From NCBI GenBank assembly GCA_030295235.1, contig AP026126.1, positions 1,426,001-1,490,000 of the forward strand: a DNA stretch of 64,000 bases, read 5' to 3'. Numbering within the stretch: the stretch's first letter is position 1; the number at the start of each line of letters is the position of its first letter. The translations under genes were made by a program, and so were the position numbers. This DNA is from Fistulifera solaris (taxonomy: Eukaryota). Under the pieces are notes generated by a model. The model was not told the DNA's origin and searched no databases. It saw only the letters and a list, made by a program, of their open reading frames with translations. Shown piece after piece: positions 1 through 64,000 of this stretch.

Positions 1-1
1 G

Positions 2-1509
2 GAGCTGACACAGGCTATCACAAGGAAGGAACGACAAGAGCGAGCTCTAGCAGCCTTAGTCTACGAGAAAGATCAGCTAGATCGAGAGCTTGTTCAGTGT
101 CGAGAATTCGAGTTAAAATACTTGAAAAAATTAGCCGGCGAGGAGGTAGGACCCGATTGTGACGGTAACACAGAAACGTTTGACCAAGAAGCCCTGTTTG
201 TAAAATACTTGAACGCAAATGTTCACGATCCAAATGACAAGCAGAAAATTATCGCTACTCTGCATCAGGAAATCACGGCTCGCGGAAGTTTTGAAAGAGA
301 CCTCAAACTTAATGAGGGTCAGCTAGAACGGATCAAAAAAGATCTGGCCATTAATGCTTCATTCCTCAAAAGTCTCCCAGATAATCTGTCCGTCATCGAA
401 AGGGCGACGATGCCTTTGCAAAAATTCATGGCTCACAAAACACCGCAAGGAACATTGCCCGTTGCAAGAATGATTGGCACGGACCGGAGACGTCGTTTGG
501 ATTTGGCTCGATTATTATGTGGACCTCTCTATACCTTGTTCGCACAACTGCAACATTATCTGGATCGCCCCGTTAGACCGGAGTCTGCAGGCAATTCGTT
601 TCTATCGTGCGCGGAAACAATGTCGCTGAGTATCTCGCCGGATGATTCCACGCACAGTGAGGTTATCCTGCATATTCCGATTCCCAACATATTAAATTCA
701 TCGACCGCACCAGGACAAACCAAAAAGTTTTAATTCACTTCCGCTACTACGAAAAGCATAATGTTATCACTGCATTTGCTAGCGGTGCAAAAACAACACT
801 GAATCAGGAGATTCTTCTCGATGAACTTTTTCCAAACGATTATCCGGATTCAATTGCCGATACAGACGGAAGACCTTACCACTGGTGTAACTACCTTGGA
901 GGTTTGCATGTTACCTACAAAAAACAAGAAAGCACGAGTCTTGGAGTTGTTTTGAGAGCCCTTGAACGACGCATACGGGCCAACGAGACGCTGAAGCATA
1001 TATTACATCAGCTAGAGAGGTGCTATGTGCCACAGACTTCTGGAAAAGAGACGCCTTGTCGACTTATCAAATTTGAAGCGACAGAGGAAGGAGAAAACAA
1101 CAAAAGATCATTGGAAAAGACCTACACAGTAGTGTTCGTTCCAAGAACGAGTGACGCTCAATTTATTGTCTCGGTATGTATCCATATGGCGCGCTATCCT
1201 GCAGTCCCTCCACGTTGGATGCTGAGTGGCAGCCATTTGGTTACATCCAACGACTGGAATGTAACCGATTCACCTCTTTACGATACGCATCTGGCTTCGT
1301 TGGAACGTTATGTCAACGCAGATGGATTAGTTGAGCTTCTGCAAAATAGTTTGTCGCCAATAAGAAACGACGAGGCAAATTACGAATGGATTCTTCTATA
1401 CCAGCTTCGATGTATTTGCGAACGCATTGCAACTAACTATAACGTTTCCCAAGCCGGTACTCGGCAGTTCAAAGGTCGCGATCATGCTCCAATCGACACT
1501 CAAAATTAA
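2..1509 (+). CDS. THOC5: THO complex subunit 5 (Fms-interacting protein); 5'-truncated by window edge
   Basis: Frame 2 is open from base 2: LVYEKDQLDRELVQCREF, LHQEITARGSFE, FLKSLPDNLSVIERATMPLQKF, ARLLCGPLYTLFAQL resemble THOC5. A frameshift in the A-run at ~722-726 joins to VLIHFRYYEKHNVITAF...RPYHWCNYLGGL and ORF 904-1509. Confidence 0.75.
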
Positions 1510-1657
1510 CTCTGTTTTAAACACCTTTCCATTATTTATTCGTAGCGCTTTCTTTGTAAAGAAATTCGGAAGAGGATTTTTATCGTAATATACAGCTATC
1601 CCGTTTGCGTAATTGGGTTGAACTCGCCCCAATCAGTCAGGCCAAGATTACAAAATT

Positions 1658-3359
1658 CTACATTCCACCATCTCCAACGGCCTGACCCTGTTTTTGTTTT
1701 TCGATAGCACGCGCCAGCTCGGAACCCTCAATCGTACCGTCCAGGTGGGTATTCGTAATTCGCTGATTTTTTCTTTTCGTAGTATCGTCTTTTCTTTGGC
1801 TTGCCATCGTTGTCTAGATTGGTGCCCGTCCTGCTCAACCGTGGTCGCCGCACTGTTTCTCCGGGATCCAAAAGCTTGTGCTCTCGTAACTTTTGCTCCA
1901 GTTCGTGATCAGACTTTGGAACCTCTTTGCGCGTGGCCAGGTACATATCCCTGACATCCAGTGTGCAGCCATGACGACGCGCGTGATTATAAAGAGACAG
2001 CGCCGGAGTTGTTGCAACTTTGGCAATATCTTCCTTTGGGATCCGTTGCTGGTGCTGTTGATTGGCATGCGAATGTCCCGCCGCAACATTCCCATTGGGC
2101 CGCTTCTGAACGCTGGTAGACGTAGGGGTCGCGATGGATTTTGCCAAAGTGACAGGATTCGATGCGTGCGCTCGCGAGCCAAAGAGCTGTCCAGCCGCAC
2201 CCCCGAACGCCCATGCACCATTTTAATGAGAGTTTCACGCGCCTTTCGAGCTTCTTGAATATTTTCGATCGTCTGAGGATGCAAAGCTGCATCCACAGGA
2301 ATCTTAACGTCTGTAAATGGCCGTATATATCCATCTAATTCATTCTTTTGTCAAGCTCTTTCAACGATACGACGGACAAAGGAGCCTGGGCGCGAACCGG
2401 TTGTTCAGATAAAGGGCCTTCTTTGACCGCTGACGACACTCGGAACCACTGCCCACCTATCTGAATTGCCTCTCCTCTTCTGATTTGAGTACGGGGATCC
2501 ATATCAATGTCTGCTATGTATATTTGCGGAATCACATCATCAGCACCTCCATTCGGTGGCTGATCTTCGTTCCCGACCTTAACGGCTACCGTAGCAGGAT
2601 CCGAGGTAATTTCGGTCGGAGTCGATGGTTGCTTGTCTGTCAAGTCATTCTCGGGAGACTTTTCGGGAGCAGGAGTGACTTTGGGTTCGGGAAGCGTCAA
2701 GTGAATCAGACCATCCAATTCCACAATAAATGGCTCACCTCGCTTGATGTCCAGAATAAGACTATTCATTAGCTATCGAAGCAGCAAAACCCTCCATATC
2801 GATTAGAACGTACCGCAAACAAAGTTTTATCACGATCTTCTCCTTTCACAGCAATAATATCTCCCGCAGTAATAAGAGCGTTCAAATCTTCATTGACGGT
2901 GGAGTAGGAATCCAACAGATCACGAAGAGAAATTCCGGAAGTCATGCGATTAATTTGTGCCAGTAGTGTTGCGCGATTGCGGACGCTCGTATACTTTGCC
3001 TGATACGCGTATGTTGCCACGCGGAGTGTCGGATTCTCGGGGTCCGGAACCATCTCGACGCGGACCTTGGGGTTGCGCTGTAACATTTCCACCACTTTCT
3101 GATTGGAAATCAAGTCCAAATCAATGCCCGTTGATTTGTATATGACATTCGTTCCTAAACATCCCGATCCGCGGTGATCTCGAAGAAATGCCAAGATATC
3201 GAATTGTTTCTCTAAATCGGGTTTCTTTTCTACATCGATCGATGATAGAGGTTGTAATACATCTATGGCTCCATTTTCGCTGGTCTCTTCTACTTTGAAG
3301 CCATCGCTTTCTAGCACGTGTTCCGTTCGTAAGAAATCGAAACCATACTGATTTGACAT
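1658..3359 (-). CDS. GTF2E2: Transcription initiation factor TFIIE beta subunit, with long insertion
   Basis: LQRNPKV, YAYQAKY, LLAQINRMTSGISLRDLLDSY...LITAGDIIAV...KTLF. Intron 2813-2743. C-terminal basic run plus RITNTHL appears after correcting homopolymer indels at ~2348, ~2202 and ~1770. Confidence 0.7.
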
Positions 3360-3733
3360 ATTATATATGTATTTATGAATGAAGTTGACAAACAAAGAGA
3401 TGGGTAGAAATGAAATGCAATCCTAAAGCTGCTTTCTCCTCCTCCTCGAGCTTTTTGTGAGTGTCATGTGTCATTATTGCAACATCAAAAAAAAAACGCG
3501 GGTGTCGTCGCACAAATTTTCTTGCCTCGTAAATAACTCCAACTCTAAGTGGTTAAAAAATTCTCGCCGCTCCAGATTTCTTTCTTTGCATCGTAGCGGT
3601 TATCGGACTGGTGTTCGTTTTGTTGACGACAAAAAGAACAACATTCATTTGCGACGGAAAGATACAAGAAAACGGTTGATTCTTGTACAAATTAAACAAA
3701 GAGAACCTTATAACAACACAAAAATATAGGAAC

Positions 3734-5416
3734 ATGGAGTTACCATTTGCTGTGGAGTCAAGCGAAGAACTGCCCAGTAACCACAGTGACGATGGTTCGC
3801 TCGTGACAGCATCGTCTCAGGATGACAGCACCATCCTGCAGCCCTACGGCAACAGTGCTCATGAATCCTTTGCTTCTGCGTTTCTTCCCACTCGATTAAT
3901 TAGTGCTGTGTCCTCACAATGGAGTGCAACCGTACAGCCTTCTGCAAAGCAATCGAATACTGCGGCAACCGCCGTGGAAATGAATGATTATACTTATGTC
4001 AATGTTTTTGAGACAGACGAAGTGGATATTGTAGTGCCACATGACAACGAAAACACGCTCGATAATACAAAGAAAACATCTACAGAGACGCTCACAACAG
4101 ATTTGTTGACCTTACTACTCAATCCTACGACTTCGACGGATTTAAGCCGACTCATCACGAAAGCGAACGAGGCGGTCGCACAAGGTGCGGCCGCAAAGAA
4201 ACAAGGTGATCTGTTGGCTGCGGTACAGCATCAATCCCAAGCGGCACAATGCTACTACCAGGCGGCTATGCACTGTCGACAGCAAGGATATGGTACGTTC
4301 GTTTGGGCCTTTTCTGTGGTGAGGAGCACTTGTAACAAAAGACTCAGTTTTGTTTCATTATGCAACAGTCTCATTTATGAAGTCGCTGCTACTTCTCAGC
4401 CATATACAGGCCAAGGCAGCGGCTGCGTTGCAGCAGGTACTTAAACTACCGGCCAGTGGATTGAGAGATTTGGTGCGGGGGGCATTGAAAGAAGACACTT
4501 CTCCTGATTTGACGGAGTCCACGTTCTTGGGGGTTGCTAAATCCTCGAAACCAATGAGGCTATCTGCTGGCCATATTTCAAGCAATCAAGGTCTAGGAAA
4601 GCAAACGCGGCGCCCCGAAGAATCTTCGCTTACAACAGACGGAGAAATGAATCCAGTGGATGAAATGCTGGCGTTAGAGCGGGAGCTTCGTGACATTGAT
4701 ATGACATTGGAAATGGGTCATTCTATCGCTTCTATAGACGCTAGAAAGGGCAATCCCATAAAGATGGACGGAAGCTTTATGGTCGTGCGCTCCGCTCTAC
4801 CTACTCCTCGCGCTCGTGCTAATCGAGTACAACCGACACGCGCAAAGACGCCCCATTACCAAGAGATTCACTCAACCCTGGACGCGTCGCAAACTTTGAG
4901 TTCGTCGGTGGCATCCCTTGCAGCCAGCGCAGTCGTACTGTCACCTGTCCAATCGAACAACCAGTATTCGCAGCAAAGTTCGCACCCTGAGAACACGAAG
5001 CAAATTATGCGTCTCATGGACAGTCTCAAAACTTTGGGCGACGAGAATGCTGCTCTCTTGCGCAGGGTAGAAGATGCTGAGCGCGCGCGGATTGAAGCCA
5101 AGACAGCTCAGAAAGCAATGGAGAATTTTAAAGAAGAATACAATGCTAAATTTCAGTCTCTCAAACTCGCCCTGAAACGATTTCAAACAGATTATCCTTC
5201 TCGTGAAAATCCTGTCAACGCGAGTGAGTTCACCAATGAAAACCACCAAAATGACCAGCTCATTCGCAAATTGAAGGCCGACTTGCAAAAGAGAAAGAGC
5301 AAAGCAAGAAGAAAGATGCCGCGTTAAAGAAGTACGAAGCATTCTACAAGGAAGTTAAAGCCAGAAGTGCAATGAAGCAAGCACAAAGGAAACAGCAGCA
5401 TCAAACGCAGAGCTGA
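3734..5416 (+). CDS. Hypothetical protein with helical (MIT-like) segment and C-terminal coiled coil
   Basis: ORFs 3683-4444 and 4350-5327 are joined by GT-AG intron 4293-4368. An A-run indel at ~5288 restores the end EKEQSKKKDAALKKYEAFYKEVKARS...QS*. Confidence 0.65.
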
Positions 5417-6275
5417 TCAGGTGGATGCAAACGCTGCCCCCAACAACTCTTTACCTGGATGACAGTACAGTTAAATCACTGATTGGCTTTTTGGTTTCTC
5501 AAACTTGACGCGTCGGCTTCCTTGAGACCAAACAATCACGCTTATGAAGCTCAGCTTAACACATTTGTTAATTTTTGGCACGATGGACGACATTGTCCTT
5601 AAAAAGACGAAAACTTGACATTTTTAAAGCTGGAATCTTTCTTTCTTCTCAGCCGTCAAAGTTGAATGATGCCCTTAGTACGGTCAATGAACAATGTATT
5701 GCAGTTCTCGTAGTTTTCGCTTCAGCAAACATTTTTGCATCACGTAGAAATCCACACCAAAAGATCAAAAGCAGAATTAATAAAAGCAAATTCATCGATG
5801 TGTTCACAGTGGCTACTCAATGGCTGGTGAAGAATATAGGTCGGCGATCGTTGCTACATAAATACTGGGACTGCAGCTATTATTTGAATCACATCGAAGG
5901 CAAACAAACAATAAAATGCTGCTTACACATTTGTAGCCAAGGACAGCATTGATAAGAGCAACATCACCGATGTACTCACACTAGGGGCTTACTAGCCTGT
6001 CAAGGTTCGGTCGACAATAACAGCGCGGCCATCGTTTTTTCACAAGCAGTGAGCAACATATCCCGGGATTGCAGTTAATTTCAGTCACAGCGTTTGGTCG
6101 CCTACAATTTACTTTACAGTACTTGTACTATTGTGCATTCGGTATTGTGCCGAGTGCCGAGACGACAGCTAAAATCCCTTCGCAAAACGACCTCAAGCCT
6201 CAAGTCATCGTATCCTCCTCCTCCGCAAAGCCGCCGTATTAACCGCAAAAACAGGTCCATAAAAAGATCGCGACC

Positions 6276-6995
6276 ATGACGAGGTCGCTGCTGTTGTTTG
6301 CTTTAAGCCGTCTATCATCGCTTAAAGAAAGTTCTCTAACCCCGTTGCAGCGCCCGACACATATTGCTCGAATGGCGACGTTTACCGGAGAAAAGGCCAT
6401 GGTGGTCGATCCCTTTTGTTTTCGACAATTTTCCGAGAATGAAGCTAGTGCTTCGTATGGTGGGACAGTGTTTCAGTTATCTATTGCGGAGTTTGAAGAT
6501 ATTGTGAACGCTAGATATCGTGGATCGAATCTGAAAGATGGATATGCTCCATTCTGCAAGCACATTTTCGTCGAAAATGATTTTACAGACGCTGTGGTCA
6601 ACGTCTTACCCATTACACCCGAAAATGAAAGCAAATTGCGTTCCAAATATGAAGCCAGGAATGACAAAGAACTTCCGGTTCTCACTCGATGGTTTCCTGC
6701 AGAGTTGGTGGGAAAGGATTTGCCTAAAGCAAAGTTTCTGGATTTGATTCTGTACAGCCGCGAACAGATAAACAAAGAAAATGCTGCGCAAGGACGGGCC
6801 GAAAACGTTGTCACCGCGCCTTGGGGTATTGTTAGTATTAAAGCTCAAGATGCGGATCATGAACTTCCAATGACCCCTATAACAGCGATGAGGAATGCTT
6901 TGGGAAAAGAAGAAGGCGGTTCGGGCATTCCGATCGATCGTCAACAATACATGGAAGCAGTAAATTATTGGAAGGATCATGCTACCTTCTCTTAA
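6276..6995 (+). CDS. DUF3228-family conserved protein
   Basis: DGYAPFCKHIF, YEARNDKELPVLTRWF, LDLILYSREQINKE, WGIVSIKAQ, PMTPITAMRNALGKEEGGSG. Confidence 0.85.
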   Translation: MTRSLLLFALSRLSSLKESSLTPLQRPTHIARMATFTGEKAMVVDPFCFRQFSENEASASYGGTVFQLSIAEFEDIVNARYRGSNLKDGYAPFCKHIFVENDFTDAVVNVLPITPENESKLRSKYEARNDKELPVLTRWFPAELVGKDLPKAKFLDLILYSREQINKENAAQGRAENVVTAPWGIVSIKAQDADHELPMTPITAMRNALGKEEGGSGIPIDRQQYMEAVNYWKDHATFS

Positions 6996-7084
6996 CATAC
7001 AATTCTACGATTCACTAGCGAAAGTCGAAAACAATTTCTGTATTGCTTACTTTGCAGTTACGATAATTATACTCTCATTTTCGC

Positions 7085-8582
7085 TCAGGCCGCGGACTTG
7101 TATTCTTTGATCACATCCCCCGCAATGACCAAATGTTGAATCTCACTGGTCCCTTCGTAAATTTCCGTGATCCTTGCGTCCCGATAGTGTCGCTCGGCAG
7201 GCATGTCGCTCACATAGCCCATACCACCCAAGATTTGAATGGCCTGGTGGGCACACATAGTGGCGGCTTCCGACGCTGCTAGTTTGGCCATGGCTGCTTC
7301 CCGCGTATACTTTTGCTTGCTATCCTTCAACTGCGCAGCACGCCATGTCAACAAACGAGCCGAGTCACGAGCTACTACCATGGCACTAATTTTGTTTTGA
7401 ATGGACTGCAAGCTCGAAATCGGTTTGCCGAATGCTTGTCGTTCTAGCGCGTACTTGACTGCACAATCGATCGACGCCGACGCAATGCCCAACGCCTGCC
7501 CAGCAACACCGATACGACCACCATCGAGAGTTTGCATGGCAATTTTGAACCCTTCACCCAGCTTGCCAATAAGGCAATCTTTGGGAATGCGTACTTGGTC
7601 CATGATCAAGTTTGCTGTCGACGAGGCCCTGATTCCCAGCTTATCTTCCTTGGCACCCAATGAAAAGCCTGGACTATCCATGGGAACCACAAACGCCGAA
7701 ATTCCCTTGTGTCTAGAGAAAACCGAAACGAACACGAGAAACAGCTGAGACAAACCGAGCAAAGCGAAAATTGACTATACGCAATAACCGCCTTCTGACG
7801 ACCACTTCGCCAGACTTGCTGATGGACTCAAAATCAACTTACTTGAGACTCTTATCAGTTGTCGCAAATACCACTGCAGCACTCGATTCATGAGCATTTG
7901 TGATCCATGCCTTTGTTCCATTCAGAACCCATTCATCTCCTTCGAGCTTGGCCGTGGTGGATGCGGCACCGGCATCACTACCGTTTCCTGGCTCACTCAA
8001 ACCGAAGCATCCCACTTTGAGGTCTCCGCTGTCCGTCGTGCACTTGGCATAAGGAGCTATCCATTGTTCGTGTTGTTCCGGGGTACCGAATGCTTGAATA
8101 GGATACAGATAAAGCGAGTTGTGGGCGCTCATGATGACTCCGACGCTGGCACATCCACGTGAAATCTCTTCCATGGCAATGGCGTAGGACAGTGCATCTA
8201 ATTCCGATCCGTTATACTCTCCTGGAATGTTAATGCCCATCAAACCAAGTTCGGCCTGTAAATGTTGCAATCACAGGTTTAAGTCATGGTGACGCTGCAG
8301 ACACGGCAAACGGCAATGGATAGACATCGCCCGGTCGTAAGTATATGGCAAGACAGGCCACAGCATACTTACCAGTTGTGCGACGGCATTTTTAGGAAAC
8401 GAATGTTTCTTATCCCAATCATGAGCATTAGGGGCTAACTCTTCATCGGCGAACTTCCGACACATCTCGTAGATCATTCGATGCTCCTCGGGTAGCATCG
8501 AATGCGTCGTATACGATGCTCGCAGAGACGTTGCAGCTCGGCGAGCCAATTTAGAAGAAAGGGGGCGAGCTAGGAGACTCAT
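7085..8582 (-). CDS. ACADS: Mitochondrial short-chain acyl-CoA dehydrogenase, 3 exons
   Basis: [64 protein letters not shown]. Introns 8372-8256 and 7842-7713. Arg/Ser-rich N-terminus. Confidence 0.93.
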
Positions 8583-9238
8583 GACGGAATCAGTGGAGGA
8601 GGTGAGTGTATTGCAGTGTTCAAAGTCAGTTGCAACCACTTGTTGTCGATGCGAATGCAAATTTTTAGTTGTTTGGCGTCAAGAATGGTGGGCGAAGAAG
8701 GAGAAGAAAAGATCGCCCGACCCGATCTCTTGATGGTGCGGAATTTTGATGTCAGTGTTTGAGTATAAAACATGTCACACCGCTGTTAAAGAACATCGAC
8801 GCGATAGGTTGTGTTTTGGTTTTCGGTCCACATTCCGCGCTCATCAAAAAACCGTGTCCCGTGACTGTACCCCTATTCAGTTTATGTCAGTGTGTAGTGT
8901 GTAGGATTTCAGTGTTTGAGTCACGAGTCTTTAGGTGAGTTCAGTCTGTCAATGCGTCCTCAGTGACTTTTCGTTATCACACTACGACACGAGTGAATTC
9001 TTGAGTACCGTTCGGCAACAAGCTTTACCATTTCGCTATCGGCCAAAGTGACAAGTGCCTTGTGCAAAGAAAACACGATGAAACCTAAAAGTGGATTCGA
9101 AGTTGTGTGTTCTTAAAAAAAATTTTAGCGAGCGCATAGCTCAATAACAAGGAAGTCGGCGTTACGGGCACTGTTTCGGTGCGTTTCGTAGGTAGTCAGC
9201 CGAGGAAGAGGCCGGACCAGTTGCAGTCCATCCGTTCG

Positions 9239-9958
9239 ATGATGCGTGAACTCCAGGCGTCATTTTGCACTGTAGTAATAGGTGCAATGTTGTTTCAAAA
9301 AGGTCTGTTTGTACACGCATTGCACAGACATTCAACATCAGAGGTAGCACCGTCTGAGAATACATTCCTCGAGCATGTCATTTGGGAGGAAATAGTGGAG
9401 GACGACGATACACAAGGACAAGAACCAAATGATAACAAAAATGATCAGTCGAAACGACAGCTCATTTCTTTTGACGACCAAGATACGACACAGACAACAA
9501 TAAAAACCCATGACGAAGTGCGCGAATCAATGGAGCCACATCCTCTCAGGACTGACCGATTTCGCTTACAAATTAGATGGAGGCGGAAGCCTTGGTCGAT
9601 AACGCCCGAAACTGGAGAAATGAGTTTTGAATTCAACAAGCAAGGTCATGTAAGATACCTGGATCCCAATACGAATCATATTATGTCTCTTATCGGTGAA
9701 TGGGATGTTTCGTGCGATACATTGTGCTTTCGAATACCCATTACCGGAGAAGCTAAACAACGGCTGGTCTTTACTGCGGATGTGTGCCTTAATCCATTTG
9801 GGCTACAGCCAAAACTTCTGCGAGGTGTGATTCTAGAAGACAAATTGCGAACTTTTGGCTATTTTCGTTTCCGAAATGTTCTGGGAACTTTTTCAGGACA
9901 AGGAATCGGGGATGATATGGGTGATTTATCGTATCGAGGAAGAAAGAGAGCATGGTAA
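9239..9958 (+). CDS. Hypothetical protein with signal-peptide-like N-terminus
   Basis: ~240-aa open frame with hydrophobic N-terminus, flanked by convergent LPA3; no recognised family. Confidence 0.55.
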   Translation: MMRELQASFCTVVIGAMLFQKGLFVHALHRHSTSEVAPSENTFLEHVIWEEIVEDDDTQGQEPNDNKNDQSKRQLISFDDQDTTQTTIKTHDEVRESMEPHPLRTDRFRLQIRWRRKPWSITPETGEMSFEFNKQGHVRYLDPNTNHIMSLIGEWDVSCDTLCFRIPITGEAKQRLVFTADVCLNPFGLQPKLLRGVILEDKLRTFGYFRFRNVLGTFSGQGIGDDMGDLSYRGRKRAW

Positions 9959-10031
9959 AATGTTTTCACTTTAATTTGCGATGTAAACTGAGGATTCACG
10001 AGTTCAAGTGCTTGAGTTCTTTTATTATGTC

Positions 10032-11139
10032 CTATGTTACCCAAGCGTCGCTGGCTTGTTCCCGATCTTCTTCCCACCATGTAGTGGTCTTGTAGCCAGT
10101 ACGTAGCCATTCGAGAGCCGATCCTTCGTCCTGAACTACACCTTGTTTCTTCAACTCATCGGTGAGCTGCTCTTTAAAGGTACCGAGTGAAGGGCGAATC
10201 TTATTTCCCACGATTCGTCGGTACCTGCCTGTTCCTGTATCAAGCAGCGTTTGATATTCACCTGGGTATGTGCGGAACAAGCATCCTTGGTAATTGACCA
10301 TGAACGGTGGATTTGGAGTCGATCGACTATATTGGCGAGTTCGAAGGTAGTATACTGGCTTAATTCGAGATAGGAAGCGATCGTGTAAGTCTTTTCCCGG
10401 AAAAGCAGGCGCACCTAAATCACCCCGTAAAATATCGAGTTTCATATTGTAGCAGACAACTGGCTTTTTGCGGATCAAGGCCGTGTAATTCTTCAATGTC
10501 TGGTAATTCTTGAGCTGAAGCGATCAAACAAATATACATATCCGCCTCATCAACTCCTGTGACTGTTCCAGGGCTATTGCCAAAAAGACTCAAAAGTAGC
10601 TGCTCTGGTTTAAAGATGCGAGTATCATCCGGATCGCTTTTGCGAAGGGAGCTGATTGTTACCCCAGGATACGGATCAGTAGTTCCAATCTTCTCTTTGA
10701 TAATATCAAGTTCAGCCTCGTCGGGAAGCATGATGGCGATCTTCCTGAGCTGAGTCTCAGAGTCTTTTGTTGCTGTTAATAGCCCTTTAGAAAACTCTAG
10801 AGCGAGGTTAACATTTGCCTCGGCCACATCGTAGGCGCTAACATCGTCCATCTCCAAGACACTGGCAGGAAGAGGGGGAAATTCAATCTCCAACAATTTG
10901 TGTCCATCCTTCAGAGCCAATCGAGTAGCTCGGATCGAGTCCTGCTGCAGCTCAAAAAAGGAACTTGGTGGTGAAAGCTTCGAAGAATACTCAGTGAACT
11001 CGGCCACACTCTCTTCCGACGGCGGGGGTATGTTGTAAACGCTTGTTCGTTGTAAGCGGCGCCCAGGCGTGGATGCTAGCCACGCAAGGCTGATTTGGCA
11101 CTGCAGACTAAGCAATGTCCCAACAGCCAATATCTTCAT
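10032..11139 (-). CDS. LPA3: LOW PSII ACCUMULATION 3 / DUF1995 plastid protein
   Basis: LLEIEFPPLP, LDILRGDLGAPAFPGKDLHDRFLS, YQGCLFRTYPG, LEWLRTGYKTTTWWEED...AW. Signal peptide present. Homopolymer frameshift at ~10465. Confidence 0.85.
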
Positions 11140-11522
11140 GGTTGTTTCCTTTGACGATGTGATTTAGTAAAATGATAATAATAAGGTGAAGAACCAAAAT
11201 ACTTTTTAGGCAAAAGTTCATAATGACGTCGCGACGACTGCGAACAAAAGCGAGAGAACATAAAGGAGGGTTGAAAATGCCGACAATTACGTCAGTGCGT
11301 GAACCAAACAATTCACGAGTCTGAAAATCGTCTTCAGCAAGTGAACGGTATGCATCGCAACGATCTGCAATAAAACTTCGGCATCAAGAAGCGAGGTGTG
11401 CATAATAAGCATTGGTGGCGGTCATTTTGTCGTATTGAAGAAACTTATAGCTTACCAAGCTAGCAAACAATAGGTGGGTGAATCATAGTCTGGCTTGAAT
11501 AATACTAACTTTTGTATTTGTT

Positions 11523-12444
11523 TTAAACTTTTGCAGTACTTTGGTTTGTTTGTCCAAGCGCCAAAAACTGCTGAACTGGTTCGGGCAGAGTGTTGGGATC
11601 AATGTCATCCACATTCGAAAACAGCTTGCACCACAAAGCAGGCGTCAAAACGAACTCTACCCAAGTAAATCTCGGTGCACCGATAAATGGAAAGAAATCG
11701 ACGACGGGATCAACTGGAGCTTCCATATTGCGTTTTCGATACCAATATTGAGAAAGATAGTGCACTTGTCGTAGCCCGACGATCAAATCAAACGGGAAGA
11801 AGATAGGCAGTGTCCACCATAAAGACAGAGGTTCTTCCAGCCCTTCTTCACGATACAGTTCATTAACTCGATCGTAGAGGACAAACTGCGTATAATAAAT
11901 GAACACAATCCCTAAATTCGACCAGTTCATCCCTCCCGGAAGATGTAGTACGTACGCCAAAGGACCCAACAAGCAGCCGTACACGAAAGGCCCCAGCGTT
12001 CCATAACCACCAAGACCTTTCGGTGTCTTCCCCCCTCGTATTTCCATTTCTAAAAGTTCCTCTTCGACCGCAAACTTGTAATATCCATACCACAACAAGC
12101 CCGACGGGACGCTGCCGAGAATGACAAGCCACAAAGGACGCGGCACTCCCGGCTCCCCCTGGCGGGGACGTGAGTTTTCCGAGTACACTCTCTTCGACGT
12201 TGTTGACTTTTCGAAGCGCAAAATATTCTAAAACAGCCAGAGGGACGGGCTTCTTGAAAAACTCATTGACTTGAACGTTCCACGAGGTGTTTGCGTCAGT
12301 AGTCTGGCGAAAGTCGGCATTCTCTGCCGATATTTGAGTTGAGATCTTCGTTTGTGTATGTGACGTTGAAGGAGAAAAGGCGTTGGTTTGTAACAGAGGA
12401 AAGCACAGGGCAATGAGCCGAAGCCAGCGCTTGCCAAGCGACAT
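11523..12444 (-). CDS. Plastid-targeted multi-pass membrane protein of unknown function
   Basis: Signal peptide + TNA-FSP presequence. A G/C-run frameshift at ~12157 joins TSPPG to EPGVPRPLWLVILGS. Several hydrophobic helices. Confidence 0.65.
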
Positions 12445-12850
12445 TTTTCGGTTCTGAGTGAGGCCAAATAATGAATTACCGCCCTTACTCCTCAAAACCG
12501 AGCGCGCAACAAATATAAGAAAAATTCAGGGCTTCTTTTCAAAGACTGTCAACGTCTCCGAGAAGGACTAAAGTGAAAGCTATCTTCAAGAATAACAACA
12601 ACAATATTGAGTAATTTGAAGGGAAAACGGCTGCGCCAAATTCTCGTGATACCGGTGCGTCATTTATTCAGTTCTCGTCCGCGTTGACACCGATGAGTCA
12701 GGCGAGTGTGACTGTGTGACAAGTGACAAACAACGAGAACGTATTATCTCGCGTTCATCACGAAAGACACTTTCTCAGTAAAGCAGATCATTCCTGAAGT
12801 AGATCCTTTCGCTTACAAGTAGCAAGAACCGACCAACAAATATTGCAACC

Positions 12851-13595
12851 ATGAAGTTTTTGTTCCTTTTGACATCTTCATTGGGCCTTTGTGCTGCATT
12901 TCAGCCGTCCTCTCAACCATCGCGTCCAGCAAGCGTCTCTTCGGCCCTTCAGACGTCCGTTGAAATTAGCTCTCGACAAGATTTCTTCAAGCAGGTCACA
13001 GCTGCAGGTGTAGCTGTTGGAGTCTCTTTCATTGGAGCCGAACCAGCAGCTGCGAGAGGACGAGCGACCCTGGAAAAATCATTCGAACGATATGCTCCTC
13101 GTGTGCGTGCAGGAGGCAAATTTTACGCCACGGAACTTCGTGCCCTTGTCGGAAAAAAACGACTGGGTGGGAATCAAGAATGCCCTGCAAGAACCCCCGG
13201 AGCGAAAGAAAGAGGATCTTGTTAAGGCCGATGCTGGTGTTGCGGCACGTGCCAAGCAAGCCGGAGGATTCTCCGACGCCAGGGTCTTGGTTGCTGCCGA
13301 TCTTTTGGCAGGTTCATTCTCGGACAACTCGATTGCTCCCAAGACGAAAAAGATGCAAGCTGCTGTTGCAGAATTACGTGAAGTTGTGAAAGAAATGCAG
13401 AAAGTGACACGACAGGCTCTTGGAGAAGAAAAGGGAGGACTGTTTGGCTTGGGTGCCAAGAAACCGAATGAGGCCGAGCTTTCCAAAAAGATGAAAGAAC
13501 TCTACGTCAAAGGTGGAAACGCCTGGAATGAGTATGTGCTGGCGGCGAATGACGAACTGGCATTACAGTTTGAAAGATTTGAGTACATTAAATAA
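12851..13595 (+). CDS. Probable thylakoid-lumen helical protein (possibly PsbQ/Psb31-like fold)
   Basis: Signal peptide + CAA-FQP, then SRQDFF + hydrophobic stretch + PAAA. A-run frameshift at ~13153-13159 joins the two ORFs. Confidence 0.65.
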
Positions 13596-13894
13596 GAGGT
13601 TTTACGTTGGTTGAATCGCACACATGCTACAACTGCCGGCTCAAATTCAGTAATCCTGCAAGCTAATCTTTTTATTTCGAGCTTCCTTCGTTTTAAAGTC
13701 AATACGAGTAACAAATAACTTTTTTCGATTAACAATTCATAGTTCGTTCAGTAGTATGTTGAAAACACGATAGGGAGAAATTACGAGACCTAGACTGCCA
13801 TTCTATTTTTTAAAATCAATTGCTACTACAGTACTTGGTTTTTCAAAGCTGATGTGTCCATCAGGGAGGACGAGCGTGACCATTCACCGATCAC

Positions 13895-15017
13895 TCATGA
13901 CTGCAAAGAAGAATCGTTCTTACTTAGAGTCTTTTGCACTCCAGTAATGGCTTCGGCGCGTTTCTCCACCCAGTCGTATAATTCTTCCCGTTTCGACACG
14001 ATCAGATCAGCGTGTTCTTTGCGCTTTCCTTCACGAACATCCTCGGCAATACCTAGCAGCATCTTCCACACGGTGCCTATTGCGATTCTCGTGCAAAAGT
14101 TTTGAAAAAGTGAGGAACCCAACCAATCTTCGGGTCGCAAAAAGAACGAAAGTCACCAAGATTTTCTTTTCGCCCTCTGGATACTCTTGCTTCGACTTGG
14201 CTAGGGCAGGATGATCATCGGGGCATTGACGAAAGAGAAAATCAGCCACAAAATCCATACGGGTAACACCCTTATCTGCAGCAGGGATGTCGTGGTATTC
14301 AAAGCTTTCGTCTACGTTCAACAGCTTGGCTGCCACCCGACGCTCACTTGCGGAATCATCGTCTAACGTAACGTAAATGAGAGTTTTACATCGTGAATAT
14401 TGAGAGTATGAGACGTCGTTCGAAACGATGTGAAGAAAGATCAGCTGGCACTTCTTTTATTCGTATCTTACCAGCAAAGCCCCAAAACATGATTTCGCGC
14501 TTGTTGAGTGGAAAAGGCAAATCAACTGTTAGCTGCACGAGCTGCTCCACTCTGCCAGCTTGTTTGATTTTCTTTGACTGTTGAATGCCGAGATGAGGAA
14601 AACTCCATTTTGGAAACCAGGTTTCGTACAAATCCGTTTCATTGAGTACTGCCAGCAGCGGTACATAAAGTGAAGCTTCAATGACCGATTCGATGCGACA
14701 CCAGAGCTTTCCGCCATTCTCTACCTTGTAATAGGTAATGAAATCACGATGTCCATGCGACTCGCCTTGTTTCGTCCAGCCCTCGGATGCCGGAGACTCG
14801 AGCTTTTGTACACTTCCTCGATGTATTCTCCCTTGCGAATGCCTTCGTTGTGCATTGCTGTGAACAAGCTCTTATCTTTCACTTTGCTAAATTCGAGTAA
14901 AGCATCATTTAGTCTGTCTTCTTTGAGAAATTGTTCGGCTTGAGCCAAAATTTGGGCATCAGACCGCCCATCGTCTTTCTCATGCTTAACCTTTGCTTCA
15001 GAATCCGTGCTTTGCAT
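13895..15017 (-). CDS. START/SRPBCC-like lipid-binding domain protein
   Basis: LNETDLYETWFP, VDLPFPLNKREIMFWGFA, IPAADKGVTRMDF. Intron 14471-14363. Homopolymer frameshifts at ~14805 and ~14100-14143. Confidence 0.6.
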
Positions 15018-15382
15018 CTTTTCTGTTAAAACGATCGACTCAGTGTTCGAAACGGAATGCTTTATTCTTGCTTATAATAGATGCAACCTGCAACCCAAAA
15101 ATCTATCTCGAACCTTCAAAAATCTATCTCGAAACTCCAATAATTCGAAAAGCGTCAGTTTTAATTTTGATTTTGCACCTCTTTCTTCGTTTCGATTGAA
15201 GTTTCCCTCTTGCAGATCGAGCTTCATGTTTTTCGGTTAATTGAGCGCGTACAAGCGACAAGCGAATACCGATACGACCAAGAACAAACCATGCCAAAGT
15301 TTACTGTTCATTCTGTTGAGGTTGAGCATTGCAACACAATGTTCAAGCAAACGAAGTACGTTCGTATTGACGACTTGAAAAG

Positions 15383-16060
15383 ATGCCCAAAGGTCATTCA
15401 GGAAGTAGAACGGGTTTTGGTACGAAAGTTCTTTTGAACATTTACGATTTGCACCCCCAAAATGAATCTCTGCACGGATTGGGATTTGGCATTTATCACT
15501 CCGGGGTGGAGATTTCTGGAACGGAATATTCCTTCGCGAATGGAGGTATCTTTGAAATACCTCCCAAGACAGCACCGGGAGCAAAATTTCGAGAGCAGGT
15601 GGAGGTTGGGCTTTTTGAGGGCGGCAAGGACGAACTGAACCGAGCACTAGACCTTTTACGCGATGAATTTGGACCAGATGATTATGATGGCTTCCGCCGT
15701 AATTGCAACCACTTTTCTAACGCCCTTTGCTGGCGATTAGTTCATAAGACAATTCCGCCTTATGTGAATAGGGCCGCAGAATTGCTGGTGTGCTTTTGCG
15801 GCTGTCTTTTGCCAAGTCCGCGTCTGGCAGAAGGGCCCAGCACGGATTCAAATGGGGGTGCTAGTTCGCAATTTCTTCTACGGAAAAAGGACCTGTCATC
15901 CACGACTCCCGTCTTTCAAGGCGCTGGCAACAAGCTTGGGTCACCCTCCTCGCATAGCTTTTTGAGCGGTAGTCAACAGCAACCAGAGGATCTAACGGAC
16001 CGACGCGAGAGAGCAAGAAAAGCAGCAATGGCTCGACTCGGGAAAAGCCAACAAGACTAG
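15383..16060 (+). CDS. PPPDE/DeSI-family deSUMOylating/deubiquitinating isopeptidase
   Basis: VLLNIYDL, GIYHSGVEISGTEYSF (catalytic His), NCNHFSNAL (catalytic Cys), IPPYVNRAA. Confidence 0.9.
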   Translation: MPKGHSGSRTGFGTKVLLNIYDLHPQNESLHGLGFGIYHSGVEISGTEYSFANGGIFEIPPKTAPGAKFREQVEVGLFEGGKDELNRALDLLRDEFGPDDYDGFRRNCNHFSNALCWRLVHKTIPPYVNRAAELLVCFCGCLLPSPRLAEGPSTDSNGGASSQFLLRKKDLSSTTPVFQGAGNKLGSPSSHSFLSGSQQQPEDLTDRRERARKAAMARLGKSQQD

Positions 16061-16412
16061 CGTGCTCTTAGTGCTCTCCTTTACAAAAGAACGTCGATTG
16101 CTTGTCTATTATCCTTCGAACCTATAGTCTGGCCGTAACTGACTCGTCCTCGTTCGTTGGCCAAAGTACTCTAACCTTATTGTAGACTTTCTACATCAAA
16201 AAATCGGCTTGATGTTGCGCGTTGCTCCTTCTCGTCTTGGCGACACACACCATGATAATCGAAACAAGGGCTTGCGTCAATAATTTACCCACTTACCAAG
16301 AAAGCAACACATTTGCTTTGGTGCTTTCGGTATTAAGAGCAGCGAAGTGTGTTTGAAGAAGGCATAACGTCCATTTTGCGTGCGCTTGTTGAGACCCAAC
16401 TTTTTCCCAATT

Positions 16413-17156
16413 ATGCTATCAAACGTACCTATCAAAACCCTCCTATTCCTCGTCTTGACGGTTACAAAGTGTGATGCCTTTGTCCTTTTGCGAAATGGTA
16501 ACGCTGCAATCAGTCAACGCCAACCAGCAAGTTTATTGGCATCTACAAAAGATACAGATCAAGAGTTTTGGGCGAAACAAAAGGAATTGGTGGCAGAAAT
16601 TCAAGAGAAAAGCAGTCGGAACTATAAGCAAGAACTCAGAGAAAAATTTGCAAAACGAAGGCTTGGACTTGTTGCGGACACTGCCTATTTCGGATTCTTT
16701 ATCTTTTGTGGTGCGTGCTTCTTATTCGCTTGATCATCATGCTCATTGATCTGAAATTATACTAATTTTCCATTGCTTCGCGACTTAGCACTTTGGTGCA
16801 TATCTGAAAATCCATTCACGGCCATCTCATATGCGATTGGCGCTACGATGGGATTGGCTTACGCATTTGGCCTTGGTACGTGCCTCATGCTAACAAAATC
16901 TTTCTCGTGACACCCCTCTCATTCGCTTTAACTGTGCGCAGGCAAATATGTGGAGACAATTGGTGGTTCAGTGGATGATGTTGACGCAGTCAAAGGTGCG
17001 GGAGTAGGAGAAGCCCGGTTCGCGTTTCTGATTCTCCTGTTTATAGTTGTAGGAAAGTTTCGTGCACAGGGTCTCGAGCCGATTCCTAGTATCGCTGGGT
17101 TCTTTACGTATCAACTTGCATCCTTGTCACAAGGCTTGAAAGAAAGAAACGACTAA
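16413..17156 (+). CDS. CGL160: CGL160/Atp1(UncI)-like plastid ATP-synthase assembly factor, 3 exons
   Basis: Signal peptide + CDA-FVL. Introns 16711-16788 and 16876-16941. TM region ends LEPIPSIAGFFTYQLA, resembling the CGL160 C-terminal GFFTYK motif. Confidence 0.7.
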
Positions 17157-17295
17157 ATCTAGTTTGTATTAATCGAGTGCTGAATATACATGATAACAAG
17201 TTGACAGACTAATATTTGTATGTGTCATTCAATCTTTACGGAGTAAAAAGCCGGGCGTCCAACATCAGTCTACTAAAACTGAAACGACCTACATT

Positions 17296-18485
17296 CTATC
17301 CCTGGTACTCAGCCATCTCACGGGCGTAACGTTCCTTATCCTCGGCAGCTTTAGTTTCCCAAATCTTCTTCTCACTGGCGGAAAGGGACTTGAACCGCTC
17401 CGAGATCATACGAGCGATGTCACCAAAGGAGGCATCAGGGTTTTCTTCCTTCACACGAGGGCGCTCATCGATCGAGAAAAGAAAGTATGCACTCATGTTA
17501 CGTTTGGGAGCACTGGGGTCCTGTGAAGAGTCAAGCATGAGAGACTGAAATGTTGCAAGTACTACGAGCAGTTTGTCACTTACCTTTTTGGCTTTCTTCT
17601 TACCACCACCTCCCGTCGGATCCTCAATAGGGACGTAATCTTTCATCTCCTCTTGGTAGCGAAACTTGTCTTGTTCTGCTTTCTTTTCCCATTTGCGCAT
17701 TTCCTTTTCGGGAAGTTCTTTGTATTCACGTGCAAGAATGCGCGCCTGTCATTAGCGGGATTGGATTTAGTCAAAGATCTGAAACACGGATATAAAAGTC
17801 GCGCGTGACGTCATCCGCTGAACGGCTCGTCATTGACGAAAACGCATGGCTGGTGTCAAGGGCAAAAAAAGCACGACAATCATCGTGACGTAGAAAACCT
17901 ACGGGGCTGTACGGTGTTCACCAAACGCACTTCTACCGCATGAAATTTTTGCAGCGCTTTATGCAGGCGAAACGCTCTCGCGATGCTATCGCGATGTTGG
18001 TTCGAGCGTCGTGATCATTACGAGACAGCACTGAACGCTCACAAATTGACGAACATCAGGTCAAGCAAGACGTATCAATACCGTGTGCAAAAACTTCACA
18101 AGCACTCATTTGCACGCCTCACCCACAACGAATACGCATATAAAACACTCGAGAAGTCATCAAATATGAAAAAATCGACATCGTTTAACTCACCAGATCG
18201 CCGAAGCTAGCTTCGGGATTTTCTTCTTTGATTCGCTGACGATTGGCCTGCGAGAAAATGAAGAACGCACTCATCGCACGCTTGGGCTTGGTGGGGTCCT
18301 GAAGGGCAAAAGACAAAAGCGAACATTAGCCTGAAGGCGCGGAGGATTTCTTTTTCAACGTATTCGCCATTCAGTCTTACCTTCCATTTCTTGGATGAGC
18401 GCTTGCGAGATCGAGGAGCTTCTTCCTCTTCCTCGTCTTCTTCTTCTTCGTCCTCGATATCCTCTTCGTAGTCAATAGGAGCCAT
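17296..18485 (-). CDS. Two-HMG-box chromatin protein with acidic N-terminus, 4 exons
   Basis: [16 protein letters not shown]...[20 protein letters not shown] and [16 protein letters not shown]...[10 protein letters not shown]. Introns 18380-18299, 18193-17746, 17583-17521. Confidence 0.9.
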
Positions 18486-19253
18486 GATTAAGTTTTTAGT
18501 TGAAAAAGGTTGCAAGCTCTTGTCGAGACTGTTTGTGCCCTCATGCCGCCAAGCTCAAAATCGATTCAAAAGGGATCTTCGCGTGTCCGGCGTGTAGGCC
18601 TGCACTATAATTCTACGTAGAATCTTTTCGTGTCACTTTGCGGGGCACCTGCACCTGTATCTTTAGTACTGAGATTTACACGGCTGCCCCCGCGTGCGCC
18701 AGTTTCACGGCATGAAGTCGTACTTGTACACCAGTTCTTTCGTGTGCTGGCATCTGCTCTTTGTCATTGGTGACGAAGCGTACTCTCTATTCTTCACTGG
18801 GAATAATTTTGACGTTGCTTTGTATGGTACACTGTTGTATGAAAATTTGATTTTCATAAACCATAACCACCAGAAAGCGTGAACGAATGGAGTTGGTCTT
18901 CACTTAGAACAAAAACGTCATATTTCCGTTGATGGGCGAAACGATTTTCCTTTTTCGTCCTTGTCTTGACACAAACTCACTGCGGCTAATAGAGTAAATC
19001 CAAATATCGTTCCGAGAACCAAATCAAGTTCGCAAAAGAGGTGCTTTACCTGGTATTGCTCGACGCTTGTCAGTTGACGGAAAAGTTTGGTCGTCGATTT
19101 GGTCTTTGTCAAAACACGGAAGTTCGTCACCTTGAAATATTCTTTAACGCAGTAATGACTTGAAGGACGTGTGCGGGAATAGATTGGAAACACTCACAAC
19201 CTACGACACCTGGTTCTGACGACAAAGCCGCTGTTTGTTAGTTTATTTTGCTG

Positions 19254-20783
19254 ATGTCTTTGACTAACGCAGAAACCGAACTTGAAAGGGACCAACACCT
19301 TGTCATCGACACGACTCCTATCATGAATGAATCGATTCGAGAAGAAGCTGACGATACTGGCGATGAAGCTGGAACGGTTCAAACAGGTTCTTCGCAGATA
19401 CGCGAAGGGACTATTGCGTCCGGTCGCTTCAATATTCTTTCGACCATGGTTGGCGGCGGTTCTCTCTCACTCCCGCTCGCCTTTCAAAAGACAGGTAACG
19501 GCTTCGTGGCTCCGATGTTGCTGCTGATCGTGGCTTGCATGACGGAATTTTGCTTTCGAACTCTCACCACGTCTGCGCGGACGTTATCTCCACCGGATCA
19601 TAATAAACGGGGACAGGATTCGTATGAATCTATCGCCAGTGCAGCGTTCGGTCGTAAGGCGTACGTCATGTCGACGATTCTTGTTACAGCCATGTGTTTC
19701 TTCGGTACAGTCGCTTATGCTGTCTTATTGCGTGATATGTTGCAGCCTATTTCGGAGTACATTTTCGGACGATCAACTTCGGGCCCGACTTGGGAGAACA
19801 ATGTCACCATGTTGACGGTCGTCGTCGTGGTGACACCTCTTTGTACTTTGAAGACCTTGACCGCTCTACAACGCTTCGGGGCCTTGGGGATGTTTTCGGT
19901 TCTAGTTCTGGGCTCCTGCATTGTATATCGATCTATCGAATGCACGGCACATCACGCGGATGACTGGAAAGCAGCCTTTCAGTGGGGACCGAACTCTTTA
20001 AGAGATGTGCTCGACGTCTTCCCCCTCTTTGTATCGTGCTACGTCTGCCATTACAACATACCAGTTGTGCACAACGAACTTCGTAATCCCACAACGGCTC
20101 GAGTGGCGTGGTGGTTGAAATCGACTACATGGTCGGCTACGCTATTTTATATGTTGATGGGTGTGGCAGGGTCTGCGTACGCCCCTTGCGCCGCATTGAA
20201 AGAGTTGCATGGAAACGTTCTTTTAGATTTTGACAACGATGATCCGGTAGTGATGGTGGGGCGAATGTGCCTGGCTTTGACCATCACTTTGGCATTCCCT
20301 ATGCTAACGATTCCAGCGCGCGATATCGTGTTGCGGACTCTCTGCTCTTCTCGCACCAGTTCCGCTTTGACTACTGAACTTTCGTTGGAAGAAGAAATTG
20401 ATTTTGAAGAACCTTTGTTGGCCGATCATAATAATGAAGAAGGAGAAGTGGCGCAACGAGATGATAATCAAAAGCAACACTCATTTGGACTCCTGCTGTT
20501 TGCGTCTATCGGGGTATTTTGGACAGCAGCCTTGCTAGCTAGTTGCGTCTCGAGCATCGACATTGTATGGGAGCTGTTGGGGAGTTCACTATCTATCTTC
20601 ATGTCGTATCTCATCCCTTGTGGATCATATCTGGTCATAATTCGGATGCAACAGGCTTTCCAGACTGATATATCATGGAAGGATCGAATGTCGGTGATGA
20701 TTGCGTGGTTCCTGGTTTTGCTGTTCATCCCTCTCATGTTTCTGTCGTCTGCCAACGCCGTCTACAAAGTATTTCTACGCTAG
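19254..20783 (+). CDS. Amino-acid transporter, AAAP/SLC38 (Aa_trans) family
   Basis: FNILSTMVGGGSLSLPLAF, SYESIASAAFG, SCYVCHYNIPVVHNELRNPT, multiple TM helices. Confidence 0.9.
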   Translation: MSLTNAETELERDQHLVIDTTPIMNESIREEADDTGDEAGTVQTGSSQIREGTIASGRFNILSTMVGGGSLSLPLAFQKTGNGFVAPMLLLIVACMTEFCFRTLTTSARTLSPPDHNKRGQDSYESIASAAFGRKAYVMSTILVTAMCFFGTVAYAVLLRDMLQPISEYIFGRSTSGPTWENNVTMLTVVVVVTPLCTLKTLTALQRFGALGMFSVLVLGSCIVYRSIECTAHHADDWKAAFQWGPNSLRDVLDVFPLFVSCYVCHYNIPVVHNELRNPTTARVAWWLKSTTWSATLFYMLMGVAGSAYAPCAALKELHGNVLLDFDNDDPVVMVGRMCLALTITLAFPMLTIPARDIVLRTLCSSRTSSALTTELSLEEEIDFEEPLLADHNNEEGEVAQRDDNQKQHSFGLLLFASIGVFWTAALLASCVSSIDIVWELLGSSLSIFMSYLIPCGSYLVIIRMQQAFQTDISWKDRMSVMIAWFLVLLFIPLMFLSSANAVYKVFLR

Positions 20784-20841
20784 AGAGCGGAAGCTGAAAC
20801 AAAGTCCGTAGTTAACAAAAATAGAAACTCTTACATACTTT

Positions 20842-21879
20842 TCATTTGGAGGAATCATCGTAATTGTAGAGTGGTATTACGTCTTTCGCAGTACATGGTG
20901 ACCGGCAGATGGGACACTCCGGTCGAACCGTTTGTACCCATTTTTGCAGGCAAGTCCAGCAGTATACGTGTCCGCAATCTACAGGACAGGCCGAATATGT
21001 TCGAGGTCCGTGACAAATACCACAAATTGTTCGAGAGGAAAATGATGCATTGTTGTCTTTGACACTTGGAAGGGTGTGCCTGTCGCAAAAGTCAAACCAC
21101 CAATGTAAGAGTCGCCGAGAACCCGAAAGAAGACCGGTGCCTAGAGCATGAGACAGGATAAGAGCGCCGATAGCTCTGTATGCTGTGGGACGGTTAACCA
21201 GCCTGCCTTCTTCGCCTTGCTGGAACGTGATACCCAAAAATCGATACATCCATGAAGCGTAATTCCCATGGATGCAATAGAACCCCAAATGCAATCGCAA
21301 CAACCATTGCAACCATGATCGGTGTGCGGTTGAATCACCAGGGGGATGATGTGGCCCTTCTGCTTCTGGACGAAGTGCATCACAGATCATTCGAAGAAAG
21401 GCTTTAATTCGACATTGTAGTGTTGAAAATCTACGGCTGTTCTCCGTGGCTGTTTCAGGCCTACTAATTGTTTGTGAGGTCCTACTCGTCATGGCTGCTC
21501 TTTGCCGAAGGAAAACATCGCGCCGTGATGCTCCTCGCAGCGACTCGATCGATTCCTCTTCTTGTGAAGTTATTCTTTTGCTCAACGCATACGCCGTAAA
21601 CGAACTCGCGACAGACAGTGCCGCCATCTTGTAATGCAACTTATCTAATGTAATACCCGTCGCTTCCATACCAAGCGTCTTTCCTTTTCGTAATAGCACG
21701 AGCAAAGCATAGAGAATCGAGCTTACAGCGGCAGCGGTTCCCTCATCGGACCAGCCAAACGCTTCCAAAACTTGATGTACGAGTGTTCGACATTCATCGA
21801 CGTATCTAGCATCTTTTGCTGCCGCCAATAACACTTCCGGTACCAGCATCCGTCCCTTTGTTGTTTCCAAAGTTGTCAT
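20842..21879 (-). CDS. PEX10: Peroxisomal RING-finger peroxin, PEX10-like
   Basis: PEVLLAAAKDARY N-terminus, KTLGMEA, LHLGFYCIHGNY, C-terminal C3HC4 RING (CGIC...CGHVYCWTC...ECPICR). Confidence 0.75.
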   Translation of the reverse strand: MTTLETTKGRMLVPEVLLAAAKDARYVDECRTLVHQVLEAFGWSDEGTAAAVSSILYALLVLLRKGKTLGMEATGITLDKLHYKMAALSVASSFTAYALSKRITSQEEESIESLRGASRRDVFLRQRAAMTSRTSQTISRPETATENSRRFSTLQCRIKAFLRMICDALRPEAEGPHHPPGDSTAHRSWLQWLLRLHLGFYCIHGNYASWMYRFLGITFQQGEEGRLVNRPTAYRAIGALILSHALGTGLLSGSRRLLHWWFDFCDRHTLPSVKDNNASFSSRTICGICHGPRTYSACPVDCGHVYCWTCLQKWVQTVRPECPICRSPCTAKDVIPLYNYDDSSK

Positions 21880-22308
21880 GTTTAAAGATATTGAGAATCC
21901 GTTGTAGCTTTCGAACAGCTTGTTTTTGCTAAGAAAAGCAATTTAGAAATACCGGATCCCACTTTTTCTTGAATAGTAATAATAACCGTACTGGTATCCT
22001 CAAGCGAGTAAGGAAAACGAAAAAACGCAGCAACATCATGAGCTGCAAAGCGCAGAACACCCGATGCTGATTCATGACTGAACTCGAGTCGGGGATGGCG
22101 TGAACGAACAGTTTGGGCACAATAAACCCATCAAATGTCATGATCCGAGACCATTATCGGTTGAACTAGCCCTTGAATGAAAACTAAATGTAGCAAATGA
22201 TTAAAACTTAGCTCTTTAGATACAACGAATATCAGGTATAACGACAAACGCAACGATGAAGACTCACGACTGAACTGGACCCAGTCGTGACTACGAACCC
22301 CACCCACA

Positions 22309-22595
22309 TGTTAAAATACTAACGTACTGTGGAATCGAACCACAGAGTTAAGGCCAGGGAGGATGTCAGATTGAGGGTCTGGACGTCCATCAGAGTGGCT
22401 TATATATCATGGATCTGGGTAGAAATACGACGTGATTGGGATGGCTCTGTGGTTCGATTCCACAGTACGTTACCATGTTAAAATACTAACGTACTGTGGA
22501 ATCGAACCACAGAGCCATCCCAATCACGTCGTATTTCTACCCCGATCCATGATATATTAGCCACTCTGATTGACGTCCAGACCCTCAATCTGACA
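22309..22595 (-). mobile_element. Non-autonomous LTR-retrotransposon-derived mini element with internal inversion
   Basis: TG...CA termini; CCCACA on both flanks (22303-22308, 22596-22601); 120-bp LTR-like unit (22595-22476) followed by TGGTA; inverted copy preceded by purine-rich AAGGCCAGGGAGGA. Confidence 0.6.
22364..22595. repeat. 109-bp inverted repeat with 14-nt loop, plus 41-bp direct repeat
   Basis: Arms 22364-22472 and 22487-22595 are complementary with 3 mismatches. CATGTTAAAATACTAACGTACTGTGGAATCGAACCACAGAG occurs at 22307-22347 and 22474-22514. Confidence 0.95.
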
Positions 22596-22660
22596 CCCAC
22601 ACACACACACAAAAAAATACAAGTACAACGACGTCAAAAAATGCTATTGAAGTTTTAGCA

Positions 22661-25144
22661 ATGACCGTCTCTATAAACAAGAATCCCACATTTCAAATTA
22701 CCGGTAGTGCAGCAAAATCTCGTATTGCTCCTTTGCTGCCGCCAAATTGGGTTGAAGGCGATACGAATGTCGATTTCTTGTGGGAAAATGCTCCGCGTGC
22801 TGTTACGAGATCATTTCGAGACAATGTCGCGTGCTATTCGCATTTACCCAACGGCACAAACATTTTAGATAGTAAATGGGTCTTGGCACGACTCTTTCAA
22901 GATGCGCACTGCTTTACGGGTCTTGCTGGCTTTCAACACTTCTGTCGTCGACAGAAGTGTTCGTCAGATGTCGTCGATGATGAGTCATTTCCACAGCGTT
23001 GTCCTGATTTATTTCCGGGGTATGAAAGTACCGAGATTTTTACGAGTTTTAGGGACTGGTGGGTCGTTAAGGATGCTTCCTCGAACGGGGCCGGAGGTAT
23101 TTGGGTCGTTTCACCGCAGAACAGGTCATTCTATCAAGATGCTCGTACAAGTCCATTCATAGAGAATCATCGATACGTTGCGCAGCCCTACGCTTGGCCG
23201 TTGGTTCTGTTTCAGGGACGAAAATGTCACGTTCGCGTCTATGGACTAATCACGAGTGATGGGAGAGCATTTGTTCACGACCGCGCATTCCTGCATGTCG
23301 CCAATGAAGCATTCACGGGAGAGAATTTGCAAGATACGGTGCACATTACAAATTGTTGTGCGAACAGTCATGACCTCGCTCAATTTTCGGGCGAAATTTG
23401 TGCTCATTTAAGAGTTGACTCGAATCGGCTGACAGCAGAAGGTGAGATCGAAATCGGTCTTGCTCGCTACAAGCAAGCAATTCACGATAAAGTAGCCCAG
23501 CTAGGGGAGCATACCGGATCGTTTCTTAAAGGAGGGCAAAAGAACGGAGGATTTGAGTATTTGGGGCTCGACTTTATTCTCACGGGGGATGATTCGGCTT
23601 TTTTACTGGAAGTGAATGCACCTCCGTCACAAGATACTGCGACAGGACTTCCGCACGCGGAGGCGTTGCACGATGCGGTTATTCATGATTTATTACATTT
23701 GTGGGTTTACCCCAAAGTCCTAGGTCAAGAAGAGCAGCCTGGCGATTGGCAGTGCGTGTATGCTCCTACAGTCGTCGAAAGTTTTCAAGCGAGCGGTGTG
23801 CCATCGAAAGCAGCACTAGCAAATAAAATGAGATGGGCTCTACTCGAAAGGAAACTATCAAGGATGGGAGACATTGAGGAACCCAAGCGAATGGAATACT
23901 CGTTTTGTGTACCTGGGATTCGAAAACATTTTCGATATTTCCATAATAGTAAGAGGAAGCCACTTATCTACTTTGAAAATGCGGGAGGTACGCAAGTCCC
24001 TATTTTTGTTGACAACGCCGTGCAGTCATCCTTGGCGCTTCGAGATCGCTCAATACAGGGCAAAGCTTGCGTAGCGTCGGCACGCAACACCTTGCAACTT
24101 CTTTTGGGAGCTCAAAAGTGCCGAATTTTTCTAGGAGCAAATGCCTCCCAGCTTATATCCAACTTGGCAGATGCTTATCTTGACCTTCTTTCGTCTGATG
24201 ACGTGATTGTCATCAGCACAGACAACCATTTGGCAAACATCCAACCATGGGTAAAGGTTGCAGTTAGAACTGGTGCAGGCATTCGGTGGTGGAATTCAAT
24301 CGAAGAAAAGTTTCCTCTCCTGACTAAGTCGACGCGTCTTGTGATCGTTCCTCATGCCTCCAATGTTCTAGGTGAGGTTCGCGACCTACATTCGCTTCAG
24401 CGCCACGTGCGTCGTGAGACTAGCGGACGTGCACGGACTATTGTTGATGGAGTGGCTGCAGCGCCTCATCGATTCGCCGACGTCGATACAATTGAAGTGG
24501 ATTGGTATGTGATCAGTTGCCATAAAGTGTTTGGGCCACACATGGGTGTATTGTGTGGGAAACCTGATGCTTTACATGAACTGTCCTCTCCGCTTGAATA
24601 CGGTACTTTGAACTACGAGGCGTGTGGAGGCATAGCTGGATTGGGTTATTATTTCTCAGCACTAGCTTCTCATCTGTCATCTCAAAGACATGACGACGAT
24701 GAGTGTCTTTCTGGTAACACTTACAGTGAAGAGAAAGAGACCCTTCAAACGGCAGTGTGTGAAACAACCGGCGTATTGTCTCCCGAGCTTGTGAAGAATG
24801 CATACCAACTGATACGTCAAGTCGAACTGCCTCTCACTAAAATGCTGATTGAAGGTCTCCAGCGTTCAGCTAAAGTGTTGGTCTTGGCCTCGCAGCAACA
24901 ATGTTTGGACAGGCAGCTTCCCATAGTGAGCTTCTTGCACAGCGACTTAGATGGTGAACTGATTGTTGAGGCCTGTCGCCGTGCTGGCATCATCTGCCGA
25001 TACGATTCCTTTCTTTGCAGCGAGCGACTTATGGAACAACTAAAGTTTCAACGAGTAGTTCGCTTTTCTCTTGTGCACTACAACACAGCAAAAGAAATTT
25101 CCTACACCTTGAAAGTACTGCAGTCGCTAGAAGGTTGGTTTTAG
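22661..25144 (+). CDS. Fusion: tubulin-tyrosine-ligase-family ATP-grasp domain + class-V PLP cysteine-desulfurase-like domain
   Basis: N-half: WVVKDASSNGAGGI, YVAQPY...GRKCHVRVYGLIT, HITN, FEYLGLDFIL...LLEVNAPPS. C-half: YFENAGGTQVP, NHLANIQPW, HASNVLG, VDGVAAAPH, SCHKVFGPH, VRFSLVHYNT. One 827-codon frame. Confidence 0.85.
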   Translation: MTVSINKNPTFQITGSAAKSRIAPLLPPNWVEGDTNVDFLWENAPRAVTRSFRDNVACYSHLPNGTNILDSKWVLARLFQDAHCFTGLAGFQHFCRRQKCSSDVVDDESFPQRCPDLFPGYESTEIFTSFRDWWVVKDASSNGAGGIWVVSPQNRSFYQDARTSPFIENHRYVAQPYAWPLVLFQGRKCHVRVYGLITSDGRAFVHDRAFLHVANEAFTGENLQDTVHITNCCANSHDLAQFSGEICAHLRVDSNRLTAEGEIEIGLARYKQAIHDKVAQLGEHTGSFLKGGQKNGGFEYLGLDFILTGDDSAFLLEVNAPPSQDTATGLPHAEALHDAVIHDLLHLWVYPKVLGQEEQPGDWQCVYAPTVVESFQASGVPSKAALANKMRWALLERKLSRMGDIEEPKRMEYSFCVPGIRKHFRYFHNSKRKPLIYFENAGGTQVPIFVDNAVQSSLALRDRSIQGKACVASARNTLQLLLGAQKCRIFLGANASQLISNLADAYLDLLSSDDVIVISTDNHLANIQPWVKVAVRTGAGIRWWNSIEEKFPLLTKSTRLVIVPHASNVLGEVRDLHSLQRHVRRETSGRARTIVDGVAAAPHRFADVDTIEVDWYVISCHKVFGPHMGVLCGKPDALHELSSPLEYGTLNYEACGGIAGLGYYFSALASHLSSQRHDDDECLSGNTYSEEKETLQTAVCETTGVLSPELVKNAYQLIRQVELPLTKMLIEGLQRSAKVLVLASQQQCLDRQLPIVSFLHSDLDGELIVEACRRAGIICRYDSFLCSERLMEQLKFQRVVRFSLVHYNTAKEISYTLKVLQSLEGWF

Positions 25145-25204
25145 ATTTTACCAACCGAGCGAAGTATTCAATCAAAAATGTTTCTGCCGCGCTATCGGAT
25201 TTAA

Positions 25205-27769
25205 CTAGCCTGTTTTTCTTATTATCACGAAAAAGTTTCCGCTTTCAAATCCACTTTCGACCATCTCTACGTTTGGTATAGACAAAGCAATACTGTCTAG
25301 TTCTCCTTGACGGTATAGGTGGCAGTATCGCTTGAAAACAACCAACCCTTTTTCTTCATCGTAGTCGGCATTTAGCGCTTCTAAGTAGACTTTCGACGTA
25401 GTCGAAATATTTTCATTCGCTGCGGTCTCGTCCTGACTTGTGTTTCTTCCTTTTTCACCATTAATTGCATCGTCTTGCAACTTCAAATGTCTCGGTTGTG
25501 CGTTAAAAGGCACGTATACATCATTAGATGCAAACCTTCGTCTGCTACCTTCCTCCTGAGTCATCGCCCAAGCCTGAATGTTGATTAAGCTGCCAGGTTT
25601 GACAATTCGTACCAGCTCTTCAATGCATCGGCGGCGTCGTGACTCGTTGGAGAGATGATGCATTACTGCAATGCAAATCGCGGCATCACATGATCCTGCT
25701 CGCAATGGGACGCTCATGCAGTCTGCAACCGCGATGGCAGGCCGATTTCTCAAATGACGACGGCGTTCACTGACCCTTCTACTCTCGGGTACACCTTCGT
25801 CGCTCAAACTGGCAGCACTAGTCGCCGTCTCGAGAAGAGGTAGACTAATATCCGTACCAATCACATACGAACCCGCTTCCCAAATAGCTGGAAAATATTT
25901 TCCATCGCCACAACCAACATCCGCAACGACAGACCCTGGCGGAAGTTTCTGCAAGAAGTGTGTTGCACCGGGCCACAGCACACCTCTTTTTCCTCGCGTA
26001 TGATGCCACTGTGTCGCGATTGCGTTATAGACGGCGTGAACATGGTTTCGTTCGCAATCTGGGGTAGCTAGTGGCGACAACAGATCTGGATTACCCCAAC
26101 AAGGTGGGAATGAATGCGATTCGACACAAGCCATTGGCGAACCGTCCGTATCCAATGCTGTTCGGAGTGTCAAGCTGATTCGTGTTCCTCGTCGTACGAC
26201 TTCGCCGTTAATAGTGTCCGTCATACGACTGACTATCATGTGTTTCCAAGAGTACCGAGCTTCTTTTGACATCAAAAGCAAGGAACGCGGGGGAAGAAAC
26301 ACTTGCTTGCGGAGTCCTTTCGTTTCTTCCTGAACGCAGTTAAACTCCATGACAATACCACTACCGAGAGATATGCTGATTAATCCGTCACCGAAAGCGG
26401 ATGGTGTATCCACGTGTGAGCCAATTCCTTCTCCCGGTGCGTACCGATTCACAGTGAGTTGATTGATGGTAGCATAAGAACGTTCACCATCGTCCTCTTC
26501 GATAAATTTCGTTCGCCGAACTCTTTCAATAACTCCAGCTACAACTTCCCAACCACATCCTTCACGAACATTGTCCACAAGAAAATCCTCTAATGGTTTA
26601 TTCCCAGGATTCACCGCGGGCATGGGTGGACAATCGGCTCCCGAATCGCTTCGATCCCTTAGGACATCTGCTGTGCGATAGTCAAATACATATCCGTAAT
26701 GCTGAACCGATCTTTTTATAGTTCCACCGTCCGTGGGAGTATTTTGTGCGGGAGCCCAAGGAGCGTGCGGTCCATCCAAGACAGCCAATAAAACCGCCTC
26801 CTCCTCGGGTGAAACAAAATCCGGAATAAGAACCAATCCTGGTATTTGAACATCAGCAGTCAACGAAGTACATTCACTGCGCGATGGCTCTCCCGGTCCA
26901 TCACCCCGCACTAGACGCCGTCGTGATCTTTGTGTAATAGCCGCATAGTCTAAAAAGAGCATTCCACTGGCAATCAAATGTTCGGTCCCTGTAGCATCGG
27001 CCCATTTCCATTGCACTTGTTTTCCTTGATGTGTTGCAATAGCATGTTGAGCTTCCTCCGCCGAACGAAACCCCAAGTGACAGTACTTGGACAAACTTTT
27101 GTAATTTACAAAAACTTCTACGTCGACCGCGAAAGCAGATCGTATCGCTTGGGCTACCCAATGAGGCTCGTCCCAGTCTGTGTCGTGTTCGTTTTGTAAC
27201 AAATTGGATACAAAAACAAAACGCGTCGCCTCTCGCTCCTCTTGCAACAATGTTTCGCTTTCTCCCGGCCGCAGTAATAGGCGTCGAAATTTAGGTGGGC
27301 TAGATCGTGTCCACGCCATTGTGTCGGGTAATTGTGGTTGTTGTGTCAAAAGGGTTGCCTGAATGGGTCGCGAGCCTAAGTGTTCATCCAAATCAATGGA
27401 CTGAAAGAGATGCTGAATGGTCATTTTTCGTTGCCTTATCACCACCAATGCGTGTAATGCTTGTAAGGGCGTTTTATAAATCAGACGTACTTTCGTAAAG
27501 GGTGCGACCGTGTCGAGCAATTGTACTTGCATGGCTGCCACGGGGAATTTGAAAGACGCGAAATTGTGTTGAAAGACGCGTGACAAGGCCGTTTGCAGAG
27601 TTTCAACGGTCCAATATGACTCCTCCTGTTCTTCTTGTTGGTGTTCTCCTCCATATCTTCTTTGTTGTTTCGGACAGAATGCACCTTGTATATACAAATA
27701 ACCGTGCTGATCCTCGCTGGGGATCGGTTCGTGCGGTAAAATCGATCGGAATACTGCTGTTTGTGTCAT
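25205..27769 (-). CDS. ALKBH8: tRNA wobble-U34 methyltransferase/hydroxylase (RRM + AlkB + Trm9 methyltransferase)
   Basis: RRM (FVFVSNL, HLGFRSAEEA). AlkB (VQHYGYVFDY, NQLTVNRYAPGEGIGSHVD, RYSWKH, RISLTLR). MTase (HVHAVYNAIA, DVGCGDGKY, CIAVMHHLS, RYCHLYRQGEL). Confidence 0.93.
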   Translation of the reverse strand: MTQTAVFRSILPHEPIPSEDQHGYLYIQGAFCPKQQRRYGGEHQQEEQEESYWTVETLQTALSRVFQHNFASFKFPVAAMQVQLLDTVAPFTKVRLIYKTPLQALHALVVIRQRKMTIQHLFQSIDLDEHLGSRPIQATLLTQQPQLPDTMAWTRSSPPKFRRLLLRPGESETLLQEEREATRFVFVSNLLQNEHDTDWDEPHWVAQAIRSAFAVDVEVFVNYKSLSKYCHLGFRSAEEAQHAIATHQGKQVQWKWADATGTEHLIASGMLFLDYAAITQRSRRRLVRGDGPGEPSRSECTSLTADVQIPGLVLIPDFVSPEEEAVLLAVLDGPHAPWAPAQNTPTDGGTIKRSVQHYGYVFDYRTADVLRDRSDSGADCPPMPAVNPGNKPLEDFLVDNVREGCGWEVVAGVIERVRRTKFIEEDDGERSYATINQLTVNRYAPGEGIGSHVDTPSAFGDGLISISLGSGIVMEFNCVQEETKGLRKQVFLPPRSLLLMSKEARYSWKHMIVSRMTDTINGEVVRRGTRISLTLRTALDTDGSPMACVESHSFPPCWGNPDLLSPLATPDCERNHVHAVYNAIATQWHHTRGKRGVLWPGATHFLQKLPPGSVVADVGCGDGKYFPAIWEAGSYVIGTDISLPLLETATSAASLSDEGVPESRRVSERRRHLRNRPAIAVADCMSVPLRAGSCDAAICIAVMHHLSNESRRRRCIEELVRIVKPGSLINIQAWAMTQEEGSRRRFASNDVYVPFNAQPRHLKLQDDAINGEKGRNTSQDETAANENISTTSKVYLEALNADYDEEKGLVVFKRYCHLYRQGELDSIALSIPNVEMVESGFESGNFFVIIRKTG

Positions 27770-27940
27770 GCTACGCTAGTGAAAAGACTTGTATGGAACT
27801 TTGTTTCCTTGTAAATAAATAAAATGATTGATCAAAAGTCTTTCGAGAAGCTTTAAATATTTTACAATGTTGTTCTGTTTCTGCTTTTTCGTTGCAACAT
27901 GAAAATGTTGAAAAATGAACAGCGATGCGGGGGCGTTGAT

Positions 27941-27963
27941 TCATGACTGAAATGCAGTCGTGG
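27941..27963. promoter_or_regulatory. Dyad motif TCATGACTG-N5-CAGTCGTGG upstream of ALKBH8
   Basis: Related dyads at 22072, 22264, 28166 and 47557. Confidence 0.5.
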
Positions 27964-28165
27964 CGAAAGGTCGCCTACGATTTGGGTTTAATCATCGTAA
28001 TTTTGGCAATGAACAGTTTTGCATGTATCTTCAACGTCAAAACTGAATTTGTGCGTTCGAAGTGCTGCTGAAGATAATTGCAATGCTTTCCAAATCATCG
28101 TCACTTACTAAACAAGTAGAACGATCGAAGGTTGTATGTAGTCTCTTTATCGGAATAAAATGAAT

Positions 28166-28188
28166 TCATGACTGTGATGCAGTCGTGG
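28166..28188. promoter_or_regulatory. Dyad motif TCATGACTG-N5-CAGTCGTGG upstream of the DEAD-box helicase
   Basis: Both half-sites identical to those at 27941. Confidence 0.5.
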
Positions 28189-28353
28189 TAAAGTTGATGC
28201 TACACCTTAATCCGATAGTAATTACAAAGTATTTATCTAGGAAAGACGCTTTGCATAATTTTATTGCAAAGGAAACTGACAAAAAACAGCAGTGATGAAA
28301 CCATTGTGGTAAACCCACTTTATTTGATTATCAATATAAGGCATAAACTTCCA

Positions 28354-30068
28354 ATGTATCGCCTGCGAATGCAACATGCATGCATATTCGCTCAAGTGCA
28401 ACACAACGTGCGACGAAGGCATGCAGCCGTTCGGTGTTTCACAACAACAACAACAACAAGAGTTGACTCCTCAGGAGATCCTCTTTCATCGTCATTTCAA
28501 CAGCTTACCAATCTACACAAACCGCTACAAGAACGCCTACTGCAATTGGGGTGGTATATACCTACTGAAATTCAAGCCAAGACATGGCAAGCCGCTACCG
28601 ACGGTCGAGATGTGTTGGGACGTTCGAGAACGGGCAGTGGCAAAACGATGGCCTTTCTCTTGCCGACGTTACAACGATCCATGACTATCAATAACAATGC
28701 AGGTATCAAATTGATTCTTTCACCGACACGAGATTTGGCGCAACAGATTGATGAACAAATCAAAATTCTGTACCCGCTGGATGAAACGAATCATAGCAAT
28801 CATCATATCGTAATTGTCGGTGGTGTCGACAAACAACGAGAACTCAAACGATGGCAAGAGACTGCACCTCAGTTCATTACAGCGACTCCGGGTCGACTTC
28901 GCGATCATGTAGAGAATGCCGACAACACGTTTGTTCGTGAATATGTACAACATGTAGACGTACTGATATTGGATGAAGTCGATCAGCTTTTGGAAATGGG
29001 ATTTCAAGATGACATCGATGCTATTATCCAGCACTTGCCCCAACAACGACAGAATCTACTGTTTTCAGCGACTATTACACCCAACATTCAACGAGAACTG
29101 GTAACGCGAGGCTGGATTCATTCGAATCACTTTTTTGTCGATTGTATTTCGGATGCGGCGGCGACAGAAGTACAAGAAGATCCGTTCGATATGGAACACG
29201 ATGCCGACAACAAGTTGACGACCGCCACCGCTCCCACTCTAGCGCACACACATGTATCGCAATCGCATGTCGTGCTTCCACCGCATCGATTGGTGACCGG
29301 GATTGCTCAAATTGTTTTGACACTACTCCAACAAGAAGACAAGAATGCCAAGATATTAGTCTTTTTCCAACAACAAGTATGGTGGTCTACTTCACTCGAC
29401 TATTTCAATGGGCTCTTGGTCGACACGTTTGGTCCATGCACGGACAAAAAAGTCAAATGGCACGGAATGTGACACGACAGGCATTTGCTGCGGCCTCGCG
29501 TGGTGTTCTGTTTACCACAGATGTTTCGGCGCGCGGAATGGATTATCCTTCCATTAGCAATGTTGTTCAAATCGGGGTTCCGGCTAGCCGCGATACTTAT
29601 ATACATCGGCTGGGCCGTACGGGACGAGGAATGGATAGTTTGAATGGGAAAGGACTGTTGGTGCTTTTGATGCCACAGGAAGAGAAAATTATGAACCGGG
29701 AGTTACAAGATATGGACATTCCTTTGGATAAGAGTCTTACGAGGTTATTAGACCGCCCGGTCTGGCTGGATTTAGAGATGGAATTGACCCAGTTCGCGCA
29801 TGACATGAAACAAGGCGAACTACCCGAAATGGTGAAGGAAGCGGAAAGTGTTTACAAGAGCTTGCTATCGATCTACAAGTTACAGTTAAAAGAAGACATA
29901 GTGGTGGAGACTATGAATAGTTTGGCAGCCCAAATGGGCCTGTCGGAACCGCCAGTGCTGGAAGAAAACCAAGCTGCTTACTTAGGTTTGTCGAAGCACC
30001 CACTGTTAAATATTCACCGGCCATGGAAACTGGGACAACGCTTTGATGTAGGAGGACGGAGAACATGA
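28354..30068 (+). CDS. DEAD-box RNA helicase, Mss116-like (organellar)
   Basis: PTEIQ, SRTGSGKT, PTRDLAQQ, TPGRL, DEVD, SAT, TDVSARGMD, YIHRLGRTGR. Frameshift at ~29365. Confidence 0.9.
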
Positions 30069-30134
30069 TAATATTCACCCGCTGTTCTAAGACTCGTCTC
30101 GTGTGAACATTCGGTACCAGTAGCTCATTTGTGC

Positions 30135-31331
30135 TTAAAAAAAATTATGTCGCCCTTCGCCATGATCTCCTTCGTCGTCATCAGCTGTCTTTATTCTTTT
30201 TGCCGTAGGAGACGATGTCTCAGTCTCACAGTCTCGATCTACATTCTTCGAATCATCTCTCGGTTTCTGTTCTAGCAGGATAGATTGTGGGTCGTCGTAA
30301 CGCAACTGTAGACTACCGCCTTCTTCTCTTTTCTCGTGAATCGCTAGTAAAGGAATATCCATATGAATAACTTCTTCGTAATCGTCTGAACCGCCGCCCA
30401 TGGGCCAGGTCAACCTAGTCACTTGTGCTTTTGCTGCTTCGGTGTTCGTAATAATACTGACAGGGTCAGAAGATCCAAATGTTAATCCAGTCCTGTTCGT
30501 GTCTTGAAAGCCACTCATCTTTTCGGGCATCGGGAATCGATCCACATAAAATGGCTTGTAATGCAGCCATACATTGACAAGAAATGTGACACGACGATGT
30601 CGTCGCACAGATGCTTTGTTATTTGGATCAGAATGTTGCAACTGCTGTTGCCAAAGACCCGGTGGCATCAATTCCATCGGTGCTGCATGCAAGTAACGGC
30701 CATCAAAACTAAAATGCTTGCCACGACGCGGCCAACTGATCCACGATGTCGGTACATTGTCGGGTAAAATCCATTTCCCCGATAAACTATGGATACGAGC
30801 GTCAGTGACAAGAGTCGGGGCACCCAAATCGGTCAAATAAGTGACTGTCGATAAATGCGGATGGATATAGGTGGTTCCGCCGCACAATATCCGGAGATCT
30901 TCATCTTTATCCCAGTGAAACGTAATCCCTGTTTCTGTTGTCATTCCCTGCATCGAATATCGCCCCGTGTGCTCTGGAGAAGGGCGTATTTGAACCCACC
31001 ATTCCGCACCCACCACGGTGGAGAAATCATCGAGGGCACTGCCCTTTACGTGATGATGAAAGACATCCAACGCCATCTGCTCCAAGGCAAACCGAGGCAT
31101 ATCATGAACACCGATCCAAAAGGTTCGAGGCATGAGTCCACTGTCGGCAATCTCACAATCGAGTAATAAGTCATCCAGTGCTGCCTCGGGAAAGTTCGCC
31201 GAGGAGGAGCTCGGTTCATACGAGTGAATGTGAATGTCTTGTGCCGTAGATGATTCCGTGGTAGTGCGACCTTCTTCGTCCAAACGAAAGTTAATTTCAA
31301 TTTCTTCGGAGCTTTGTTGTTCTTCTGTCAT
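30135..31331 (-). CDS. Putative 2-oxoglutarate/Fe(II) oxygenase-superfamily protein
   Basis: GAEWWVQ, FHWDKDE (HxD), STVTYLT, FDGRYLHAA (distal His), RVTFLVNVW (Arg). Confidence 0.6.
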   Translation of the reverse strand: MTEEQQSSEEIEINFRLDEEGRTTTESSTAQDIHIHSYEPSSSSANFPEAALDDLLLDCEIADSGLMPRTFWIGVHDMPRFALEQMALDVFHHHVKGSALDDFSTVVGAEWWVQIRPSPEHTGRYSMQGMTTETGITFHWDKDEDLRILCGGTTYIHPHLSTVTYLTDLGAPTLVTDARIHSLSGKWILPDNVPTSWISWPRRGKHFSFDGRYLHAAPMELMPPGLWQQQLQHSDPNNKASVRRHRRVTFLVNVWLHYKPFYVDRFPMPEKMSGFQDTNRTGLTFGSSDPVSIITNTEAAKAQVTRLTWPMGGGSDDYEEVIHMDIPLLAIHEKREEGGSLQLRYDDPQSILLEQKPRDDSKNVDRDCETETSSPTAKRIKTADDDEGDHGEGRHNFF

Positions 31332-31695
31332 GACGGAATGATGAATGTGTACGTAGTGGTATTTCCTTTTCAATAAAAAAAAAGAAAAAAAAATGAGTGG
31401 GTGTCGTCGCGTTGGCTCACTAGAGCGGGATTGAAATCTAGTTCAGTCCTCAAATAGGTCGCCTTCTTTCTACTTCAGAGTAAATTTTGAGGAAGTACAA
31501 CAAATATCGTATCAAGACTCAATGCCTAAGTACAAAAAAGATCCACATTCCACATACATTTAACTCACTCACAACCTTACTGCAGCGCGACGATGACCTT
31601 TTTATCTCGATAAATACAAAGTAACAAGGTCGCATTCGCATTCTATATTGTCAATATAATAATTACTCTACGGTATGCTATTCTAAGAAGCAACA

Positions 31696-32649
31696 ATGCC
31701 ATCCAATAAACGACGTAGAGCAACAGAAGGAGCCATGATTTTTCCCGTTGCCATGTTCGTCATCGGTGTAATGATTTTGTTTTCGGAAGAGCCCATTGCG
31801 ATGGAACGAAGTATACAAGAAGCGCAAAAACAAGTTCTAGTGCAACATACCACTGTACAAGCACAAGGGCCGATTGATCCAGTGAATTGTGAGAACATCA
31901 CACCGAGGGAACCCGTGAATATATCGAATATGCAAAGTTACAAAGAAATACCGTATCAAGTCTCCTTTTCATGGTGGGATCGTCGACTCAAACATCCACA
32001 ATTCGGAACGGCCCAAATGGAATACAATGATTCGGTACAAACCGTACAACGACTACTACGTGACACTGAAGGTGCTTTTATTGATGTTGGAGCCAATGTA
32101 GGTTTCATGACGCAATTTGGTCTCGCACTTAAACGACCTACCTACGCGATCGAACCCATTTCTTACAATGTTGCCAAAATATGTGAAGGCTATCGAGCGA
32201 ATGTTGCCAAGAAGTATGCACTCGCAGCGACTCCCTTCTTTCTTTATCATGCGGCGGCTGGGAGTGAGTACGTACCGGAAATTGCCATCACCCGACCTGC
32301 CGATGAGATAGGATACTTTGATCAATCGTCCTTGTCAAGAGCGGCCGTTTTGCAACAAAAAGTGACCGAAGAACGAATACCACTAATCACAATTGATTCC
32401 ATCATTCCACCTTCACTACCCGTTGCGGTTCTCAAAATTGATGTACAAGGCTACGAGTATGCTGTTCTACAAGGAGCAAAGCACTTGCTGCAACGAGAGG
32501 AACGGTATCCCGAATATGTGTTTTTTGAAGAAAGTCCGACGCACATACAGAAAGCAGGCTTTCGTGTGGGGGCATCACAAGAGTTTCTCGAAGAAATGGG
32601 ATACAATTGTATGAAAGATGGTGGTGATATTCTGTGTCAGAAGTTGTAA
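31696..32649 (+). CDS. FkbM-family SAM methyltransferase with N-terminal membrane anchor
   Basis: FIDVGANVG, AIEP, ITIDS, LKIDVQGYEYAVLQGA; single N-terminal TM helix. Confidence 0.85.
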   Translation: MPSNKRRRATEGAMIFPVAMFVIGVMILFSEEPIAMERSIQEAQKQVLVQHTTVQAQGPIDPVNCENITPREPVNISNMQSYKEIPYQVSFSWWDRRLKHPQFGTAQMEYNDSVQTVQRLLRDTEGAFIDVGANVGFMTQFGLALKRPTYAIEPISYNVAKICEGYRANVAKKYALAATPFFLYHAAAGSEYVPEIAITRPADEIGYFDQSSLSRAAVLQQKVTEERIPLITIDSIIPPSLPVAVLKIDVQGYEYAVLQGAKHLLQREERYPEYVFFEESPTHIQKAGFRVGASQEFLEEMGYNCMKDGGDILCQKL

Positions 32650-32835
32650 CCATGATCTGCTATGCATTGTCTCCTAATGACTCTTTTTCGCCACGAATGG
32701 GTCCGCTTCAATTTTTAAAACTCAATTCAGAAGATAGGTTTCTATTTCCTCGGGGCTCGCAATTTTCATATCCATTTTTCCTAAAAGGAGTTAGATTTTT
32801 ACCATAAACATGACACACAGGAAGCGTTTTATTCT

Positions 32836-34143
32836 TTAGATCAGTAACAGAGCAGCCAAAGAGGCGCACGCGATGCGTCCCAAGGAAGGTAACATCGCCT
32901 CAGCACTGGAGAGGGATGCCGGATTGTCGCCGGCTGTAGGCGTTCCTGCCGGTGAATCATCCGTGATAGTTCCATCATTGTCGCTGAACTGTTCTGTGTA
33001 CGTTAGGATTTCGTCTGTCGCGGCAAAGCAGTTGCAGGTTTCGTTAAAGTCCTTTTGCCCACCAAAGACGTAAACGGTCTGAACGTCGTTGTAGCCGACC
33101 GCACTAAAGCGAAAGCGGTGACTGGGTAGATCCTCCATAAGCGTAACCCATTCATTTTCGTCTGCATGGAAGATTTCCAAGTCGTCAATTGCCAAAGTCT
33201 TTTCGCCAGGTTCTGGCGAATCCATCTCACAAATGCCAAGAACCGGACGTTCGCCGCCCATCGCAAATATATGATCACCTAGTGCCACAAGCGCTTTATC
33301 ACCGCGACCTTGATTGAGGTCAGCAACCTGAGTCCATGTGTCCGCAGCAAAGTCATACTTTTCAACGCTCACCAACGGCGCACAAAACTCATCAGCAGCA
33401 CCAAAGCCTCCCGTAACAATGGCCCCTGTGACAGGTGTACCAGGCAATGTGACGGCGGTGTGATCACCTCGAGGGAAAAGAAGTGGTGTTTTGTCAACAA
33501 TTGTAATGGATCCGGCCCCATCTTCGGCGATTGTGAAAACAGTTCCCTTGAACCCGTACGTCGCATCATATCCTCCAGCGACGTAAGCTACCTCACCGTT
33601 CGTAAAGGCAACGTTGTCGGAAGTTTGGTAGGCCTCCGGGATATCGTAAGTCGTCCATGTGTTTGACGCAATATCGTAGACCTGAAAAGAATGTAGTGAG
33701 ATATTCAGATCAGAAGGACACCATCTCAATGTTTTACAATACTTACATCGACAGTAGGCAAAAGCCCGTCCACGTCAACGTCTCTACCACCCACCAGCCA
33801 TATCTTTCCATTCACCGAAAGCAGCTCCGTGGCGGTAGCGAGCCACGGGTAGAGGAGCAAGCGTTTCGAAAGAGTTGGTATTACGATCAAAAGAGTAGAA
33901 GTCCGATGAACTGGAGGAACAAACGAAGGTAGAAATATCTTCAACGTAGACGTTTCCTTGTTCTGCATCGCAACCTCCGGCAATGTACACGAGTTGCGAG
34001 GATTCATCAAATGAAACGGAGAAATCACTCAATGGTTTCGGCAAGCGAGCACTCTCCAGCTTGGCGAATGTGAACCTAACGAGTTCTTCTTCGTGTGCGC
34101 ACACGACGCCGAGCGATAGCAGCGAAATTAACAGGAATCGCAT
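32836..34143 (-). CDS. Secreted Kelch-repeat beta-propeller, possibly GPI-anchored
   Basis: Signal peptide; repeated GG motifs (YIAGGC, WLVGGR, YVAGGY, VTGGF, AMGGE, VFGGQ); intron 33746-33682; frameshift at ~33818; S/T/P/D linker then hydrophobic C-terminal tail. Confidence 0.8.
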
Positions 34144-35258
34144 GATGACGTTAGTTGATACAATGGGTAAATCCCAGTTATGACGGATCAAATCAATGTG
34201 AAATGATTTGGTCGGCAACTTCATTATTTAGGGACAAAAAATAGGATTGGTTGCTATTTGCAGTACCAGGGTATGTGGCTACGGTACCGGTAGGCGGTCC
34301 GACGCTAATAAAAGGATCTTTGATACCAGGGGACAGGGGACAGGGGACCCTCTGTTTGGTGTTTGGTCCTTACAAAGTACAGAGACGTGAAGTGTGAAGT
34401 GCCCTCTGGCTTTTTACAGCTTTCTACTCAACCGTGCCACAATGTGTTCTGACTTTTGTCGTTATGTTTTGTGTTTCTGTTTCTGTGGCTTTCGGCGTCG
34501 GTGTCTCACACCTCACACCGACACCTGACACCAAGGGCTCACACTTCCACCTTCCACTTCGACCTTAAAAAACCTAAGCTAATAATCCGGAGTACCAATT
34601 AGTGCGTACCTTATTACCGTAGTAAAATGTAGAACTTCGGACCGTCCAAAATGAGACAATGAGACATTAGACTGATTGTTTTACTACTTCGCACATTAGA
34701 GTTGACGATTAAATACAATGTAGGTAAGTGCGCAAAGTGTGTCTCGTTTTATGTCGACAATGTCGAATGCAGATGGCATGTGGCACGAGGGACGAAGTTC
34801 AAAGACGTCAGACCTAGGTAGAGTTATACGTTACTCAGTATATTTTAGGATTCAGGATTTTATGTTGGGTGAATAAGTGAATACTCCAATGATTTTTACC
34901 ATGATCTATGATCGAGATCTATGGTCAATGGTCAATGATCCATAGCACGGTTCACAGTTCACAGTTCGCTCTTGTCCTCGATATTTCCTCACGGCTTCGA
35001 GAGTCATCAATTACCAACCTCTCTACCCTGGTACAGCTGTTTGCATAATGGTCCAGACTTCATGTAGGCTTCGTAGAATCCTACCACAACGGAATTGAGT
35101 CGCGGTCCGAAAACTCCTCCGCCCCGTTTCCATCGCGACAATTTTCGTGTTGTTTTAGACAACGCCGATCCTATCATTACATTGCTGATAACACACGCAG
35201 ACCGCTTTAGTCAGGCACGATCACAAGATATATTGTTCTTCTCTTTATTTAGCGTCGA

Positions 35259-36447
35259 TTGGTATATATATCGTGCCTGACTCGCAACATGTGGCTTCTC
35301 AAAATAGTCGCTGAAAGTTGGCACAAATTTGTCTGCAGTGACGACTTTGCTGACTATCAAGACAAATGGATCTGTGATGAGTATTTCTTTCAGATCCTGA
35401 GAGATCATCACCCAACACTTGAAAAAGAGCTTGGTTCAGCAAAGTTAACACGATCATTGTTGAATAAAGCTATTCCAAAGACTTTCGATTATTGTGATAA
35501 CATGGACAACGAAAAAGGTATTTTTCGGTTTCGTCAATACATGAAGTGCCCATTTGGAGAAAACGCAAACAACCGGCGTGTCATCTGGTTTTACATGGTG
35601 TCAAAATCAATAGTTCATGCGTCAATACCTACACCTGCCGTGATTAAACAAGCCCTCGAAAGCCGCAAACGGCGATCGACTCGCGTCGCACAGTCCAGCG
35701 AAGCTCAATTGTCAACCCTCTCAAAGGCTGCGTCGACAATGGAGAAGAGAAATCTGACAGGGATGACATGGTGGGTGATGAGGAAGATGTAGGTGTGGTG
35801 CGAGATGAAGAACTTGAAGCTATTCAAGTCTGCCCAGCTTGCCAAGGAACTTAATTACTGGAATAGTTCAAATGCAAAGAGACTGTTCTACTCCGATGCG
35901 GATAAAGCCAACGGAACGATTGACTGTAAAGATGTTATGCAGCGACGCATTGGGCATCTTCGTCAAGTTTCAATTGAGTTTGAAGGGTGGAAGTACATGG
36001 TTTACGGATGCGATCAAGATCACGCCATGTCTGAGTTTGCCATTCACAGGCTAAAGCAAAAATGCCAGTTGCTCTGCTATGCCTACATCTTTGCACTTGA
36101 CAATATGCCACAGAAATCATGGAGAGACTGCTGTCAACTAGCTGTTGACTTGTTGAATCCTGTGGGGGTGATTACTAAGGCCAGCACTTTGATGGACGCA
36201 AAGGATGGCTCAATCAACCAAAAGGTCTTCTCCAGATTTTGTGCGAGCGAGGGTTTATTGATTGTCGAGAGTTGAAAAAGTATACGGTGACTGGCAAAGT
36301 TGGAACAGATGGGAGAAGTCGATCACCTTGGTGCATTTGATGGCATCGTGCATCGATTTTGCTAGGGAAAAGACACAATTGGAGACAATTGGCGAGCGAC
36401 TTGGCATTACTGTCTATACAACGCCAAAATACCATGTGTACCAGTAG
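35259..36447 (+). pseudogene. Decayed, internally deleted DDE (IS630/Tc1/mariner-like) transposase
   Basis: Broken frames. GWLNQPKGLLQILCERGFID (36203-36262) and DFAREKTQLETIGERLGITVYTTPKYH resemble the segment preceding the catalytic Glu. That Glu and the upstream Asp region are missing. Confidence 0.6.
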
Positions 36448-36859
36448 AGACTCCATCTCACAACCAATTTTTCTTTCTAACTTTTAATAACCCATGAAAT
36501 CGGGATTGTATGTTGGATTCAATCATGGAACGGCACTCACTCCATTAAAATCTTTTGGATATTTGCTACCTGGAGAGGTCTATTTTTTTTTATAGAAGGC
36601 AATGACTTAAGTGAAGCTGCTACCCCAGTATGCATCGGTCAAATGTCTTGAATGCTCTAATATTCCGATTTTATACCCACCATTGCAGCAAGAAAGACCT
36701 CGGGGACTGGAATATGTTTGTGCAGACGCTGCTGCCTCTTTAGATAGTGGCTTTCTTCCAAAATATCTCCGCTTTAAAGCTGAAAAGCTAATCTGTTGAT
36801 AACTTTACAGACCCACAGCTAATACGTATGCTTACTACTTTTCCAGAAATAATCTCTTT

Positions 36860-38038
36860 CTATTTCTCTATTTCAATCACCAATGGATCGTACTTGTCAT
36901 AAATGCTTTCTACATAGCCCTGAGGCGGCGTCTTGCTCCCCACCACAATCTCCCAATCCTTCAAAAACGACATTTTTCTTCTCGGGCCCTCCTCGCGCCT
37001 TGTACTGCTCAAAGTACCATTCCTTCATGTCATCTTTCAATTTGTGCGTGGGACCACTCCATCCCAACAACTCCTTGGCTTTATCGGGCGCGACATAGAA
37101 ATCGGTGTCGCGAAATGGAAATTTGGTCTTGTCAAAAGTTCGGCATCGTAAAATTCCGTTTCATATTTTTCAGTGGCAGCAGCTTCGGCACAAATGTCGG
37201 CAACTTCTTTGTACGAAACGAGTTGGTCGGTGCCGCAATTGAAGAATCGTTGTTGTTTGGCGGCTTCTTCATTGTTCAACACGGAAGCCAGCAAGGAGGC
37301 GACATCGCGAGCGTGTGTAAGACTCACTAGCTGCGATCCATCACCCGGAATCGGAACGGGTAATTCGCGTACCAATCGATCCAAGAAGTAATCGAGGTAA
37401 TCGTTCTTGTTGGCTTTAGGGCCGTAGATGTATTGGGGTCGAAAGGAGACATAGGGTAAACTCAATTCAATCGCTTTCTGATCAAATAAGTTTTGGTCGG
37501 CGGTTTCTTTGACGGGTGTATCTTCTGGCATGGGAAATATGCCTTGCGGCTTGTACATGCCGGCGGAACTGACGTAGGTGTAGAGCGTGACATTCCACGC
37601 CGCCGCACATTCGAGCAAAGCCAACGCGCTACCCGTCGGTTTCTTACTATTATTATCCCAAATATAATCAAAGCGTGCATCACGTCCACCCAACATGCCT
37701 TGCATTTGGAATCGATCGCATTCGGCCGACAGTGGTGCCTTCATAACCGTGACGCCGCGCAAATCGGGAAAATACGAACAAAATGGTTCCGCTTCATCGT
37801 CACAAGCGTCGTCTTGCAAAATAGTTACCGAAGTAATTTTGGGATGATCTTGCAGTAATTGCGCTAAATGGTATCCGATTTCACCGTGTCCGCCACCTTT
37901 GTTTTGTACAATAAGAGCCGAGCTGTACAACTGCGTTGTGAACGTCCGCGTTTGAGGTACGACGAAAGCGGTAGCGACAACACTCCATCCCAACAAAGTC
38001 AATACTTTGACGAGTGAGTTATTTGTTGATGCAGTCAT
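36860..38038 (-). CDS. CSP41A: Chloroplast stem-loop RNA-binding protein CSP41a (epimerase/SDR fold)
   Basis: ATA-FVV presequence; ALIVQNKGGGHGEIGY, YVSSAGMY, FRPQYIYGP, PVPIPGDGSQ. Homopolymer frameshifts at ~37135 and ~36975. Confidence 0.85.
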
Positions 38039-38467
38039 CTTGTAAACAGAGCGTTACGATGAAGGACGATTAACGATAATGAATAAGGATCGTCGCTGGC
38101 TTCATTATTATTTTTTGTATTGTTTGTTGTCGTTTTCGGCGAGCGAGCGTACGTCACTCTTCGGTCACGGGTGATCGTGACTCATTGATTTTCTTCGTTG
38201 AAGTTTTCATGGCGCGAAAGACACGCACCTCCCAGTAAAAAAAAACAAAAACCGACGAGGCATGCCAATCATCAAGAAAAAAAAAACGGACCGTCAGCAT
38301 TCCATCCATTCTTCCTCGTTCTCAACATCGACAAGCTCTTCAAGGAGTAGTGAACGGATAATATAGTATCTTTCTATATTTAAAGAGAACCATTGGCGGT
38401 AACCCTTCTGGCTCGCACAGTCTCGTTCATTCAATTAGATCGGATTACTTCTCAAACAAACATCAAG

Positions 38468-40273
38468 ATGAAAACATCAACATCAGGGTTCGCTTCTTCC
38501 GCTACTCTATTAGTAATTCTAGCCTCGCTTAGTACAACAAATGGCTTTTCCGCTATTACGGCTTCTTCCCTTGCTTCTAAAACATCCACTGCACTTTACG
38601 CGGAAAATGCCGAATTACTGAGTCTCCCCGCGCGTCCGGGACGTCCCCTAAAAGTCGCCATTGCCGGTGGAGGCGTCGGTGGCTTAACAGCCGCACTGTG
38701 CTGCTTGAAGAAAGGCATGGATGTAACAATCTACGAAAAGACACAAGCATTCGCTCGCTTTGGTGGACCCATCCAATTCGCTTCGAATGCCTTGAGTACT
38801 CTCAAAGAAATTGATGAGACCGTCTTTGAGCGTGTCATGGAAAAATTCACTTTTACGGGTACGCGTGTGTGTGGTATTAAAGATGGATTGCGAGCGGATG
38901 GAACCTTTCGTATGACGGATGATAGTTGGGATTTTTTAATCAACAAAGATGCTCCTCCGGATTGGTTTGTCAAGTTTCCTCTCAAGGTGAGTTGCGTCGA
39001 AGAATTGTTGTCTTCAGTTGTTTTGAAGAGCCGCCCATTCCTGACACACACACACACACTGCGAAATCGATAGCAATGTGCCGATCTCTTCGGCTTACCG
39101 TATACCGGTGTCATCGATCGTCCCGATTTGCAAGAAATTCTGTTGGACGAATGCAAGAAGCGTGACGAAGGGTTCATTGAAAATGGGAACGCCGTCGTTG
39201 GCTACGAGAATCTACCCGATGGTAAAGGAGTGACCATTCAGTTGCAGGACGGTTCTTCTGCACACGCTGATGTCTTGATTGGAGCCGATGGAATCTGGTC
39301 CAACGTACGTGCGCAAATGTACAAGGAAGACCGATCCAATGTAGAAGGAGCGTCAGTCCGACAGGGATGTCCCTATTCAGGATACACGGTGTTTGCCGGA
39401 GAGACTATTATGCGCAAACCAGATTATTATGATACAGGATATGTGGTATACATTGGACCCAAACGATACTTTGTGACAAGTGATGTAGGAAATGGACGTA
39501 TTCAGTGGTATGCATTTTTGCTCTCCCACCGGGCACCAAAAAAAGCACCGAGTGGATGGGGCGGTACGGAGGGGAGGATTTCGGATGAAAATTTGGTAGA
39601 GTACATCAAAGGATTGCACGAAGGATGGACGGATGAAATTATGCAGGTCTTGGATGCAACACCACCCGAGTCCGTGGAACAGCGTGATCTGTACGATCGT
39701 CGACCTGAACTCTTTCGTAGCTGGGCCGACGGGAACGTTGTATTGATGGGAGACGCTGTACACGCAATGATGCCCAACTTGGGACAAGGCGGTTGTCAAG
39801 CGATCGAAGATGCCTACGTCTTGTCGGAATTGCTCGCCAACACCAAGTCGACCGACAAACTTCCGGCGACGTTGCAAACATTTTACAATAAACGTTTACT
39901 CCGTGTTTCGACTGTGCAGTTTATGTCGAAGCTAGCGTCAGATCTCATCATTAATGCGTTCGACACACCCTGGAGTCCGCACGACAATTTGGGCAAGAGC
40001 TGGAAGAGTTACTTGACTTTCTTCTGGAAACCGATCCTTCAATATCTGATATTCCCCGCTCAGTTCGCGTATCTTTACAGCTACCACCCGACCGGGAACA
40101 TTGCCGAGACAGCGAAAGCTCTCGCAGAAACCTGGGAGACAAGACACCGTGACGGGGCAGAAGCTGCCTTTAGTCGGGTAGAAAAAGGAGAGCAAGTCAA
40201 GGCTTCAGGTCCTTCTTTCTTTCAAAAGTTTAAAGACAACGATAAAGTGGAGGAGAAATCCGTTGCTTTATAA
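38468..40273 (+). CDS. ZEP: Zeaxanthin epoxidase family FAD monooxygenase (probably ZEP2-type)
   Basis: VAIAGGGVGGL, GGPIQFASNAL, GVIDRPDLQEIL, GADGIWS, GDAVHAMMPNLGQGGCQAIEDA. Intron 38987-39073. Compensating indels at ~39517 and ~39540. Confidence 0.92.
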
Positions 40274-40495
40274 AAGGGCACAGCATTGCTAAATGAAAAG
40301 AGTATTTAAGTTGCTATTACTCTAAGTACTAACTGATTACTCGGAGTATTTAACAGCTAGCTAGTGGAGCCTGAAAGACACGGATGTTCCGTTTTTCCGG
40401 GACTGAAACGAATTTGGGTCGGAGTTTCCTCAAGAGTTCTCTTTACGCTATAGTAACAATCGATGCCTTTTCAAAAACGAAAAATCAGGGAGCGG

Positions 40496-40560
40496 CGTTA
40501 AAATTCTGCCTCGTCGTAGACGCTACGTAGAGTCTGGTACTGGGAGGCAGAATTTTAACG
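40496..40560. repeat. 65-bp hairpin with perfect 17-bp arms
   Basis: CGTTAAAATTCTGCCTC (40496-40512) and GAGGCAGAATTTTAACG (40544-40560); inner AGAC-g-CTAC|GTAG-a-GTCT is also palindromic. Confidence 0.9.
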
Positions 40561-40709
40561 TCCTTTCCAGACGTTCCAGTACCGCTACTGGTACCGTTAC
40601 CATTGTTTTTCACAGAAAATGATCGCAATCAGGATCTTTCTCCATCACACCATGACAATGTTGACGCCATTTGAAACACATAATACTGCGATATGATCAC
40701 TTTTTCACA

Positions 40710-42011
40710 ATGCCTTTCTCAACACGTCTTCTCATCTTACTGCTAAGCTTTCACGTGGAGCCCGGACTCTCGTTTCAAGCCATTCAAGGCGCTAATACGA
40801 GACACGCATGTTCCGTGAGATTGCCTCGCCTTGTGTTGCTTCAAGAGATAACACAACCCAACCATCCCGAACCTAAAACGACTTCACGTTCAGCTTGGAA
40901 CGCGTTCCTACAAAATCTCTGGAAAGGAGTCACGTTGCCTTTTCCGGCGTTAAGAAAACTCGTTCAGACGCCTGATGGCAACTCGCTCCCAATATCCTTC
41001 GGCATGTCATTGCGCGAAGGATTTCTTTACGTGCTGGCCTATTTAGCGACCGGTGTGTTTGCGTATACGGTTGTGCTTGAAAAGTGGTCGGTAGTAGATG
41101 CTTTATACTTTTCTTGTGTTACTTTCTCGACTGTTGGATACGGGGATCTGTGCCCGTCGACACCGCAATCCAAACTGTTTACGTGTGTCTTTGGATTGTG
41201 TGGCATTGCCTTTCTGGGGGCGGCGATAGCCACCATTGGGGGCGAGTCATTCAAGCCGAAGTAGAAGCTGTTCAGGAAGCTCGACAGCGTTCTAAGAAGC
41301 GTTTGGCGAAAATATTCGAAGGCATGCCTGCGGTGTTGAAAAGGCATCGACACAAGAATCATATCGAGCAACGACAAGCAGTACAAAAGGCACAAACGCG
41401 TATGCGACGAACTCTAGAAGAGTACAAAGCAGGAAGATGGGTTACCACTATAGCACAGCTAGTCCGACGAGTCCTTCCTTCTTTATTCATCATCTTTGGA
41501 GGAAGTGCTTTGGTGCACCACTTGAACGGTCACTCTCGGTGGTTCTCCTTGGATTCGATTTATCTAGGTCTCATTACGGCATCGACTATTGGCTTTGGTG
41601 ATTTTTTCTCCTCAGACAAAGTGGGCTCGCCTGCTGGCAGTGGTGTATATACCCTTGTCGGTTGCTGCGGCAGGGGACTTGTTTTCGGGACTGGCAAATG
41701 CTTTGCTCGTACGACGCCAACGAGAAGTGTTCGTTCACCAGCTGGAAAAGGATCTGACTATTAAACACTTACAGGCTATGGATGTAGATGGCGATGGCAA
41801 GATCACCAGAGAAGAATATGTGCAGTTCATGCTTATCGAAATGGGCTTGGTCTCGGCGGAAGAATTCAAAGAATTAGCAGAACAATTTGAACGATTGGAT
41901 GTCACTAAATCTGGGTATCTCGACAATGATGACTTGAAGCTCATGGCTGAACTCCGTGGTGCGACGGTTAAGGGATCGCCAGAGAAAGACAGAAACAATC
42001 TAGGGACATGA
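40710..42011 (+). CDS. Two-pore-domain K+ channel (TPK/KCO type) with two EF-hands
   Basis: Pore 1 TFSTVGYGD; pore 2 TASTIGFGD; EF loops DVDGDGKITREE and DVTKSGYLDNDD. Frameshifts at ~41240 and ~41605. Confidence 0.88.
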
Positions 42012-42501
42012 AGTCTCAAAAGTTAAGCTACGCGCTGTATTGAGTATATACTTGATCACAGCTCTACATGGTGTAGCGTGTTATTTGTATGAATTATCGA
42101 TGTCTTTTCATTGCATTTTTAGCTAGATTGGAGATAGAGTGACGAAAAAGTCTTCATCCCAACTTACTCGTGTTTCAATGTGTAAGACGAAACACACGAC
42201 TGGCGCAACGTCATCACGCGTTTGGTTGTTCTGCGGATGACGGTGAAATGTGAATTTTGCGCCCGCAACTCGCCCGCGTTTCTGTTTCAACACTTCCAAT
42301 ATTATCGTCATGAGTCGTCATGACCAATACTTCTTATCAAACCATTAGCCACAAGCACAGAATCGGTAATCAGACTTCTCCCCGTCAATCCAAGAAAGAC
42401 GGTTGCAAAGTCGCTCTACTTCTTTTGCTTTACTCGTAGCGGCGGCCGATTCATTGTCGATCACTATTAAGCCCGTTCGAGCAACATCTATCAATACTTT
42501 C

Positions 42502-43575
42502 ATGTGTAAACAAGACACTACCCCCTCAACGAGCCCCGACTTTACCATTGGTCTTCTAGCCGATATTCAATATGCCCCGATTCCCGATGGTTTCTCATAC
42601 GGCGGCAAACCTCGGTATTACCGAAACGCTCTGCAAGTGGCGAAAGTCGCTGCGCAACACTTTCAGGACGAACGAGTTCCTCTTGTGGTCAATTTAGGCG
42701 ATATTGTGGATGGGAAATGTCAAGAAATTCAGGATAATTCGCATGTTACGGTCGACCCGGGCCATGTGGCATTGAGTCATGTCATGGACGCACTTTCGGC
42801 GTACCAAGATGGGCCCATACTACATGCTTACGGAAATCACTGTTTGTACAACTTGGATCGGCCTTTTTTGCAGACAAAGCTCGGAATTCCGTTTGTGCAA
42901 GAACCATGTGGTGATTGGGTAGGATACTTCTCGCATTGCTTTCAAAAGTATCGATTTATAATATTAGATTCGTACGACATTGCGAAGCATCGGAGATGCA
43001 AAACGACTTCGCAAAAATACAAGGAAGCGGTAAGCATATTATCGCAAAACAATCCAAATTATCCTCATGCAGAGAATTCTCCGGAAGGATTAAAAGGTTT
43101 GGATATGCGTTTTGTTGCCTTTAACGGTGCTGTAGGCCCTCTTCAATTAGAATGGCTCAATCAACAGCTTCAAGAATGTCGCGACAAAGAAGAAACTGCC
43201 GTCATCCTTAGTCATCAACCCATTCTTCCCGGTTCTAGTAGTCCTGTCTGTCTCATTTGGAACTACGATCAAGTGCTAGATATATTAAGATCAAATGCTG
43301 ACGTTGTTGCCGCATCATTTTGTGGACATGCGCATAAGGGCTCGTATAAAAGAGATGTCGTGAGCGGCATCCATTTTCGAGTTTTTGAAGCTGCATTAGA
43401 AAACCTGGACAAAACATACGCGATGATTGATTTTTATTCCGATCGTATACATGTGAGAGGATATGGCAGCTGCGAGTCTGCCGTGTACGACATAGATCAT
43501 CTACCAGTACGGAAGAAGATTTCATTGATTGAAAGAGAGCAAATTGAGCGTTCAAAAGGAACAATAGAGGCCTGA
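42502..43575 (+). CDS. ADPRM: Mn-dependent ADP-ribose/CDP-alcohol diphosphatase
   Basis: ADIQYA, RYYRNAL, NLGDIVDG, GNHCLYN, FNGAVG..QLEWL, SHQP, GHAH. Confidence 0.88.
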   Translation: MCKQDTTPSTSPDFTIGLLADIQYAPIPDGFSYGGKPRYYRNALQVAKVAAQHFQDERVPLVVNLGDIVDGKCQEIQDNSHVTVDPGHVALSHVMDALSAYQDGPILHAYGNHCLYNLDRPFLQTKLGIPFVQEPCGDWVGYFSHCFQKYRFIILDSYDIAKHRRCKTTSQKYKEAVSILSQNNPNYPHAENSPEGLKGLDMRFVAFNGAVGPLQLEWLNQQLQECRDKEETAVILSHQPILPGSSSPVCLIWNYDQVLDILRSNADVVAASFCGHAHKGSYKRDVVSGIHFRVFEAALENLDKTYAMIDFYSDRIHVRGYGSCESAVYDIDHLPVRKKISLIEREQIERSKGTIEA

Positions 43576-44290
43576 AATTCCTGTATATATTTGGTGCATT
43601 GATAAATTTTGTTTACCAGTTTTATTCGTAGTCCAATTCTAAACGCTCGTTAGACTAAACAAAATGTGAGAGACTCAGCGTCTGTACATCATGCCGTGAC
43701 GATTCACGGACGAAATTCATCAAGATAATGCTTACCTGGTATATGATTGGCTAATAGTACGTAAATGCTCTATCAGAAATGCTCTATTTATTGCTATAAA
43801 CCGAGCGCAACAAAGTGAACAAGAGAGACTAAGACGAAGTCGTAGCTCGTAGCTCGTAGCAAAGTTATTCGTGCCTCGTGATTGAAATTCCCGTCAGTGA
43901 AAAACGGACAACATTTTGGACCTATAGTAATTTTCAATAAAAGATTCACGAGCAACTGCGAAGCGGGCTGATTCATTCAGAGATAGATTGCAATTACACT
44001 GAATCGATATTCTACACTATACATATTATTTCATTTGTAGCTCCGACAGGGTGTAGCAGTAGCAGAATAATCATCATTTTTGCCCTTGACAGTTCACGGT
44101 TTACAGTCAAATAATATAAGTACCGGGAGATGTCGTTCGGACATTTCAGCGGTGTTCGTTTTCCTACTCAAAAAAATCGCTTCCATCTATCGTTCTCTCC
44201 GCACGTTGCATGTTGCTGCGTTATTGATGTGAAAGAATAATCATTACTCCGGAGTATTTATGCTATACCTTATCAAAAGAAACAAGCACC

Positions 44291-45326
44291 ATGGATTCCT
44301 GGTTTAACATCGACTCGCTGAAAAGCTTGACGGAGAAGGTCAACGCGGAATCAATCAAGGAATTCACTGAAAGAGTGCAGAGTGCATTGCCCAAGATAGA
44401 TGACAGTCTCATTGAGAAATTGACTTTAACCTCACCGGAATTGGCGGAGGAGAGGCGCCAGATTGATAACGAAGAACGAGCTAAGGAGGCTTGTAGAAAT
44501 TCTTTAGCTGGTTTACTGCCTTGGGAAACACGAGACCCTGACCGCGACATCTTAGTAGACGAATGTCGTGACGCCATCCTCAAATTAAGTCGTGATCGCA
44601 GCACTTTTTCAGGTCCGTACCCAATGCCTAAGTCTAAAATCTCTGCTGTAGACAATGAACAAAGTAACGAATCACACGACAACAACGAACCGTCTCAAGA
44701 ATCCAAAGAAAAGCTGGAAAAGTTGGAACCTCTGCCAAAACACTTACAAAATTTTAGTCTGGACGCGCACGTTGGACTTATTGAGCGACTTTTGAAAGAA
44801 GACCCCAATTTGGTCAAGGTGCAGATGTCACTTTCAGGTACGCGCTTTTTATTCATGTGCCTCAGTCAGCTGCTAGCTCGACCTTCTCACTCTTCTCTCT
44901 TCATTCGCAACAGCCGGTGGTGAGCGTGAACGGACGTTTTGGAGAAATTATTTCTTTCATTGTGCCTATACACGATATGAGGCGGGTCTCAGTATTGACG
45001 AAATATGGTCCGATGATCCTCTCGTATTCGTTAGTCCGATACCGACAGATTTGCCGGGCGAGAACGACGAAGAGACCATTATTTTCCAGGAGACGGTGAA
45101 TGTCAAAGACATGAACGAGCCCAAGAGCGACCAACCTAAACCTGCGAGCCATGATGCGGAAAGCAATGTCTCTGATGTCGACGTACCGTCGGACCGTAAT
45201 GATTTCGAAATGGTTGGGGAAACGGAAGGGGATCACACTCCTTCGAATGATGGTGACGACGATGATCTCGCCAATTATGAACTCGACGAGTTGGAGGCCG
45301 AGATTGCACGTGAACTAGAAGACTAG
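44291..45326 (+). CDS. BSD-domain protein
   Basis: Intron 44838-44913 joins LLKEDPNLVKVQMSLS to AGGERERTFWRNYFFH (BSD FW/YF motif); acidic tail. Confidence 0.8.
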
Positions 45327-45932
45327 TTGCAGAACGTAGATTTATTTCTTTGTATTTTAATTATTTGTGTGTGGAAATCAGGTGGTTGCAAAATGACACC
45401 ACTACATCAATAAGAATTACTTTTCAACTCAGCATACATTAATTCAACATTCAGCTTCATGAAATGTGACATATTTGAGGTTTGGGAATGTTCAGCTAGC
45501 CTTGATGAACGTCGACCGAACACATAGGAAGAGCGTTGCTAAACACAATAATCTAAGGCACTGGTACCTTGTACTGGTACGGTGCCGTACCGTACTGTAC
45601 CGTGGCGCGATCATGATGGCGCGAACATGGCGTGAACGCCGGCCTTCGCGTTTAGATAGACCGGCAGACAGACTTTTAGAGGGACAGTGTACATTATACT
45701 ATCAGATTCACTATCAGGGAGAGACTTACGGTGCCCGCGACAACCGCATCCACCATACATCACATCCAACCACACAAAAGATAGCGACCAATCGATCGAT
45801 TGTTTGAAACGGATACGGCAAATCAGATTCACCTCTCCTTATACTGCTGCATTTGCAATTGAAAGCGTTGTCTTTTATTGATCAGACAGCGCTTAAGACT
45901 CAAGACAAAGATACTGAATACAAAGTGGCGAG

Positions 45933-47421
45933 ATGCGCTGGACACAAATTGCTACCCGTCAAGCCTTGCGAAAGGTGACGGAATCGCCGAGAAATAGAAT
46001 CCTTGCCGCCCGGGCCTTTGGCAGCCAATCCGAAAATGAAAGAGTGCAATCGTCGTGGACTATGGCTGCTGTTTTTACTGCAAGTCTGGCGGGTGCAGCT
46101 GCAGTGACTTTGTGCGAGGACCCTGCCGAAAACTTTACGTTTGTTCGTACCTACAGCAAATCAGGATTGGCCGATCCACTAACAACCTTTGCCAAGTACG
46201 CGCAAAAGAAGGAACACGAAGAAAGACATTCACAGCAAGATGAAGAAAAGAAGCAAGATGTCTCTGTACAAGCTACTAGCACTGCCAACGGCGAAGGGGT
46301 GGATATGGCAGCAACTGCCAGTGCTGATACCCTGAGCGAAGGGGAAGCGAAGATTGAGGCAGAAGCACGCAAGCTAAAGCAGCACTCTGGAGGCCTTAAG
46401 GTCTTCAGTGGAAACGGTAACATGTCTTTGTCGCTCGAGATTGCTCGCCATCTCGGCATTAATTTGGGTAAGGCAACGGTTGGAAGATTCGCCGATGGCG
46501 AAGTGAACTGCGTCATTAATGAGAATGTGCGCGGAAAGGATGTCTATATCGTACAACCCACTTGCCCACCTGTTAACGACAATATTATGGAGCTTCTTCT
46601 TATGATTTCTACGCTGCGACGTGCCAGTGCTCGTCGTATCACTGTCGTAATCCCCTATTACGGCTATGCTCGCCAGGATCGAAAAATGCAGGTAAGAGAT
46701 TCGCAACAGAAATGATAGCCAAAAGGGCCAAAACAAAGAACGTTAACAAAGTTATTTTCAGGCACGCGTGCCCATTTCAGCTGCCGACGTGGCCCGTTTG
46801 ATGGAAGCCATGGGTGTCGACAGAGTCATTGCTGTGGATTTGCACTGCGGACAGATCCAAGGATTCTTCGGACCTCGTGTTCCAGTCGATAATCTGGACG
46901 GCGGAATTGTGGGTCTAGACTATTTTGGCTGCAAAGATCTTCACAACCCTGTCGTCGTAAGTCCAGATGCCGGTGGTGTGTATCGAGCAAAGAAGTTCAA
47001 GGAGGGTCTTGAGCAGAAGTACGAAATGAATGACGTCGGTCTTGCCATGATTGTCAAACAGCGTGCACGCGCTGGTGCTGTCGACCAGATGGACTTGGTT
47101 GGTGATGTCAAGGATTGCGATTGCATTTTGGTTGACGATATGATTGATACGGCAGGAACGCTGTGTAAAGCAGCAGATGTCCTTATTGCCAGTGGCGCAC
47201 GTCGAGTCTTCGCGTTTGCCAGTCACGGTCTTCTCAGTGGTCCAGGAAATGATCGTATTGCAAACTCAAACATAGAAGAAGTTGTCATTCTCAACACAAT
47301 TCCGACTTCTCCTCAGCGAGAAGCCAACGAAAAGCTAACGGAGCTCAGCGTTGCACCCCTGTTGGCGCAAGCCATCTTTAACATTCATGCCAAGAAGAGT
47401 ATTTCCGCTCTTTTCAAATAA
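45933..47421 (+). CDS. PRS: Ribose-phosphate pyrophosphokinase (class I PRPP synthase) with organellar extension
   Basis: [53 protein letters not shown]. Intron 46692-46761. Confidence 0.95.
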
Positions 47422-47556
47422 AGTATAAATTTGTGTACGCACACAGCAAGTTAATGACAATGATCTTTTTTAATTTGGATTCACGGATTTTTCGTAGTTG
47501 ATTGAAAAAGTCTCGTGTCAACCTTGGTGACTGTCCGGTGTGTTGTCCGTTTTTCG

Positions 47557-47579
47557 CCATGACTGGAATTCAGTCATGA
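47557..47579. promoter_or_regulatory. Dyad motif CCATGACTG-N5-CAGTCATGA upstream of the POR-like SDR
   Basis: Same dyad and 5-nt spacer as at 27941 and 28166. Confidence 0.5.
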
Positions 47580-47680
47580 GATGCCCGTTTTGCTTGCAAC
47601 GTTTCACGCGCATCGAACCGATGCGATTGGTATTTTTTTCTCGTTGTCTTCACCGAAAAGTTGACGCTTCAATATCTAAA

Positions 47681-48991
47681 ATGAGATCGACACTCATATT
47701 TCTAGCTTTTCTTGCTGCTCGAGTTGGTTGTTTTACGACCCGTCCTTATGACGTTTCATCTATAGTCAACCGGGAAACGGAACTGTTAGCTACCCGACGA
47801 GATGTGCTGATACAAAGCAGTAGCGTGGTGCTTGCCTCCCTGTTGTCAGGAAAGCCTGCTCTAGCTGCTGCCCCCTCTACTATACTCATAACAGGTGCTA
47901 ATTCGGGTGTCGGTTTCGAAGCTTGCAAGCGTCTTGCACAAGATGGCCATAATTTAATTCTGGCGTGTCGTACCATAGAGAAAGCGACTGCTGCCGCAAA
48001 TAAACTAAATCCACTCAGTGGCGGCGGATCTATCATGCCAGCAGAATGCGATCTTGCTAGTGTAAAATCAATTGATGGATTTGTTAATAAGCTTCCCGGA
48101 CTACTGGGAAGCGGCGCGAAAATTCATGCCGTATGTTTGAATGCAGGACTGTCACGGAACACTGCGGCAAAAGATTGCGCCAGAACGGCCGACGGGTTTG
48201 AGTTGACCGGTGAGAATAGTTTATTTGCACACAATCAAATACATACGACATGATGCTCATCATAATGCCTCTCAACGTTTTCTTTCAGTTGGAACAAATC
48301 ACTTTGGACATTTTTATCTGAATCATCTAGTTCTACCCTTTGTCGATCCTAACGGGAAGATCATCGTCACTGCCAGTGGTGTTCATGATCCAGAGAGTCC
48401 TGGTGGGGCACAAGGCGAACCTGCAGGACTGGGTACTTTGGACGGGCTAGCTAGGCAAGGAAAGAGCTGCGAGATGATTGACGGTTCGCGTTTTAACGCT
48501 GACAAAGCCTACAAAGATAGCAAGGTAAGTAAAAAGCTATCACCATGTCGTTTCGTTGCCCTATTCGTAACCATAACTAAGATTTTACACAGCTCTGCAA
48601 CGTGCTTTTTACGCGAGAACTTCAAAGGCGCTTGGAAATGAATGCTGGCACCAAAGGTATTATAGTCAACTGCTTTAATCCAGGTTTGATAGTAGGCACG
48701 GGCCTCTTTCGTGACCAAAATCCAATCTTCACCAAAGTTTTTGATTTTGCGGCTACCGATCTATTCAAGGTTGGCGAAACTCCCGACTGGGGTGGTGGGT
48801 GCTTGGCTTATATGACTACCGTCGACACAAGAGGGCTCTTCTATAGTAGTGCCCCTGGCTCATCTAAATACGGCGATGCAGCTTTTGGCAGCCAATTCAA
48901 ACCCTTTGCAATTAGCAAAGAGGCTCAAGACGACGCAAAAGCAAGATTACTATGGGAGTTAAGCGCAAAAGAGCTCGGAATTCCGGCATAG
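47681..48991 (+). CDS. Protochlorophyllide-reductase-like short-chain dehydrogenase, 3 exons
   Basis: ITGANSGVG, CDLAS, NAG, VGTNHFGHF, AYKDSKLCN, PGLIVGTGLFR. Introns 48210-48288 and 48525-48592. Confidence 0.85.
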
Positions 48992-49515
48992 ATACCTTTT
49001 CTATCGGACTAAAGGGCATGGTTCCACAATGATACTCATATTGCAAGTCGCTAATTAGCATTTATTTAGAAAACTTTCGCTGCGTGTTCTATCTCTATCC
49101 TTGGTTAGGAGACACTAAAAATTTCATCGAACTCCGGGCAACTAGATTGAATTCACCAGCACCAACATCCGCAGAAGGTTTGTTGAAAAGCACTGCCATC
49201 AAGAAGTGACCAAAAGTATAGCAACAACAATGCAGCTTCTACACTCAGCTGCGTCTTGTCAACTCGGAAATTCAAAAATGAGCGCCAAAGTGGGACTGTC
49301 CACAAGACTGCTCGGTATTCGTAAGATGTAATAATTTTGGGTAGAATCTGAGACGCCCTAGCTACGGCCCCATCGATCCCCACGGTTCTTATTTTATGAG
49401 TTTGCACGAGGATTCGCATATAGCGCTATCGTCTTGGTGTGCTTACTTTCAAGAACTCCTTAAATTGTGGTTTGTACACGAATGATGGTTACAAAGCTTT
49501 ATGTGATAACGGACA

Positions 49516-50346
49516 TTAACGACGGCTCCTTTTCAAAGTTGATGTTGCAGTTCGTTCTTTCGAAGATCGCCTCGGAGAGTCTATGGTTCGAGGTGCCCAT
49601 TTGAGATTATCAAGAACTTCATCATCGGATAGAATACGCCATTGTCCGATCTCTAAGCCCGCGAGGGTAAGATTTGCTCCGATCGAAACCCTTTGCAATT
49701 GGATGACGCCAGATCCCAACGCGTGAAACATTCTGCGAACTTGTCTGTTTTTACCTTCATAAATGGTCAAGGACACTTTCGTCGTCTTGTGGGAAGGATG
49801 CTCGAGAACAACTATATCACGGGCAGGCTCGGTATGACCTCCGTACTTGTGTCCAATATCAACGCCTTTTTCACGAATAGTACGGATCACAATGGAGTCG
49901 TTATCGTGATAGCCCATGATGACGGCTTCGTAAGTTTTTCCCGGTGAACCGAGTTCGAGGCTAGTCTTAGAGCTTTTATTCGTGACATGATGAACCAGTC
50001 CACCATCGTTTGTGATGAGAAGTAAACCAGTTGTATCCGCATCGAGTCGCCCCACAGCATTCCATTCGGTTGGGTTCACTCCAGTGAGTTGCTGCAACGT
50101 CTTGTTCAAATCGGACGAAGACGAGGAAACGAACCCACACATTGACAAAACATCTTGATAGACGTTTACTCGGCCCTTCACATCAATCTCCTCGTGTGTT
50201 GTGACTACACCGGAAGGCTTATTGTACAAAAGAACAACCGTTCGTCTGATGGGGATGGCGAAGCCGAATGGATGATCACGTGAGGCAAGGAGCAGACCGA
50301 GCCAAGCAAGGGTTATCACTCTCGACAAAGGCTTTCCAAGCATCAT
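49516..50346 (-). CDS. RsuA/RluB-family rRNA pseudouridine synthase (organellar)
   Basis: LYNKPSGVVTT, VGRLDADTTGLLLITNDG, KTYEA, YEGKNRQVRRMF, LQRVSIG. Confidence 0.9.
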   Translation of the reverse strand: MMLGKPLSRVITLAWLGLLLASRDHPFGFAIPIRRTVVLLYNKPSGVVTTHEEIDVKGRVNVYQDVLSMCGFVSSSSSDLNKTLQQLTGVNPTEWNAVGRLDADTTGLLLITNDGGLVHHVTNKSSKTSLELGSPGKTYEAVIMGYHDNDSIVIRTIREKGVDIGHKYGGHTEPARDIVVLEHPSHKTTKVSLTIYEGKNRQVRRMFHALGSGVIQLQRVSIGANLTLAGLEIGQWRILSDDEVLDNLKWAPRTIDSPRRSSKERTATSTLKRSRR

Positions 50347-50652
50347 CTCCGATATTGACTCAATGAGAACAAATAAGAAGTTTTGCGTGTTCTGTTCATT
50401 ATGCGTCACTCTCTGTGTTCATTTGACTTCCAAATTACTACGGCATGCGTTGATCCCACAAACAAAGGTCTTTCGGAAGTCGGTAAGCACGCCCAGTCAA
50501 AGGAAATCTTGGTGTTTGATCTGTCATCGACAAAATTGGAAAAACCGTTGAAGTCGATTGTCCTCCATTTGCAAACAAATTTTGACAAATTTCGGAGCAG
50601 TTCTCAAAAGCGCAACTACCGTAGTTAGGTTGTGCGATTTTCACTGAAGATA

Positions 50653-51654
50653 TCAGGAATGTACAGGCAGTATGGAATGTAGATTAGTCCATTCGACTTT
50701 CCAGTCGATTGCGTTATCCACGACATCATCGACATCGAAAGGACCCAAACAAGTACATGCTACTCCAAGGACGTCAGATAATTCAGAATCTCGCAAAGCA
50801 AGGAAGCGAAAACGCCAGTTGGATTTACGAATACATGATGACCCCGGACTTGAGCTTTCAGCTTTTTTGACAGAAATGGTGCCGTCGAGGTCCAACATGA
50901 GATCTGTGTCGTTTTGTGAGCCGCGGTTTATTAATAAACTCCACAGTCCGCAATTTTTTGGCGACTTAAGATCCCATGCAACCTCAAAACTAGAAAAGTC
51001 GCATCCAAGACCAACACCAAGGGCTTTCGATACCGCTTCTTTGACCGACCATTGTACATAAAACTCCTGGAGGACGAAGTCCTGTTGCGCTTTAATTGTG
51101 AGCCACTCGCTTTTAGTAAAACTGTTCCGAAACACAGCGACGAACTCTTCGACTGTGTTATACAAACGAGTGTTTAATTTTTCAAAGACCACAATGTCAA
51201 GTCCGACGCCCCATGATTGTTTGCTTTCATTGGGTACGAGTCTGCTTATTCCGATGAACGGCCACTGATGCGAAACGCTAATCGAATATTCTCTCTCGTC
51301 GATTGAAGGAATGAAGGGCTTTTGATGTTCGGTACGCGGTAATTGCACGAAAGCATCTTGAGGATAGCGATGAGATAGAAAAAATGCTTCACTTTTTAAG
51401 AGAAAAGAAGCCAAAGCAATGATACGATCATTCACTTTGACGAACTTTCTTATGTTGTGAAGGATTTCACACCTCGTTTTGTCCATGTTATCAGGCAAAG
51501 CAACGCCGACTGTTCTAGCACGAATATACTCCTCAGCAGAATATACCTTGAAATTGGGATGCCCGAACGTCTGAAGTAAGGTATCGAGTTCAACCTCTCG
51601 TACCTCAGAAACATTTAGAAGCCGCACTTGGACTTTATAAGTATTATTTCCCAT
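50653..51654 (-). CDS. Sfp-type 4'-phosphopantetheinyl transferase
   Basis: RTEHQKP, SVSHQ, GVGLDIV, FYVQWSVKEAVSKALGVGL. Confidence 0.85.
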   Translation of the reverse strand: MGNNTYKVQVRLLNVSEVREVELDTLLQTFGHPNFKVYSAEEYIRARTVGVALPDNMDKTRCEILHNIRKFVKVNDRIIALASFLLKSEAFFLSHRYPQDAFVQLPRTEHQKPFIPSIDEREYSISVSHQWPFIGISRLVPNESKQSWGVGLDIVVFEKLNTRLYNTVEEFVAVFRNSFTKSEWLTIKAQQDFVLQEFYVQWSVKEAVSKALGVGLGCDFSSFEVAWDLKSPKNCGLWSLLINRGSQNDTDLMLDLDGTISVKKAESSSPGSSCIRKSNWRFRFLALRDSELSDVLGVACTCLGPFDVDDVVDNAIDWKVEWTNLHSILPVHS

Positions 51655-53048
51655 TGCTTCACAACTCGTGTCCTATCAAATGACATTAGCATTCCGATGA
51701 ATGGGGCTTCGAATAGAAGATTGAATAATCAATTGTCGTACGTGCAATGGTTCGCAATATCTCGCCACAAGGAGACCTTGCCTCGCCGTTTAGTCCACTT
51801 TGACCATGGTCGCATTTTCAACAGGCACGCGCCTGGCGCAATTTTTTCAACATTTTTTTGCACTCTACCAGAATCTGTAGGCAGCGTTTCAAGTCCCGGA
51901 AAGTGGTATCATTAAGATTTAGTCACGACCTCGGAGAGAAGGCCCAGTCTGTCCTTGCACCCCTCGATGACATTTCTTGCTTCGATTACCTGGTACGGTA
52001 CCGGTACTGATAACCTTACCAGGTACCGGTACCTGCCGTACCAGGTACTGCTCCCAAAGCTGCTCCAAATCAAAGGTTACAGTTGCGACGAATGACCGTG
52101 CAACTTTCTGATTTTAGACTTCCCGCCTCAATTCGCTCCACCTTTCAGTCTCGCACGATACTGGCAAGTGAAAGAAATATGCTCTCTTGATGAGGGAAAT
52201 GCGCGCTTTGGCAACTTTAACCTCATCATCTTAGGAATTTGTGTACCGTGTCGCCTTGCTTCTTTGAATGACGTTGAGGATACGCGGGCGTGTTGCTCAA
52301 GCTTATGTCTACGAAATAGGTTGTCGGAATCGCGAGCTTGATGAAGAAGTACGCAGCTTATCCGTTTATCGCCAAGATTCTATTCAATACGAGAGAGCAA
52401 TCAATAAATTAATTTCTCATGAATCCTGAACAAGAAAGTTTATTACCAATAAAAAAACGAATGCTGGCTTCCTATCACGAAAGTACTGTGCTGAAAACTA
52501 ACTCACTCGCCTACAAACTCAAACTGGAGACATTTTGTGGCATTTTTCAGTGGCTGAGCTCCACCGTGTTTTGATCTTTTGCGCTCTGAGAACATCGGGC
52601 GCTATGTTTTACAATAAACGAGAAGCTGATTTGTAACTGTCGTGGCTTAGAAGCATTGTAATTCTGTATTGTACCAGGTATCGTTTACGGCCTTCTTGCA
52701 GACGCTGTTCCAGGGAATCGATTGTACTCAAATTGATGCTGTGATGACAATTTGGTCAAACACTAATGGATACACCTCTTTCCGCGGCGTGTCCTGCTTT
52801 TTTTCGTTTGAAGAAATGATTCGTAATCCATGATCAATCGGACTCTTGGTGCATGCGTTACCGGTTACCGATGCATTGAGATACGAGGATGCGCAGCTGA
52901 CATGAATACCGTCGAAACATAAGACCACCATATTAGACTGTTCCCTGTGGAAACCTGGTGGTCTCTATCAGGCCACTAGAGATAAATCTTGGACGGCGCG
53001 AAACTAGTTTTCTGAAATTGGATGCCGCGTATTGGCATTGATTGAAAA

Positions 53049-54664
53049 TCAATTATGACTAGCTAAAGGAAGTTGACTCCGTCTTGCAATCTCTTGTTTG
53101 TGGCGACTTGCAAAGGCGATTCGTACTGCTTTTTCAAAGTGCTTCTCGTCAAGATCTTGCTTCCGAGCTAGTTGGCTTTGCAAAACAATAACACTTGTAT
53201 CGTACGTGCTATCTTTGAATTGCGTAGGTCGTAAATGCTGGGCTCCCTCAATGTATCCGTGGCTTCGCGCCGAAAGGACGATATGGAGGCGGCAACATTT
53301 TCCACGCACCATTCGCATAAATGAAGCCTTGGCGAAAGTCTTTGCTTGGGGTGCACTGGCTGAGGTGTCGAATGTCGGAACAATGATTGCATACGTCAGG
53401 CATTTGTTATTTTGATCAGCATCATGAATTGAGTGCTCAATGTTGTCCACCATAGCATTCATCAATCCAGGAGAGAACGGAGGGTTTGCTTCCAAGCAGC
53501 CTTCGACCGGAACGACATTTGCGAAAAAGTTTCCAACGGATCCAAAATGCCAGTCAAGGTCTTCTGAGAACGCTGAGTTAAAGCAGGGCGAGTATGCATT
53601 CAAGGGTGATGCAAAACATTCGTGTACAGGCGAACTACTGAAAAAGTCACCGAGTACTTGAAACACTTCGGAATGAACTGCTCCTTCCATTCCTCCTCCC
53701 CTGAGATCGTCTAAGAGCTGACCACCCGAAAGAGAGGAATATCGCAACACCATGGTCATGACAATTAAATGAAATGCCTGTTTTTCTTTTCTGTCTACAC
53801 CAGTAGATCGCGTCCACTCAAGTTTCGAGGATGTGTCCAAGGCGTGAACGCGAATGAAACGGTGTTCGAGTTTCTCGTAATGCGACTTATTCAACTTGAT
53901 CAGGAAAGGTTTTTTCCACTTCTTTCGGCTAAATTGGAGCGCCACGCAAGATCTGTCATCTTTTGATCAAATTCGATAGTGATTTTTTCGTTTTTTAAAG
54001 GTGTTTGATGCGCACATCGACGGGCTTGCGACTGAATCTCAGGAATGGCCGTTCTTTGTGTTCGTCGGCAAAGTTCCTTCACGATGTTAAGTGCTGCATT
54101 CTCTGCGTCATTGTCGTTCTCCTTTAAGTGCTCAACAAGTTCTCTAACAAGACGTTTGGAAGCAGAATGTTCTTCCGAAACGTTTCCCGTAAGAACGGGA
54201 TCAGCAGGTGTAACTCGTGACAACATTTCCTCTATCTTGCTGTCTAGTAACCATCGCTCGAACGATGGAATTTTGACACCAGTTTGCAAGATAAATTTAG
54301 AAAGCTCTTTGATCTGGAAATGCCTCGCTAGCTCGACTTCGAACGACGGGAGCAAACCAGGTGTATAATCGCCTTTCTTTACGAATAGACCTAAGGAAGA
54401 ATTCCATTCCTGAACCCGTCTTTGTAACTCATTACGGTATTCGTGTGGCACTTGTACTGCTAGCCCCTGAACACTATCCGAAGTTTCGATGCCAGGAAAA
54501 GGTTGTAAAGTTGCCTGGGGTCGAGATGCTGAAGCAAATGCTTCCAGTTCCTGAAGACAATCGTCGATTGACGTCGCTTCAGATGCATGATTCGTCCCTG
54601 AAACGAGGAACAAATCAGACGTCGTTGTTTCGGCGCGCTTGCGCTTCTTGGTTGTCTTAACCAT
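53049..54664 (-). CDS. PCIF1: Cap-specific adenosine N6-methyltransferase (PCIF1/CAPAM family)
   Basis: MVLRY, ECFASPLN, FGSVGNFF, EANPPF, HGYIEGAQH. A-run frameshift at ~53961-53964. Confidence 0.85.
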
Positions 54665-55081
54665 TAGAACTACAAATGAGAAAGCTTCCTACTCGTTTCA
54701 ATCGAATACGAAGCATCGTAAACAATATCGTCTCTTTCGTTTTGGTTATGCAGGATTATACGTTTCTTCGCGGTAGATGACAGACAGACAAGGAGCAACT
54801 GGAGGTGCTATTGAAGCTAAGTTCCCTTTACTCCTCTTACTTGTAGTCTATTCCTTTCAGCGAGAGTCCGTCTATTTTGGTTTAACTTACAAGTAGCCAG
54901 ACAACGTGTTTAAAAACCATTCTCTCATTATTTGATATATTTCGATCACTTTTTCCTTTTGCGTAAAACAGTTCTGTAAGTCAATGTACGGGTAGTTGTC
55001 TGCGTCAACTGCAGGTCAAATACTAGAACATACGGATCATGGTGGTAGGAATAGGCATGCTCTTAGTTTAATGGTGAGATA

Positions 55082-55522
55082 TTAAGCGGTCAACAGACAT
55101 GCGCCACCGGCTTCCTTGATTTTCTTTTCAGCCAACTTGGAGAAATATTTCGCCTTAACAATAACAGGTACCTTGATTTCACCATTACCGAGCAATTTGA
55201 AATATCCTTTAGATACAAGATCAATTACAGGCGCCTTGCCGCCACCGTTCTTGGCAGCCTCATAAACTCCCCTCACCAGCAACGTTGAAAAGCTTGTCAA
55301 TGTTGACAGTGGGGGTGTAGTCTCGGTTTCGCAGCAAGTGGAATCGACGCATACCGATCTTACCGAAATAACCAGGGTGGTACTTATCCATGAGTGTTCG
55401 GTGGTGGTGTTGACCACCGGCATTACCACGACCACCGGGATGCTTACGGTGCTTTCCGATACGACCATGTCCAGCAGAGACGTGACCTCTCTTTTGCGGT
55501 TCTTGTGATCACGGGTCGGCAT
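55082..55522 (-). CDS. RPL27A: 60S ribosomal protein L27a (uL15); probable 5'-UTR intron 55719-55527
   Basis: [31 protein letters not shown]...[30 protein letters not shown]. Compensating indels at ~55493 and ~55270. Confidence 0.95.
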
Positions 55523-56108
55523 ATTTCTGCAAAGTATTATAGAGAACAGATCTGTAAGAATATGTCTCGCGGTAATATTGTGTGCTCTCGAGAAAAGACG
55601 ATATAGCGACAAGGATTTCCCAGCTGATATTGGTGTGTATTGCGTCCAGTTATCGCTCCCGCACACATCCAGTTCTCTTCGACTTGGCCAAATAAAATAA
55701 GAATTCTCTCAAATCTTACCTCTATCAAGTCAACAACAAGTGTAATGCCGTTACAAGAGGATCGTCTTGATGATTGCAATCAAATACGGTGCCGTCTGTT
55801 TTGTGAAGCGTGAAAGTAGCAAAGCGGTAAGTGGTAAACGGTAGACGGCTTGACGCTTTTACATAAAACAACAAGGAGTATGGAAATAAACGTGGTGTAC
55901 CGTTACGACGTCAGAAGACCCAAGACCCAAGACCCAAGTCAATAACCTTAAACTTACTTACAATGCGTTATAACGGTGCGCCGTACGTCGGGTCAAAAAA
56001 TTTTCGTTGACAAACACATCCAGATTGCGATGTCCATGTCCATGTCCATTTCATGTTTATTTATATCGCTACAACTCCCTTATCGAAGAACAGAAGGAAA
56101 GCTTTTTA

Positions 56109-57434
56109 ATGTGGCGATCCCTCGCAAAACAAGCGGAAATGACCTTCGGGCGTAGGGCTTTAATCGTCTTTACGAGACCGATTTCTTCGTTCGTTGTACA
56201 AGAGCAAATTTGCAAGCCACGAGGAAATTGCAAGAATGGGCATGTACGAAAGATTTCCTACAAGCTTTTACAACCTCCTAATAAAAACAAAGTGCTACAA
56301 AGTAAAGACTGGTTTTCTAGTGCAAGCGGCCCTGTTCCAACTAACATTACCTCACTGAGGAGTCTCGTGAAGCCCTTTTTGCTCAAGTGTCACCCTGATA
56401 TGCAACAATCGGAGCTATCTAAAACAGTCAACCTATCGGCCATTCAGAATCTTAACGCCTATCTTGATTCTATTCAAGAAATTTTGTCATCGTCTGTGGC
56501 TAGAGAACCATCCGTACGTTTGTTTGAAGTCGATTTTATCATGACTCATAGCGACGACCCCAAACGGCGTGTTAAAAACAAGAAACTCCAAGCTGACGCG
56601 GAATATACGAGCCGTCGAAAGATAGAGCTAGCACTTCCTCCGCTCGACTTGTGTCGAGAAGCTGCGACCAGCCCGTCGGTGCGTCCCCGCATTCATCGGC
56701 ATTCGGCGGGACAGCTGCTTCGACTGTTGCGAATGGCGAGTCTCTCCGTACCACAGAGTCTAGAAGATCATGTGGAAGATGGATATAACGAACAGCAGCC
56801 AGAACGAACACGGATGAATATATGGGATTTAGAAGTAGATTTAGACAAAGATTTTGGCGCGCGCCGTTCGTATGGGGCGCCGCGCCGCGAAACGCCGTAC
56901 GAGGAGAGCCGTCGAAAGTTCGTGGAACGGATCAATTGGGAAAAGTACGATCGCATGTATGAAAAAGCCGTAGCCGACATGGAAGCTGACTTTGCTACCA
57001 GAGGACTACTAGCCAACAACCCCGTTGGGCAACGTCGAATGATTGCGAATGTTCTTTCGAAGGTGCGCATAGGTAAAGAGATATCGGGATGGGAACAGCT
57101 GGTTGCTGTGCGACGGTTGTCTCTTCTCTTCCAGCAAAACTTTGAACTACTGCACATGGAAGAATTCGGTAGGTTGTGGGAAAAGTGTGCCATTGTGCTG
57201 ACGCCAACTCGCAATTTCAATACAAGTCCCTCCGCTTTGCATAAGCGACGTTTGAAACAGGAAGAAACAGGATTTGCTTTTACTTTGCATCCAGATTTCT
57301 CCATCACCATTGAGATCCCTTTGGATTTTGGTGATGAAGAAGTGATACGGGAATTGGAACGAAATGTATGGGACATGTATGATCTGATCCAGGAAGGTTT
57401 GGAGGATATTGTAGATGCGGAGATGCTCACATGA
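56109..57434 (+). CDS. Mitochondrial-type protein with DUF4460 (TCAIM-like) N-terminal domain
   Basis: LVKPFLLKCHPD...VNLSAIQNLNAYLD; Arg-rich presequence. Confidence 0.6.
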   Translation: MWRSLAKQAEMTFGRRALIVFTRPISSFVVQEQICKPRGNCKNGHVRKISYKLLQPPNKNKVLQSKDWFSSASGPVPTNITSLRSLVKPFLLKCHPDMQQSELSKTVNLSAIQNLNAYLDSIQEILSSSVAREPSVRLFEVDFIMTHSDDPKRRVKNKKLQADAEYTSRRKIELALPPLDLCREAATSPSVRPRIHRHSAGQLLRLLRMASLSVPQSLEDHVEDGYNEQQPERTRMNIWDLEVDLDKDFGARRSYGAPRRETPYEESRRKFVERINWEKYDRMYEKAVADMEADFATRGLLANNPVGQRRMIANVLSKVRIGKEISGWEQLVAVRRLSLLFQQNFELLHMEEFGRLWEKCAIVLTPTRNFNTSPSALHKRRLKQEETGFAFTLHPDFSITIEIPLDFGDEEVIRELERNVWDMYDLIQEGLEDIVDAEMLT

Positions 57435-57830
57435 AATTTTTAATTGTCAGTCTACGGAATGCATTTTCATTTTTGCTCTAAGAATCTAAGGACATATAAA
57501 TAATAGATTCTTGGGTCGGCGTACCAGGTAGTCTTTTACTACTTGAAATAATTTGGTACGCGGTTACCTTATTATTGTCACACCGAAACGCGAGTCAATG
57601 AGTCGTGAAAAGGCGAGGCGAGATGCATGGGTCGTGTACCTGGTACTTGTACCTGGTATTATGTGTTTTGAAAAAAAGAAACAAAATGGACGAAGACAAA
57701 ACTTACACACGCAAGCCCCATCTCGCACTTCAGATTTCAAGCAATCGTTACAACACAAGTCGCAACCGTTCCGGCAGTTTTGGAAAGAATTACTGTTGAT
57801 TATACTATCACTGAATAAATTTTTGGCAAC

Positions 57831-64000: not shown

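Follow-up and report, generated by a model that had tools for sequence, protein, structure and literature searches.

To our knowledge, every characterised enzyme of the tubulin tyrosine ligase (TTL) family takes as its acceptor a carboxylate in a protein or peptide, on either a Glu side-chain or the C-terminus. TTL and the TTL-like (TTLL) enzymes TTLL3, TTLL6, TTLL7 and TTLL11 have a three-subdomain ATP-grasp fold, together with a strand of the form K..R and the motifs H-[IL]-T-N and L-L-E-V-N. In yeast Pby1, a TTL-like ATP-grasp domain is joined to another enzyme-like domain, which is SurE-like, and the protein, which binds the decapping enzyme, sets a precedent for TTL-type domains in non-tubulin multidomain proteins. 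ArgX, RimK and LysX belong to a different ATP-grasp subfamily and, going by the titles of their PDB entries, are presumably ligases acting on a protein C-terminal Glu. The LysX/ArgX-LysW systems attach an amino acid to a protein carboxylate, and subsequent steps on the tethered amino acid involve other enzymes, among them a PLP-dependent one.

The class-V (fold-type I) PLP enzymes include SufS and CsdA, in whose chemistry the beta-substituent is lost and alanine is formed, and selenocysteine lyase, as well as enzymes that act on carbon–carbon bonds. According to the corresponding preprint, Fgm3, from the Fusarium fusaoctaxin cluster (PDB 9x4u), is a retro-aldolase in which the Tyr preceding the Schiff-base Lys is proposed to be the retro-aldol base (bioRxiv 10.1101/2023.03.21.533663). 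UstD and KpbH, stand-alone enzymes of fungal gene clusters, are reported to catalyse PLP-dependent decarboxylative aldol and Mannich reactions on L-aspartate, a Cys-independent C-C chemistry that proceeds via an alanine-derived nucleophile (PMC13741828).

The gene analyzed here lies in a window of 64,000 nucleotides from the diatom Fistulifera solaris (contig AP026126.1, positions 1,426,001 to 1,490,000), in whose numbering all coordinates are given. It is very probably a real, intact, single-exon gene for a bifunctional enzyme, with both sites complete, that consists of a TTL/TTLL-type ATP-grasp ligase and a class-V PLP enzyme of a clade of its own without the catalytic Cys. The N-terminal domain resembles TTL and TTLL3, 6, 7 and 11 in Pfam family and fold (272-330 residues aligned), but identity is only 11-19%, and the diatom protein, known here from its sequence and from models, has no cationic microtubule-binding or accessory domain and is fused instead to a PLP enzyme. 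Among PDB sequences, the N-terminal domain is best matched by the C-terminal domain of K. lactis Pby1 (6y3p, E 1.2e-05). The two proteins are not orthologous; the ATP-grasp domain of Pby1 is C-terminal, as the title of that entry states, and its partner domain is not a PLP enzyme. Paper searches combining TTL or ATP-grasp with PLP, class-V or cysteine desulfurase in diatoms returned no description of the fused architecture, in line with the statement of a previous sequence-only reading that no characterised protein of this kind is known; one match of the diatom and TTL search concerns an ordinary TTL/polyglutamylase (PMC7335047).

Reading frame and domain junction

The listing of open reading frames (standard code, ATG starts) contains a single intron-free frame of 827 codons plus stop, coding for 827 amino acids, with in-frame stops preceding its first ATG. 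Its coordinates are exactly those proposed in the sequence-only reading, and every motif quoted there is found in the translation: WVVKD at residue 134, SNGAGGI at 141, GRKCHVRVY at 186, HITN at 228, GLDF at 302 and LLEVN at 315 in the ATP-grasp domain, and YFENAGGTQ at 437, DGV at 596, SCHK at 619 (Lys622), ICRYDSFLC at 778 and RFSLVHYN at 801 in the PLP domain. Homologues of similar length align end to end, over 98-100% of the query, so that neither an intron nor a frameshift is indicated. The nearest named relative is a hypothetical protein of F. solaris, 90% identical. The gene and its main parts are as follows.

22661..25144, + strand: whole gene, TTL-type ATP-grasp plus class-V PLP domain (single-exon frame; full-length alignment to fused homologues)
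22661..23761, + strand: TTL/TTLL-type ATP-grasp core, residues 1-367, with N, central and C subdomains (Pfam TTL; AF2 model; Foldseek; structural Z)
23801..23872, + strand: conserved connecting helix, residues 381-404, PSKAA.LNK.RWA..ERK (Trp392 invariant in the homologue alignment; structure model)
23873..23896, + strand: short low-confidence linker, residues 405-412 (pLDDT <50; length and sequence vary among homologues)
23897..25141, + strand: class-V (fold-type I) PLP domain, residues 413-827 (Aminotran_5; TIGR01976 as best NCBIfam model; PDB matches; Foldseek)
24686..24766, + strand: variable, acidic, low-confidence insertion, residues 676-702 (pLDDT <50; a gap in the three pelagophyte-type sequences P0205, P0212 and P0223)

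A frame of this kind might conceivably arise from an indel error joining two neighbouring genes, or be a pseudogene, and indel errors in this assembly had been mentioned in the sequence-only reading. Contigs from three of four public sequencing runs (X1-X4), all of one study and possibly of the same sample as the assembly, span the junction at 23452-24049 (X1), 23751-24023 (X2) and 23699-23988 (X3), with 0 differing letters and 0 gaps, and no indels or joints are reported in the contigs of the public runs across 22200-25400. Runs X2-X4 cover parts of the stretch only, and the 'RNA' type of all four is a guess only. The fused member P0099 (918 aa) derives from a transcriptome (MMETSP label), so that a fused mRNA is made in a relative. 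The stop or indel at the junction that was looked for in these contigs was thus not seen, all 827 codons are open, the catalytic residues are all intact and the same architecture, at similar length, recurs in 119 of the 120 best homologues listed, from many species. The artefactual origin of the fusion can hence be regarded as effectively refuted, and the fusion suggested by the sequence-only reading as real.

The two active sites

Both halves of the protein exceed the curated Pfam cut-offs in HMMER searches, which bears out the earlier assignment to the TTL and Aminotran_5 families. The TTL profile (PF03133) scores 66.8 bits against a gathering cut-off of 20.1 (E 2.4e-18), residues 117-351 matching profile positions 60-286 of 292, and Aminotran_5 (PF00266) scores 128.5 bits against 21.5 (E 3.9e-37). 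The AF2 model of residues 1-409 (pLDDT 88.1, pTM 0.90) matches TTLL6 and TTL in Foldseek with E about 1e-13. In structural comparisons (VIA), the N-terminal domain is nearer to the TTL clade, with Z of 24.4 for TTLL11, 22.5 for TTLL6, 22.0 for TTLL7, 21.1 for both TTL and Pby1 and 19.1 for TTLL3, than to any other ATP-grasp protein compared; ArgX (14.5), RimK (14.1) and LysX/ArgX (13.4) come next, none above 14.5, and are relevant by analogy only. The predicted catalytic elements of this domain are listed below, counts referring to 126 fused sequences.

23069..23071, + strand: Lys137 (WVVKD), predicted ATP-binding Lys (121/126, the other 5 being gaps; invariant in both homologue alignments)
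23216..23242, + strand: GRKCHVRVY strand with Lys188 and Arg192 (HMMER alignment to TTLL6 'GFKFDLRVY'; each residue in 123/126)
23342..23374, + strand: HITNCCANSHD motif (aligned to TTLL6 'HLTNYSINKH'; N231 and N235 in 126/126)
23555..23617, + strand: EYLGLDF...LLEVN with Glu299, Asp304, Glu317 and Asn319, predicted metal/ATP site (aligned to TTLL6 'FEILGFDILL...LLEVN'; all four in 126/126)

K188/R192, HITN and E317/N319 fall on the catalytic motifs of TTLL6 and TTLL3 in the alignments. The TTL-family ATP/Mg residues K137, K188, R192, E317 and N319 are kept in 121-126 of the 126 fused sequences, and Lys137 we take to be the ATP-binding Lys of the ATP-grasp fold, as in the TTL/TTLL literature. 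Across all 23 ATP-grasp sites compared, the window's residue occurs in at least 109 of the fused sequences at each site, and in at least 121 at the catalytic ones. The Pfam search of the complete protein revealed no microtubule-binding or other extra domain beside the N-terminal domain, which has a calculated pI of 5.9. Conservation starts at about residue 10 and no presequence is present, as would suit an enzyme that is soluble in the cytosol.

The corresponding elements of the PLP domain are the following.

24446..24448, + strand: Asp596 (VDGVA), predicted partner of the PLP pyridine nitrogen (126/126; aligned to Fgm3 'VDGVA' and SufS 'LDGA')
24524..24526, + strand: Lys622 (SCHK), predicted Schiff-base Lys (126/126; aligned to the Lys of Fgm3 and SufS; His621 before it, as in SufS, in 125/126)
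24998..25018, + strand: loop R-Y-D-S-F-L-C, residues 780-786, in place of SufS R-x-G-H-H-C (alignments; L785 in 121/126)

The pairing of Asp596 with the pyridine nitrogen is presumed from its role in fold-type I enzymes. Further residues of this domain are almost as strictly conserved among the fused sequences: N568 and H603 in 126, H523 and H565 in 125, and R780 and R801 in 123. Among the PDB sequence matches listed, the best for the PLP domain is Fgm3 (E 1.1e-32), followed by several chains named 'cysteine desulfurase' (1e-22 to 1e-19) and by UstD (PDB 7mkv, 3.6e-19), whose class-V fold is similar (TM(target) 0.78, about 21% identity); Foldseek TM(target) values to SufS, Rv3778c and UstD range from 0.76 to 0.82. 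With SufS, CsdA and selenocysteine lyase the domain shares the fold (Foldseek E about 1e-23) and the PLP-binding residues, including the His-Lys dyad and two Arg, but it lacks the catalytic Cys loop. VDGVA.xPH, the Schiff-base Lys and the absence of a catalytic Cys are common to the domain, to Fgm3 and to TIGR01976, the best-scoring NCBIfam model (195.3 bits, under its cut-off of 352.35), which covers 'cysteine desulfurase-like' proteins of the VC1184 type, Fgm3-like enzymes included. The fused clade differs from these in that His-Lys replaces Tyr-Lys and x-F-L-[SCA] replaces G-H-F-Y-A. Tyr precedes the Schiff-base Lys in 107 of 114 non-fused relatives, the loop of which reads G-H-F-Y-A with Tyr in 100, and these TIGR01976 signatures are absent from the fused sequences, which carry His (125/126) and Leu (121/126) at the two positions and a loop consensus of R-x-[GSD]-x-F-L-[SCAT]. 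The fused PLP domains are monophyletic and form a separate clade beside TIGR01976 (SH-aLRT 100).

The replacement of the canonical SufS RxGHHCA loop noted in the sequence-only reading is borne out family-wide by these alignments, whereas its 'cysteine-desulfurase-like' label implies too close a tie to sulfur, given that Fgm3 and UstD, the solved structures nearest to the domain, act on C-C bonds and that the catalytic Cys is missing throughout the family. Judging from the alignments, the PLP domain is not a persulfide-forming desulfurase, because 121 of 126 sequences have Leu where SufS has its Cys. All SufS, CsdA, IscS, NifS and SclA models score far under their cut-offs (sufS 132.7 against 475.1, CsdA 80.3 against 493.6, SufS PRK09295 79.1 against 661 and the selenocysteine lyase SclA 33 against 525 bits). 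The 60 PDB matches listed, of 80 at E <= 1, include no C-S lyase of the Egt2/EgtE type. A role as ovothiol lyase was considered and dropped, since OvoB belongs to class I/II (PMC8433421) and the ovothiol pathway needs no ATP-grasp enzyme.

Distribution of the fusion

Both domains are present in 119 of the 120 best homologues listed by the protein homologue search, so that the orthologues are fused genes, not separate ones as the sequence-only reading had allowed for. The fused forms occur in centric diatoms, both radial and polar, in pennate diatoms and in the pelagophyte Aureococcus. The shorter rows among these 120 homologues lie mostly on contigs of 1-4 kb, and none of the 120 was demonstrated to be a complete unfused protein encoded on a long contig. 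A search with the N-terminal domain only gave 63 matches, all apparently of the same diatom family or fragments of it, and no distinct named stand-alone TTL relative, although this search is word-based and would miss distant ones. In bacterial and archaeal genomes, 58 pattern matches to the N-domain alignment were obtained, of which tblastn confirmed none, in what is a weak test based on two family-specific patterns only. The protein atlas placed the two halves in generic TTL/YheCD clusters, many of them of giant viruses, and in generic bacterial class-V clusters, with no functional lead in either. The conservation of residues of both active sites across the 126 fused sequences indicates that both sites are under selection.

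Probable coupling of the two activities

The two domains probably carry out two coupled steps of one pathway, whatever the acceptor, even if fusion alone does not prove that both activities serve one pathway. As a more specific and only tentative scheme, we propose a PLP step on a free amino acid followed by TTL-type ligation to a protein or peptide carboxylate. The enzyme would dimerise through its PLP domain, as class-V enzymes do, and this domain would perform Cβ or Cγ bond chemistry on a free alpha-amino acid, similar in type to that of Fgm3 (retro-aldol), UstD (decarboxylative aldol) and SufS/CsdA (beta-substituent loss yielding alanine), its nearest relatives of known chemistry, but with no enzyme persulfide formed at the PLP site. 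The TTL domain would then use ATP to phosphorylate a carboxylate, to which the alpha-amine would be joined, the PLP product being the incoming amine. The PLP step is likely to come first because an N-acylated amino acid cannot bind PLP. The sequence-only reading had offered, as one option, the ligation of an amino acid such as Cys followed by PLP chemistry, which is chemically unlikely: since an acylated alpha-amine cannot form the external aldimine, either the PLP step would precede ligation or the ligase would use the side-chain or another carboxylate of the amino acid. The acceptor would most likely be a protein or peptide carboxylate, on a Glu side-chain or at the C-terminus, with a lineage-specific amide-linked modification as the net outcome. 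The stricter version, in which a non-standard amino acid made at the PLP site is ligated at once, TTL-style, onto Glu or the C-terminal carboxylate of a target protein, is rather doubtful. The chemistry of Fgm3 and UstD cannot, on the evidence of the alignments, simply be transferred to the fused clade, because His621 and Leu785 replace the two Tyr of the non-fused relatives, and the lack of a microtubule-binding domain and the pI of the N-terminal domain do not favour binding to acidic protein tails.

These last features suit a small-molecule pathway, in which the two domains would make a low-molecular-weight amide, such as a dipeptide-like or gamma- or beta-linked metabolite specific to diatoms and pelagophytes. 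The PLP domain might produce an unusual amino acid for the ATP-grasp domain to join to an acidic metabolite, or the ATP-grasp domain might amidate an Asp or Glu side-chain carboxylate and leave the free alpha-amino acid end to the PLP domain. Enzyme fusions usually link consecutive metabolic steps, both of the closest characterised PLP relatives (Fgm3 and UstD) serve natural-product biosynthesis, no microtubule-binding or protein-interaction domain was found by the Pfam search, and the N-terminus without presequence and the acidic pI point the same way. We know, however, of no characterised TTL-family enzyme that uses a small-molecule carboxylate, and the proteins matched at Z 19-24 comprise only tubulin or protein ligases and Pby1. 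This explanation appears somewhat unlikely.

It is also improbable that the domains are fused yet functionally independent, sharing only co-expression or co-localisation, or that one of them is a regulatory or dimerisation scaffold. The whole-protein model has a pTM of only 0.53 and hence does not define the relative placement of the two well-folded domains on either side of the low-confidence linker. Against independence, the fusion predates the split of the diatom and pelagophyte-type lineages, each catalytic residue compared, in either domain, recurs in no fewer than 121 of the 126 sequences, the connecting helix is itself conserved and no complete separate form on a long contig was demonstrated among the 120 best homologues. 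Mobilisation of sulfur or selenium is more improbable still. A true cysteine desulfurase or selenocysteine lyase would here be paired with an ATP-grasp domain activating an acceptor carboxylate, for instance to a thiocarboxylate, as might be suggested by the 'selenocysteine lyase/cysteine desulfurase' labels of the homologues, by the similarity to the NCBIfam sufS model (E 1.5e-38) and to SufS-type structures, by a His621-Lys622 pair like that of SufS and unlike that of Fgm3, by a Cys655 kept in 120 of 126 fused sequences and by a Cys786 adjoining the SufS Cys position in the window's protein. The labels are nevertheless automatic, the scores remain far below the desulfurase and SclA cut-offs, the SufS Cys position is occupied by Leu, and the adjoining residue 786 is Cys in only 36 of 126 sequences (Ser in 58, Ala in 16 and Thr in 9). 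Cys655 itself, when aligned by eye, appears to fall on the SufS 'EAGTPNTGG' dimer-interface segment, not on the mobile loop.

Diatoms account for a large share of ocean primary production and possess much lineage-specific biochemistry without known genes. Against this background, a conserved and apparently cytosolic two-enzyme fusion present throughout the diatoms and in the bloom-forming pelagophyte Aureococcus pairs a ligase family known so far only from the modification of proteins, mainly tubulin, with a Cys-less branch of the desulfurase fold whose characterised members perform unusual C-C bond chemistry. Either a protein modification or a metabolite, in both cases undescribed so far, could result, and each would add new biochemistry to a group of dominant ecological importance. 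If an amino acid made by the PLP domain is indeed ligated to protein, this would constitute a new post-translational amino-acid ligation confined to diatoms and pelagophyte-type relatives, and the first TTL-family enzyme fed by its own fused amino-acid-making domain. More speculatively, the formation and ligation of D-amino acids, amino acids of the BMAA type, betaine-lipid head groups or self-modification of the 676-702 insertion may be envisaged. Being a single intron-free frame, the gene lends itself to direct testing by expression and knockout in model diatoms. Finally, the database label 'selenocysteine lyase/cysteine desulfurase' is misleading for the fused relatives, because the catalytic Cys is missing.

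Reading frame and domain architecture

The open reading frame at 22661..25144 on the forward strand comprises 827 codons plus a stop (standard code, ATG starts), and in-frame stops lie upstream of its first ATG. The frame and motifs reported in the sequence-only reading, which had proposed a TTL-type ligase fused to a cysteine-desulfurase-like PLP enzyme, are borne out far beyond chance by the coordinates of the frame, by the motifs, all found at their expected places in the 827-aa protein, and by Pfam matches to TTL (PF03133; residues 117-351 at 66.8 bits, cut-off 20.1) and Aminotran_5 (PF00266; 128.5 bits, cut-off 21.5). The TTL-PLP protein is a member of both families.

Features of the TTL-PLP protein, by residue
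1-367, ATP-grasp core
134, WVVKD (N-terminal half)
141, SNGAGGI (N-terminal half)
186, GRKCHVRVY (N-terminal half)
228, HITN (N-terminal half)
302, GLDF (N-terminal half)
315, LLEVN (N-terminal half)
381-404, conserved helix (Trp392 invariant in a 29-sequence alignment)
405-412, short linker of low model confidence
413-827, PLP domain
437, YFENAGGTQ (PLP half)
596, DGV (PLP half)
619, SCHK (PLP half)
676-702, variable acidic insert, missing in pelagophyte-type sequences
778, ICRYDSFLC (PLP half)
801, RFSLVHYN (PLP half)

In the 29-sequence alignment conservation starts near residue 10 and there is no presequence, from which we infer a probably cytosolic location. The whole-protein model has a mean pLDDT of 84.3 and a pTM of 0.53, which leaves the mutual arrangement of the two domains undefined.

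Conservation of the fusion

A search over 5.8 billion clustered proteins yielded 246 matches. Orthologues encoded as separate genes would have spoken against the fusion, but 119 of the best 120 of these matches combine PF03133 with PF00266, and most of the 120 span 98-100% of the query; the sole exception, the homologue P0106, covers 74% of it and has no TTL annotation. According to the source names, the fused protein occurs in the diatoms Fragilaria crotonensis, Mayamaea pseudoterrestris, Amphora coffeaeformis, Cylindrotheca closterium, Nitzschia spp., Seminavis robusta and Cyclotella atomus and in a Leptocylindrus transcriptome, with fragments in Skeletonema, a 'Psemu1' portal record, Corethron and Chaetoceros. 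Both domains are also present in the pelagophyte Aureococcus anophagefferens (KAH8053167.1, 782 aa) and in two further relatives (P0205 and P0212). The protein of the window is itself already in public databases, sharing a 90% cluster with the Fistulifera solaris 'hypothetical protein' GAX28454.1. A homologue of 918 aa, P0099, carries both domains and is labelled as an MMETSP transcriptome protein, indicating that a relative makes a fused mRNA.

The junction, at which a stop, an indel or a split had been envisaged, is crossed cleanly by contigs from three of four public runs (a single study, its kind guessed to be 'RNA', and maybe the assembly's own sample). Contigs of runs X1 (23452-24049), X2 (23751-24023) and X3 (23699-23988) show zero differences from the window, and no indel or joint was reported for the contigs of the four runs across 22200-25400. 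Short contigs of X1 and X2 carry 4-5 differences at clustered positions in 24056-24104 and 24988-25034, other contigs being exact; they fit a second, similar gene copy, such as that of P0002/P0257, a 90% identical protein of the same cluster.

Relatives are automatically labelled 'selenocysteine lyase/cysteine desulfurase' or 'Aminotransferase class V domain-containing protein', and full-text searches, with subscription journals and supplements outside their scope, found no TTL-PLP fusion in the literature, as the sequence-only reading had supposed. The TTL-PLP protein can be rated as a novel, conserved and lineage-specific architecture, and its gene offers a solid starting point for direct tests in a group of ecological importance.

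The two active sites and their possible coupling

Residues 1-409 were modelled with AlphaFold from 41 aligned sequences (mean pLDDT 88.1, pTM 0.90), and Foldseek matched the model to TTLL6 and TTL (E about 1e-13). In a structural search against all representatives, the modelled fold fell clearly with TTLL11 (Z 24.4; 330 residues aligned, rmsd 4.0), TTLL6 (22.5), TTLL7 (22.0), TTL (21.1), K. lactis Pby1 (21.1) and TTLL3 (19.1), set apart from a second tier of other ATP-grasps comprising ArgX (14.5), RimK (14.1), LysX/ArgX (13.4), D-Ala-D-Ala ligase (13.3) and glutathione synthetase (13.2). The sequence is remote from all solved members (best Pby1, E 1.2e-05; TTLL6, about 1e-04). GRKCHVRVY aligns on the catalytic motif GFKFDLRVY of a solved TTL-family member, HITNCCANSH on HLTNYSINKH and FEYLGLDF...LLEVNAPPS on FEILGFDILL...LLEVNISPS. 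The N-domain protein search recovered no stand-alone close relative, nor did a pattern-based scan, limited in scope, of prokaryote genomes. Pby1, in which a TTL-type domain is joined to another enzyme-like domain, is a precedent and not an orthologue of the diatom fusion.

For the C-terminal domain, TIGR01976 'cysteine desulfurase-like protein' scores highest among the NCBIfam models, at 195.3 bits, and the protein does not pass its cut-off of 352.35; scores for the SufS, CsdA, IscS, NifS and SclA models are far under their cut-offs. The best solved sequence relative, at E 1.1e-32, is 9x4u, 'aminotransferase-like protein FGM3' of Fusarium; a few chains that bear the name cysteine desulfurase follow (1e-22 to 1e-19), and after them UstD (7mkv, 3.6e-19) and SufS. 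In the whole-protein model, superposition of the PLP domain gives TM(target) values of 0.76-0.82 for SufS, Rv3778c and UstD. A preprint describes Fgm3 as catalyzing a PLP-dependent retro-aldol reaction on gamma-hydroxylated arginine, with Tyr225 as the proposed base (bioRxiv 10.1101/2023.03.21.533663), and UstD performs a decarboxylative aldol reaction through an L-aspartate-derived nucleophile, of which KpbH is the Mannich counterpart (PMC13741828). A plant-type relative of 667 aa, P0224, combines an N-terminal WRC domain (PF08879, E 7.1e-16) with Aminotran_5 and is another unusual fusion within the PLP family.

Conservation was assessed in 126 fused sequences (the window's protein, the best 120 of the 246 matches and 5 distant ones). 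In the ATP-grasp, W134, K137, D138 and N142 are kept in 121 (the remainder being gaps), K188 and R192 in 123, and N231, N235, E299, D304, E317 and N319 in all; in the PLP domain, K622, D596, N568, H603 and T649 are kept in all, H523, H565 and H621 in 125, and R780 and R801 in 123. Both sites are thus under selection. The position of the SufS catalytic cysteine is Leu in 121/126 and the following residue (Cys786 in the window) varies (S 58, C 36, A 16, T 9); a cysteine able to form the persulfide is therefore not conserved. Lacking this defining residue, the protein is not a SufS/CsdA member; Fgm3 and UstD are likewise cysteine-less.

Compared with 114 TIGR01976-type relatives that lack the fusion (bacterial, fungal and plant), the fused proteins have His-Lys instead of Tyr-Lys (Tyr in 107/114), resembling SufS at the residue before the lysine, and x-F-L-[S/C/A] plus one extra residue instead of G-H-F-Y-A (Tyr in 100/114); Cys655, in the 'NYEAC' segment (24623-24625), is present in 120/126 fused and only 12/114 non-fused sequences. 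Among 66 PLP domains placed in a maximum-likelihood tree ('quick' method, midpoint root for drawing only), the fused domains form one clade of 33 rows (SH-aLRT 100; four shorter, probably partial), in which three pelagophyte-type sequences (96) are sister to 30 diatom rows (92); the other 33 rows, from plants, fungi and bacteria, fall outside. Residue differences and tree together mark the PLP domain as a distinct clade, and the fusion predates the diatom/pelagophyte-type split.

Given two selected sites and an ancient fusion, the simplest reading would be that the domains catalyze two steps in a single pathway. In the TTL family, ATP-grasp ligases form an acyl-phosphate on a carboxylate and then add an alpha-amine, and PLP enzymes require a free alpha-amine; the order suggested earlier, in which one amino acid is first ligated and then undergoes PLP chemistry, is thus unlikely unless its attachment is by way of a carboxylate. 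We tentatively favor a scheme in which the PLP domain would act first and its product would serve the ligase as incoming amine, the acceptor being, by analogy, a protein or peptide Glu or a C-terminal carboxylate, as in every characterized TTL-family enzyme to our knowledge. Against it count the undefined domain arrangement, the calculated pI of the N-domain (5.9) and an active site unlike that of Fgm3. A small-molecule product of the two domains is nearly as likely as this protein or peptide ligation. That two enzymes with independent functions were merely fused is rather unlikely, and sulfur or selenium mobilization by the PLP domain is improbable, since the cysteine is missing; an artefactual fusion is scarcely credible.

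Genomic neighborhood

Genes and other features around the TTL-PLP gene
19254-20783, forward strand, Aa_trans amino-acid transporter (E 3.2e-47)
20842-21879, reverse strand, 345-aa protein with C-terminal RING-finger
22307-22598, intergenic palindromic stretch
25205-27769, reverse strand, 854-aa protein with 2OG-Fe(II) oxygenase (AlkB-like) and methyltransferase domains
28354-29472, forward strand, DEAD helicase N-terminal domain only
29379-30068, forward strand, overlapping frame

The transporter and RING-finger genes are noted as upstream positional neighbors. Just upstream of the reading frame, the intergenic stretch holds an almost perfect palindrome (119-nt arms at 22361-22479 and 22480-22598, 94% complementary, spacer absent), a direct repeat of 41 nt (22307 and 22474) and a tRNA T-arm-like string. 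Its X1 word depth is about 190-450, versus 10-45 for the gene, and several contig ends are loose there, some of them tRNA-like; these features suggest a multi-copy MITE/SINE-like element. The stop codons of the TTL-PLP gene and its convergent neighbor are only about 60 bp apart, so their 3' ends must nearly touch or overlap. Further downstream, an intron or a frameshift within one DEAD-box helicase gene could account for the two overlapping frames.
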